Below the pieces are notes generated by a model. It had not been told where the DNA came from and did no database searches. It worked only from the letters and a program-made list of their open reading frames with translations. Position numbers and translations under genes: made by a program. A stretch of DNA of 64,000 nt, from contig LSRY02000032.1 of assembly GCA_001643675.2 (NCBI GenBank), positions 558,001 to 622,000 of the forward strand, given 5' to 3'. This stretch comes from Monocercomonoides exilis PA203 (Eukaryota > Protista > Preaxostyla). Positions 1-64,000 of the stretch are shown here, in pieces. How positions within the stretch are numbered: position 1 is the first letter of the stretch; each line of letters opens with the position of its first letter.

Positions 1-280
1 TTCATTTTTCATATTTCACTGATTTATTTTTCATTATTTTTCATTATGTTATTTTTGACATTGCATTTGCAGTGTTTATTTGTTACTGTTAGATTTTTGT
101 AATAAGTTTTACAAATCTTTATTTCAACTTCAAAGGCTTTTTATAATTTAGAATATAAATTCTAGCTTATTTTTCAAAAAAAAATTTTTTTATTTAAAAA
201 ATTGTTAAATATTCAACTTCTCGTTAAAAAAAAGAGATTTCAGAATTAAACCATTATAATATATATGATAATTATTGAAG

Positions 281-1052
281 ATGACTACCGCAGCTAGAAG
301 ACGTCTTATGAAGGATTTTAAACGCACTCAGGTGGACTCACCAGATGGAATACGGGCAGTACCATTGGACACAAACATATTGATATGGAAGGCAGTAATT
401 TTTGGGTTTTATTATTTTTGCATTTTCCTACATATTCTCAATCTTTTTCTTAAACTTTTGCAATTTTTTAAAACACAAACAGACCAGATAATACTCCATG
501 GGAGGGAGGTGTTTTCAAACTAATCATGCAATATAGTGAAGAATATCCAAATAAACCTCCAGTTGTCAAATTCCTAACAAAGATATTCCATCCTAATGGT
601 AAACATTTAATTAGCATTATATATTAATTTTATTTTAACTTCTTGAAAATTTAAAAAAATTTCTTTCTTTCAATTAATTTTTTTTCAAAATTTAATAAAC
701 ATTTCGCTTCAATAAAGTATATGCTGATGGTTCAATTTGCCTTGACATATTACAAAAGGAATGGAGTTCCATTTATGATAGCATTGCTATACTAACATCA
801 ATACAGGTTAATTTCTTTTTGAAGTAATTAATATGTATTTTCACTCTTCTTTTATGTTTTAGTCACTTCTCACTGACCCAAATCCTGCCTCTCCAGCAAA
901 TGCAGAAGCAGCTAAATTATTCACAGACAATCCTCGAGAATACGAGAGACGAGTAAGAGAGATTGTTGAAGAATCATGTTTGAATTTCTCATTCAAAGAC
1001 AATAAACTTTGATTCATTCACTTATTTAATTGATTTAGGGATTGCAACTTGA
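281..1052 (+). CDS. UBC2: Ubiquitin-conjugating enzyme E2, Rad6/UBC2 type (5 exons)
   Basis: Spliced translation [15 protein letters not shown]...AVIFG|[13 protein letters not shown]...KIFHPN|[17 protein letters not shown]...|[20 protein letters not shown]...VEES|WIAT*. Has the HPN motif and catalytic Cys. GT-AG introns at about 406-482, 599-717, 807-862 and 978-1038. Confidence 0.95.
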
Positions 1053-1173
1053 GTTAATGTTAATGATTTTTTAAATAAATTTATAAAACCATTTCATTTA
1101 ATTAAAAAATATTTTTCATTTCAAAGAAATAAATAATAAATAAATGGGCCATTGTTTGATCGACAATAAAATA

Positions 1174-2473
1174 ATGAGCGACCATGCCCCAGGAGAAGCG
1201 AAAATGCATATGCAACAAATGTATTTGGAGCAAAAAAGATTAAGCTTGTCGAAAGCGAGCGCTGATGTATGTTCTTTTTAAATGCATGAAGATATTAGCA
1301 TTTTATATTATTTCTTTTTCAGTATGACCCAGAATTGAGGTGAACAAAAAATAGCATCCATTTTGAATTCTATTTATTATTTTTTATTCAGAACAGCGAA
1401 AATAGATTCTGTAAAACATGTTAGTTCTCGATTCTCTATTCCAAAAGAACGTCGAATGCCTGATCCAAAAATACTTTGTGATAGAGTTTGAAATTGATTC
1501 ATTCTATCGTCTTTTAAACATGCGAGCTGATTTATAAAATTTATAGATATATTCCCCACAATATTCATCAGTAGAACGTCATGTTCCAGGCTTATCATTA
1601 GCAAAACAACTTGCACCTGCTCCTCCACCAAAACCTTCAATTTGCGATACGTCATATAATCCTAGCATGTCTTATGTAAAGCCAAGGTATTTTTGTAATT
1701 TTCTAACATTTTCGCTTTTTGGAAATTTTTTGTTTTAACAAGATCTCCTGCTGTTTCTTTGAAAAATCGGACTGGACGCCAACCAACGAGTCAAAAAAGA
1801 GAAGATCCAGTATGTCATGTTGATGTTATTTTTATTTTACAAAACGTTTTTCCTTTCATTGTATACAAATTCAAAAACTACCATTTGTTAAGAGTTATAC
1901 TCCTTCTTACACCCAGGTACTTCCGGGTCCAACACATTCTCCAATAATAGCAAAACAAGCAGGAAGAGATCGAGCTGTGATGCCAACTCCTGCTTATGTT
2001 TGATCTTTTCATTTTTCATTTTCTTTTCTATTTTATTGGTCGTTATGATATGAACTGAAATTAAATTGTGTTGAACTTGTTTCTCAAAAATTTTATTACA
2101 ATTATTTTATTCATATTTTATTTTCTTTTTAACTTAAATTAAGGCAACATTTTATGATTCAAAGCCGGTTGTTCCAAAACATTCAGTCTCGTCATTTTCA
2201 GGCATTTCAAATCCACGCTCAAACGATGTTGGCGATCTTTCGCGCGAGTTAGATTTCCTTATACAACACACAGAAGTATGCATGAAGAGTAAAAGAAAGA
2301 GAAAAAAAATTAAAAAAAAAATAAACATTAAAGAATTCGAAGAGTTTTTTTCCAAAATGAATATTATTTTATTCAATTTAATTCACAATTATTTCTTATA
2401 ATTCAATTCACAGAAATCTTGGCGTCATGTCGATGATACTCTTTCTGAATTTACTGAAGCTGTCCGCAAATGA
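1174..2473 (+). CDS. Multi-exon protein with YxP repeats, SHIPPO/ODF3-like (putative flagellar/microtubule-associated)
   Basis: Manual splicing gives an open frame: MSDHAPGEAK...YDPELR...IYSPQYSSVERHVPGLSLAKQ...SYNPSMSYVKPRSPAVSLKNRTGR...SYTPSYTQVLPGPTHSPIIAKQAGR...FYDSKPVVPK...EFTEAVRK*. An alternative in-frame ATG lies at 1144. Family call rests on repeat resemblance only. Confidence 0.6.
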
Positions 2474-2479
2474 TGTTGT

Positions 2480-3125
2480 TGCAGGAATCAATCATTTCAC
2501 ATTTCCTTTCGTTGTCATTGTCTCAAATTTGGCATTGAAAGATTTTTATAATGTAAAAAACTTTAAAATTGTCTTATTTTTATTTCTAGTATCATTTCAA
2601 TTATTAAGTTTCTTTCCTTTTTTGAAACCTATGTTCCAAAGTTGTTTTATTATACAGTTATGTTAGAGTTATTAAGAATTTAATTTTTGGATTGAGAAGT
2701 TTTTCTCGATAATATTTACAATCTGCTTCTCACATTGTTTGAATTCGCTTCTAAATATTCATAGTCTTTTCCATTTTGTTGTTGACTTGTTTTTTATTTT
2801 TGAAAATTGCTTAAGAAAATTATTCAGATCTAAAAAAAAAGAATTAAGAATGTTCGTAATAACTTTGGAAATAGAAAATCGAAGAATTGAAAAAAATTAG
2901 ATGAAATGAAACACACCAACCAAGAAATTACAACAACGACTCTTTTGTTCGATTAACCCAATAAAGTCCCAATATTGAAGTGAACAGAGCATCAACAAGG
3001 CTATCCATTAACGAAATATCTTTGTTTGTTTTGAATAAAACAGTTGAAGCAAGCTTTGTTGTGCCAACATGCTCAGCGTTCAAGCAAAACGATTGACATG
3101 TTAGTAAAAATAAAAACAACTTCAT
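2480..3125 (-). CDS. Possible spliced hypothetical protein with signal peptide
   Basis: ORF begins MKLFLFLLTCQSFC (signal-like). Further coding-like segments (LNNFLKQFSKIKNK, SEFKQCEKQIVNIIEKNFSIQK) can be joined through GT-AG introns. The 3' end is uncertain. Confidence 0.35.
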
Positions 3126-3244
3126 AAAAATTAAAAAAATAATGCATTTTGAAAAGAAAATGCAAGAAATAAAAGTTTCTTAATGTAATTTGAAACATAT
3201 TCAAAATAAACGATCTTCTAATTTGTTCTTAACTTTCGTGACAT

Positions 3245-5209
3245 TTACACTTCGCTGCTGTCTTTCTTCAGCACGTTCATTGGATTGTAATTCACCCCCA
3301 TCACTTTATACCTTTCAACCAGATAAAACGACAATCTATCCAAAAACGATTTGTACTCCTTTTTCTCGCGAGGCGTCCACAAAGCCTCGCACAACGCCGC
3401 CAGACGCGGAAACGTGTTGAAGTCTCTATTTTCCTGTTGCGGCAGATGCTCCGTCCACAAGTTTGCCTGCCCTCCAAGCACACGTTTTCCCAGTGCTTCT
3501 CTATCTTCGTCATTGAGATGCGAAAGATATTCTGCATTCGCTTCATCAATTGGATTGTTGGTCCGCGCTCCTTTGTTTGGAAAAGTGAGCTGATATGGAT
3601 CGAAACTGTACACATGCTCCAAGCCATTGTTTGGCAAGCGATTGTGGGAATTGTGCGCAGAAGAAGGAAATCTGCTTCTCATCCGCTTTGGAAGGCGAGT
3701 AAGAGGAGCAAACGGAGATGATGATTCAGCTGAAGAAGATAAAGACGATGCCTGCTCAAGTGAATCATCCTCGTCTTCTGGATATAAGGACGTGTATGGC
3801 TGTATATCTGCTTCCTCATTGTTGGTGCCATCATCTCCATTCCCATTTCGCAATGCATTGTCGTTTGCCTCACCGTAGTCAAAGTAGCAGTGGGACATTG
3901 GTGCAATCACCACGTCGTGCTTTTGCTTTACCATCTCCAGCGCTGTTGATGTGCTCTGCCAGATCATCACTTGCGTGGTAGGGTCCATATACCCTGCATA
4001 TGCTATCTCGTCCCATCCGATCAGACGCCGGCCACGCTTCTTTGCATGATCAGCCATTCTCCGCATGAAATACCCGTGGAGATGTCCCACAGATGTCAGC
4101 TTGTTCTTTTCCATCTGCTTTTTGCAGTTCTCACACCTTCCCCACTCACCAGACGGACACTCATCACCACCAACATGGATCACGTTCCCTGGAAACAGAT
4201 CCATAACTTCTGTCAGGACATCTTCAATAAACGTCATGACCTCATCTTTCGTGCAGAAGACAGGAGTAAAGATGCCCCAAGATGTGATCACTTTAACCTC
4301 ATTTCCAGAACAGGAGAGCCAAGGATAAGATGCAATTGCGGCAACTGCATGACCTGGTGTCTCGATTTCAGGCTGTACACGAATAAATCGCTTTTCAGCA
4401 TATTTTACGATTTCTGAGATTTGCTCTTGTGTGTAAAATCCGCCATATGGTTCGTTTCTTGATCCAGCTCTAACATAACCTTGCTCTTGATCATTTTCTG
4501 AGTTAGCATGCAATGTAGAGTCGCGATCTCCATCCCTCCATGCTCCAATCTCTGTAAGTTTGGGATATTTTTTGATTTCTATCCTCCATCCTTGATCATC
4601 AGTGAGATGGAAATGGAAAACACTCAATTTGTGATATGCAATAAGATCAATGAAGCGTTTAACTTGATCAACAGTAGAAAAATGACGACTAACATCAAGC
4701 ATAAGTCCTCTATAAGGAAAACGAGGATAATCATGAATTTCAGCGCATTGCAAAGGCACAACATGATGAAAAGTCAATGAGTTTCCATTCTTATCTTCAA
4801 TGAATGCTGGAAGCATCTGTCGAATGGACGTGAAGGCATGATACATTCCATGAGCAGTTTTACCTTTGATGACGATTCTTGAAGGTTCAATTAACAGGCT
4901 GTAGCCTTCTTCTTGATCGATTGATTTATCATATGATAATAAAATCTGTGAATTTTCAAGAGAAGGTTCTTTTCCTTCGTATTCCTTCACATCAAAAACA
5001 TATCCAACAGATGTTTTGAATAACTCATTAAAGGCATCAGAAACATAATGAGCTTGAATATCTCCCTTCGGAACAAAAATTTTCACTTTTTCATGGAAAA
5101 GAAATACTCCGGGTTTTACTTTTGAAAAAACTGGCAATGGCACAATTTTTAACGTTGCTTCTTCGCAAAAAGCTTCCAGAGACAAATAAATAAAGAAAGA
5201 TAAAAACAT
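3245..5209 (-). CDS. Beta-N-acetylhexosaminidase, glycoside hydrolase family 20 (secreted, intronless)
   Basis: GH20 motifs RGLMLDVSRHF, HFHLTDDQGWR, PEIETPGH, catalytic IHVGGDE, YFDY, GGQANLWTE and FPRLAAL. N-terminal GH20b domain. Likely start MFLSFFIYLSLEAFC at 5209. Confidence 0.95.
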   Translation of the reverse strand: MFLSFFIYLSLEAFCEEATLKIVPLPVFSKVKPGVFLFHEKVKIFVPKGDIQAHYVSDAFNELFKTSVGYVFDVKEYEGKEPSLENSQILLSYDKSIDQEEGYSLLIEPSRIVIKGKTAHGMYHAFTSIRQMLPAFIEDKNGNSLTFHHVVPLQCAEIHDYPRFPYRGLMLDVSRHFSTVDQVKRFIDLIAYHKLSVFHFHLTDDQGWRIEIKKYPKLTEIGAWRDGDRDSTLHANSENDQEQGYVRAGSRNEPYGGFYTQEQISEIVKYAEKRFIRVQPEIETPGHAVAAIASYPWLSCSGNEVKVITSWGIFTPVFCTKDEVMTFIEDVLTEVMDLFPGNVIHVGGDECPSGEWGRCENCKKQMEKNKLTSVGHLHGYFMRRMADHAKKRGRRLIGWDEIAYAGYMDPTTQVMIWQSTSTALEMVKQKHDVVIAPMSHCYFDYGEANDNALRNGNGDDGTNNEEADIQPYTSLYPEDEDDSLEQASSLSSSAESSSPFAPLTRLPKRMRSRFPSSAHNSHNRLPNNGLEHVYSFDPYQLTFPNKGARTNNPIDEANAEYLSHLNDEDREALGKRVLGGQANLWTEHLPQQENRDFNTFPRLAALCEALWTPREKKEYKSFLDRLSFYLVERYKVMGVNYNPMNVLKKDSSEV

Positions 5210-5267
5210 GATAATAATATACACACAAAAATGGCTAAGATCGAACGAGAAATTATTAAACAGGTGA

Positions 5268-5839
5268 ATGGCTTGCACCCTATCTGCTGTTTGCTTTTGC
5301 TTTTAAAAGTTAAAGACATCATTTATATTTTATTAACCATCTTTGCAATCAGGAAGTCGATACGTATGTGATTGTTCACACACGCGATAATAAAGTTATT
5401 CTTGGTTGGATGAGGACATTTGATGCATTCACCAATGTTGTTCTTGAAGGAGGTATTTTAAATAGTATATTGTTCAATGATGTTTTTGTATATTTCTCAT
5501 AGCTGTGGAACGTATCATGGTCGACGATAAATATGCTGATATTGAACTTGGAACATTAATTCTAAGAGGAGAGACGATTTCTACGCTTTGTCAAATGCCT
5601 CTGACAGACCCAATAGCAAAAAAGTGCAAAAAAGTTGAATTAGTCGATATTATTGAACAGTACACAGTTTGAATAAAAAAAAAAAATACAATTATTTCAT
5701 AAAATAATGAAATTCACAAAACTTTCATTTTCAGGAAGAACAAGAGAAGATTAAAAAGGCAGAAATCGCACTACGTGATCATCTCGCAGAACGAGGTCTT
5801 CTTTTTGAAGGGCAGTTCGACGAGTCTTGGGCTGTTTAA
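5268..5839 (+). CDS. LSM1: Sm-like protein LSm1 (4 exons)
   Basis: Spliced MACTLSA|EVDTYVIVHTRDNKVILGWMRTFDAFTNVVLEG|AVERIMVDDKYADIELGTLILRGETISTLCQ...|EEQEKIKK...ERGLLFEGQFDESWAV*. Has Sm1 (FD..N) and Sm2 (RGE) motifs plus the LSm1-type C-terminal helix. An alternative ATG lies at 5231. Missed by the ORF track. Confidence 0.85.
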
Positions 5840-5990
5840 CTCAATTCAATTATTCTTTCATCAACATTTCGCATATACTCGTGCAAAGCACTTCTCCATT
5901 TCACCCAATTCATTTCTGAAAAACTTTGTGTGTGTTGCTATTTTCAGTAATTCAACCATTTTTCTTTAAGAAAAACTCAACAAGCTACTT

Positions 5991-7881
5991 TCATTTGGCA
6001 TGTTTTTTATCCAATTGCTTTTTTGTTGAAGGAAGAACAATTTTTGTACTGGAAAGAAGTTTATAATCATGAGATATTGCACATTGGAAAAACGATCCGT
6101 CGGAGAATGCAATAAGAAGGTTGTAATTTTCTGGTGTTGGTGAAGCAGACCATCCAAGTGTCGATTGCAAAAGGAGACTTGCTCCTAAAAGTGAGCTGAC
6201 CTTAATTTTTATAACTGATAATTTAAATGGTGGAGGAGGTGTTGAAGATGGAGTGGTTGAGGAAGAAGCATGACTTGATGTAACAAATGAAGGAGCAAAT
6301 TTTGATATTTGTTCCTTTGCGAAATCTGGAATATTTTGAATGAAAGATAAATGTGTTTGCATTCCTTTTAATGAGTCATCTAATGCAAAGATATGAATCG
6401 TATCTGTAGACCCAGAGCAAGCAAGAAGATTGTTGTCAATTGAGAATGAAAGAGCTATTCAACAATAAAAAAAAAAAAAAAAATAAAATAAAATTAAATT
6501 AAAATAAAATTGGATAGAAAGAAAGAAAAATAATTAGTTGAATAAAATTGTAAAACTGAATAAAAAAAGTCTGAAACAACAAACAATAAATAGAAGATAT
6601 CCTTCCTGTTTCTGATCTTTGAAAGTTGTACAAGTGTCTTCTGTGCTTCACATCCCATACGCGAATAACAGTTCCCTATTAATTAAACATTTGCATGAAA
6701 AATTAAAAAAAAACAACAAATAAAAAATAAATAAAATAAATAAATAAAATCAAAATATAAAAAGAAACAGTTTGAAATACACAAAAATGGAAAAAACTGT
6801 GCAATAAAAATTTAGCATTACAAACCCGAACAGATGCGGTTGCTAATAGAGAGGCATCTCCACTAAACGAAACGCAAGCTATTGGATGATCAGCAGCGGA
6901 AAATATCCACTGAGATTCAGCAATAGCCGATAATAAAGGTGGAGAATCAGCCGAAAGATAGTATTCTGGAATTGTTGATTGATCATGCAAATATGAAAAA
7001 TCGGTTGCGATTGACACTTCGGGATTCGAAGATGATTTGGAACTAGATTGAACGTCAATCGAGTCACTGCCGATGTCAGATTGAAGAGATGGCCAATGAG
7101 TCTCTGAGCAGCGAGAAGACAAGGCAGACACTTGAATGTGCTTTGACTCATCGCTAACTTGAGAAGCAACAGAAGCGTACAATTCCAATATTTTCTTGTT
7201 CAAGCACAACATCATCATTACTCCATTAACATTTTGCAGAGGAAATGCAAGACAACTTTTCAAGTCATTTGAGCTCTCTGCAGCGTCAAAATTATTAATT
7301 GAAAGTGAAACAGTTTTATTTGAAAAACAGGGGAGTTCTAAATTTTTCAATAAAAAATTGATATTGATACTAAATACAGCAAACTTATACGAAAATTAAT
7401 CACTGGCTGAAGATTTTTTAAGTTCAATAATTTTAAATGGTCGGGGAAAATTAATAAAATACTTGGATAATAATTTGAGTAATTAGCTCAAAAGCAATAA
7501 CGTTCACACAATTCTGCATTCACCTTGATTCCAATAATATTATATGGAACCTGTTGTTCCACAAGAACTTCATTTGTTTCAATGCTGCAAACTTTTAAAT
7601 AATAAGGCTCAAGAGGCTTTTTTTGTGAAACATAAACGAATAACAAAGTTTTGGCAACACTTTCCCCAAAAATAATCCTTTCTGAGCATGATGGTTTTGC
7701 TTATAATGAAAACAACAACTTTGTAATCAAAAAATTACATTTAACAATTCAGACTTGGTGCGCTTTGAATCAGCGAATTTGAATCCAACAATTTAAATCC
7801 ATTATCTGAACAAATTGAAATTCTTTTCCCAGTTACTTCAAACTTCAGATAATTAAAGCCCAGTGAAGAATTTATTTCCAT
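5991..7881 (-). CDS. ATG18: PROPPIN WD40 protein, ATG18/WIPI family (multi-exon, divergent)
   Basis: HPIACVSFSGDASLLATASVR|GTVIRVWD...YNFQRS...IY|SLSFSIDNNLLACSGSTDTIHIF matches PROPPIN blades 5-6. N-terminus MEINSSLGFNYLKFEVTGKRISICSDNGFKL resembles blade 1. Confidence 0.8.
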
Positions 7882-8077
7882 CAAAAATATCACATGAAAA
7901 AAACGCCCATAAAAAAATACACAAATGTTACAACTTATGAAGTATATCAAAAATAATAGGTGATGTCTATCGATTGCATAATGAGTGAGATGCTATAAAA
8001 ATAAACAAAGCAACAACCCTCAGTAAAAACAGAACAATAATCGAATGATTTCATTATAAAACTCTAAAAAGGCAAAT

Positions 8078-8602
8078 CTAAGAAGAAAATGCCTTGCTTC
8101 CTTCTGCTTTGATTTCAGTAACCTTTGAAGTATATCCTCCTTTGTTGCTTCCGCTGTCATAATCTGCACCAGAGGCCTTTTTCACTTTATCCATCAGATC
8201 AGCTTCATCAAGTTCGGATGGATGCGAAGCCTGGACTTGGATATGTGAGTATCCGAATAAGGTGTTAATTGAAGAGACATGAGTTCCCATTTTTCCTTTC
8301 TTCACAAGAGACACAGATTCCCCTGAGAAGCTAATGAAAATAAATTTCGGTCGGCGAGATTCAGCATCACCACTGATCACACGAATATAAGCATAGCCCA
8401 TGAACGTTGGAGTCATGAGAGGAAGAACACCAGCAATTCCTTCTGTTCCTTTGGCTACCAATTGGATGCAATTTGATTTTCCATCTTCATATCCAAGAAC
8501 AATAAAGTTTGTTTCCGTTGCATCATTCTTGATATCAGCAATAACTTCGCGAATTTCTTCTTCGTTTTTCACTTGAATAGCTCCAACGGTTGTGTAAGAC
8601 AT
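8078..8602 (-). CDS. Coactosin-like ADF-H actin-binding protein
   Basis: ADIKNDATETNFIVLGY...GTEGI...YAYIRVISGDAESRRPKFIFISFSGESVSLVKK...KVKKASGADYD is a typical coactosin pattern. Confidence 0.9.
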   Translation of the reverse strand: MSYTTVGAIQVKNEEEIREVIADIKNDATETNFIVLGYEDGKSNCIQLVAKGTEGIAGVLPLMTPTFMGYAYIRVISGDAESRRPKFIFISFSGESVSLVKKGKMGTHVSSINTLFGYSHIQVQASHPSELDEADLMDKVKKASGADYDSGSNKGGYTSKVTEIKAEGSKAFSS

Positions 8603-8927
8603 AACTTTTTATGCTTGATGACAGGGATTAAGGCCCTAATGATCTAACCCCTACTTTCATTTTTAAAAAATGTTCATAAAATTTAATGCTATTTTTTTTT
8701 CTCCGCAAAATAATAATGATTATGAGTAATAACTCCTAAAAAAAGAATAAAAAAAATCTATCCGCGATTAAAACAACAAGAGAATTGTTAAAAAAGAAAT
8801 AAAGACGTACATCTAATTATTGAAAAAAATGAAAAATCGAAGATTGCAAAATAAAGAATGCAAATTATAGGTATATAAATAATCCAAACAAATATAAACA
8901 GAATGAAACAATTATAATTATAAGACA

Positions 8928-9932
8928 TTACACAGTTTCACTGTAAAATTCTTGAACATTATTAACAGTCTGCTGCTGTTCAATTTGCTGTTCAATTTGC
9001 TGTTCAATTTGCGGTTCATTCTGCGGTTCTACTTGCTGCACAACCTGTTGTTCAATACCAAATGTTCCATTATAAGGAGTAGATTCATTAAAGGAGTAAT
9101 TTTGTTGTGCTTCTGATGTTGTTTCATTGTTCAATGATGCTGGTGTATATTCAGGATGATTACTCTGCATTTGAGGTGCATATCCTTGAACAATTCCGCT
9201 TCCCACCGAGTTTCCAACTCCAGTTAGACTAAAATTAGCAATGTTTTGCTGAGGAACATATCCATAAGGAGGTTGCTGCACATAAGCTTGAGGTTGTAAT
9301 GAATTTATCTTTGCAACATCCGTTTGCTTTGAATCATAGTATTTAAAGAAGAAAGCTTGTTTCGGTCCGGGGCTTGGTCCAAATATTTGCTGTTCATGCA
9401 ATATAGAATCTCTAAAACAATAAGCTAAAAGAGAAGCAATGACTTTAAAAAAAAGGTGAAAATTTGGATTTTCGATTAGATTCTTTCTTAAAAATGTACA
9501 AACCCTTTGAGATGCAAAGGGCAATTGTTCCAATAACATAATAAAGACTATATGGAACGTCGGCAAAGTCATATACTATAAAACTACAATTAGTCAAATT
9601 CGTCTTTGAAAAGAACCACACATATTATTATCAAATGCATGACTTGGATGAAAAATGAAAACATTCCAATTACAACGAACAAAAGAAGAAGATTAGGATC
9701 CACCAAATTTGTTGCTATTAATCCTAAAACGGCAACAGCTGCGTCAACCCAACTAAGCATGAAGAATTTATTTATCATTCCAGCAATCTTTTTTTTAAAA
9801 ATAAAACAAAATACTTCATAAAATCGTTCAATTTCTAACTAGTCATACCAACATAAAAATAAGAGAACATAAAAGAATGATTGGAACAACTTTGGATGGT
9901 GTGGGACTATGCTGAGCTTGTTGTTGATACAT
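8928..9932 (-). CDS. Hypothetical multi-pass membrane protein with Gln/Pro/Tyr-rich C-tail (multi-exon)
   Basis: Start MYQQQAQHSPTPSKVVPIILLCSLIFML, about four hydrophobic segments across exons, and a tail with QQPPYGY and (EQQI)x3. Confidence 0.65.
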
Positions 9933-10478
9933 TAATATTATTAAAGGGTTCAAAATTGTCTATAAATTGAATTGTGCTCGTTGTGTGTGCTGTTTTCAGA
10001 TAGAACAAAAAATCCAATAGTTAGAATCCTCATTCAAAACTGAGATTATTTAAAAAATTTCCATTTTTTGATCTTCTTTCTAAATGATATGAACGTCACT
10101 TTGCAATTTCCAAATAAATGAAGATAAGTGCATAATTTATTTTTGAACTTTACAATTTCTATTTGAAAAGCAAAAGTTTTTGCGAAACTTTGAGTTGATT
10201 ATAAAATTTTCAGAATGGAAAAATAAAGATATTCAGGTGAAAAAAATGATAAAAAAAAATAAGATTTGTTAAAGAATCAAGTGTTGCTCGATGAACAATA
10301 GCATTAATGCAACACAAAATCAAGGCTACATGGATGTTAACAAAATATAATAAAACTGAACGTAAAGATATTTAAAATTAAAAAAATATAAGTAAAAAGT
10401 CAATAATTCAACTTTATTGTATTCACAATTTCGAATCATCATATTATTAATAGTGAAACTCATAGTGATGAACCAGCA

Positions 10479-13400
10479 TTAAAACTGCTCATCGGAAGGC
10501 GGGAGAACGGGTGCTGGAGCAGAAGTGCCCGAAGAAGCATTCAGAAGAGGCGCCATTCTGAGTGCAGACTGCATAAACGACGGCATCGATGCTACGATTG
10601 GGTGCTCAGGCGGAGGAGGCGCAGAGAACGAAGAGAAGGAGCCTGCGACTGACGAGTGAGGTGGATATGCACCAGCAGAAGAGGAAGATGATAAAGAAGA
10701 AGAAGAAGAAGAAGAAGAAGAAGAAGAAGATGGCTGTCCGTATGTATTGTAGTGATGGTGAGCCAGTGATGAAAGCTTAGCAGCGTCAGATAGGATGGAC
10801 GTGGGAGAGGAGAGGGAAGAGGAAGAGGAGGAGGAAGAGGAAGATGCCAAAGACAAAGAGGGCAAAGGCAATGATGTTGATGGCTGTGCACCAATTGATC
10901 TGAATCCATTGCTCACATTTCCTGTCATCCACGGCTGGATGGTGCTTTGTGGGATCTTCTGGTAAAAGGCAGCAGCAACTGCTTTGGAAGAGGAAGAGGA
11001 AGAAGAAGAAGAAGATGAGGAGGAGGAGGAAGAAGGGAAAGAAGAATCTGCTGTGCCAGCTGTCTTGTTCACTGCTGAAAGAGTTGGTGGATGTGCAGGA
11101 GAGCCAGGGAACGAAGGGAAGCTGAGAGCGTATGCAGGCATTGAGGGTGTGATGGGCGGAACGGTTGGGTCGTCAGGCGAAATGGCTGGCTGATAGTCAG
11201 GTTGAGACGGAAACTGGGACATTGGATCAATTATGCCTCTTCCTCTGCCCCTGCCTCTTCCTCGGCCTCTTCCACTTCCACTGCTGCTGCTGAAGCTGCT
11301 GCCAAACCCATCTCCTCCATCTCCACTGCCAATTCCACCTCTTCCTCTGCCTCTTCCTCTTCCTCTCCCTCTGCCCCTGCCTCTTCCTTCTCCTTCACTC
11401 CGATAGTCCATCATCTCATCCATGTCTGAGTCAAAGTCATCATCATCGTCGTCGTATTCTCCTCTTCCCCCTCTCCCTCTTCCTCTGCCTCTTCCTCTTC
11501 CCCGTCCTCTTCCTCTTCCACTTCCTTCTCTAGCATCTCCAGCTGCATAACTTCCACCAAAAGCAGCAGAAGCAGAAGCAGCAGCAGAAGGAGAAGGAGA
11601 AGAGCCATATGGCATCGATTGCATCGGAAGTGACTGATAAGGAAACTGCGCTCCAATTGGAGCATTCGGAGCAATCTGTGGCTGTGGCTGTGGCTGTGCC
11701 TGTGCCATTGGCTGTGTCGTTGACTGTGGTGGCATCTGAGTCTGAGGCTGTCCTTGCACATTCATCTGCATTGGCATCTGCATAGGAGGTTGTGACTGTT
11801 GTGTCTGTGTCTGTGCTTGTGTCTGTGATGGCATCTGAGGCGCCATCATCCCCATCATCATCATCTGCGGCTGCTGTTGCATTTGCTGTGGCGATGGAGT
11901 GAACTGAAGCATTCCAACACCCTGTGGATTGAACTGCCCATATGTTGCATTGAAATCACTGCTTTGCCCCCTTCCTCTTCCTCTTCCTCTGCCTCTCCCT
12001 CTTCCACTCCCACTACCACTTCCACTGCTCATTCCACTTCCTCTTCCCCTCCCTCTTCCTCTGCCTCTGCCTCTTCCCCGTCTCCCGCCTTCTCCATCCA
12101 CCCCAAAGTCGTCTTCATCCTCTTCCTCTGAGAAGAAGTCGCTCATCTCTTCATCTTCAGCCAGATCTTCATCGTCTCCATATCCTTCTTCTTCGTTCTC
12201 TTTGAACAAATCATCATCACTTTCGTCTTCGTCCTCTTCTCCTGCGTCGTTGAAGTCTTCGTCCTCTTCTTCTCTCTTTCTCCTCCCAACTTTCCCCGCT
12301 TTGCTCCCCTTCTTCCTCCCTCTCCTTCCTTTTGTTGGCAAAGCTTCTGCTGATGCTCCAGCAGCAGATGCAGACTCACCATCATTTGCATCTGCTTTCT
12401 TTTCCTTCTCTTCTTCATTTTCAGCATCATCTTCATCGTCGAATTCATCCCCTTTCACAAAGTCATCCACAATCGACTTTGAAGCATTGTTCTTTTTGGT
12501 TGTCTCTTTTTTCTTTGACTCTGCCTTCGACTGCTGAAGATGGGCATTGACACACCCAGACAGCGCAGCAAATGGATTGGTTATCTCTCGGAACGGAAGG
12601 GGCTTGTTGCGCTTGCCTAAGAAAGCAATTCAAATAAAAAAATAAAAAAGGAAAGAGAATAAAAGAAAAGAAAAATTTATCAAATATTTAAAAGAAATAT
12701 TATTTTATTAAAAAAAATGTATCAAAATAAATGAAAATTCATTGGAATTAGCAATAAAAAGCATACTCTTTCTGCAAGCGTCTTTGCATCCATAGATCTC
12801 TTCCACTGACAGAGCACCAGGATAGCTGTCCTTCTGCTCTGGAGTCAGCGCTTTTATCTCCCTCTTCACAGACACAAGATATTTGGTGCTGTCTGGCAGC
12901 TTCTCAAAGATCGGTGAATGCTCATTGCAAAAATGCAGGTAAAGAGCATCGATGTCGAGAGAAGGATGAGGAAGTGAATCTATCAACAGACTGTCTATAA
13001 GGTCAATGATGATTATTATTATTTAAAAAAAAGAAAATGTTTTCAAAATAATTTTGATTACAAAGAAATAACGCATTCAAATCAAAATAAAGAAAAGAAG
13101 AAAACGAAAAAAAAGGAGGAGAAGAAGAAAATAAAATAATTCAACTGATTGAACATAAAAAAATAGCAATAGCAAACATTTGACAGCACAGCTGATGTGA
13201 AAAGATTTGTCACAGTCAGCAGCTCCGCATTTCATCATGGCTCCAAGATCCGACTGGCAAATGCAGCATTTTCCTTTGAATCTCGATTTCTTCACCAAAC
13301 TTATATCAACATGCTCTTTATCAAATACGACCTATAAAACAAAAAACAATACATTTCATGAAAATTATTATCCTTCAGCAAATTCTTTATTATTTGCACA

Positions 13401-14324
13401 CTTCTGGAAAATAAATTCCGCAGCACGTGTGTATCCAACCTAAATTATCTTTCAATTCGCTCATCGCCCCACCAGCGTGGTGGCATAGCTTGCATTTTCT
13501 TTTTGGGTTGGGCTGCCCATCAGCAAGACGAGGTTTTAATCCATGCCTAAACAAAATATTCGCAATAGAAAAAATGTCTTATTCAAAAGAAGAAATTATC
13601 AAACCTACATGGCCTACAAAACCATTTATCTTTATTTAACTCCTCATCAGTTATTCCGTAGCAAGCAGCATGAACAGCAACTTGGCATCCATCACAGTAA
13701 ACAATAACATTGTCCTCAAAATCTGCGCTAAGCCCACAAACAGTGCACACTTTTGCTAAAATTTTTGAAATGATAATGTAATTGGTCCAAATAAAATGAA
13801 TTTTTAAAGGTATTTTCCATTTTTTTCAATTTTCATCAGTTCAGAAAAGTTTCCCGCATTTTTTGGTGAATAATCAAGAAACATAATTTAAATATAAGAT
13901 AATAAGATTATGTGCAAAAATATTTTTTAATGTTTTGGTTGATAATTAACTAAAAGAATTTGTAAGGCGATTTCAAACCTGAATCTGGGATCTCGTCATC
14001 TAAAGCATCCACATTCGGATTTGCAGCATCATCAAAAGCATTTTCAGAATTTTGTTCATTGTTTTCATCTTTTAATTCTTCTTCAAAAGTATTTTCAGAA
14101 TTTGTGGTATCTGTGAAGATTATAAAGAATGGGAAAGATTCGAATAAACAAAAGAGATTCTACGAGTACAGAAAGGTAATTATTCCAAACTATTTTCAGA
14201 TTCCTCCATGTTCTTGCGGAAATAATGAAATCGTTTGGTAACACTGCTCTGAAGCGCTTACAAACGATCAATAAAAAATATTAAAAATGCCCATATTTAC
14301 TCAAAAACTCTGATCAGATTCCAT
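10479..14324 (-). CDS. PZP-domain (PHD-Zn knuckle-PHD; AF10/JADE/BRPF-like) chromatin protein with long low-complexity tail
   Basis: Exons encode CTVCGLSADFEDNVIVYCDGCQVAVHAACYG...WFCRPC, CKLCHHAGGAM...WIHTCCGIYFPEV and CCICQSDLGAMMKCGAADCDKSFHISCA...HFCNEH. The last exon has acidic, RG, Q/P and poly-S tracts. Start uncertain (14209 or 14324). Confidence 0.85.
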
Positions 14325-14513
14325 ATCATCTATCAAAAAAGTCGAAATCATAAGATTGAAAATATCTTTTAATTATAGAGTTTTATTATCAAAAAGCGAG
14401 CTTTGGAAAACTTAAATGCTATGTTTTACAAAAAAAAAATATTTTCATTAAAATAAAGAAAAATGAATTACTAAAAAATTTTCTTGATTCCAACTCGTTT
14501 ATGAAATGCCTTT

Positions 14514-16819
14514 CTAAGATACCAGTTTTGCAAGTAGAACCGCTGAAAGTATGTTGCATTGTGGAGCGAAATAATTCCGAGTATAAGCAGCAGCAGGAGC
14601 AGAGGAAGAAGGTGATGTTGATGATGATGATGATGAATTGTGATCTGAGAGTTTGAAATCAGATAAAGAGATTTGATGAAGTGTTTGAAGTGAAATAACA
14701 GACATAATCATCGATTTGTTGAAGCTGTCTCCGTCTTCCATGAGGAGACATAGCAACGTCAGTGCTTTTGCTACAATGTCAGACGATGGATGGCTAATTT
14801 TATTTTATTTTATTTGAAAGTGGATAGAAATTGGATAATTTAAAAATAAATAAAGAAGAGATGCGTTTGTAAAATCAAAGAAAGCAGAAGGAAGAAAGGA
14901 AGAAAGGAAGAAAGGAAGCAAAATAAAGATGAGTAAAAGCAAATACAGAACAGAGAACATAACAATTGATGAAAACATTAAAAGTTTTGTGATTTAAGGG
15001 ATAATTAAAAATTATTATGATAACAAGTGCAAACCTTAAGCAGTTCGACGCAAAAACATGGGCGTTTGTTTGGAATAGACGGAAATGGTTTGCTGGGATG
15101 AAACAAATACAAAAGAACATTTAAATTGAAATATTAATGAATAGCAAAAGCAGATGATGATAAATTTTTTCAAAAAATTTGTTAAGAATTTTTTTTAAAA
15201 AAAAAAAAGAGATAGTCAACAAAGTGCAAAGCTTTCAAAAAAAAAGAAAAGAAAAGAAAAAAATATTATTGTCTTTGCTTTATTCTTGTCATTGAAATAT
15301 ACCTTTATTTCCTGCTACGCAACACAGGCAGCAAAGAGTATTTAATATAACTGATTCATTTCCTGCACAACTGCTTGCCTTAGCAGTTAAAGAAGAAGAA
15401 GATATAGAACTTGAAAGGAGTTGAGAATCATCCAAATGTTTGTCATCAGATTTCTCCTCGTTTTCTTCCTTTTTGTCTTCTTTCTTCTGTCCATTCTCAG
15501 TTCCTGGTTTTTCCTCTTTGCTTTTTTCCTCTTTCTCGCTCATTTCTTCCTCGCTCTGCTTTTTGCACAGCCCCATCCTTTCAACCACATCCATTATGTC
15601 TCTCACCAGTCTTCCATATTCTCCGCGCAGAGGAAGCGAACGAAGCAGCACGCAAAGACACCACGACGCGATCATTTGATTGTCACTTCGCTGCACTTCA
15701 CTTAGAACCTTCTTAAGCACAGACATACCCCCAATTGATTCGACACGCGCCACATTTGAATTCTGTGTGTGATAAGATGAGAGCAACTGGTTGGATGAAG
15801 TGTGTGTTGTGGTTGATTCGGAAGAGGGCAAAGAGGAAGCAGACGCAGATGATGCTGTAGATGACGTTGCTGAAGCAGAATTTTGAATGGTTGCGTCTGA
15901 TGCTTTTGTGATTTTTGCTTGACTTTTATCTTCTGCTCTTGTTACGTAACCATTTTCATTCAGCAAATCAAAAAGTGATTGAATTGCGAAATGAACGACT
16001 GTAGAATCGGTATGCTGCACTAATCTCATCAAATTCTCTATTGTACCGCTGTTGATAAGTTGTAATGCAATTTCTTGATCTCGAGATGACGTGAAATGTG
16101 AAAGTGGAAGAAGATGATCTGATTGAATTGTTTCATGTGAACCTGAAATGAAAATATTCAGCATTTCTGCTAAATCTGGGCAAAACACTTGACGAAGGTA
16201 TTCCGGGTTGTCGGAAAGTGCTTCATCAAGTACAGAACAAACTAATTTTCGAATGTTTGTTGATGGATGATGTTTAATCAAGTTTGTGAGGTGTGTAAAC
16301 ATTTCTGTGTTCACAATATCAGGACGATCCGACATTTGTGCAGAAACAAGATTTTTTTTAAGTATCGTTAGAGCGGTTTCAACAGTCATAAGACTGGAAT
16401 CACTAAAATGAACAAAAAAGATTGTAAACGAAAAAATTACAATTTTTTCTTTCAAACCCAGATTTTCTAACCCCCTTTAGAATTCCTCGTGTTATTTGTA
16501 ACATTTCATCATCTGTTTTTGTGAAAGAAGCATCAAAAGAATTAGAAACCGATAAACTATCGTCCAGAGGTAAAGAAACATAATCCATTGGAGAAAGGCG
16601 AGCTTTAACCCTATCCAACGTACTTGAAACACGTTTTACTTGATCAGCAAGAGATGGAGGGATGCGGTTGTCATGTTTGAGCTTTTGTACAAAAGGTTCA
16701 ACTTGCTCCAAGTCTTTCAAACTTTGAGCTGAAGTTATACGTAAAATAACTAAATTCAGCATATTTTCAAGCTGTATTAATGTATCCTCTGTGCTTGTTT
16801 TTGCAGTTGAATCGCTCAT
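14514..16819 (-). CDS. Hypothetical armadillo/HEAT-like helical repeat protein (3 exons)
   Basis: ORFs 16403-16819, 15289-16455 and 14514-14756 join through GT-AG introns. ARM-like segments include LINSGTIENLMRLVQHTDSTVVHFAIQSLFDL and VESIGGMSVLKKVL. Confidence 0.7.
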
Positions 16820-16951
16820 AGATGAGAAATCACAAAAACAAATTTGAATGATCTCCCCTTTTTCGATAATTATTTGTGAATAAAAATTATTGAATATTTT
16901 CAGAAGTTAGTGACGTGTAATGTTTGATAATTAAATGTGTGTTTTTTTAAC

Positions 16952-19900
16952 TTAAAGCTCGTCTTTGTTTGGTGGAAGTGGAATTTGCTTTTGTTTTGGT
17001 GTTTCTGGAACCGTTGTAGTATTGATATTGACGCCAAGCTTTTGCTCGAGAGTTAAAATCTTTTCATGGTATATGTTCCAATCCTAAAATAAGAAACATG
17101 ATTAAATAATTACATTTAATTGTTTTACAAATTTCGAGTTATTAATATTTGAAAAAAAAATAAAAAAAAATTCATACTGGAATTGCACGTTTGGCATATG
17201 CCAGTTTGTGTTCCTTTGTTCTGGGATTGTTGCACAGATCGATTGTCCGTGCCTTTTCTTGTGTCTCGTCCGAGCACCACGACCCGCACCAGAGCCAGTT
17301 TTGGTCGAGTGAATAGATGGGGATGACATCCTGGAGCATATTTGGCAGGTCTTGATCTAAGTTGGAGAGAGAATTCTTGTCAAGTGCATGCTCTTCATAC
17401 GTCTCTCGCAAATAGTCGCCGGCGCCCATTGAACGGAACAGGCCGAGATCAACAGCAAACAAAGCGGAAATGTGATATGGCTTACCATTCAGCTTTGACT
17501 TCCAATAGCCAGTCTGTAATCATTCAGTTTGAAAGATGATAATGTTGCATGGTTTTGTTCAATTTAGACAAAAAGAAAGTAAGAAAAACAAAAGAGATAA
17601 GTGTAAAAGCAATGGTATAAATGGAAAAGTTTAAAATATAAATAAAAAAGGAAAAATCTAAACAAACTTCCCAAAATCTGTAAGATGCCATTTCTGGTCT
17701 GTTGCTGCAGAAAGGTGTGAATGCATATGGCGCCCCTTTCATATCCAGCTCCATCAGCTGCATCATATCAGTCCTGCACACATTGTCTGCGTCCACAAAG
17801 ATGACCCGCTCCACATCCAGCGGAAACAGCACGTCTAGAAACAGGATCTTCATCGCCCACACCGTCCGCATCTTTGTCGTGGGACGTGTCAGCCAGCCAG
17901 GCCACACGTAGTCCACAAACTCGTAGTCAAACCCGAACTCTGCAGCCATCTTGGGAAGCGTGCGCCGAAACAGCGGAGAAGTCACTGAGCCGATGAACCA
18001 GAACTTCACCCGCTGCTTCGTGTGGTCGACAACAGACGTCATCATAATTTTGGCCAGGCGCTCGTAGAGATGTCCCGAGCAGATGGTGAAGATGTGGATG
18101 GCCGGCTTTGGCGTTGCTGGGACATGTTCAGAAGAAGATTGAGACATGGAAATTGATTGAGATGACTCCAAAGAAGAAGAAGAAGAATGTGATGGAGGAG
18201 GAGGAGAAGAAGAAGAAGATTTCCGATTTGATGAAAGTGCATCAGCTTTGGCAGGTGTAGTAGCATTTCCTTTTCGCATTTTCGCAAGCAAGTTCCTCAA
18301 AAAGCTTTTTGTCAGCTCGAGCCAACCTTCCACTTTCCGTTCAGAACTTGAAAGAGCACCACCGCCATTTACACTGTTTCCTCCGCTGATTGAGTCCTTC
18401 ATCAGCTTGTACAAGTTGTGCTTCCTCTCCAGCGCATTCACCCGCACATCCAGCGACAGCCCGTCCCATCCTCTGATCATCACCTTCATCGACTGCCGGC
18501 TGCTGTGCAGATACTCTCCTCCTCCCTTTCCCACAGCTACACTTCGGCTTGTGTGTCTGATGTCTGGCTTAACACTCTGAATTGGCGTGGCAGAGACAGA
18601 GGCAGGCTCGGAGTCTGTGCGCATCTGCAGAGAAAGCGGAGTGACGCTGAGGAAGGCCATGTAATCAGACAGGGCTGGGGCAAGTGACAGCGTGTGCACA
18701 CCAGCAGAAGGAGTGGAAAGTTGGAAATAGCCAAGCTGGCTCATGATGACTGTGGTGGAATTGAAGATTGCTTTGGTTTGAGCAGATGGCACAGGGACAA
18801 TGGAAGATGTGTTTTGATTGTTGCTCATTTGACTGTTATTTTTTGTGTCTTTTTTGCTTTCATTTCTGCTCACAGAAAGAGACAAGATGTTCCTGTTGAG
18901 TTCTTCAGGTGTCTCAGTCACAAGAGAAAGAGGAAGGCCAGCAGCTGGTCTGTCGTAGATATCCAGTGCATGTCCGTGTATCACAAATCGGTCTATTGCA
19001 TATACCGCTTTCACTACACGTGGCTCATCTGAGGATAAAAATAGAAATTTTAGAAAAGAATAAAAATTATTTATTTGGGAAAAAAAATATCAAAAGCATT
19101 TAACAGTTGGTAGTTTTAAGAAATAATGCAGAAATTTTTTTCATTGGTTTAAAAGCCGAATGAATATTGATAATTAAATTTATTAAAAATTCAAGTGAAA
19201 GAAAAAACAAACCGCTTGTTTCTGAATCGAACTTTATGTTGTCCAGATCGTCCTTTGCCTCCTTCTGCACCACCATCCACCCCATCGTTGCCTGATGATT
19301 GAGGGTGAACACAAAGTGCGGCGGCAGATCTTCAAACAGCACTTTCACGCTCCTCTGCAGCTTTCCTGTCTTCTCATCAAAAGTCAAGGGAGATGGTGCC
19401 ACGTAGTGATAGAACGACGCCATAGGCATCGATGATATGGTCGTTGGGGGTGTCAGAACCAAAGTCGAGTTCTGCATCCAGCGGCCAAATTGATTGCGGA
19501 GAAGCACAAGCAAAGAAATCAGCGGACGCTGCGCCATGTTCATCGGATCGATTGCGGCAAACACATTCAACAGTGCTGGAACAGCTGCAGAAGATGAACC
19601 TGCTGCGAGATCTGATGCTTCTGTGTTCAAATTCTGCTGATCTGCTAAGATTTCCTGTGGAGACGAATCGTCTTCGACTGTGTTGTTCTCTTCTTCGTCT
19701 GATGAAGCGCTTGCTTCTTTTTCGTTTTCATCCAGTTTTGCTTCTTCTGTTGTTGAATTTCTTTGTTTAGCTTCTTTTGCATCCTCTTTCTTCTCCTCTT
19801 TCTTCTCCTCTTTTGATTCAGGCAAGTCCTCCTTTGGCATCATCGGGCACGAATAGCGGAGGTTCGAGAACACAATTGCTGTCTCTCTTTGGATTGCAGT

Positions 19901-22900
19901 TGCACGCGGCCTCAGATGGCAGTGCATTCCCTGCACATCACACAGCACTGAAACAAGAGAAGAGCCATCGTCATACACTCTCTTCAGCAAAAGATCGTCT
20001 GTCTCATTGTCATCACTTTCAACACTGTTGACTTCTTCTTTGGAATTGATCTTGTTGTTTTTATCTACTTTATCTGCTTCAGCTTTATTCTCTTCCTCTT
20101 CTTTCTTTGTCTTCTTTGAGCCTTCAACAACCTTATCAGCTCCGAGTTTCATCCTTTCGATCAGCTTCTTCTCCATCCATTTCTCGTTCAACAATCCTGT
20201 CAGCCTCACTGCCTCGTCGTCTACAAGCTCTTCTCCTTTTTCAACCAGATTGCGCCACAAAGGCAGCCAGCGGTTGAGCATCTCCCACGACTCAACGTGC
20301 TTCATCCCAGATTTGTCCAGAAGCGACCACAAAGCGGCATCGAAGTCAGGCGCAGAACGAGAGGAATAATGAGGATTTTCGTATAAGCCGAATTCCAATG
20401 GAATCGCACATTCATCTGTATAAGCGTTGGCATCTCTCACATGCAGCGGGTGTGTATCATGGAGTATTTTCGAGTAATACTCCACACACGAATATTGCTT
20501 CACCTTCGCTTCAGACCACAGAAGCGGGCGAACCAAACCGTTTGTAATCAGAAATGCAGCAGACAGCTTCTCACATGATTGCACTTTGGCTTTCATTATT
20601 ATCACTTCATTCCCCAAAAACGGTTGAGTCAAATCCATTTCGCGTATTTTCTGGCGATGCAATTTGAGTGTGTTTGTAAGAGATGCCATTGTTTTCTTGT
20701 CGCCCGATGCAAGCAATTCAACTTTTGATAAGATCTTTCTGAGCCATTCGTGTTTAACTTGGCTCTCGTTATTATCAGCATCAACTGAATCCTCATCCTT
20801 TCTGTATTCTTTCACATTCACCAATGAATTCCACTCAGAAACAGAAACACCAGCCTCTTCAACACTCCATTTCTTCAAAGTGTCCAAAACAGTCTCCTTT
20901 GAAAAAGCTGAATGAACTTCGCCGGATGGACTGACTGAGGCGTCAAGCAGCGCCAAAACATACGACTGAGTCAGATTCATTGGCACTCTGTCGATTGTCT
21001 CAAGGAACAAAGACGGGAAAGAAAGCTGGTTGGCTTCGGTGGCGTAAAACAGGAACGCCAAACGAGACACACCTGCAGTCATTTCTGAGACTGTTTGTAT
21101 GGCTGTTGCGATGTGGTGTGCATCTGTTGGATCAATCACAAGGAAATGTGTCAGAGGAGCAGAGCAGTTCAGCAGCCGGTTCTTTATGTTTGAAGTCCTC
21201 TTTTCTGATTGAGTGCTGGCTTCTTGCGACTGATCCAAAGAAGATGCTGATGATGACGACGACATGAGCAGTTGACGTGAAGGCGGATACACAAAAGTTG
21301 ATTGGTGTATCAGCGATGCCAAATATGCGGATGACAGAAAGTGTGCAGCTGAGTTTGGATTTGAAGACGGCTGTGCAAACGGCGAAGACAAGTAGATATT
21401 TGGCAGTCTTCCAGTTTCCGAAGATGGCAAAGACTTCTCAGCGCCCCACTTCTCTTCCTCAGCAGTCGTCTCAAACAGCACATTTCGACGCAGCGGCACG
21501 TGGCTGGCGAGTGGCATTGGGTCGAATTGCCCCAGTGTAACGAAGTGATTGCCCTCTTTTCCTTTCGACCGGCGGAACAGGAACTCCCACTCTTCTGTTT
21601 CAAAGGCTGCACGCCTCACCCTCCGTGATGCATCAGACGCAGACGGATTGAGGAAGCCAGCGTCATCTTCATCATCTTCATCAGCTTCGATGTCGTGCAG
21701 CTCTTCCTGTAGCTTCTTGATTTGCAAAAGCTCCTTCCGTGTCAGTGTGTCACCCAGCTTTTTAAGCTCCTCTAGTCTTCTCAGCAGCTTTTCTCTCTTT
21801 TTCCTCTTCTCCTCATTCACTTTCTGCATCACTTTCTCTTTCTCTGTCATCACATCGTCCAATGCCACTGCCCCAAGCTGTCTGCTGCTGCGAAAGACAG
21901 CTTCAGGACTGGTTGCTTCCCAGATCTCCTCCACAACATCATTTCCCCGATTCTCCGGTCTGAAAATTGGAGGAAGGGCAAGTCCATCTTCTTCGTTGTC
22001 AACAGATTGCTTCTCTTGATTGCTCTCTGATGATTCTGAGTGTGAAGAAGAAGCTGCTTTGTCAAAAGCTCTGTTTATCTCCAGCAGCTTCCTCTTTTCA
22101 GCTGCAAGTGCATGAGGCGTGCGCAGGTTTATTGACCGCGACACAATGAGGAAGCGCAGCAAGTCGTACTCTTTCATCGCCAGCGTGCCAATTGAGGCAG
22201 AAATGTCTTCGGTTCCGCACAAAATCCCGTTCAGAAACATCGACGGAACAGGAACATGAGTCTCCTGCAGCGTCTGCTTCACTTTGCGCAGCTCTTTCTC
22301 CACATCTTCGAAGGAGCCGTTCACTGCCATTTCAAACTCGTCGCGTGTCATCATGTTTGTTCGTGTCTCGTTGCCGCGCAGGCCAACCGTCTTCGCACCG
22401 TTGATGCGATACCACCGCTTCACTGCAATAGCTTCCACATCCTTCACGAGCAGCCCTCTTTTCTCGATCTCATTTTTCGTGTTGGTCTGCTGCAGCGACT
22501 TGTACGAGCGATACCACGCCTGCTCCACAATCAGCGCTGCATCGACTGAGCCGAAGCACTTCGAATGGTAAGTCCACCATCTGGCCAGCCTTTCAGACTC
22601 AGAGGGTGAGTCGACCACTTCATTTTCAGTATCAACAATGTGTGTGTTTGAGCCAGTGCGAGTAGGGACAATAGGCACAATGGCGAATCGAATGGGAACG
22701 CCTCGTCTGATGAGGTTGAGGATAATGGAGACTGTCTTGACGCTTTCTGGCTTGTGGAGATCGACAAATGCGCTGACAACAATAAGATTCTTTTTGATCT
22801 GTGGAAACATTCCAGAGGGAAGACGGATGAGGAAGTTCGGGTCCTGGATCCACATAGCAAAGCGCTCATCGTGCTCGATGTTGTTGAGGTAATACAACTC

Positions 22901-24697
22901 CGAAGGCGGTCGGATGGCTGTGCGGATGCTGAGCAGCGAAAAGGCGTTGTGGGAGTGCATAAGAGGCGTGTTCATCATCCCTTGGATAGCTTGGTCGTTG
23001 AGAAGCATTGGAAACACCGCAGAGCTTGCGACGCTTTCTGCTGCAACACTGCCGAGTCCGATTTCATCCACAAGTGACGATGCATGTGCCAGTTCGGCAG
23101 ATGCCTCGTCCACCAAGTTCCATGCAGAGAGCGATTGGCTCAGCTCTCTTGTGTCCAGTATACGCCCGTTGATCATCAGATATCCCTCCAGTGCTGAGTA
23201 GTGCTGTCGCTGCTGCTCCATCATCCGCACGAATGTTCTGTTGGGGCTGAGATGCACAATAGACGGGGCAGCAAGTGGCAAAGCTGATGTTATGCGCTGC
23301 AGAGTACCGAGCGGATCATCTGAAGAATAAATATGGTATGCTGCCTTCATTCCGAAATCCTTTGTCAGCGCCAATGGCAGATGCTTGGAAAGAGCAACGG
23401 CTACAAGTGCTGAACGAAGACGGCCCAGTGGGGATTCTGCAGGTACTGCAAATGGTTTGCCCTTTTGGTAAGTTTCATTGTCCATCCAGAAATCGATCGT
23501 ACGCTCGTGTGTTTTGTTTGCAGAGCTGTTTCCTGTGCTGATGAAGTGCGATAAATTGGCAAGATTGGGGTGGTTGCGTGCAATGCGCTGGATGTCTATT
23601 CCAAGAATAGGTTGATTGTATAACGGATCTGTTGCAATAAGATACTGTTTTGAGAAACTTTTTCTTTTTGAATATGGATTGGAATCTTCATTTGGATATT
23701 CAGAAGAAACATTTGTGCTGTTGCTCGTGCGACTTGCTTTTGTTGAACGCGCTTGAGTGTCGCTGAATGTGTATTCTGAATCTCGAACAGCTAATTCTAT
23801 TCCGTACCCTGGAACATCCATTGGCTCTTCTGATCCATCATTCGTTTCACCATTTGTAAAATTACAACGGCTATGCCGAAAGACAATTAAAAATGGAACT
23901 GCTCCATTGTTATCAATTGATATTTCTTTTTGTACTTTAATCAGTGAAGAAACCCATTTATAAACAAGTGGATCATCAAAATTTCCATAAACGTGAACTA
24001 TTGTCAAAAATTCTGGTTTCACATACGGATTTAATGGAATGACATGATCGTTGTCTGTTACAAGAGGAAAATTGTTGAAAGTTTCTTGAAATTCTGAATT
24101 TTTCCTTTTTAATTTTTCCTTGTTTTCATAAATACGAGAATGCAGAGATGTTTCCAATGCATTCAGATCGAAAAATATTTCTTCCTCTTTTCCGAGTAAT
24201 GCATAATCTGCTGAATACTTATTGTCCAACGAGTCATTCATTTTTAAATTGCTAGTATCATCATTTGTTTTTGAATGAATTGAAAGCGTCGCAAATGCAT
24301 GAAATGTTGATGGAAATGAATTATTTCTTGATTTGGAAAGATGGCTTTGCAAGATTTGCTTTGAAAATTGATCAAGAGATTCCACAATAACTGTTTTTGA
24401 ATGAAGAGATAATTTTGCTTGAAGAGAAGCGCATATAGCTTCTGAATGCGCTTCAGTTTTTAAAAAATCTATTGTAAAATCATAAATCTCTTTTTCATCT
24501 TTTGTAGAAAAATTGCTTTCATGAAATTTGAAAAAATATTTCCAAAACAAATTCTCGTCAAAGTCACTTATAATTTCGCTAAGTTCAGATGCAATTGATA
24601 CTGAACTAAATGGAGCTTGAGTAGATACGACAATAGATCGATCTGATAAGGAAAAAGCATACAAGATTCCAGCAAAAAAAACAAAATAAAAAAGCAT
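16952..24697 (-). CDS. UGGT: UDP-glucose:glycoprotein glucosyltransferase (GT24), 4 exons
   Basis: Signal peptide; [54 protein letters not shown] (DxD), [25 protein letters not shown] and [12 protein letters not shown]. The last exon ends ...NKDEL*. Confidence 0.95.
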
Positions 24698-24823
24698 TAT
24701 TTTATATAAATATTATGTTATCTTTGATCATAATTCTTAAAAATGAATTCTCTATTAAACAAGTCTTGTAAAAATAAAATGTTTCAATATAAACTTACTA
24801 ACATGTTATATGACTTCAATTAT

Positions 24824-26187
24824 TTATTCCTTCTTTTCTTCTTCTTTTCCTTTTTCTTCAATCTCTTGCTTCACTTCTTTATCTTTCGTTTGTGTTTTGT
24901 TAGAAGGCGATGGAAACAGAGAAAGCCAACCATTTTTCACTGAAAGAAGGCACATTCTTGAAATTAACCCACTAAGTTGGACCATATCATCAGCCCCATC
25001 AAGAAGGACCAATTGAGCTTGACCAATTTCTCGCAATAGTAAAAACTTCATTTCTTCTTCTGGAAATGGTAAGCGTGGAATAAGATAAAAAAGAGTTCCA
25101 ACAATGTCCATCCCGGAAAAGCCCTAAATGATATTCAATATTATGCACATTTTTTGTCCAAACGTTTTAGAGGGAAAAAATGAGTAATATTTTCATAAAA
25201 TGAAATTAAAAGCAAAAAGTGAAAACATCTAGTTTTTATTTCTTTTTAACTTCACTCATAAACATACCTTTCCCTTCAAATAATCAACAATTTCAAGTGC
25301 ATTATTTAGTTGCGCAGTAAGACAGTACTCAACTAACCGCCTAACAATTTCTGGATGTGGTTGATCACAGACTTTAAAGACAGATTCTGTGTCCACACGT
25401 CCAAATCCATAGAAAGTAGACTGTAGATTATTTATTGCTTGACGCATGTCACCTTGAGCAGTGAAAATCAAAGCACCCATTCCAGCTTCGTCGTATGGAA
25501 TCTAATGTGTACAAGGAGAATGTAATAATATACAAATTATTACATTAATTTTTAAATGAAAAAACAAATGTAAATTACTTAAATTCAGACCTTCTCTGCT
25601 TCTGCAATTTGAACTAATTTTCTAAGAATATCTTTATCTGAAAGTCGCGTAAATCTCAAAATTGCACAACGACTATTCATTATTTTTTTGTTTGCACATA
25701 TTTTCAAATAAGAAAATAAGAAATATGCTAAAAACCTTTGGATTGGTTCAATAACTTGGGCTGAATTGTTGCAAGCAAGAGCAAATCGAGTTGTATCTGA
25801 GTACAACTCCATAATTCTCCTGAGTGCTTGTTGAGCACCATCTGTCATGCTGTCTACTTCATCAAGAATGATAATTTTTTGACTTCCTGGAGGGAGTGTT
25901 ACTTTTTTTTGTGCAAAAGTTTTTATTTTATTCCTCACAACGTCAATTCCACGTTCATCAGATGCATTTAATTCGTAAACTGCTTCTTTGTATTGTGGAC
26001 CTAAAAGAGCCCGAGCTATGCAAAGAACGCAACTCGTTTTTCCAATTCCGGGTGGCCCAGATAAAATAATATTTGGAATTGAACCTTCTTTAATTGTGAT
26101 TCGTAATCTGTCAACAGCAGCTTGATTTCCAACAACATCTTCAAGAGTTTTTGGTCTGTACTTTTCAAGCCAAACTTCTTGAGCCAT
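24824..26187 (-). CDS. RFC2: Replication factor C small subunit 2 (yeast Rfc4 type), 4 exons
   Basis: WLEKYRP, Walker [39 protein letters not shown], Walker B ILDEVD, SRC motif, [11 protein letters not shown] and CDQPHP. Confidence 0.93.
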
Positions 26188-26578
26188 GATTAAAAAATAT
26201 CAAAAAATTATGAGATCTGATCCCTTGAATTTATTTTCAAAATATGATTTTTTTTTATCAAAAAAATATTTTGTTGTTTAAACTCAATTCATATTAGCAT
26301 AAAGATCAACGATTTATTATTTTTCAAATATGAAAAGCATTTTGATTCAAACTCCATTTTTATAATAAGTTAACGCAAAAACACAAAATCAAGAAAAATC
26401 CTTTAAAAAAATGAAGTGGAAGGAAGGGAAAGAGAAAGAGAAAGAGAAAGGGAGAGAAAGAGAAAGAGACGGATGTGACAGCCAAGCCGCAGCAAGCTCA
26501 ATCACAGCAGCCACAAGAAAGAAAGGCCCGAGTGCAGCAGTCTCCAGGCAGACCTCAGCACAGCGAGATTAGCTGTCT

Positions 26579-28332
26579 CTACGAGTCGCTCGAAAGAGGC
26601 ATCACAAGAAACAGCGCAAGGATGTTGCGCCTCACAACAAGCTCGCCCTTCTGCCTGTCGGAGAACGACCCCGACGTGAGCATCGTCTCCAGCCGCGCCT
26701 TCTCCGCCTCCACATACCCCAGCCCTTCCTTCGCTGCACGCTCAATGTACCGCTTGTACTGCCCTGCCACATACCGCGACTTCACATGCGCATCCACCGC
26801 TGCCTCCGCCTGCCGCACCGCCTCACCCACACTCGGCGGCGCCTTCTTCATCCCCAGCTTCTTCCCCTTCCTCTTTCCCCCTTTCTCTTCTCTTTCTTCT
26901 TCCCCATACTTCTTCTTCAGATTCTTCTTTCGCGGCACAATCGGGTCTTTCTTCTCCTCTCCTTTGCTCGCCTCTTCCATCTCCTCTTTCTCTTTTTCCG
27001 TTTCTCTTTCTCTTTCTTTTTCTCTTTCCAGCTCCTTTTCCTTCTCCTCCTCTTCCTCCTCCATCTTCTCAATCTCCTCTTCTGTCATCGGCAGCGGCGT
27101 TTTTGTCAGTGCATGCGACAGCACCACCAGCGGCTCTGCCATCTCACTCACAACCCCAGCGCTGCTCCCCACCCCTCCTCCAACAGCCCTCCATGTCCCG
27201 CTCTGCTCGTTCACAAACTGCAGCAGCGGCACCGCCTCCTTCTCTCCTCTGTACGTGATGATTCTCATTCCCTCCTTTGTGATTGCTGTGTAATAGTCAT
27301 CATCCTCCTCCTCCTCTTCTTCTTCTTCTTGTTTCTCTTCTTTCTCCTTCTTCTCCCCTTCACTTGTGTTTGTGTTTGTGTTTGTGGTTGCGCTTGCATC
27401 TGCCTCCTTCTTTGCCTTCTCAGCTGTGGGTGTGCCGACTGCATGCTCCCGCACAGCCGGGAAGAACTTGATCGTGGGGAATCCAGGAATGCCGTACGGC
27501 TCCACAAAATCGCGGTATGCGCTCGCATCGATCGACGCTATCGTCACGTTGTCGCCCGGCTTGAACGAAAGCCCCACAATCTCCAGCTGCGGCTTCAGCT
27601 TCTTGCAGTGTGCGCACCAAGGCGCCGTGAACGCCACAAGCACATTCTCCGTCCGGTTCATCACCACCGCCTCGAAGTTCCCCGGCGTCAGCGTCTTCAC
27701 AAACGAGAACTTCGGCCGGCGCACAATCCCTATCTTCGGCAGCAGAAAGTCCTTCAGCCCTTCCACCGACCGTTCTCCCTGGAACTCCTCCCACTCCGCC
27801 CCGCCCCCCGGGTAGTACCTCAGCGTCGGGTACCCCTCGATCGACTGGAAGTCGCACGTCTTCCCCTGCCGCGAGCAGTCCACCTCCGCAATCGTCATGT
27901 TGTCCTTGTACTTCTCAAAAAACACCCCCAGATCCTCGTACACCGGCGCCAGCTTCACGCAGTGGTGGCAGCTCGGCGAGAAGCTAAAAAACCCACAGCA
28001 TCCACGGATGCGAACATTAAAACGCGCAAGCACGGGCAAATGGCACAGAGAAAAAGAAAACCAAAAAGAATGAATGAAACACAAACGAAAACAAAAATGT
28101 CAAAAATGCAACAAGTCACGCTCTCTCAGCACGCAAAGAAAAAATGAAAACATGAAAGCAGCTCCCACCCTGCCCCTCATCACAAAATACAAAATCAAAA
28201 AACTGCAAAATACAATTTCACAAATATATGGCCTTTTTCCGCTGCATCCGGAAATGTCTCGTCTGTCAGCTTCACCACGCTGCTTTTCCCCTCAATCTGC
28301 ATCCATGTCAAAGCAACTACTGCCCACAACAT
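26579..28332 (-). CDS. Protein disulfide isomerase, ERp38-type (two thioredoxin domains plus ERp29c-like helical C-domain), 2 exons
   Basis: Exon 1 MLWAVVALTWMQIEGKSSVVKLTDETF...IFVKF is spliced to FSPSCHHC...GYPTL. Second domain TAPWCAHC...GFPTIKFF. C-terminus GYVEAEKARLETML...RRNILALF. Confidence 0.9.
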
Positions 28333-28610
28333 CTGGTGTATTCACAAACAATCAATAAAAATTTTTGCTGTGAGCGATCTGGCCCTTCACTTTTTGCTCT
28401 CCAAAACAAATTACAAAAAAGGAAGAAAGCGAGCTTGTTTTTGCCAATACCGAGAAAGCATTGAACGTTTAAAGAAGAATAAATCTTTTTCTAACGCAAA
28501 GCTTATCAACAATTGTGCTTGGGGAGGCGGGCAAAGCCTGGCTGGACCACTATTTTTTTGTCTTATTGTGTTCCCATAAGAAAGAAAGGCTCTTGCTTGG
28601 CTTGAACAGC

Positions 28611-28856
28611 ATGTCATTCACGTCAGATACGTTCGAATTGCGTGTGCGGTGCCGGGGTGGGGAGATGCTGCAGATTGCAGCAACACCGTCCACATCGATT
28701 CGAGCTGTGAAGGAGCAGATAGCCGCGCAAAAGGGGATATGCGTGGAGGGCCAGCAGCTGGAGTCGGGCGGGATTCGTCTGGAGGACGAGTTCAGCCTTG
28801 CAGACTACAACATCGCCAACAGGTCTGCTGTGCTCATGTATGGAAAGGTACACTGA
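28611..28856 (+). CDS. Small ubiquitin-like domain protein
   Basis: MSFTSDTFELRVRCRGGEMLQIAATPSTSIRAVKEQIAAQKGICVEGQQLESGGIRLEDEFSLADYNIANRSAVLMYGKVH* aligns by eye to ubiquitin (VK..I...GI..QQ.L..GG..LED..L.DYNI). Confidence 0.8.
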   Translation: MSFTSDTFELRVRCRGGEMLQIAATPSTSIRAVKEQIAAQKGICVEGQQLESGGIRLEDEFSLADYNIANRSAVLMYGKVH

Positions 28857-29817
28857 CAAAAAACGCAAAATTGCCTCTTTTTTTTTCAAAAAAACTTTCG
28901 TTTTGTTTTGTGTTGTTGATATGTGTGTGTGTTGTTTTCCCTTTGTTTTTTCGTGATTCCATTTGTGTTGTTTCCGCTCTGCTGGGTGGGAGTGAGAGTT
29001 TTTGAGTGGACTGTTTGGGCTGTTGCTTGAAATAATTGGCTCTTTTGCTGTTTTGGCTGCAAATAAGCCATTGCCTTCCTCATAATGCTAATCATTTTTT
29101 TTTTTCAAAAAAAAAAATTGAATTATTATCAAAATAGCAAAGGCAAGCAAACGGTTGGGTAGTTTTTTGCATTTATGAATACTTGTTTTTTAATAAAAAG
29201 AATAGTACTGAGTGAAAGTTATTTAGTTTTTGTGAAGCAAAAGATGAATTTTTGAAATGATAGCAAAAAAGAAAGATATTGTAAAAAAAAAATGAGAATC
29301 AGCATTGTGGAAGAATAAAATATTAAAAAAAAAAAGAAAGAAAGAATAATCATTCAACAAAATACTTAAAAATAAAAACCAAAATTAAATGAAATTAAGA
29401 ATATTTTCAAAAACTGCATATGAAAATTTATAGGTTTTACGGACAATGGATAAAGCTTGAAATGAATATAAATTAGTTACTCTGATTAAAATTAACTGCA
29501 GCATTAACTGGAAAAGTGCTGTAGATTCAAACTTTTCAACAATTCGTCGAACGAGAAAATTCTTTACGAACGTCTCGTTGGAAAGAAAACTTTGAAATAA
29601 CGAATACATGTAAAATGTGCAACCAAATTACTCATTGTAATGAATCAACAAACAATTAATAATTAAAGATTGCAAAAAAATACAGAGTAAATTGTAATTG
29701 GTGAAATGGAAGCTTCAATAAAAAGCATACTAAGCAAACATATATATTGAACTTGAATTATCGATAAATAAACAGATAATAATAAATAGAATATCTGAAT
29801 AAGATTTACATATAAAA

Positions 29818-32800
29818 TTACTTGTAATACATAGCACCACCTGAAATATCTTCCAAATCCGCTGATTTGATGTGGTTCTTCTCGCTTTCAGGAATGGTCT
29901 CTGCGAAAATAAGATCTTCGTCCGTAAAATGAGTGTCAAAGAGAGCAATCAGCCTTCGTTTTCCGATAGCTATGGCAGGCTTGTTGCTTGACCGAAGCTG
30001 ATCTCCAATCAGCGTCAGCCTCTGCCTCAAGAGGATATGCTCTTGTTTATGCTTCTCTAAGCCTGCATAGCCCCGTTTCTCCATCTCTTTCTCTTCTTCA
30101 GTAAACACAGTCACCAGCGTCGTTGCCAGCTGCTTGAAAAGAGTGGACACGATGTCCAGGTGCTCGTGGTGCTTGATTGAAGTGAGAAGCTGCTGGGCAG
30201 CATCCAAAATGCTATCTCGTCCATTGTCAAATGGCTTGTATCCTGTTATCATAGACTGCATCATCTCTATTTCTTTCTCGTTCTCATCAATCGGCAACAG
30301 TTCGATCAGCTTCGCAGACACATGGCGAATAAAAGCGACTTGATTGAGCCACGACATCGAATTCAGAAACAAAGAAACGAGGTAGATCACACACATAACA
30401 GCAATCACAATAATCATAATCGTTTTAGACTGCTCAACCTCTTGTTTGCCTGCCTCCAGCACAGAGTTTGTCATTTTGACAACTGCATTGTTCAGATCTT
30501 CTCGCATGGCCGACAAAATGAATCGTGGCTCCGCTGTCAATGCATTAATAGACGTAATGTCCATCTTTTGAATCCTTTCAACGCCAACCCTCAGCCTCGA
30601 TAGAAGAGAAGAGAAGCCGTATATGTCTCCAACTATCCCGTACATCCGCTTTGGATCAACTCCTGAGCAGTCTTCGCCTTCTTCCAAAATGCACTTGGTC
30701 TTCTTCAGCAGACTTTCTCTGTTCAGTTCTTTTTCCATTCTTTTCACCACAATGTCGTCGTAAGTGGAGTCATTAGACACAGTGTAGATAGAGTCTCCAA
30801 AGTGGCAGTCCATATGAACCGTCTCAAAATAGCGCGAGAGGTCCAGCATCAGCCGTCGATACACCTCTGGATCTGCGGAGCAATGAGAGGAGTCGTGGAG
30901 AACAGGATTCAGCGAACGCGGGAACGTGATGCTCTGATCAGTCTTCAGCACGGCTGTTGGCTGTATCATTGCCATTGTCATGTACATGATCTGAAACAGG
31001 ATGGATGAACGCATTCCAGAGAGAATGATGTTTGCTGAGATTGGCTTGTATCCAATCACACAGACAACTACAATTACGATAGGCACAATGACAGCAACAA
31101 CACCAAGTGACACAGATAAGAATGTATCGAAGTACATTCTTGTTGGAATGGGCGATGGAAACTGCTTGTAGGCCGCATCCAGCGCCTCCACATCTTTCTC
31201 AAGTGCTTCTTCCCATTGGGTATCTTCAATCGCATTTCTAACCAGGCCAATCTGCTTGTCTCTTTCGGCATCTTCGTCGTCGTCATAAGCAACTTGAGGC
31301 TTAAGATATGGCACTGATCTCTGATCCAAATGTATTTCAGGCTTTGCTTGAGTGTGCGGTGAGTCGTTGTTAATTGACTGCATCTCTTCAGTCGGCTGGT
31401 GCTGTGCTGTACCAAGATATTGTGGTAGTATCGGCTGGGCAATCGGAGACACGACATTCTGATATACAGGCCTCGGAGACACAGAATAGCGCATGGACGG
31501 AGAAAGCATTCCCGCCGGGCTTAGAATTGATCCTTGCTCGTATCCCACTGTCGACCCCTGAGACGACCACACCCCTGTGCCACTGTGCATGTGGCCGCCC
31601 AGCGAGCTGTCCAGAGTGAAGTTCGTAGGCACAGACGTCAGCGTCTGGACTGTTCCGGAATATGTCTGGCTGTTCAGGTGCTGCATGGGATTCTGAGTTG
31701 ATCCAGTCTGCTCGTTGAACATCAGAGAGTTCACAGCCTTGTTTGCAACAGGAGAGTGCATCCGTGGTTGAGGAGACAGACGACCAGCTGCATCCGTTGA
31801 TTGCTGCTGCTGCCCTACATTCATGTCCGCCCCACTCTTCTCGCTTCGCCCAGTTATGTTGCCTGCTCTCATCGCAACTGGCTGCTTTGCTCCGGTTGGC
31901 GGTTCTGCCAAGCTCGAGGGTGTTGTAGCCATTCCGGTTGAAGCATCGGGGAGTGGAAGATTGAACGACATCTGCGGGCTCATTGCAGGGTCCAAGCCTG
32001 TTGGATACAGCAAGTTGTTCTCTTGTTGATATATCGAAGGAGCGTTGTCGTTCATGTGGATCATCGGCTCACCAGAATTCTGGCTGTTCTGCTGCATTTC
32101 CTTGTCCTGTTGATTGGATTCCATCGGGGCAAAAGGAGGGAAAGAAGAATACAGCTCAGCTTTTGCAGCTGACACGCCTGGCAGTTCGCGAACAGACTCT
32201 TCAATAATCATCATCTTGTGCTTCTCAGAGGGCTCGTCGCGTGTGTTTGACTCTGAGCCTTCCTCTCCGCTTCCTCCATCAGTCCACCGCCCTTCACCAT
32301 CTGTCGTGTCTTCAGTAAACTGCTTGCCTCCCATCTGATTCTGAGTTGTCAGCGATATGAGAGTAGTGTCGTCTCCATCGCCGTTTTCGTTGTTCAGAAG
32401 CCGCCGAATCACATTTTGCATCTTCATTTTGGGAACATCGAGCATCACGTGATACGCTTCGTGTCTCTCATTTTTGAGTACTCTTGTGTATCTCATATAT
32501 GTTATGCCTATTGTAGTTGTCACAGGCACAATTGTGAGGCAAAGAATCAGCACAAATGCAATAATGATGTTGTCGCAGTCCTGGTTCATTATGTTCCAAT
32601 AAGACATGATTGCCCGCTTCGCCCCGTCCAAAATAGGGACAAGGGTGTTGAACAGAATGTACTGAATGTTCGGAAGATAGTCAGGAAAAGTAGGACGCTC
32701 TGTCATTGTTGACTCTGCAAGCTGCCGAGACGTCTGCGACAGCGCGGCGAGCACTTCGAGCATCGACGACGGAGAGTGCATCTGCTTCTTCTCATCGATC

Positions 32801-35476
32801 ACTTCAATGACCGACCCGTCAGGCTGCGTCTCGTTCTTCAGCTTGAATATGAACGTGTATGTTTCAATGTCCGACGTCTCCCACGGCTCCAAGTTGGATG
32901 TCATGTCATACACATCCGACAGCATCGACGTCATTCGCTCAGAGTTCTTCGACAGACGGCGCTTCAGCTCGTCGACTGGCACAAGCGAAGCCCCCCACCC
33001 GTCGGCTGGTGCAACATACCGGAAATGGTGCACGAAGTCGTGGACGGTGTAATAATACGTCATGACCGATGTTCTGGCAGTGATGTACGACAGATCGCAC
33101 ACCTGCCGCAGCGTATCCAGGTTCTTTTGGTAGTTCGATGAGACAACCAGATACACAACTAGCGATATTATCAGAACGGTTATCGAAAAGAAGTTCAGCG
33201 AAACAACAAGACATGTAATGAGTGTCTGGCTGACGTTGTCTTCTCCACTCGTCGTTCCGCTTGTGCTGAGCTCCGTTAGCAAAACCTTCTTCTTCTTCTT
33301 CTTCTTCCTCTTCCTCTTGTTTCTTTTAGCAGATGTGTCAATCGTTTTATGTGACCGAGAATCTGCTCCTCCCAACCCCTTCTGTCCGCCAAATGATCTG
33401 TCGAGTCCATCTCCTCCCATTCCTCTCGAAGACAGAATTTCAGACGCACCGCCATCTGGCACAGCGCTTTCCTTCTCATCCCCATCTCCGTCTACCCTGC
33501 TGCTTACAGCACTGTCTTTCTCACTGCGAATGTTGGTTGTTGAGCCTTCGTTGTTGTCACCGCTGCTTCCATTCCCGCTGTTTTTGCCAGCATCCATCTC
33601 AAACCCATCGTTCATTCCCATTGAATCGCCCGACGGGTCAACGCCTGCTGTGACTGTCGGCCCCATCGATGTGGACGTGGTTTCTTCGATCTGGTCAGCC
33701 CTGTTCAGAATCATCTCTGCTGCATCTTCGTCGTGGTAGATGTCCAACAGCAGCCGCGCGTAGTTCCGCAGCACTGTTGTGTTCTGCCCGTGCGACGCGA
33801 TGAGCTCCTCGTAGCTTTTGCGGGAAATGTACTCGTTCTTCACAATCTCATTCAGCAGGTTCGGAAGCACCCTGTAGTCTGGGTGCATCGACGTGGCGGT
33901 CTCGAAGAAGTCCTTCATTGCTTCCAGCGCCAGTTCGTAGTGAGAAATTGCCTTCGACATCAGTGTTGTGAACGTTAGAGAGTTCAGTTCATTCATCCCT
34001 CCGTCGTTTGCACCGCCTTCGCTCCTGCTGCCTTCTTTCGACTTGCAGAACAGCACAAAGCGCAAGAAGATCCCGGGAGACGACATACGCGCCTTCTTCA
34101 AAAGAGATTGAGATTTCATGTAGTTCTTCCGATATGCCTGCAAGAAAGAAGCATAGTAGAAGCACAGCTCGCTATTGTTCTTGTTTGTCTTCAGCCCTTG
34201 TGTGTACACAAAGTCTGCAAATGACAAGTGATCAAGCGAGCGGTATGAGTCGACTTGAAGAAAGCGAAGAGAAGGCTCAATCCGTTCAGGCTTGTTCATC
34301 GGTGGAAGTGAACTTGCAGCATTTTCCAATCGAGTATCGATCAACGGGTTGCCTGTGTTTGTTAACAGATATCTTCTTTCTCTGACTTCACGACCAACCT
34401 GAGGAAGAACAACAGCACTCAGCACAATTCCGACAACTAATGCAAATAACTGAAGAATAAGAGGCACAATCCATAATCCAACAGCTCCTTCAATGGCATA
34501 TCCAATCTCTCCCAGCAACCTCATACATCCAAATATGCACCATGTACTTGCTCTTAGAACGTTTCCTTTGAGCTTATAGATTGGCTGTTTCCACACAAAA
34601 TACACGACCATCCCCAAAGAAGTGCCAACTGTAACTACTCCACGCCAAAATGGCCAAGCATAAAGCATGCGCATCGCAAATACGCATCCAACCATCAAAC
34701 ATGAATCCAACGATTGCCAGGTTCCGCTAGGAGAAGACCACAGCCCTCCATGTTTTGGGTTATGATTAAAAATCATGCTTCGAATCAAGAATGCATGGCC
34801 CAACAGCAAGCAAATTGTTACAACCCCAACAGCAAATCCACTAACCGCAAATCCATCCTTAAAAAATGGCTTTTCAGTTGCGCGATATAACTGCACTCCT
34901 CCTCTTTCAAAGCAATCGAAAGATGTTATGCAATTTGTCATTAATGGAATTAATAAAACATCAAGTGTAAAATTATTCACCCAACGTAAAACTGAGATAA
35001 TCCATGGTTGTGATGAAGCAATTCTTCCAAACATTAATTGCACAACTTCAAGAAATACCATTTGAAGCGCAAAATAGCCACAACATCCATACACAACAAA
35101 TGGCAAATATTGGCCAGCAAGAAATCCGAGTGAGGTGCCATCAGGATATCCAATAAACTACAATAACAGTAAAATGAAATGCATTTGCAATATTTACAAT
35201 TATTCAATATTAAATGAAACATTTGCACACAAAGGATAAAAAATTCACTCTTTGAGAAGGCAAGTCAATACGGAAAAAGCTAATTGTAACCATTTGAAGC
35301 AAGCATATAAACCAACAAACTCCTTCCCATGCAACACTTGGATGTTTCGGTTGTTCATATAAAGGATAAAAAAATGAAAAAATGACTTCATCCATTTTGC
35401 TAAACGAATCCGTTTGAGATACATCAATCGTGAGTCCACTACTAATGGAACTCATAGATTTATTTTCTTCGGACAT
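29818..35476 (-). CDS. Large multi-pass membrane protein: TmcB/TmcC-like N-terminal TM and TPR-like region, two TM-ectodomain-TM modules, C-terminal hemerythrin-like domain
   Basis: First exon 35476-~35250 joins the 1762-aa ORF. About 9-10 N-terminal TMs; YEELIASHGQNTTVLRNYARLLLDIYHDEDAAEMILNRADQIE (TmcB/C-type helical repeat); two further TM pairs; C-terminal TG...FD...F.EEE..M...GY....HKQEH...H....D hemerythrin pattern. Confidence 0.85.
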
Positions 35477-35680
35477 TATTCCAATAAATCTCTCAGATAT
35501 ACCGTCTTTTTCAAAACTGCTAGATGATCAAACTTTCCCAAACATTTGTTTTTCAATCAAGATTATTGGATCCAATTTGCCACATTCAATCGATGTTAAT
35601 GATTGGAGATAATGTCCAAAAAATATATGTTGAGAAGCAAAAATTACACAAATTCTTATAATTTGATCAAAAAAAACAGT

Positions 35681-35753
35681 CAGGCCCGGCGGGACTCGAA
35701 CCCACAACCCCCGGATTAGGAATCCGATATGCTATCCATTGCACCACGGGCCT
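35681..35753 (-). tRNA. tRNA-Arg (anticodon CCU)
   Basis: AGGCCCG TG GTGC AATGGATA GCAT A TCGGA TT-CCT-AA TCCGG GGGTT GTGGG TTCGAGT CCCGC CGGGCCT G folds into a cloverleaf. A T8 Pol III terminator follows. Confidence 0.95.
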
Positions 35754-36199
35754 AAGGAAATCGTTTTTAAAAACTCATTATTATTCCTTATAATGAACAA
35801 TAAGATATTGATAATTCGATCACCATCAATTTATTTTTTATATTTCCTAAATGTTTATGATAATTACTCCAGGAACTTAAACATTAACCTTTATGGAATG
35901 TTATTTGGAAAAGAATGACTTTATTCTCTTTTTCAAATAATATTGTTAATAATTTGTTTTGGAGAAGAAATTCAATAAACTTTACGAAAATTCTCAATTT
36001 TATCGTTCAAACGATAAACAAATTTTCAATATTCTCGTTCAAGAATCAATGAAAGATTTGACGAATTGGATGCTTTTTTAACAGTAAAAACTGTAAAACT
36101 TAAAGTATTTTGATGCAACATGAAATAAATTTTCATAATGAAAAGTTTTGAACTTTGTTTATTGCTGTCTGCAAGAATACAAACCGTAGAAGTTGAAAC

Positions 36200-37200
36200 A
36201 GCATTATTTTATCAATTATAATGAATTTTTATAATAACTTTTCAACAAGAATGAAAATGAGCATATTTATAAAATGCTCAAATAACGTAACACTCATAAT
36301 TTAGTCTCATGTATGATGACAACTCAAATCCTGTTGATAACAAAAACAACTTTCACAAAACAATTAATGTTATTAAATATAGTTTCTCAGATCAATAATA
36401 TTGGAGAGAATTTTGTTTACAGGATTGATATACGGTCGAAAACTCAAAACATTTACGTAGGCTATTCATTAATTCAGCTACAAGATCTGAAAGTTTATTA
36501 TTCCCAAGAGTAAAAGGGAAAAATGAACTTCAAGTCAAAGATGTCTTGATAAATTTTTTTTAAGTTCTCATGCTTGCATCCTGGTACCGTCGATAAATTG
36601 CTGTTGCATATTTTTGCAGCAAGATGTCAAAGAACATCTTTTAATTTTTGCCACTGAAAAGCATTTTTGCAAAAATAAAGTATTTCAATGTTGCTATTGA
36701 AACGTGAATGCAATTGAGCTTGTTATTGCGATATATTGCTTTTTGCGTTCTATTGGATTCTTCGTATTTGCGTGGACTTCGATCATGAAATTTGCGGAAT
36801 TTAGATTTGTTTCTTGCGAATTTGCTCTTGTAGTGATTGCACGGAAACCAATCGTCGAATTTAATGAATTTACTGCTTTTGCAGCAAAAATATATTCTGC
36901 AACTTGAATATTGCTTTTATTCAAAACAGAATTCTGTACTTCATTGGAAAACTTCTATTTCATGTGAGAATATCGAATCTATCGGATCTTGCTGTGCAAT
37001 TGCAGGGAAACGATCATTACGTGATTGCTACACGAACTTTAGTATTGTTTCACGTTTATATTTTGCACAAGTGTCTTTAAGTTCAAGAATAGCCATTTAT
37101 GTTTTATCATGCACAAAATGAGCGTTATTTGTTTATTGGTGTGTAACATTTCATATAGATCAAACACTGATTCAGCATTTTAACAATTACTCCAACAATG
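36200..37200 (-). mobile_element. Decayed 3' part of a non-LTR retrotransposon with restriction-like endonuclease (R2/NeSL-like)
   Basis: Broken frames read EYIFAAKAVNSLNST and NNKLSDLVAELMNSLRKCFEFSTVYQSCKQNSLQYY*SEKL..KVVFVI, resembling the PD..E/D-x..K RLE region. Many stops and frameshifts. Confidence 0.4.
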
Positions 37201-37649
37201 CTGAAATTTGATTTTATCGGAACGAAAATTGGACAAGGGGTTGCGAAACAGGAATTACTGTTTTCTTCGGAACAGAATTCAATGTCAAACCACACAGATT
37301 ACTGATTATGTACCGAAGTTCAGCAAAATACATGCAAACAAAAAAATGGATCTATCTTTATTATTTCTGTTGCATACCTGCATTGGCAGATGTTGGGGCA
37401 AGATCATTCGATCTTTTTTTGAATTTTCTGGGAAGCAATGGATTAATGGAGTTGCTTTTGTTTCAACAGCCTTTACAATTGATAGCTATTTAACCTCGAG
37501 GCACATATCAGTTATTCTTTATTTTGCAAGTTAAATCGGTTAACTTTACTGTGTGAGACATTTGACAGTTCTCTTAGCACGTTTTGATTGGCCAAATGTT
37601 ACAATAATTTAGGAATGCTTCAAGAGAATTGATTCTGAGAAAGAGCCAA

Positions 37650-39300
37650 ACAAAAAATCCAGAAAAACCCAAAATTTTCAGAAACATATGCAAACCATTT
37701 GACAAAGCAAAGAGACCACTGAAAGATTGAGATAACGTTTTGGCAGAAGTCTGTGACGGAGGAAATGCTGTTTATTGTTCTTGAAGGCCAATGGGCAGAA
37801 AATAGGTGATTTTGTCATTTTCTGAATGGAAAGATTTGTTTGAAGGTGCATATCTGGAACCGAATAAATGAAACGAGACTGTTGGGATTAGTCACAATCG
37901 ATTGATCAGATAAGGCCAAATGGATTCTCCAAATGGGTTTGCATCTTAGACTTGTTTGGGCATGTAATTAGGATGTCAAAAGTTTCTTCCTGTGATTCAA
38001 TTTGGCAAGACTGAACTGATTTGCTTTGAGATTGTTGGATGTTGTCCTGCACTTTTGAAGGTGTTTGGAAATTTGATTTATGATGCTAATGAAGCTATTT
38101 CTTGGAAGTGGGATGCTATCTTCATTTGGGTATCTGCAATTGATGGTGGAAGATCAAAAGGAAATTTGCAGGATGAAGAAGACGATGAAGCATTGAAGAT
38201 AAACATGTTGACACGAGCATGCTTTGAAACAGGAAATGAAATGTTTGGAAGATCTGATGAAAGTGTTTGTGTGACGATGAAGATGAAATGTTGGCTGTTG
38301 TATTTTGGTTATGGTGGCAGAGAAGAAGAGGAAAAAGAAGAAAATGGAGGGGAAAGTTGTTCATTGTTATTTTAAAGCAATGCATGAGATGAAGATGTCA
38401 ACACACAATTCAGTTGAAAAAGTTGAAGTGAAGCAGATGAAACAGATGGAAGAATGTGTGAATGAATGGATGATGAAGTCTGATGAGAAAGTGGAAGGTC
38501 ATTCTGAAAGACCAGAGACGAGGTAGAAGAAGAGAAGAGAAGAAGAAGAAGAAGAGTTTGTGAGCTGGTTAGAAGAAGATTGGATGCTGGCTGAATGAGT
38601 AAGATGTTCGAATGCAGATGTTTGTTGTTGTTGGAATATCTTTTATTTCTGAGTGTGATGTCAAAATTGGAGAGAGAATGTTTCAGGAAGACGAAATGAA
38701 GAGGTTCTTTGACGTGGATCATTTAGCACTTCTGAAGGAAGGCGTTGTCTGATCTCCTGCAAAGATCGCTGTTGATCTTGTTTGTGCACACCCAAATGGA
38801 AAACGGCAGACCTGAAAACAAAAAAGAAAGAGATGACAAACAATAAAATGAAGAGAAAAAGAGAGAAACAAAATGAAAAGAAAGAAAAGAAAGAAAGAAA
38901 GTGAATGCATGGTTGTCTTATTGTTGCTTTTGGAGAAGTGAAGAGCGATAGACAAAAAGAATGAAAGGAAGAGCAGAATATTAAAAGCACTGAGTGAAGT
39001 GGAAAACAAGAAAGACAAGAAAGCTGAAATGGATGGTCATTTCTCGCCAATTCTTTTCATAAATCCGTCATTTATCTTTTTTGCCTCTTTGGAATGAATG
39101 TGCTTGTTCCAGGCATCTAAATGCATTGAAGAGGCAAAAATAAGAAATGAAGATATTGAGGAAGAGCATTGGAGGAAATGAACGTGTTGTTATTGCTGAG
39201 GGGAAATTGAAAAGATGGTTATGAGAGAAGAACTTCGATCAGAATGCGGATCTGAAGCAGCTGCCGAGTCCTGATCTCGATCTGAAGTGATCTACACTGA
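37650..39300 (-). pseudogene. Decayed coding-like sequence of unknown family
   Basis: GC-richer, Ser-rich coding-like texture with an intron-like T tract and many stops. No recognisable domain. Confidence 0.3.
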
Positions 39301-40034
39301 TCTAGCAACACAACCATGCATAATTAGCTGCTATTTGCAAACGAATATATGATGCACTTTAAATGAACAAGATCAAGACGCACCCATAATAATACTATTT
39401 GAAGCTCTTAAGTGAAGTTATAAAAATAATTTAATGTGTTATGTTTGCAAAGTTTGTCTTGAAATTTTGCATAAACATACTAAAATTGAAATTTTTTTGT
39501 GGAGACAAATTATTCAAAGTAAAGGGAAAATATGATCATACATTGTGAAAAAATTTTTCTGAAAAATGGTATTTAAAAAAAGTTATTTCATAAAAATTTG
39601 TATTCATGTGCATGAAAATGAAAACTTTTTTTATAATTTTGTTTTTTAAGTTTAGAACAATGACAGCATCGTTTTTTCCACAAAAAAATGATAAATTTTT
39701 TTAAGTAAATAAAATTTGAAATAAACTTATAATTTTTATTATTAAAAATAAAAACCCATTTTAAGCAGAAAAAAGAAAACAACAACGTCAAAATCTAATC
39801 ACATCACAAGCAGAATTTGATGACCTTTAAAATCTCAAACACAATTTTTGTTAAGATAATGACGCAATTAACAATTTTCAGATAAATTTCTAATCTGAGA
39901 TAATCTATTTTTCTTTAAAGAACTTTTCGAAAGTTTTCAATAAAAACTCATGATCATCTATTGATCAGGAGAACTATTTATGACTGTGTTTGTTGTTGAT
40001 CGGGTTAAATAAAACAGGACGGATATTTATGATA

Positions 40035-40305
40035 TGGGGGAAAATATGAACTTTCAAGCTTTTTATGCACAAAACAAGAAAAAATTGTTTCACATATAAC
40101 ATTATTAAATATTATCAGATTTCAAAATAAATTTGATTTTCATTACTGTAAATAAAAATCATTGATGTGATCACCAAATGTTTTGTGACCTCACATGTAT
40201 TTAAAAAAATTAACCCATTTATAACAAAATTTTTGATAACAAAAAGTTTATCAAAGTTTCATTATTAACCAATGTCAATTCCTGAAAATCAATTATTTTG
40301 TCCCA
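40035..40305. mobile_element. MITE copy (TA-flanked TGGG...CCCA), inverted relative of 43059-43330
   Basis: ta|tgggggaaaat...attttgtccca|ta. Its reverse complement aligns by eye along the whole length with 43059-43330. Confidence 0.7.
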
Positions 40306-40449
40306 TATGGATTGATGCAGCATTTTATTTTTCAACTTTCTTTATTAACCGGAAAAAAATCAATTTTTTCATTGGTTTTTTTCACAAAAAGTCATTTTTA
40401 AGTTCTTCTTTCACGAATCAATATCTGCTCTAATCCACTAAACTTCAGC

Positions 40450-41850
40450 AAAAATCTTCATCGTTATCGTTTAACTTCCTTTGGATCTTCCATGATCAGA
40501 TATTTCACTGTTTCTCTCAAATCTTCTGCTTCATTCTTTGCCTTCTTCCATCGAATTTACAACAAAAAAATACAACGAGGACAACTGGTGAGCAGATCAA
40601 CAAACATTGCAATCACAGTCAGTTTCGATGATATTTTCACTTCTTTTCCTCTTTCCATAATTCTATCATCCACATTTTCTATGGACTCACTTCTATTCTT
40701 CTGAACAGATGCATTAGTTGCAAACAACCGCTTTCCAAACGCAATCATCACGGACACCTCTGTTTCATCCTAGTTTAAAAAAAGTTTTCTCAAAGGAACT
40801 ATCCCAACCACTTCCATTAAAGATGCAAGCACATCGTCTTCAAAATAAAATATCTCAATCAGATTTGTATCTTCAGCTGAGATTATCTATCGTAATGAAG
40901 AATCACATGGCAGAAGAAGCTCCGCCTTGAGTATTATTTCAATTTCACCACAATTTTCACTAACTGAAGCCTCTTCCAGCTTTGGAATGAAAATAAGCAA
41001 TTCCGTTTCTCCTACCATCACTTTCAATCTGCATCCATCATTCAGAATCCACAGAGAAGTTTTGAACATTAGTGCATCTCCTCCCTTCAAGCTCGAAATA
41101 GTCAGCGAAGCAGAATCGAAGCAGATGATATTATCCGGAGTGAAGAATATAAAGAAAAAATGGATTGAAGAGAAAGAATTATCCTTTCTCAATCGTCACA
41201 TTTCCAGCCAAGATCGACAATTCACAATCGAAGAATTTGAAATTGAAGCTCCTTTGTTATTATTGCTGAATTATTTTAATGGACAAGCGAATAATTCTGC
41301 ACAAACAAATCTTCTTATCTTTTTGCTTCATCTTGAAAATGAGAAGTGAAGAAACCAAAGCTTCCAACAAACAGATTTGTTCACACTCCAGCGAAAGAGC
41401 AGAACAGCATCAACAAAGTAATTTTCCTTTTGGTGTATCAACTACAACCTGAGAATGAGCAATTATTCACAAAAATCGGTGTGTCCAGAGAGATCAGCCA
41501 TGCTTTCTTCGGAGCATTCGAATGAACAGAACTGTTGCCGTACTAAATTACTGGCAGCTTCATCTCTCTTCTCATTAAATTGTCAGCTCACATCCTTCTT
41601 CTCATCATATCTTCTCCGACAAAAGTTTTCAAAGTTCTGATCTCCAAAAACGGAACCTCATGAATCACACATCAATTTGAGGCCTGCGAGAAATTAAAGC
41701 ATTAATACCACAATTTTGCTGTCTTTGCATTGAACATTTTCGTTAATCCAAATTCATCAACTTTTTCAAATAACAAACTGATGTTTGAAATGGAATTTTT
41801 GTCCAAAGAAATTCCATGTTTTCCTTTGCAGCACGTGAAGATGACAAGAA
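40450..41850 (-). pseudogene. Pseudogene of the beta-helix single-pass receptor family (juxtamembrane ectodomain plus TM)
   Basis: NIICFDSASLTISSLKGGDALMFKTSLWILNDGCRL...FIPKL...LLLPC matches NIICKDAATVEIERISSGDGTSDSPSMWMANEGCTL...FIPTL...LLLPC of the intact gene at 53537. Stops and frameshifts present. Confidence 0.75.
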
Positions 41851-42516
41851 GGGTTTGAAAATAACTATTTCTCATGGATAAAAAGGATGTTTATGTAAAA
41901 AGAAAGTGAAAAAAACAATATGAATGATTATTTTTTTAATCATGTTTTTTTCGGGGTGTTGATTATCCAAAGATTCAATTTATATGAAGAATAATTATTC
42001 ACACAATAGTAAAAACATGAAAATACCTTCAAAATGAAGATGTTTGAGAAAATAATCACGATTATTAATCTTTGGAAGGAGCATAAATATTTCATTGTTC
42101 ATTTATCAATATTCAAATAGTATTATCTAACCGAAATTATTGTTAGAGAATATGTGGATTTGAAAATAATAACCCAAAATATATCGAATAAGCTTTTGAA
42201 AGTTGAGAAACATTTGTGATGGCTTTTTCTCACAAGGAAAACAATTCAAGTTTTTCATAATTGAGTATAGCTTAATTTGAAATGCAAAAACCAGTTTCTA
42301 AAACAAAGAAAATCTGTTCAACTTTATTTTCAGTGTTGTCGAACATTAAATTTCCTGTAACTCCTTTTTTTCGAATCACTTATTTGTTATGATATTTGAT
42401 TTGTAAGATAATGAGAAAGTTGTTTGAGCTGAACTCAATCAACTGAAAATTTTATGATTTCTTATCTTTCATGTAATTATTTTGTTCAACAAAACCACAT
42501 TTATTTAAAATGAACC

Positions 42517-42775
42517 TGGGTGATTATTTTTGAAATCACAACTTTTTTCGGGTTGCAGATTTTTTCAAACTTTGTTTATCATTGGGAAGAGCATTTGAAA
42601 TAAGATGCTCAATTTATCACAACTGTTTCAAAAATAAATGATTCATCTGTAATAAAGAATATAATTTCTTTAAAGTGCTTTTTCACTTTTCAGTGATCAT
42701 TAATCCATATTTTTTGGGAAAATTTTGAACCGAAATTTTTGAATGAAAAATAATGATTTCAAAAATAATTTCCCA
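42517..42775. mobile_element. MITE with ~22-bp TIRs
   Basis: tgggtgattatttttgaaatca ... tgatttcaaaaataatttccca. Confidence 0.65.
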
Positions 42776-42814
42776 CCTCTTAATTTGTGATTTATCAAAA
42801 TAGTTTTTTTAAAA

Positions 42815-43056
42815 TGGGTAATTCTTTTTGAAAAGACACAAATGCTTAATTATCAAATAAATCAAAATTTTCAAATTTTGTTCAAAATTCTGTCACCGCT
42901 CATGAATCTTCTCATGAATGTTTGAATTATCATTATTAAGAAATGGATTTTATTTTAGTGAAGTTAGGCTTGTGTTAACAAATTTTTTTGCAAAGTGTGA
43001 AATATTTGATTTATTTGATAATTAAACAGTTGCGACTTTTCAAAAATTATTCCCCA
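42815..43056. mobile_element. MITE with ~60-bp TIRs (same family as 43997-44238)
   Basis: tgggtaattctttttgaaaagacacaaatgcttaattatcaaataaatcaaa ... tttgatttatttgataattaaacagttgcgacttttcaaaaattattcccca. Confidence 0.8.
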
Positions 43057-43058
43057 TA

Positions 43059-43330
43059 TGGGACAAAATCTTTGACTTCAAGCATTTTAATTGAAAAATG
43101 ATGCACTTTTGAAAAGCTTTTTGTGTCCAAATAATTCAATTAAAATGGGTTCATTTTTGATACATTCATGGAATGTCACTGAACTTTTTGTAATAACATT
43201 GATGATGACTATTTGTAGATGAGAAAAACCAATTCATTCAGTTATCTGAGAATGATTGATAAAGTTATGAGCGAATCAATTTTATTATGCTTTGCGCAAA
43301 AAAAAGTCTGAAAGTCAATATTTTCCTCCA
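43059..43330. mobile_element. MITE (TA-flanked), abutting the previous element
   Basis: ta|tgggacaaaat ... attttcctcca|ta. Second copy at 40035-40305. Confidence 0.7.
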
Positions 43331-43996
43331 TATGGACGATGTGTTTCAATATTAATGCTCAGAAAACATGTTCATATAAAAGTTCAGTGCAGATATATTC
43401 TGTTAATTTTAAAAATTTTTTATAGAAAATAATATTTTATTCTTTGAATAATTTCGTTATCATCTGGCACAAGCTCCATTTCTTTCTTTGGAATTCAAGG
43501 AGATGATGACAATTCACACACTGGAAGGTTTTCTTCTTGTATGTTTCATTTTTTTGACAATTGAAGAAAATTTTGCAGAGAAAAGATAGTGGTATATCAA
43601 TCATTTGATCAAAATGACTATGAACTTGAATCAAACTTGAAAAAGAAATCCTGAGAATGTCTTTCCGAAAATGAACATAATTCATCTCTTCAACAAACTG
43701 TGCAATAAAACAACAACAAATTATTTGTCCGTTGCTAACAAAGCATTTCCATTTATTAGTGACGAAACGAGATATCATATAATTTCAAAAATGCAAAAAA
43801 CCTTCAACAATTTCTCAAAAAAAGACTCGCCTTCAAAACACTCTGGATTCAACGAAAAACATATCAAAAAGATTTAAAAAAAATAAAGCTATCTGCTTAT
43901 CTGCAGAATGAAAAGTTGAAGCGGAAACAGTTGCATTATGACGAATTGAAGGATAGAGAAAGAAAGCAGTTGGCCAGAATTGAAAAGATTGCTATT

Positions 43997-44238
43997 TGGG
44001 TGATTCTTTTTGAAAAGTCACAAATGTTTAATTATCAAATAAATCAAAAATTCTATATTTAACTCAAATTTCTATTAATATGCCCCATACTTACCAAATA
44101 TGAAATCCATTATTTGATAATGCTATTTCATGCATTCTGAAAAAGATTTGTTAGTGGAAACAGAAATTTGAGTTAAATATGAAATTTTTGATTTATTTGA
44201 AAATTAAACATTTGTGACTTTACAAAAAGAATCACACA
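43997..44238. mobile_element. Foldback-like MITE with ~75-bp TIRs
   Basis: tgggtgattctttttgaaaagtcacaaatgtttaattatcaaataaatcaaaaattctatatttaactcaaatttct ... agaaatttgagttaaatatgaaatttttgatttatttgaaaattaaacatttgtgacttttacaaaaagaatcacaca. Confidence 0.85.
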
Positions 44239-44261
44239 TATATAAAAACAAAGATTAAAAA

Positions 44262-44663
44262 GAAGAATCTCTTGGATTTGTCGCCAATCATTATCTTCGT
44301 TTCACCCGTGATGAGTATTTATTGTCAAAGAAAATTGCAATTGTTGAACTTAAAAATTAGTAAAAAGCTATCACGAACATCGCACACAAAAAAGGACCTC
44401 CATGAACACTTTCACTCCACGAAAATCAAAAAGAGTATTTTGAGTGGTTAACCAGCATAACGATGTATGAGAGGATTTCATCTTTAATGGGTTTATCTGA
44501 TACAATGGCTTGCAATTGTTTGACTGATATTCGCACAGTATTGCTTTCTGCGTTGAATGAAATTTTTTCCACTCCACCTATGCCTCCAATAATTCACGGC
44601 ATAAGTGAAACAAAACACCTCCTCCAATTTTATGATTTTACTCATGATAATAAGTGGGAATGA
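44262..44663 (+). mobile_element. Decayed PIF/Harbinger (IS5/ISL2EU-like) transposase N-terminal HTH fragment
   Basis: RFTRDEYLL...KKGPP*TLSLHENQKEYFEWLTSITMYERISSLMGLSDTMACNCLTDIRTVLLSALNEIF..PPMP resembles the HTH preceding DDE_Tnp_4 domains. In-frame stops; no DDE seen. Confidence 0.5.
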
Positions 44664-45103
44664 ATACATCAAAAAACAATTCTTTTGGGTGGAGCAGTAA
44701 AGCCTTTGCGACAGACCGACATTTTCCAAAGTGTTCGACAAGTCGACACACAATGCAAAATATTTAATAAAATATTAACATGATTTTCTTTTTTTTTATT
44801 TGTTTTTTCTTATCGTGGTATCTCAATTTTTTGATTTATAAACAGAAAAACAAACAAATCAACAATTCTCTTTTTTTGATGGAAATGAATAATTTATTAA
44901 ATTTTTGCTAATGTGAATTAGATTTTTCATGGTTTCAAAATTAAAAATTGTCATTAGTCCATGAAAGATAACATTCAATCATTATTTCAACAGAAAATTT
45001 TTTTTATTTATCCTTCGTTTCAAAAATTCATTTTTTCGACAAAAATCAGTCGGTCGAATAGATCAATCGTTCGAACAGAAAAATTGATTATTTGATAGAT
45101 ATC

Positions 45104-48100
45104 ATGAATCATTTGACAACATATGAGGATTTTTTAATGAGCTTGCCATTGGAATTACAAAACAGTGCAAAATCAAAAGAAATCGTTTGAATATAACATT
45201 AGACTAAATTTGACAGAAACTTTTTTATTTCATTTTTTTGAAACAAATGAGTGCTGCATTAAGCGTTAAAATAGAAGAGCTAAAGAAAAGTGATTGTTCA
45301 TTTGTTGAGTTGGAATGTTCAAAATCAACAATTTTTGGAAAATGTTTGATTCTTTCAAGTTTTGATCAAAAACAATATCATTTCATTTGTTTTGATAATT
45401 ATCAAGTTCACAGACATCCTAATAATACTGGTAAAGACATAGGCAAAGTTCACTTTGAAATACAAAAAAAAATCAGTTTGGAAAGCTGACACGCCTGTGA
45501 AAAATGATGGAACATTGAAAAAAGATGGACATATTTATTATTTATGCCCAAACAGCAAAGAAGGAGTTAATTGTGGAGTTTCCGGAAGAAAAGGATGTGA
45601 TTGAATAATTAATCATCAATGTCCCCTTTTGACTAATTCATCAATTGTGAAATTTATGAAGCAGCATCAGCCTATCAATCAAGCAACTTATTACTCAAAT
45701 AAAAAAGAAGTTCCATTTCATTTTCAATATGATTTATTGAAGAAACAATTTTTGAGGTTAATTGGACATTGTAACATTAAATTTTAATCCGCTTATTCAT
45801 CTGAGTTTTAAACTTTCATTTCTTCTCGTGAACAGATTTCTCTACAAAACCCATCATTTTCTCCCGAAACCATATTTCCCACATTGAATTTCAGAAAACA
45901 ATCTTCTATTATTCACGATGAAGTGGAAGGCACAATTAAAGAAAGGGATGCTGCAATTTTCAATTCTTCATTTGGAATTATGATTGACGGTGGAGTCGTC
46001 GCGGGCAAAAAGAACACTGCTGAAACTGTGGTTCCGTTGAATCCATGTGCAAAGCCAATGTTTTATAAATTCGTTAAAGTGTGCTACACTTCCTTTGATT
46101 ATTCGCAACTTGCAGTCCAAATTATGACTGAAATAAAAGATTTTCACGGAGAAGTTCGGTGCTTTTGTACAAATGGCGTGCTTTCTCAGAAGCTAGCAAT
46201 TCAGAGCCTTTCAGAAGATATTTCTTCTGCAAAATCATTGTCATTTTTCAAAGGAACACCACCAATTTTTATTTATTGTTGAAACCATTTATTAAATTGA
46301 GTTGTTTCTCATTTTTTTAACAACAACGAATTCTTTCAAACCCAGAAAGATGCAATTATTTCGTTTGCGAAACAAGCGAAGGTGATTTCCCGTTGGCAAC
46401 CCTCAACACCAAAATGCCCTTCATTCATTGAAACAAGATGGCTTTGAATTAAAGATATTTGTTTTTTTATTAGTAAACATTTTCATGATGATAATTTTTC
46501 AAAATTACGGGAATTGATTTTTATCAAAAATGTGATCAAATGTCAACTTCTATTATTTCCCCCAAGAGAACTTCAGTAACACTTCGAAAAAGATAAAACG
46601 AAGTTGGGAGATATTTTCCCTCTGCTGGTGAAGGCATTTGCTCGCTACTCATGGATGCAGGACCTTGAAGAATTCTCAGAAGAAAACTGGAAATCTGGTT
46701 TATGTGATATTATAATCCTTCAGTTTAATTTTTTTTTGCAGGTGATAGGGGAAACCTGATCTTTTAGGCCTTTTCATTGACTCCTGGAGGGAGAAATAAC
46801 TATCAATTGGGTTCTTTTTCTGATTCTTTCAACCAAGAATTGAAAAGGCTGAAGGCGAAATACGAACTTGTTTTTCGTTGTGAAACATTGGATCAAACAA
46901 CAAAACACTCTGAATCAAAAACAAACAGCAAAATTTGATTCAAAAAACTTGTGAAAAAAGGAATTCATTTTTTTCACTCGATCAATCAAAACACATTCCA
47001 TCCGCTTTTATTTCGTCTTTGTCCTTCGAATCCTTTTTCGTTTCCTCCCCATCGTCTTCATCTTTTTCTGATTCTTCATCAAGATCTCCTTCAAATTCTT
47101 CATCAAATTCATCGATGAACATTAGACAAATCTCATCAAATCAAGTTATCGATTATGATCCGAGATCTTTAATCTTCGAAAAACGAAGTGACCGAAAGAA
47201 AGAATTATTTTCAAAAACTTCAAAACAAATCGTTGAGTCCAGAAGTCCAATTGATAGCAACATGATTTCAAATTAATTGTCATTCGATTGTCCTTCTTCT
47301 TGGTCAACACACTCATTAAACCCTTTCGCAATTGATTCGTTTTATTCAGCACTTCAGTCACTTAATCCATCACTTATTGATAATTTTATTAAAGACTCAT
47401 CCTTCATTCCTCCGTCAAATCAGTCTTCTTCAGCAAAAGTTTCTGAAAAAAAAGAAAACTCATTTCCAGAATGTTCTCAAATTGTTCAACTTCTTCAAAT
47501 AATTAAAGAAAACTCTTCAACAAAATGTGAAGAATCTTCTTCAAAACATTAGGAGAAAACAGATGAAACAGATGAAGATGAATATGGACTATTGCAAGCC
47601 GAAAGCAATTCTGAGGAAGATGAATATACTGAAAAATCTGAGACTTCTTCGTTAACAATGAAAGAAAATGTTACTCACAACACTCGTAACAAAAGTCGAA
47701 AAGAAAATGAAGATTGTTCTGAAGAAAAAGGAAAAAAATGAACGGATGATTTGGATGATGATGAAGAAAAGAAAAATGAAGAAAATGAAGAAGATATTGT
47801 TTTCATTGGTTCAAATGAACAAATTGAAATTGGAACTCTAAAAAATTTTGGAGAAAAAAGTTATAGAAACAAGAAACATCCAAGAGAAAATTAATATGGA
47901 CTGGTTCATATGAATGAAAATTGTATTTCATAGTTATATATCAAAAGTGTTTCTGAACCAAACGGAAAACTTCAAGGAAAAGCTTGAAGCTTTGTATTTT
48001 TCATTTCTTCTTGATTGTAATCAATCATTTCTGCAGAATATTTTATTTGTTTTAATTTCAGAAATTAGCAAGTCTTGCATATTTCATTCGATATTTTCGA

Positions 48101-48303
48101 ATGTTTGTTTCGCCTTGGTTACGTTTCCGTGTAGTGAAGCTTCTTGTGAGCTCCTCTTTTCTCGACTTCGACGGATTGTTGTGGATCGAAGGCACTCTCT
48201 TTCTTTGGAAACTCTCAGTAATTTCCTTTTTCTTAAGCTTTTTTTTCATTTTCGTTCAATTAATATGCTCCTTTGTTATTTATCATATAACGCATTTGAA
48301 TAA
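45104..48303 (+). mobile_element. Decayed hAT-superfamily transposase
   Basis: Ordered hAT motifs: GIMIDG (first D), CFCTNG (second D changed to N), IYC*NHLLN (CxxH), IETRWL, and dimerisation domain FPCSEASCELLFSRLRRIVVDRRHSLSLETLSNFLFLK. Many stops. Confidence 0.85.
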
Positions 48304-48499
48304 AAAGCAATATCTTTTTTTGAAATTTTGACAATTATAATTTTTCGCTTCACATCTCCATAAGTTCATAAACAAACATTTTTTAATGTTAAAGTTGAAT
48401 TTATTTTTCTATATGATGCATTTGCAAACAAAAATTGTTAACATTCTCTTATTCACTATTTCACGAACAGCATCTCCCTGCAAAAACATATGTTAACAA

Positions 48500-49930
48500 T
48501 TTGTGAAGTCATATGAATACTGACTTCCTCATCAATTTTTTTAAATATCTATCTTCCATCTTTTCTTGAGCAAAACTTTTGATCATTCCAGCAAAAAAGG
48601 TTATAATTTTTCGACAGATTGAAAAATTTCTTATTTTCTTCACTTCTCTTATTAATTCTTTCAAGATGTTTCAGGTTGAACATCTCATGCGTATTCCATG
48701 AATCCATTTCGCCTGCTGCTTTTTTTTGCCTTTGTTTGCTATTTCCCCCAAACTAATTGTATCGGATCCTGTTCCAAACACACTTCCTTTTGTAAAATGC
48801 TTAACAAACGATTTTTTCAATTCGACAAATATCGGTCTGCATGATGCTTTTGCAGACAAAAACACTTTCACAGACTCAAAATATGTTGACATGCAAACTG
48901 CAGAAGCGTTTGTTCTTTCTCCTTTGGTTATCTTATCTCCTGCTATCACTGCTCAGTACTCACCAAACGGAATCTGCAACTTCGAGCACTTTCACAGCGT
49001 CACACCAATCGAGAATGAAACTGACTCCTTTGTTGCTCCCATCTTCTTGTTCGTCTGCAGCTCAGGTGCCTTCCACCTCAGACACTCCTTCCTGCTGTCA
49101 TCCTCATCCCCAAAGGCTGATGAAGGTGGTGGTGAACCTCGACCATTCCTGTTGGCAGTTGAGAAGTCAGAGGAAGATGTGATGATGGTGGAGGCTGAAG
49201 AGATGGAGGAAGTGTCTGAATCATCTGAGGAGCAGTCGGAGGAGAGGGTAATGCAGATGACCATGTGCTTCGAGAACAACAAAATGTGGGGATTTATATC
49301 AGCCAGCGATTGAAGTGGGTTTTCCATTTCATCAAAGGAGTGGAGTGCAAGATTGGCCACCCAGAACAGGACCTGAGCAGCTGTTTGCTCCCTCTCCGGA
49401 AGAGAGCCAATTGCCATCTCCTTTGTCTTATTCCTTCCATGCAACAACATGAACAGAGAATCCCTCAAGTCCACAATCAGCTTCTCATGAGGAGATGAGC
49501 AGACCATCACATCCACAAGATTCGACATCGATGAGGTTGTGGGACATCGACTCTCTGTTCGAACAAATGTGGAATCTGAATCACTCGTTGAAGTGGATGA
49601 AACGGATGAAATGGATGGTGATGGGGTTTTCTTCCTTGTTTCCTCTTCTGTTTCGTCGTGTTCCTCCTTCTCCAATATCCATTGAGTGATCTTGTCTGAG
49701 TCCTTTCCAAGATACATTCGGTCTACACACTTTTTGATTGAAAATGCTTTTTTGATTCATAATACAAAAACTGCTTCTAATAAACAAGCTTCATTTTCCT
49801 ATCCTTTTTCTTTTTTCACGCCTCCCGTGCAACTTTCCTTCACTGTTCCTGGTCTATGTCTGCGTCTCAGTCATCTCAAATACCTTCTGAACCTGCTTAA
49901 TGTGTTATTCTCAATTTGTATATTTCTCTA
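48500..49930 (-). pseudogene. Pseudogene of a degenerate (TKL-like) kinase C-terminal module
   Basis: DSLFMLLH...LADINPHILLFS...CLRWKAPELQTNKKMGATKESVSFSIGVTL*KCSKLQIPFGEY*AVIAGDKITKGER covers kinase subdomains VIII-X. No HRD or DFG; in-frame stops. Confidence 0.75.
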
Positions 49931-50600
49931 AGTTCATTCCTTGATATTTTTTCCAATGAAAGAGTAACAATTATTGTGAAAAATCTACAATTAAAACATT
50001 TAATAATTTTCTCAGCTTTCAAACACCAGTAATCTCAATTTTTCTTAGAAAATATGAACTTTTATTCAATCGTCGATTTGATATTGCGTTTATTTCAAAA
50101 AATCAATTGAAATCTATACAAAAACAATTTAATGAAATAATAGAAACATAATTCAAATCAAAATTTTATTGGATCGAAAAAGTGTGTGAAATTTCTTAAA
50201 GCTTATGCTCAATCATCCACTATTTATGAAATTCGCAAATGCATAAAATTCTCAAATATATAAAATGGATTATTCATTGAAAAATGCGAAAGTGAAATAA
50301 TTGTTCATTAATAAAGATCATTTTTGAAGACAAAATGAAATTGGCGAGAAGCAAAAAACATACTGCAGGCATAAAATATATGCCATAAATATTTATGAAA
50401 TGTGAAGCTAACAACACTTTTTATATAACGATTCATCAGTTAAACAATTATTAATTTTGATCATTCTTATAATGAGGAAAAAACAATTTTCAATTAGGCA
50501 TTTTTGATCTTTGAAAATTGAAACTAATTTCTTAAATCTTTTTGTTTTTTATTTATTTGTTTTTGTTCAATCGAATTTTTCATCACAGATAAAAACATTC

Positions 50601-50605
<5 letters not shown>

Positions 50606-50662
<57 letters not shown>
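50606..50662 (+). repeat. Poly(A) tract, 57 nt
   Basis: Uninterrupted A run. Confidence 0.95.
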
Positions 50663-50664
<2 letters not shown>

Positions 50665-51330
50665 CGACATTGGTTTTTCCAATCAACCGACAATCATCGT
50701 TCAATTTTTCCTTGTCGCAAAGGCCAATTTCCAATATATTTTTTAATCAAATTTTTTGATTGAAAAAGTTTGAAAACAAAAATAATCACCCATCTTGAAA
50801 ATTTGTGATTCTTTTTTTATCATTTAAAAACATGACATACACAAATTAATCATTCTTTTTCAATGATAATATCAGGATTTCACATATGATAACATTATTT
50901 GAAAAAGTTATATTCCTTTTGTTTGAACAAAAAAATAGTGATTGATGTTTGGTTTTATTTGTGTAAAGTTGCAGCATTTTTGAAAAAAATAGCAATTTGT
51001 TTAAACTTTTTCTGCTCTTATATCTTTATTAATCTTTCATTCTTTTTCAAAAAACCACGAAAATAAAAAGAAATAGAGAAAAATTTTTGGAGAATACAGA
51101 GCGGAACAAGATTCAAAAGCAGAAAATATCGCCCATTTCTTGATTTGGATAATCGTAATTATGTGATATACTCTTGGTGGGAAACCCGGGAGGTCGTGGA
51201 AAAACCAGGTATGAAAGAATATTCTTTAACGTTAATTTCTTTCTTCGTTCTGGAACAATAATCTTAAAGAATTCCATTTGGATTACGTTCTTCAATTTTT
51301 AGAGTTTATATAAAAAAGAATAAACAAATA

Positions 51331-53012
51331 TCATAAACTTGTTTTTTTCATGTTCTCTGAATTTGAATCATCGTCAATAATTCTCCTTTTGAGTGAACTT
51401 TGCTTGGCTCTGATATCCTTTGATTCAGTTTTTTCGCTATTAAACACACAACTTATTTCATTTCCGTACATAAAATCATCATCTATCTTTTTTCTTCTTT
51501 GCCATTTTATCTTTTTCTTCACACAAATGTGTTCATTAATCGCCTTCTGTTCTTCTTTTTCATCTTCTTTGAAAACAGAACAGTTTTCTTTAATTTCTTC
51601 TGGCATCCTCACTTCAATCTTATGCCTTTCATCGCATTTCTCCTTCAGTTGACGAATTTTTTTGGACAAAAATCTTTGAAAAGACTTTGCTTCATGTTTT
51701 GAGAGGACTAATTCGATGACTTTGATTTTTTTTGAAGATTATGGAGCACTGCGCACTCGATGCAACGCATGTGCAGCAGCCATTGGATATGCACCTGTCT
51801 TCAGAAAAGCTGTTTTCACAACGGAAGGAGATGTTGCTGCTGACAAAGCTTTCGGTCAAACGTCTGGCAAAGCTTCATTGAATGAAGAAGTCGTGAAATT
51901 AACTGGTCTCAAAAAAGAGTTTTGCAGCACTTGCTTCAATCTGGAAAAGACGCAATTTCCACAGTGCATAAGGAGGTATGTCATGTGTGAGGAAAAATAT
52001 TCGATTATCACATTGTTCAGTTCCGCAAACTTTTTGATTTCAGAATTATGATGCGTTTGATTGTTGTCCAAAATAATGAGAGCTTTCATAGATATTGATA
52101 CTTTCAGTTTTTCGGGTATCATTGTGATCCACTCCAATGTCATTATATGTTGAAATATTTCAATTGAAATCCATCCAGATGTTGATCCCAAATAACTCAC
52201 ATAGAACGAAGAAAATAATGAAAATTCAGAATGTTTCTTTTTTTCGTGGATATATTATAAAGAATAAAAGAGATGACCAATCTACACAAATGAAAACACA
52301 AATTGTTGCATTTTCAGTTTAGGAAAAGTGACTGAGCAGGAGGTGATTAATTCTTTAAACAAATTACAAGTTTTGACGTACCATAACCAACTCCGATGGA
52401 AGATTCGTCGAAAATGAAGATATCTGTTGAATCATAATCATTGGATGTAATAACAGCAGACGTTTTTTCGAACCACACACGTATTGTTTCCTGGGATTTT
52501 GCGCAAATCTTTGCAATTTCCATTGGCCTTGATATGGAAGTTTTCAAAATGAAGCTTCTTTCAGTTAAATCATAAAATTTTAAAGAATTGACTTTCTTTT
52601 TTTTCTTCATTCTCTGCTTCAGAATCGATAACTTCTTGAATCTGAATAATCAGAATTCCAAAAGAATAAAATTAAAAAGTTTGTAAACCATCGATTTATT
52701 ATTTTTTAGTCGAATAATTTTTTGTTCAGACAATAAAGCGATTGTTTGATTCTCCACCTTTTCAAGTTGATTTTTGGTTATTATCATTGGTCGCCCAGCT
52801 TTTCCGACTTGACGCTTTGATTTGATCGCAGATATCCCTCTTGCCCACGCTCCTTTGGAAATTGCGTGCGATCACACGGAGACCTTCCACGATAATGAAT
52901 ATTTCTTCTTTGATTCAAATACTTTCTGCGAAGTTGATTAAAACGAACGATATTCTGAAGTTGATAATAGTCGATGAAGAGAATTTGAATATAATTTTTC
53001 TAATGATTCCAT
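51331..53012 (-). mobile_element. Decayed pogo/Tigger-like (DDE_1, CENP-B-like) transposase
   Basis: KAGRPMII (linker), IRVWFEK...DIFIFDESS (first D), SGWISIEIF, ALIILDNNQTH (second D), YFSSHMTYLLMHCGNCVFSRLK (decayed QPLD). Frameshifts present. Confidence 0.85.
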
Positions 53013-53536
53013 CATTATGTTTTTGATCAAAAAAAATGAATTGATCAAATTGCATAATCTGAAAAAATAGAAAGCATAAAATTTAACAATTTTTTTTGTA
53101 TAAAACCATCTTTCAAATTAATATCAGGTTTTTTTTAGTATTATTGTTATTCTTTTTCGTGGTTTTTGATTATTCTTCAGAAGAACTCTCAACTCAAAGC
53201 AAACATCTGTAACAAAAAATATTGAAACAGAATTCTATATATATCAAAAACAAAGCATTCATGAAGATAAAATTTCGGTTTCAAGTTGAACAAACATGTA
53301 TTTTATATTTTGAAAAGGTTTTGAAAAATACAAACTATCGACTTTTCCACAAACTCCCGCTTTTTCTCCCAAGTGAAACAAGCGCTTTTTTTCTTTAACT
53401 TCAAGTCAATTTGCCTCAAAGAATTTTTGAATTTTTATAAATAAAATTACATTGAAATTTGAATTAATTGTTTATCAAATTTGAACGATTAGTGATGTTC
53501 ATGAATGATCGACATCCATAATAAAAAATAGAATAA

Positions 53537-56500
53537 ATGATTATCTTTTTGTATTTGTTTTTTCTTACTATAAATGCATTTATAACACAACAAATACAGA
53601 AGGATAGGATATATAATTTAAGTTATAAAAATAATACAGGAGATAAAGTTTCATCTTTGTTCAATTCTTCGAATATTATTGCTGAAGACGAAATTGAACA
53701 TTTATTGAACAACAAAATTTTTGCGAACAGTTACGAAAAATTTAATTATGAGCATTTGCAATTTCCACAATTAACAACTATAAATTCTTCTTTTGCAAAA
53801 CAGACAACCTTTTTTGATTTGCATAATTCGTCTCTTTTCTTTTTTCATCAAAAAATGTTTCTTATTCCAGATACAACGTGCTGCATCAGCGATAGAACAT
53901 CTTATCTCAATTTGAGTGATTTTATCATTTCTATAGTTTCATCTCGGCAAACACCACTTTTCTTTGTTGATTGTCCTTTAATAATTTCGAACTTATCTTT
54001 GTTGGCAAGAAAGTCATGCCCAATATTAACATCTATTGTTTCCTCTTCATTAAACTTTGGAATTATAAGATTTCAACACTCAAATTTTCATTCGTTAAAA
54101 CTATCTGAAAGCACTTCTTTATTAGCAAGAGGAAATTACAATTTGATTTCTCTTTCCGAATGTATTTTTTCTAATATATCCTCAATTAAGTTTTATAATT
54201 GTTTTGATTGTACACAAAATAGTTGTAGCAGAACATTGGTTTATGAATCAAATATTTTTCAAACCACTGACAATGCTCTTGAAGGAGGAATAACAACAGC
54301 TTTTTACCATTGTAATGAATTCTTTTCTACGAACAACAGCTTTACAAAGGGCTACAATAATCAAAACGAGAACTACACAGATCCCCAACACATGTTTGAA
54401 GCTGCATCATTTTACAAAGATTCCTTCCTGTCTTGTGCTTCGTCCTCGTATGGAGGAGGCATCGGATGCCGGAATGCGGGAGTTGCTGTGCTTAACATTA
54501 CGGAATGTCAGTTTAATTCTTGTACTGCACATGAAAATGGAGGAGGCGTATATTGTTCGGCTCAGACGATTCTGATTGTCAAAGGCTGCATCTTTTCAAG
54601 CTGTGAAGCAGAGACAAACGGCGGTGCATGTGCAGTGTGGGATGTTGGAGAGAGCATTGTCCTAAGCGGATGTACAATAAAATACTGTTATGCTGGAGCT
54701 TCTGGAGGAGGGATGTATTTATATAACTTCAATCTCAACCAAAGCGACTCGATTGTCGGAGAAAGTGCTGTGATTGAATGCACCTGCAACACTAAGAATG
54801 GCGGAGGACTGTGCATGATGTATTCCCCTGCAAAATGCAACGTGAGAGAGCTCAACACACAAGATTGCATGTCAATCTCTGGGAAAGGCGGAGGCTGTTT
54901 CTTCATGATGCATGATACTTACCAGGCAAACTCATCAGAACGACTATTTTTTACATGTAATTTTCACAACAATACCGCATTTAATGACAATGGAAACGAT
55001 ATGTACTTGGAAGATTTCGACCAAAAAGTGACTAATAATCCCCTGTCTGAGTGCTACTCGACACGTTTTGAAAAGAGATTTGTGTCGAACGATGGATACA
55101 ACAGAGACCGCGATGACTGGCTGCCGTATGCTGTGCCTGAGCGACGCATAAACGTTGTCACTGGGTCGGATTCTTCTGTCGCCTGCGGTTCGTGGGTCGT
55201 CGGCTCGGTGCCTTGCAGAACGATCAAGTACAGTGTTGATGTTACATCTGACATCATCCCTGCTTTTCTCTATCTTCAAAATGGTGTTTTTGACATTGAA
55301 ACAGACAAAATAAACGTAAACCACAAAATCCTGTCTATTATAGGAATGACGCGCGAAACAGTTAATCTTCATGTACTCTACACTACTTCTTCTCCACCTC
55401 CCGTGGCAAATGCCAATTCCTTTTTTTATGTGGGCAACGGAACGCTAAAGCTTTCGTCAATGACTGTAACGCGTGTATCATCAACTTCATTTTCGCGAGG
55501 CCTCTCTTTGATAACCTGCGATGCTCCTTCTCCAACAGTGAGCGTTGCCTTGATCGCTTTGTCTGATCTCCTCATTCAAGCAGACGAGAATCACATTTCA
55601 ACAACAGATACAACTGAACCTTTCACTTCGCCTCTTGTGATGATGAAGAATGGCTTACTGCAAATAAACAACGTGAATGTTGAGCAAATAGCTTCATCTG
55701 CATCTCTTTTCTTGTACCAATCGACAATTGCAGCATTTGGACAAGCCAACAAAGCATCACCTTCACGAGTCACACCTTTCGGATGCTGCAGTATTTCCAA
55801 CGACGATCCAGGACCTGCTGCACATGTGAAAATTGAAGACTCAACTTTTTCTCGTCTCATATGCACTACATCTCAATCATCTGTTGCGTCAATACAAGTG
55901 TCGTCTTCCCATTCATCAACTAGCCTCAATAATTGCTGCACAAATAACAACAGTTTTGGCATTTCAAATGCCGATCCAATTCTCACACCCCCGTTTCGAA
56001 TTGATATGAAAAAGGTTAAAATATTGAACTGTCTCTCATCTTCCCCACTTGCGTGTGCAATTGACATAGCAAACAGCGATATAACTATTCAAAATTGCAA
56101 TCTTCTCATGCCTGCAAATCAGATTGTATCATCAACAGCAACTGGGCTTGCTTTAACGAATTGTAACGTTTCATTGTCTGACTCCGTCTTTTCTGGTGAT
56201 ACTGCACTTTCTTTTTATTCGGCAGCATCTTTTTCTTCTCTTCAATCTTTGCAAACAACCTCCTATTCAAATGACTATTCACTTATGTTTGAAGGCAATT
56301 CCAATGAAATGTGCTTCTGGAGCGGTTCTGTGCTTATGCTGGATGAATGCACGACTGTTGCCTCTAACGTGTCCTTTGCTAATTCATCACACGGTGGGCT
56401 GCTTGTGAAAGGAGGCAGTCTGACGATGACTGAAGCGCGATTCACCAACAACTCTCCACAAAGCCCCAATTTCCCCTCTGTGCGGCGCAACATCATCTGC

Positions 56501-57538
56501 AAAGACGCAGCGACTGTGGAGATTGAGCGGATCAGCAGCGGAGACGGCACTTCAGACAGCCCATCGATGTGGATGGCGAACGAAGGATGCACACTCATCG
56601 GCTTTCTCTCCAAGCGAGCTTCTCCTTCTTTCATTCCAACTCTCACAAACATTGAGTTTGTACAAGATTTTTCAAACTATTCAATAAGTGTGACGATTCA
56701 AGGAACTTTGCTTCTTCCGTGTAACACCTCATTTGGGGTGATTTATATCGATCCAAATGCACAAGCCATCTCTTTTCTGGATGAACTTCCATTTACCTCG
56801 AACACCAATGAAACTTATGCAACAGCAGTTTTCAGTGAGAATCTATTTGATTCTGCGAGCACAGACATTGTGTATGTGGTGGTGGTGTACTGGATGGACG
56901 ACAAGAACAAGCAGCTGACAGCCTCGTTCCCCATTGAGCGTGTGCCAGTGTACAAGCCAGAGAAGAAGAAGTGCTGCTGGTGGTGCTGGCTGCTTCTGCT
57001 GCTGCTCATATTGCTGATCATTCTGATAATCATCATCTGCTGCTGCTGTATCTACAAGAGGAAGAAGGAGAAAGAGAAAAGAGAGGAAGAAGAGCGACGG
57101 AAGCTGCTGCAGCTGGCGGACGAGGAAAGAGAGCGAAAGCTGATGTTTGCAGAAGACCCGCGCTATCGCGACCCGTCTGAAGAGTCGGCGTTGGAAAATG
57201 CGCGAGGCGACGATATCATTTCCCCTGCCATCCTGTTTGACGAGAAAGCTGAGACGTACTTCGATCTCCGGCAGTACGAGCCGCCGAAGCCCAACCCGCA
57301 CCTCCCCTCGCTGCTCATCTCTGCAACCACTTTCCGCCCGAATCCGGTTCGAACACCGCATACTGCCTCTTCTTACAGCTCTGTGGAGGAATTTGCTACC
57401 CCTTCGCAGAGAGACAGTGATGATGACAATGAAATGTTCAACACAGCCCGAATGCCAATTGACAGCTCCAACCTCGCTTTGCCACCGTCAGCTGTACAGT
57501 CGCCTTCACTTCCTCTTTTGGAGTCGGAGTTCTCTTGA
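53537..57538 (+). CDS. Type I single-pass surface protein with right-handed beta-helix (polymorphic-membrane-protein/pectin-lyase-like GG[AG][IVL] repeats)
   Basis: Signal peptide; repeated F.SC.A...GGG[IV]Y units; TM WLLLLLLILLIILIIIICCCCIY followed by KRKKEKEK; Pro/Ser-rich cytosolic tail; intronless. Confidence 0.85.
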   Translation: MIIFLYLFFLTINAFITQQIQKDRIYNLSYKNNTGDKVSSLFNSSNIIAEDEIEHLLNNKIFANSYEKFNYEHLQFPQLTTINSSFAKQTTFFDLHNSSLFFFHQKMFLIPDTTCCISDRTSYLNLSDFIISIVSSRQTPLFFVDCPLIISNLSLLARKSCPILTSIVSSSLNFGIIRFQHSNFHSLKLSESTSLLARGNYNLISLSECIFSNISSIKFYNCFDCTQNSCSRTLVYESNIFQTTDNALEGGITTAFYHCNEFFSTNNSFTKGYNNQNENYTDPQHMFEAASFYKDSFLSCASSSYGGGIGCRNAGVAVLNITECQFNSCTAHENGGGVYCSAQTILIVKGCIFSSCEAETNGGACAVWDVGESIVLSGCTIKYCYAGASGGGMYLYNFNLNQSDSIVGESAVIECTCNTKNGGGLCMMYSPAKCNVRELNTQDCMSISGKGGGCFFMMHDTYQANSSERLFFTCNFHNNTAFNDNGNDMYLEDFDQKVTNNPLSECYSTRFEKRFVSNDGYNRDRDDWLPYAVPERRINVVTGSDSSVACGSWVVGSVPCRTIKYSVDVTSDIIPAFLYLQNGVFDIETDKINVNHKILSIIGMTRETVNLHVLYTTSSPPPVANANSFFYVGNGTLKLSSMTVTRVSSTSFSRGLSLITCDAPSPTVSVALIALSDLLIQADENHISTTDTTEPFTSPLVMMKNGLLQINNVNVEQIASSASLFLYQSTIAAFGQANKASPSRVTPFGCCSISNDDPGPAAHVKIEDSTFSRLICTTSQSSVASIQVSSSHSSTSLNNCCTNNNSFGISNADPILTPPFRIDMKKVKILNCLSSSPLACAIDIANSDITIQNCNLLMPANQIVSSTATGLALTNCNVSLSDSVFSGDTALSFYSAASFSSLQSLQTTSYSNDYSLMFEGNSNEMCFWSGSVLMLDECTTVASNVSFANSSHGGLLVKGGSLTMTEARFTNNSPQSPNFPSVRRNIICKDAATVEIERISSGDGTSDSPSMWMANEGCTLIGFLSKRASPSFIPTLTNIEFVQDFSNYSISVTIQGTLLLPCNTSFGVIYIDPNAQAISFLDELPFTSNTNETYATAVFSENLFDSASTDIVYVVVVYWMDDKNKQLTASFPIERVPVYKPEKKKCCWWCWLLLLLLILLIILIIIICCCCIYKRKKEKEKREEEERRKLLQLADEERERKLMFAEDPRYRDPSEESALENARGDDIISPAILFDEKAETYFDLRQYEPPKPNPHLPSLLISATTFRPNPVRTPHTASSYSSVEEFATPSQRDSDDDNEMFNTARMPIDSSNLALPPSAVQSPSLPLLESEFS

Positions 57539-58325
57539 AGATGATGTTGCACTGTTCTGCTATTCTGAGCATTGAAACTTTGGATTTTATGGATTGATGG
57601 CATAGATTGTTTGTGCTCTTTATCTTTTTAACAATTTTAAGCAATCAATACATTATGCAAATATTTTTTGTTTCCTAGCTGAGCTATTTCCGATATATTT
57701 GTGTGTTGTTTTTTCTTTTAATTTATTGGTTTCCTTTCATTAAAATATTGATATTTTTATGTAATTAATCAGATATATGTAGTTGATTACAAAATTCTAT
57801 GTTTTTGTTTCTGGCATTATGTCTTTTTAATATTCGTACATGTGATTAATTATGTCATTACATCATTTATTTGTTTCCCATTAGCACCATCTTGCTTCTT
57901 GAATACTGAATTTGATGTTAGTGTTAATTAGCAACTTTTTCTTTCCTTTTTGTTTGAATCCTCATACAAATAAATCTGCATCTTTCAAGTTTAACGGGTT
58001 TTCTGACTTCCCTCCAATTTTTATCTTGCACCTCACGAATGTTACTCATTTTTTGTATATTTTAAGTTTCATAAATTCACGTTATTTCATAGTCTTAATT
58101 TTTGATCACATATTATTCTATTTATAAACTCATTTCACATTTTATTTTTCTTATCTTCATTTTTATTTTTTCATTATATTTAATATGTTATGTTTATGTT
58201 TTTTAACCTTTTAATACTTTTCTAATTATCAGAAAAAATGAAAACAGAACCCCCATTTTATAACGATCTTTCCCATATATTATTTATAAGTTTATTAATA
58301 AAAGAAAATAAAAAATATTTGAAAA

Positions 58326-61300
58326 ATGAATGATTCTGGTAAAGAAATTCAACTTGAAAAACAATTGACAGAAGAAACCTATGAATGTGTTATATGCACA
58401 GATGTTATTCGTAGAAGCGATCAAATTTGGAATTGTCATGTTTGCTTTCGTATGTATCATCTTGAATGCATACATGATTGGATCCTTACAGAACAAAAAT
58501 TACAGCAAAAGCGAGCTGCGGAAGCATTAGAACGAGGGTCTATGCCTTCGAATTCAGCAGAGGAAGGCGGATTATTGACTTTTGACGAACTTTACTCACA
58601 TGCTTCCGGTTCAGATTCATCCAATACAAAATTGGGCTTCTTTAGATGTCCATTTTGCAACAGTCCCCACACATACAATAAGGAGAAACAGCTTCCATAT
58701 TTGTGTTTTTGTGAAAAAATGGAAAATCCACCTATCACTGGCTCTTTGATCCCACATTCATGTGGTAAAGTTTGTGGAAAACCTCTTTCACAACGTTACG
58801 CAAGGGGCTCTTCAACAAGTCCTCCGCCATCTAATACACCTCCTCTTTCTTCATCTCCTCCTCCTTCTTCTTCGTCACCTCCACCTCTTGTTCCTCCTTG
58901 TCCTCACACATGCAAAGCCCTCTGCCATCCTGGACGATGCCCACCATGCTCAGAAATGGGTCCTGCTCGTCCGTGCTTTTGCGGAAAAACAAATGAGCAG
59001 CGTCCATGTGGAACTGATGAATACGGTTATTCATGCGGGAAAATTTGCGGTCGTAAATTGCCATGTGGAAAACACATCTGTCAGCGTATGTGCCACAGTG
59101 GAACGTGTGGTGAATGCTCAATAAAAGAAACCGCACATTGTTTTTGCGGTAAAGTATCCAAGTCTGATTTTCCCTGTGGAACAATTGATTCATATGCTCA
59201 TATTCATGGTTTATCAGCATCTTCATCTGAATCTTCGCAACCATTTTCTTTGAGTGCTTCTGCTAGCTCTTCAAGTCAATCATCTGTAACTACTTCTCCT
59301 TCTGAGGGAATCTTCAGCTGCGGATGCGACTGCGAGAGAGTTCTTCAGTGCAGACATCACTTCTGCCAGTCTGTGTGTCATTCTGGGCCGTGCGCTGTCT
59401 GCCTGCTGGATCCTTCTTCCCATCCCACATGCGGATGCGGGAAAATGACAGAAGAGGAAGTTCTGAACAGCACGAAGAGCAAAAATTGCCGTGCGGAGCT
59501 GCGCAACCAGAAGAAGAGAGAGTCGTGTCTCGAACCGTTTTTGTCCTGTGGCCAGCAGTGCAACTGTGCTGTGCCTATCTGCAGGCACCGGTGCACCCGC
59601 CTGTGCCATCAGACCATCGATCCAACAGCCAATGCCGTCGACTACTCGTCTTCTTCTGCCCCGCTTCTGTTTGCAGCGGCTGCTTCCACTGGCTTCTCTG
59701 AAGACAGCCTTTCCGCCATATCTGCCACTCACCCGTTCTACCGCTGTGGGCCATGCACTGAGATTATTGCTGTTGCATGTAGATGCAGAAGGGAGGTGCG
59801 GGTGATGCGCTGCTGCGACCTGGCGGCGCGGCAGCAGGAGATTGTGCGCGACTGCGAGGAGAACAACATCCGCATTCCGGACTTCTATGAAGAGATGATG
59901 GGAGATGCAACAATTACAAATGCTGTTATGAAGCTGATGGAAGAGAAACTGCTCACAGTTGACGAATGCTTCCCTTCTATTCTTCCAGAAGATGAGGGGC
60001 AACAGTCATCATCATCGTCTTCTTCTTCTTCTTCTTCATTAATCCCATCCTCCTCCTCTGTTCCATCATATGCCCAGTCATCCTCTCACCCACGTCCGAT
60101 GTTTTCCTTTCTTGTTCCTGACCTTCAAGCAGAGCTCCAAACAATTCTTGACTCGATCGACCGCACCGCTCTTCCAGTCGCTTTTACCTGCAAAAAAGTG
60201 TGCAATGCGCTGAAGAGCTGCAACAAGCACTACTGCCAAGTCAGCTGCTGTCCGGACTCCGCATTCACTTTGGGGCTTGAGGGAAAGTTCAGCGTCGACG
60301 GCGACGGAGCACCCAGCATGACGCACGAGTGCTTGCTCCCCTGCGGCAAGCTGCTCTCCTGCAAAAGGCACCCTTGCCCTTATCCCTGCCACATGGGGCC
60401 TTGTCCTCCGCACTGCAACCACGTCTCGGACGAGGAGTATGTGTGCCCTTGTGGGAAGACACGCAAGGCGCCACCTATCAGATGCGGTGCTCCGCTTCCC
60501 CAGTGTCCGCACCCTTGCACAGTCAAGCGCCCCTGCGGCCATCCCTCTGACCACCACTGCCACGACCTTATCGACCAGCCACACTGCCCGCCCTGCACAG
60601 CACTTGTGGACAAGATGTGTGCGGGAGGACACAAAGTGATGCATAACGTGCAGTGTGGGAAGAAAGCTTATTGTGACGAGCCGTGCGGGAAGCTGCTTGC
60701 GTGCAGAGTGCACAGGTGCCAGAGGAAGTGCCACAGCGGGGCATGTGGAAACGGGGTGGAGAATGAGAACAGGGGATATTACGGATATGGTTATTCAGGC
60801 ACAGATGATAATGGCGATGATGATGATGATAATGAAGAAAGGGAAGAAGAAGAAGGCAAAGAAGAAGCGAATGAGAGAGAAGATAGAAGAGCATCAAGAG
60901 CAACAGCACACTCATGGTATTTATCTTGCTTTGAAAAAGAGAACGAGAAGGAAGAACAAAAAATATACGACGATGATGAGGAATACGATGATAAGAAATT
61001 TGCAGAAGACGAAGATGGCGTTGATCAGGGATATATCGAAAAACTCACTGGAATTGAAACACAAGAAGAGATCGAGTCTATTAAGCGAAGCTATTACATC
61101 GAAAAAAGGAAGAAGGAGAAAGAAGCGAAAATACACAAGACAGCTTCAGGACAAACATCATCATCATCATCATCATCATATTTCTTATCCTCTTCCTCAT
61201 CCTCTTCGATTTCCAAGCGCAAGCCCATCACCCCGTGTGCCCAGATCTGCCACCAACCGCTTCTGGGGTGTGGCCACGCGTGCACCCAGATGTGCCATGC

Positions 61301-62006
61301 GCCTGATCCGTGTGAGCATCCCTCGCCTTGTCTGAAGGAGGTGGTTGTGCGGTGTGCGTGCGGCAACCAAGAGGAGATCAGCACATGCGACTGCTCTGTG
61401 GACAGGCCAATGGCGCGCTGGCGGGTGCTGAATTGCAACGAGGAGTGTAGAAAACTCACAAGAGACTTGAAGGAGGCGCTGGAGAATAAGACGTTTTGCT
61501 GCGTGTTGCCATCGCCTCTGCAGAAGAGAGAAGACGAGAAAAGAAGGAATGAGCAGAAGAGGAAGACTTTGGAAACAAACGGAACTTTCCGTCGTTCTGC
61601 TTTGTGTTATTCCTCCTCATCTCCGTCTTCATCCTCTTCTTCATCTGCTTCTTCGTCTGCTTCTTCGTCTGCTTCTTCGTCTGCTTCTTCATCTGCTTCT
61701 TTATCATCATCATCCTCTTCTTCCTCTTCTTCTGGCTACACCTCTTCCTACACTCCATATTCCTATCCATACACATCCAGCTCTTCATCTTCATCATCTT
61801 CATCTTCTTCATCTTCATCTTCGTCTTCTGACTCATCTTCTAATACATCTTCTGACTCATCTTCTTCGAATTGGAATACGTATTCTTGTTATTCATATTA
61901 CTCGAGCTATTTCAGCAATTATAAGGGGTACTCCCCATATTCCTCCTCCTCCTCCTCTTCTTCCTCTTCTTCCTCTTCTTCCTCTTCCCCATATTCCTCC
62001 TCCTCC

Positions 62007-62041
<35 letters not shown>

Positions 62042-63974
62042 TTCTTCCTCTTCTTCCTCTTCTTCCTCTTCCCCATCTTCTTCCTCATCTTCTACCTCAT
62101 CATCTCACAATGCAGATGATGACCTCAACGAATCAGACGAAGAATGGAAGTCCAAATGTGCCCAGCCTCCCTCTGATGAGCTCTGCCCCACTGTTGCCTC
62201 GTCCTCATTCTCTTCCTCTGCGTCTGACCTGTCGAACTGCTACACACACACAGCTATGCACATTGCTTGCAATGACATCCACTTCATTCAGTATGCAGAA
62301 TGCGTGGCGGCGCTGCTGGTGCGCTCGTCAGCAGCATGGAAGAAGCTGAAGAAAAAGAGCAGAAGAAATGGAACAGACAAGGAAGAAGCGAGGCATGGCA
62401 GAGATGATAAAGGTGGTGATAATGATGATGATAATGACAATGCTGCTGCCAAGATGAGGCAGGTGTACAGCAGACATCTGCTGTTAACTTTTCCAATGGA
62501 TGATTCAAATAGCACAAATGTGAGATCATTAAATGACACACTGCACAATCTTCAACAGTTGAGCTGCTTGCCAGACGCATATTTCCCTTCAAAGAGAACT
62601 GGTTTGATGGCTTCTGATGCAAGCGAGACTGCTTCGAAGTCTGCATCTTCTTCTGCCTCAGCCTCAGCCTCAGCCTCAGCGTCTTCTTCTTCTTCTTCTT
62701 CTTCATCATCATCTTCTTCTGCTTCATCTGCTTCATCCTCTTCTTCGTCTTCATCCTCATGTCGTGCTGCACCAATGCCCAGTTACTCAATCAGCAAGCC
62801 AGCAGAAGTCATTGCCAAATCTGTTAACACAACAAAATGGCATGCGATTAACACAACAACAGTCGAAACGTCACCTTTGCCCATGTCCTATCGCATAGCC
62901 CTGGCTGAGGTGTGCTATCAATTCGGCATCTGTTGCTCTGCTCCTGTGCTTCCCTTTGAGACACCAGAAACAGCAAGGAAAATGAAGATGTCAGCTGCTC
63001 CTCTGCCGGAAAAGCAGATGGAAGAAGAAGAAGAAGAAGAAGACGATGATTCTCATGTTTCCTCGTCTGCTGTATCGTCTTTGCATAATTCTGGAAAACG
63101 CAAAAATAAAAATAAAACGAAAAATACAAAGAACTCATCATCTTCTTCTACATCCTCATCCTCATCCTCCTTCTTTTCTCTCAACCGCCTGTCTCAAACT
63201 TCTGTCCCCTCGTGCCGCACCCCAGCGCTGACTAACCTGGCAGATCCTGTTGTTCCTGCAGGCAGTCCGCACATTCCGCGCCTTCTGCTGTCTTCGATGT
63301 GGCATCCAGAGCTCTTTCCGTCTGACGTGCCGTTCAGCCAGCTGATGTTTGACCCGAAAAAGGCAGTTGTTCTGTCGGTTTTGAAGATGGTTTATTCAAC
63401 AAGTGAAAAGGCGGGGAAAGAAAAGAGTGAAAAACAGAGGGGGAATGAAGGAGAAAATAAAAATGAGAGGAAAAAGAAGCAAAAGAAAGCCAAATCAGAT
63501 GGCGAGAGGAATTCAAAAGAATTTGACGAGAAGAGAAAGAATGATGACGATACATCTGTTGATTCTGAAAGAGAACAGGGCAATTTCATCACCAACCAGC
63601 AAGTGTGTGAGTTTCTGCTTCCATTCTGCAGAATGTTCAAGATGAGGCGCATCAGAACAAGAAAAGAATTGGCTGAGCTGCAGACCATCCGAGAAATGGA
63701 GCAGAAGAGAAATGGAGTGTTTGAGCAGATTCATTCTTCATCATCTTCAATGTTAACATCATCATCTTCTTCTTCAATGTCATCTTCATCTTCATCATCA
63801 TCTTCATCGTCTTCTTCTTTTTCTCCCTCTTCTGATATTCTGACCGAAGATATTCCATTGTCTTCTCGTTTCTTGATCTGCTTTGCCACACGAAGACATG
63901 CCCTCCTCTTCAACACATGCCACGATGCTACACAGACCCATGTTGCACTCATTTTCCCACAGTGCCACGAATAA
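58326..63974 (+). CDS. NFX1: NFX1/shuttle-craft-like zinc-finger protein
   Basis: N-terminal RING/PHD (YECVICTD...IWNCHVCFRMYHLECIHDW...FRCPFC), PHSCGKVCGK, many CG.H.C...CH.G.C..C NF-X1 repeats, a degenerate R3H and poly-Ser insertions. Confidence 0.92.
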
Positions 63975-64000
63975 GGGAATTGTCATTGTTAAAAATTTCG

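Follow-up and report, generated by a model that had tools for sequence, protein, structure and literature searches.

A TmcB-type multi-pass protein of the oxymonad Monocercomonoides exilis with a hemerythrin-like C-terminal domain and an altered ligand set

The TmcB/TmcC proteins of protists and algae ('tiny macrocysts', PF25474), of which TmcB takes its name from Dictyostelium macrocyst mutants, present an N-terminal multi-pass block followed by a TPR_TmcB domain, and our literature search retrieved no functional paper on TmcB proteins. Among eukaryotic cytosolic hemerythrin-like folds, FBXL5 is a hemerythrin-domain iron/oxygen sensor. The plant BRUTUS/BTSL proteins are likewise sensors with such folds, some of which are devoid of a di-iron centre (PMC12022348). 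Both FBXL5 and BRUTUS/BTSL are soluble parts of E3 ubiquitin ligases whose output is enzymatic, unlike the membrane-embedded protein described here, MONOS_5757, which has no enzymatic domain.

The canonical hemerythrin motif, H-HxxxE-HxxxH-HxxxxD, with its assignment to Fe1 and Fe2, is documented, as is the fusion of bacterial hemerythrin domains to chemoreceptors and diguanylate cyclases that a preliminary description of the present locus had invoked (PMC9388753). In Desulfovibrio vulgaris, the methyl-accepting chemotaxis protein DcrH (PDB 2AVK, 2AWC, 3WAQ) ends in a hemerythrin domain. As predicted for MONOS_5757, a TM segment, an extracytoplasmic helical region and a further TM segment precede its cytoplasmic C-terminal bundle; unlike in MONOS_5757, HAMP and MCP lie between the membrane and the hemerythrin and all seven ligands are kept (PMC9388753). 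The P1B-5-type ATPases are also polytopic, with a cytosolic hemerythrin-like tail for which either O2/redox sensing or iron sensing has been proposed; they contain actuator and ATP-binding domains, and their non-canonical motif, H-HxxxE-HxE-HxxxxD, still binds di-iron (PMC9388753). In comparison, MONOS_5757 is without an ATPase domain and has lost a different ligand pair. The stand-alone hemerythrins carry O2 as soluble proteins of a single domain and show the canonical motif, whereas MONOS_5757 is a membrane protein of 1861 aa in which the motif reads R-VxxxE-HxxxH-HxxxxD.

Monocercomonoides exilis is an anaerobic gut protist without mitochondria. The window, that is, the whole stretch of 64,000 nucleotides that was analysed, contains MONOS_5757 at 29818-35476 on the minus strand, in two exons. 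Stops are met in frame 1 from position 35476 because a 73-nt intron lies at 35230-35158; the spliced translation is the database protein P0001 (MONOS_5757) with no codon mismatches, exon 1 encoding the identical aa 1-82. RNA contigs (four runs of one study) match the gene over its full length at 100% identity and contain the splice joint 35157/35231, with the 5' end of the transcript at about 35533; MONOS_5757 is transcribed and spliced. Its features are the following:

35476, minus: start ATG (translation)
35231..35476, minus: exon 1, 82 codons, ATG at 35476 (translation; RNA contigs and splice joint)
35158..35230, minus: intron, 73 nt, GT..AG, phase 0 (RNA contigs)
29818..35157, minus: exon 2, 1779 codons and TAA stop (ORF list, translation, RNA contigs at 100% identity)
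34405..35323, minus: N-terminal multi-pass membrane block, aa 52-333, 4-6 hydrophobic segments, intron within (Kyte-Doolittle scan)
33673..34020, minus: TPR_TmcB (PF25474), aa 462-577 (Pfam, E 3.4e-14, 53.3 bits against a cut-off of 27)
33211..33672, minus: linker 1, low-complexity, G/S/D/K-rich, aa 578-731 (composition)
33327-33286, minus: poly-Lys tract in linker 1, aa 693-706, shortly before TM5 (composition, alignment)
32512..33210, minus: module 1, with TM5 aa 732-750, ectodomain 1 (~195 aa) and TM6 aa 946-964 (hydropathy)
32404..32511, minus: juxtamembrane segment 1, conserved, aa 965-1000 (paralogue alignment)
32478-32431, minus: LKNERHEAYHVMLDVP within juxtamembrane segment 1, aa 976-991 (coordinates checked on translation)
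31108..32403, minus: linker 2, S/T/Q/P/N-rich, aa 1001-1432 (composition)
30364..31107, minus: module 2, with TM7 aa 1433-1451, ectodomain 2 (~210 aa) and TM8 aa 1662-1680 (hydropathy)
30286..30363, minus: juxtamembrane helix 2, aa 1681-1706 (AF2 model, alignment)
30339-30292, minus: VAFIRHVSAKLIELLP within juxtamembrane helix 2, aa 1689-1704 (coordinates checked on translation)
29899..30285, minus: hemerythrin-like four-helix bundle, aa 1707-1835 (profile, AF2, Foldseek, VIA-align)
29821..29898, minus: C-terminal tail, acidic, unconserved, aa 1836-1861 (paralogue alignment)
29820-29818, minus: stop TAA (translation)

The layout read earlier from the DNA is recovered here: the multi-TM N-terminus, the TmcB-type scaffold, the disordered linker with its poly-Lys run, the two TM-ectodomain-TM modules and the two quoted segments resembling signalling helices are all found at the positions given above. 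The preliminary description also had a hemerythrin bundle follow directly on the modules and their segments; it is present after module 2 only. Module 1 and its juxtamembrane segment are followed instead by a linker of ~430 aa, of low complexity and poorly conserved among paralogues (0.24). The hydropathy peaks of the N-terminal block lie at aa 52-70, 100-125, 189-207 and 315-333, with more in the paralogues, its multi-pass nature being read from hydropathy alone; a Pfam search matched no family in this block, and its mean identity over 15 paralogues is 0.54. TPR_TmcB is the best-conserved region among paralogues (0.62), the helical conserved region around it probably begins near aa 385, and a genome-wide scan recovered the same locus (C28:591673-592020). 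Within the poly-Lys tract, K701-703 are almost invariant in the family alignment. Module 1 matched no Pfam family, its TM layout is kept in all paralogues according to hydropathy, and the LLDVPK motif of juxtamembrane segment 1 is also found in Blattamonas P0018. In the topology that we infer, the TPR domain, both low-complexity linkers and the hemerythrin domain would be cytosolic and the two ectodomains outside or luminal; we assume a location at the cell surface.

No relationship was detectable between the two ectodomains. Ectodomain 2 is predicted to be all-alpha (AF2, moderate confidence, overall pLDDT 73.6) and carries a conserved Cys pair. Its best structural matches are the PilJ LBD (Z 12.7), the Adeh_2942 sensor (Z 10.9) and the McpN LBD (Z 10.8), values that are ambiguous for helical bundles, since VIA-align wants ~13 for helical folds. 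In the AF2 model, TM8 runs unbroken into juxtamembrane helix 2 as a single helix (model positions 208-278), ending at an invariant S-x-K-L-x-x-L-L-P motif (S272, K274, L275, L278, L279 and P280 in the numbering of alignment A2). In close paralogues the ectodomains are about as conserved as the hemerythrin domain (0.47-0.53 versus 0.55) and, therefore, there is no signature of a variable sensor with a constant output. This, like the ambiguous Z values of ectodomain 2, counts against the explanation put forward below.

The preliminary description had named the C-terminal hemerythrin beforehand as the point at which it could be refuted, and the fold was confirmed by profile searches, AF2, Foldseek and VIA-align. 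The single sequence is borderline in Pfam: when the domain is searched by itself, its PF01814 score just equals the cut-off (25.3 bits), and the whole protein scores 20.2 bits. The paralogue profile A1 nevertheless retrieved bacteriohemerythrin (E 4.3e-6) and, over the full length, DcrH-Hr (E 2e-4) from the PDB. When 1.84 billion library proteins were searched, the hemerythrin profile gave 3593 matches, including stand-alone HHEHHHD proteins of ~135 aa (E 1e-14 to 1e-9), of which two have PF01814, and hhalign of the domain against the canonical-site paralogues gave 97.7% (E 2e-12). The AF2 model (pLDDT 88.9, pTM 0.84) is an up-down bundle made of four helices after an N-terminal loop, superposable on solved hemerythrins: the 12 top Foldseek matches are all hemerythrins (TM 0.64-0.85), and VIA-align gave Z 16.9 with DcrH-Hr (rmsd 2.3, 132 residues, TM about 0.8) and Z 15.7 with both 1HMD (rmsd 1.6) and 4XPW, while unrelated generic helical bundles scored Z 12 at most. 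From these profiles and models, the C-terminal ~130 aa of MONOS_5757 are judged to be a genuine hemerythrin fold, homologous in fold and sequence family to the bacteriohemerythrins (Methylococcus capsulatus McHr, PDB 4XPX) and to invertebrate hemerythrin/myohemerythrin. DcrH-Hr is the best structural match (Z 16.9, TM 0.79-0.85), but the bundle of MONOS_5757 comes after the last TM and a helix of ~26 aa, has lost two ligands, and is borne by a eukaryotic TmcB-type scaffold that has about 10-12 TM segments besides its TPR domain.

Aligned to the canonical motif, the domain reads R1729-V1766xxxE1770-H1785xxxH1789-H1825xxxxD1830, at the following positions:

30219-30217, minus: R1729, canonically His (ligand alignment)
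30108-30106, minus: V1766, canonically His (ligand alignment)
30096-30094, minus: E1770, bridging carboxylate (ligand alignment)
30051-30049, minus: H1785, Fe1 ligand (ligand alignment)
30039-30037, minus: H1789, Fe1 ligand (ligand alignment)
29931-29929, minus: H1825, Fe1 ligand (ligand alignment)
29916-29914, minus: D1830, bridging carboxylate (ligand alignment)
within 29899..30285, minus: RQRLT, clade-specific motif, aa 1793-1797 (R-type alignment)

Both His residues of the Fe2 (O2) side are thus lost, and the domain lacks the strict ligand set of O2-binding hemerythrins and of bacterial hemerythrin-domain sensors. The same is seen in an R-type set of 49 oxymonad sequences, from three oxymonad genera and metagenome contigs, that form a supported clade (SH-aLRT 98). 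In this set R is conserved at 100%, E at 98%, the three His at 100%, 100% and 98% and D at 100%, any of V, T, Q, E, Y, S, I, A or H stands at the second-His position, and an extra R-Q-R-x-T is invariant after H1789, a pattern that points to selection on the half-site. Because both Fe2 His are absent across the clade, canonical di-iron O2 binding at Fe2 in MONOS_5757 is unlikely. Arg1729 would point into the site, as judged solely from its alignment to His25, and the reading that we prefer is a cytosolic signalling module whose site is modified or binds one metal.

MONOS_5757 is not a single gene but one of at least 58 paralogues: a hemerythrin-like domain ends at least 58 of the 69 TPR_TmcB loci of the M. 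exilis genome, lying 3-8 kb downstream on the same strand, and in at least six paralogues this scaffold bears a complete HHEHHHD set. The architecture is also present in Blattamonas and Streblomastix, and our literature search found no paper describing it. The oxymonad TmcB-hemerythrin proteins constitute an undescribed, greatly expanded, oxymonad-specific family. The only TmcB relative retrieved outside oxymonads is Mesostigma viride P0170 (profile E 2.5e-35). Its hydropathy is similar, with six N-terminal TM segments, a TPR and two TM pairs ~210-230 aa apart, but its ectodomain modules have no detectable homology to those of MONOS_5757, and it has PAS domains after the TPR and no hemerythrin end. 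The receptor is, as proposed, free of catalytic domains detectable with Pfam, Guanylate_cyc (PF00211) included, and HAMP or MCP gave no Pfam match with the exon-2 protein (E up to 1) or with cut-out segments (E up to 10). In contrast, the idea of a hemerythrin standing in place of a cyclase was not supported, as the four cyclase loci of the genome lie in ORFs without TM segments, away from the TPR_TmcB loci, and Mesostigma P0170, with its PAS domains, ends ~85 aa past its last TM.

The explanation that we put forward, with about even confidence, is that MONOS_5757 is an oxymonad TmcB-type multi-pass protein with an acquired hemerythrin-derived cytosolic module that signals through a half-site; the metal occupancy, the signalling direction and the partners of this module are inferred as follows. 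TM8 would extend as a helix of ~25 residues to the conserved LLP motif and, after a short loop, enter the four-helix bundle. In this clade the bundle retains the Fe1 half (H1785, H1789 and H1825, with E1770 and D1830 as bridging carboxylates). Its Fe2 half is replaced, the first His by the invariant Arg1729, which would occupy the place of Fe2, and the second by a variable residue (here V1766). In place of an O2-binding oxo-bridged pair, such a site may hold a single metal, with Fe(II) as the likeliest candidate, or a second ion that is modified and weakly bound. The domain would signal without being an enzyme: its bundle could pack differently on the helix that continues TM8, driven either by the helical ectodomain or by the metal/redox state, a change that partners binding the RQRLT face and/or the TPR domain would read.

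Alternatively, the domain could be a metal-free pseudo-hemerythrin, serving at the receptor's end solely as a scaffold on which partners bind or oligomerisation takes place, with Arg1729 forming salt bridges to E1770 and D1830 and the His forming a structural hydrogen-bond core. Indeed, two of the seven ligands are lost, a positive Arg is fixed at the site, the new invariant RQRLT motif suggests an interaction face, and BTSL2 offers a precedent, since just two of its closely packed hemerythrin-like folds bind di-iron (PMC12022348). As a point against the half-site reading, the buried His/Glu/Asp/Arg network could be conserved for purely structural reasons. Nevertheless, the five remaining ligands are kept at ~100% among sequences of three genera that are 25-60% identical, which is hard to explain without a metal, whereas position 1766, where a ligand was lost, drifts freely; we consider this alternative unlikely. 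We regard as distinctly unlikely the reading of the preliminary description, a functional sensor for O2/NO/redox like DcrH or Bhr-DGC, in which Fe2 would be held by the bridging carboxylates and water and a binuclear iron centre would report oxygen or NO to the membrane part. The retention of every Fe1 ligand and of the two bridging carboxylates, the nearest structures being the O2-sensing DcrH-Hr and bacteriohemerythrin, the full ligand set of at least six paralogues of the same genome and scaffold, the expanded oxygen-stress repertoire of the microaerophile/anaerobe M. exilis (PMC6759080) and the iron binding of the non-canonical P1B-5 motifs (PMC9388753) all speak for it. However, O2 binds Fe2, which has lost its two His ligands in 100% of the clade, a cationic Arg in place of one of them would repel a second Fe, and, P1B-5 excepted, all characterised bacterial hemerythrin sensors keep every ligand (PMC9388753).

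The N-terminal block, for its part, raises the idea of a regulated transporter or channel, in which this block would move an ion or metal under the control of the hemerythrin-like tail as an autoregulatory metal sensor, the role proposed for the corresponding tail of the P1B-5-type ATPases. Its conservation (0.54) and the precedent of P1B-5, a membrane transporter with a cytosolic C-terminal hemerythrin-like domain of non-canonical motif (PMC9388753), are in line with this, and a language model pointed weakly to TRP-channel-domain clusters, with a score (0.82) under the tool's trust level. Since this Atlas lead falls within the chance range, Pfam matched no transporter or channel family and the two large ectodomain modules are more receptor-like, this role appears less probable still.

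The oxymonad TmcB-hemerythrin family may be a route for metal, redox or oxygen sensing in these anaerobes. More tentatively, and with doubt prevailing, oxymonads, which lack mitochondria, could possess a lineage-specific transmembrane signalling system of ~60 receptors per genome in which hemerythrin-derived bundles, as the shared cytosolic module, replace kinases or cyclases, some being di-iron and most Arg-substituted and single-metal. If true, eukaryotes would have a class of receptor not known before, and the hemerythrin fold would have a new functional form. Within such a system, the full di-iron sites would serve for O2/redox and the Arg-substituted ones would have a new specificity, for example for Fe(II), NO or sulfide.

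The span 29818-35476, which the preliminary description had assigned to one receptor, corresponds exactly to a single minus-strand gene, MONOS_5757. On translation, the ATG at 35476 starts a short frame that soon meets stops, and the long ORF (35106-29818) is in a different frame. In four metatranscriptomic runs, all from a single study, RNA contigs match the whole stretch at 100% identity, skip a 73-nt GT..AG intron at 35158-35230 and extend ~57 nt upstream of the ATG. Since these contigs cover the gene and skip the intron, MONOS_5757 is transcribed and spliced; a 91-nt intron with its donor at 35248 was ruled out by the same contigs, the intron being the 73-nt one of the annotated model. The spliced translation agrees codon for codon with the database protein (P0001, "uncharacterized protein MONOS_5757", Monocercomonoides exilis, 1861 aa), which is composed of the following parts.

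Parts of MONOS_5757 (amino acid positions; membrane segments from hydropathy)
52-333: N-terminal membrane block
462-577: TPR_TmcB (Pfam PF25474), 53.3 bits vs a cut-off of 27
732-750/946-964: TM5/TM6, ~195 aa between them (module 1)
1433-1451/1662-1680: TM7/TM8, ~210 aa between them (module 2)
1707-1835: hemerythrin-like C-terminal domain (Hr)

Low-complexity linkers separate these parts, a conserved poly-Lys run lies immediately N-terminal to TM5, and no enzymatic domain was found in the protein with Pfam. The same layout is present in every paralogue examined. If the Hr is cytosolic, the TPR and both linkers would also be cytosolic and both enclosed domains would face outward. In the AF2 model of module 2 and the tail (pLDDT 73.6), a long TM7 helix continues into an all-alpha ectodomain, and a 70-residue helix makes the TM8 membrane crossing and stops at an invariant S-x-K-L-x-x-L-L-P motif, from which a short loop leads to a four-helix bundle. 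The top structural matches of ectodomain 2 are bacterial four-helix-bundle sensor domains, namely PilJ (Z 12.7), the Adeh_2942 sensor (Z 10.9) and McpN (Z 10.8), in a Z range that is ambiguous for helical proteins. An internal duplication giving modules 1 and 2 was considered and rejected (no similarity by BLASTP; hhalign 0.4%). For the N-terminal membrane block, no language-model look-alike reached a score of 0.9, and a TRP-domain lead (0.82) was too low to use. The poly-Lys tract itself, KRNKRKRKKKKKKK (window 33286-33327, minus strand), is near-invariant in the family; the RNA contigs are interrupted at this repeat (33278-33328), which is an assembly effect and not a splice.

The tail of MONOS_5757 is a hemerythrin fold, as had been proposed from its sequence: the C-terminal ~120 aa were checked by profile, AF2, Foldseek and VIA-align comparisons, all of which match hemerythrins.

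Evidence for the fold of the Hr domain
Single sequence vs Pfam PF01814: 20.2 bits for the whole protein; 25.3 bits for the domain alone (equal to the cut-off)
Single sequence vs PDB: bacteriohemerythrin, E 0.03
Profile A1 (built from 17 paralogue domains) vs PDB: bacteriohemerythrin, E 4.3e-6; DcrH-Hr, E 2e-4, over the full length of DcrH-Hr
Profile A1 vs 1.84 billion representatives: 3593 proteins at E <= 1e-3
Domain modelled with AF2: pLDDT 88.9, pTM 0.84
Foldseek vs PDB: best twelve are hemerythrins without exception; DcrH-Hr, TM 0.79-0.85
VIA-align: DcrH-Hr, Z 16.9; hemerythrin 1HMD, Z 15.7 (rmsd 1.6); McHr, Z 15.7; generic bundles, Z <= 12

Among the representatives, dozens of proteins of ~135 aa rank next after the oxymonad ones; they match A1 end to end (E 1e-14 to 1e-9) and carry the complete HHEHHHD ligand set, and the two that were checked belong to PF01814 and lie on metagenome contigs dense in genes. 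Other proteins noted are five from the representative library, of 550-710 aa, in which hemerythrin domains stand in tandem, four or five to a protein and in part with degenerate ligand sets (P0048, P0057, P0062, P0080, P0083), and two bacterial SBP-PAS-GAF-SpoIIE sensors with two terminal Hr domains (P0066 and P0077, the latter from Magnetococcales).

Canonical hemerythrins present the motif H-HxxxE-HxxxH-HxxxxD, in which three His hold Fe1, two His hold Fe2, Glu and Asp form the bridge between the irons, and Fe2 is the site of O2 binding (PMC9388753). The aligned residues of MONOS_5757 are R1729 - V1766xxxE1770 - H1785xxxH1789 - H1825xxxxD1830, a half-site of the R-x-E-H-H-H-D type (R-type) whose conservation was followed in 49 R-type sequences from Monocercomonoides, Blattamonas, Streblomastix and metagenome contigs.

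Ligand positions in the R-type clade (MONOS_5757 numbering)
1729: canonical His (Fe2); clade Arg, 100%
1766: canonical His (Fe2); clade V, T, Q, E, Y, S, I, A or H, variable (V 41%)
1770: canonical Glu (bridge); clade Glu, 98%
1785: canonical His (Fe1); clade His, 100%
1789: canonical His (Fe1); clade His, 100%
1825: canonical His (Fe1); clade His, 98%
1830: canonical Asp (bridge); clade Asp, 100%

The Fe1 half is therefore under strong selection, and the Fe2 half has been lost. An R-Q-R-x-T motif C-terminal to H1789 (RQRLT, aa 1793-1797) is likewise conserved at 92-100% in the 49 sequences, and is not conserved in canonical hemerythrins. Judging from these residues, canonical O2 binding by the MONOS_5757 Hr is unlikely; that the domain may still bind one metal seems the best reading of the conservation pattern. 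A subclade nested in the Arg-type clade, with P0035, P0040 (MONOS_2207) and P0061 (MONOS_4271), again has His as first ligand (H-V/I-E-H-H-H-D), which implies a reversal or a repeated His-to-Arg change; P0070, from Blattamonas, shows the opposite pattern, R-H-E-H-H-H-D.

MONOS_5757 is a member of a family, not a one-off. The M. exilis assembly (82.3 Mb, 101 contigs) contains at least 69 TPR_TmcB loci, and 52 distinct Hr-like loci came from a first pair of searches. In the genome analysis of M. exilis, hemerythrin is mentioned solely among oxygen-stress enzymes, as one acquired through gene transfer (PMC6759080); in contrast, 47 of the 52 Hr-like loci terminate TmcB-type membrane proteins, with a TPR_TmcB match 3-8 kb upstream on their own strand and, for the most part, both inside one open frame of 1600-3600 aa. 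A profile of a second Hr subtype added 11 further TmcB loci, so that at least 58 of the 69 TPR_TmcB loci have an Hr, a lower bound that counts the loci with an Hr match. In the second subtype the first His is present without exception; the complete HHEHHHD is seen in at least six genes linked to TmcB (L021, L022, L026, L027, L030, L032), and others lack only the second His. One full-site paralogue is the gene at C35:286452-290087. All of them bear an additional C-terminal extension of ~60 aa. This extension (L021-L039; columns ~195-240 of alignment A3) is conserved and includes a Pro that never varies as well as a motif resembling S-D-N-A; no Pfam family matches it, and MONOS_5757 lacks it.

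Profile comparison shows the subtypes to be homologous (hhalign 97.7%, E 2e-12). A quick maximum-likelihood tree of the Hr domains, built on few columns and without an outgroup, gives each subtype as a supported clade (SH-aLRT 98), joins the two with weak support (80), and places MONOS_5757 among 12 genes of M. exilis that form a clade (support 99). The Blattamonas and Streblomastix domains form clusters of their own, so that the expansion is genus-specific. Named R-type proteins that were looked up proved to be oxymonad in every case, some auto-labelled "hemerythrin-like domain-containing" or "putative hemerythrin". A search at a threshold of 1e-6 for named stand-alone relatives of the canonical oxymonad Hr gave one M. 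exilis fragment only. Some gene models deserve mention: P0021 (Blattamonas nauphoetae KAK2960695.1, 3353 aa, 'putative hemerythrin') contains TPR_TmcB twice and a pair of Hr domains, with the ligand sets HQEHHHD and RVEHHHD, and looks like two tandem TmcB-Hr genes fused in one model. L023 (C47:218864-219403) and L024 (C47:470887-471426) are shortened copies, with open frames of 208 and 522 aa and an internal TAG in one, of the C-terminus of a full-site receptor at C47:119097-119636, and probably represent segmental duplicates or pseudogenes. Pseudogenes of TPR_TmcB, each interrupted by several stops, lie at C76:80403 and C1:355034.

The idea that the hemerythrin stands in the place of a cyclase was not borne out. 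The four cyclase loci of the M. exilis genome are ORFs without TM segments, far from every TPR_TmcB locus; lacking TM segments, they allow no domain-swap argument. The only non-oxymonad protein retrieved by the family profile, from Mesostigma viride (2107 aa, E 2.5e-35 over the N-terminal part), shares with MONOS_5757 the TPR_TmcB and a comparable hydropathy layout. Unlike MONOS_5757, it has PAS domains after the TPR_TmcB, has no hemerythrin and ends ~85 aa past its last TM. Homology between its ectodomain modules and those of MONOS_5757 was not detected (0.1% and 11%). For the N-terminal part, language-model look-alikes belong to TmcB-bearing clusters of Preaxostyla and Parabasalia, and to an unnamed Heterolobosea cluster. 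The data fit an oxymonad-specific addition of the Hr at the end of an older TmcB scaffold; they do not demonstrate replacement of any earlier domain.

Our best reading, to which we give an even chance, is a non-enzymatic receptor in which a one-metal half-site bundle is coupled to TM8 and read by partners. The bundle, rigidly linked to TM8 by a continuous helix, would bind one metal, and its packing would shift with the ectodomain state or with the metal or redox state; this shift would be sensed by partners bound to the RQRLT face or to the TPR. A docking prediction of the TPR with the Hr returned no answer (score 0.00) and counts neither for nor against. Conservation among close paralogues is fairly even, and the sequence therefore does not tell the input end from the output end: it amounts to 0.62 for the TPR, 0.55 for the Hr, 0.54 for the membrane block, 0.53 for ectodomain 2, 0.47 for ectodomain 1 and ~0.25 for the linkers.

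Three other readings have to be weighed against this receptor. A purely structural, metal-free pseudo-hemerythrin would accommodate the lost Fe2 ligands and leave the near-invariant Fe1 residues to be accounted for; we regard it as rather unlikely. An O2/NO sensor, as the preliminary description proposed, would here have kept a binuclear centre; the change of both Fe2 His positions (R1729, V1766) speaks against O2 sensing by a canonical di-iron site, and this reading is unlikely. By analogy, the protein could also be a transporter or channel regulated by its tail, as suggested for the P1B-5 ATPases, which would be very unlikely here. Bacterial membrane receptors and transporters with hemerythrin domains, such as DcrH and the P1B-5 ATPases, have indeed been described (PMC9388753), and TPR_TmcB is already catalogued in Pfam. 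We found no paper describing a TmcB-Hr fusion, the size of the family or a conserved Arg-substituted half-site, nor one treating TmcB or 'tiny macrocysts' in the relevant sense, and hemerythrin is absent from the text of the Preaxostyla genomics and M. exilis re-assembly papers.

Monocercomonoides is the model eukaryote without mitochondria, and, to our knowledge, little is understood of membrane sensing of oxygen, iron or redox in anaerobic gut protists. With a single scaffold throughout, the family provides a natural series, from the full HHEHHHD, through the absence of the second His alone, to the R-x-E-H-H-H-D half-site, which makes testable the role of a hemerythrin fold after loss of the O2-binding iron. 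It also gives a first functional hint for the TmcB scaffold, which is widespread and uncharacterised.

The flanking genes on both sides are ordinary eukaryotic ones; the genomic context does not inform the function of MONOS_5757.

Neighbours of MONOS_5757 (window positions)
17524-19014 and 19100-24697, minus: long adjacent ORFs with the thioredoxin-like and glucosyltransferase-24 domains of UDP-glucose:glycoprotein glucosyltransferase (UGGT), probably a single gene with an intron between
25585-26187: RFC-like AAA ORF
26579-28084, minus: PDI/ERp29-like thioredoxin gene
26786-28147, plus: antisense ORF of 453 aa overlying the PDI/ERp29-like gene, without a Pfam family, probably a shadow ORF in GC-rich coding sequence
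35679-35754, minus: tRNA-Arg(CCT), on the same strand as MONOS_5757, ~200 bp upstream of its ATG and ~146 bp upstream of the point where the RNA contigs begin (5')
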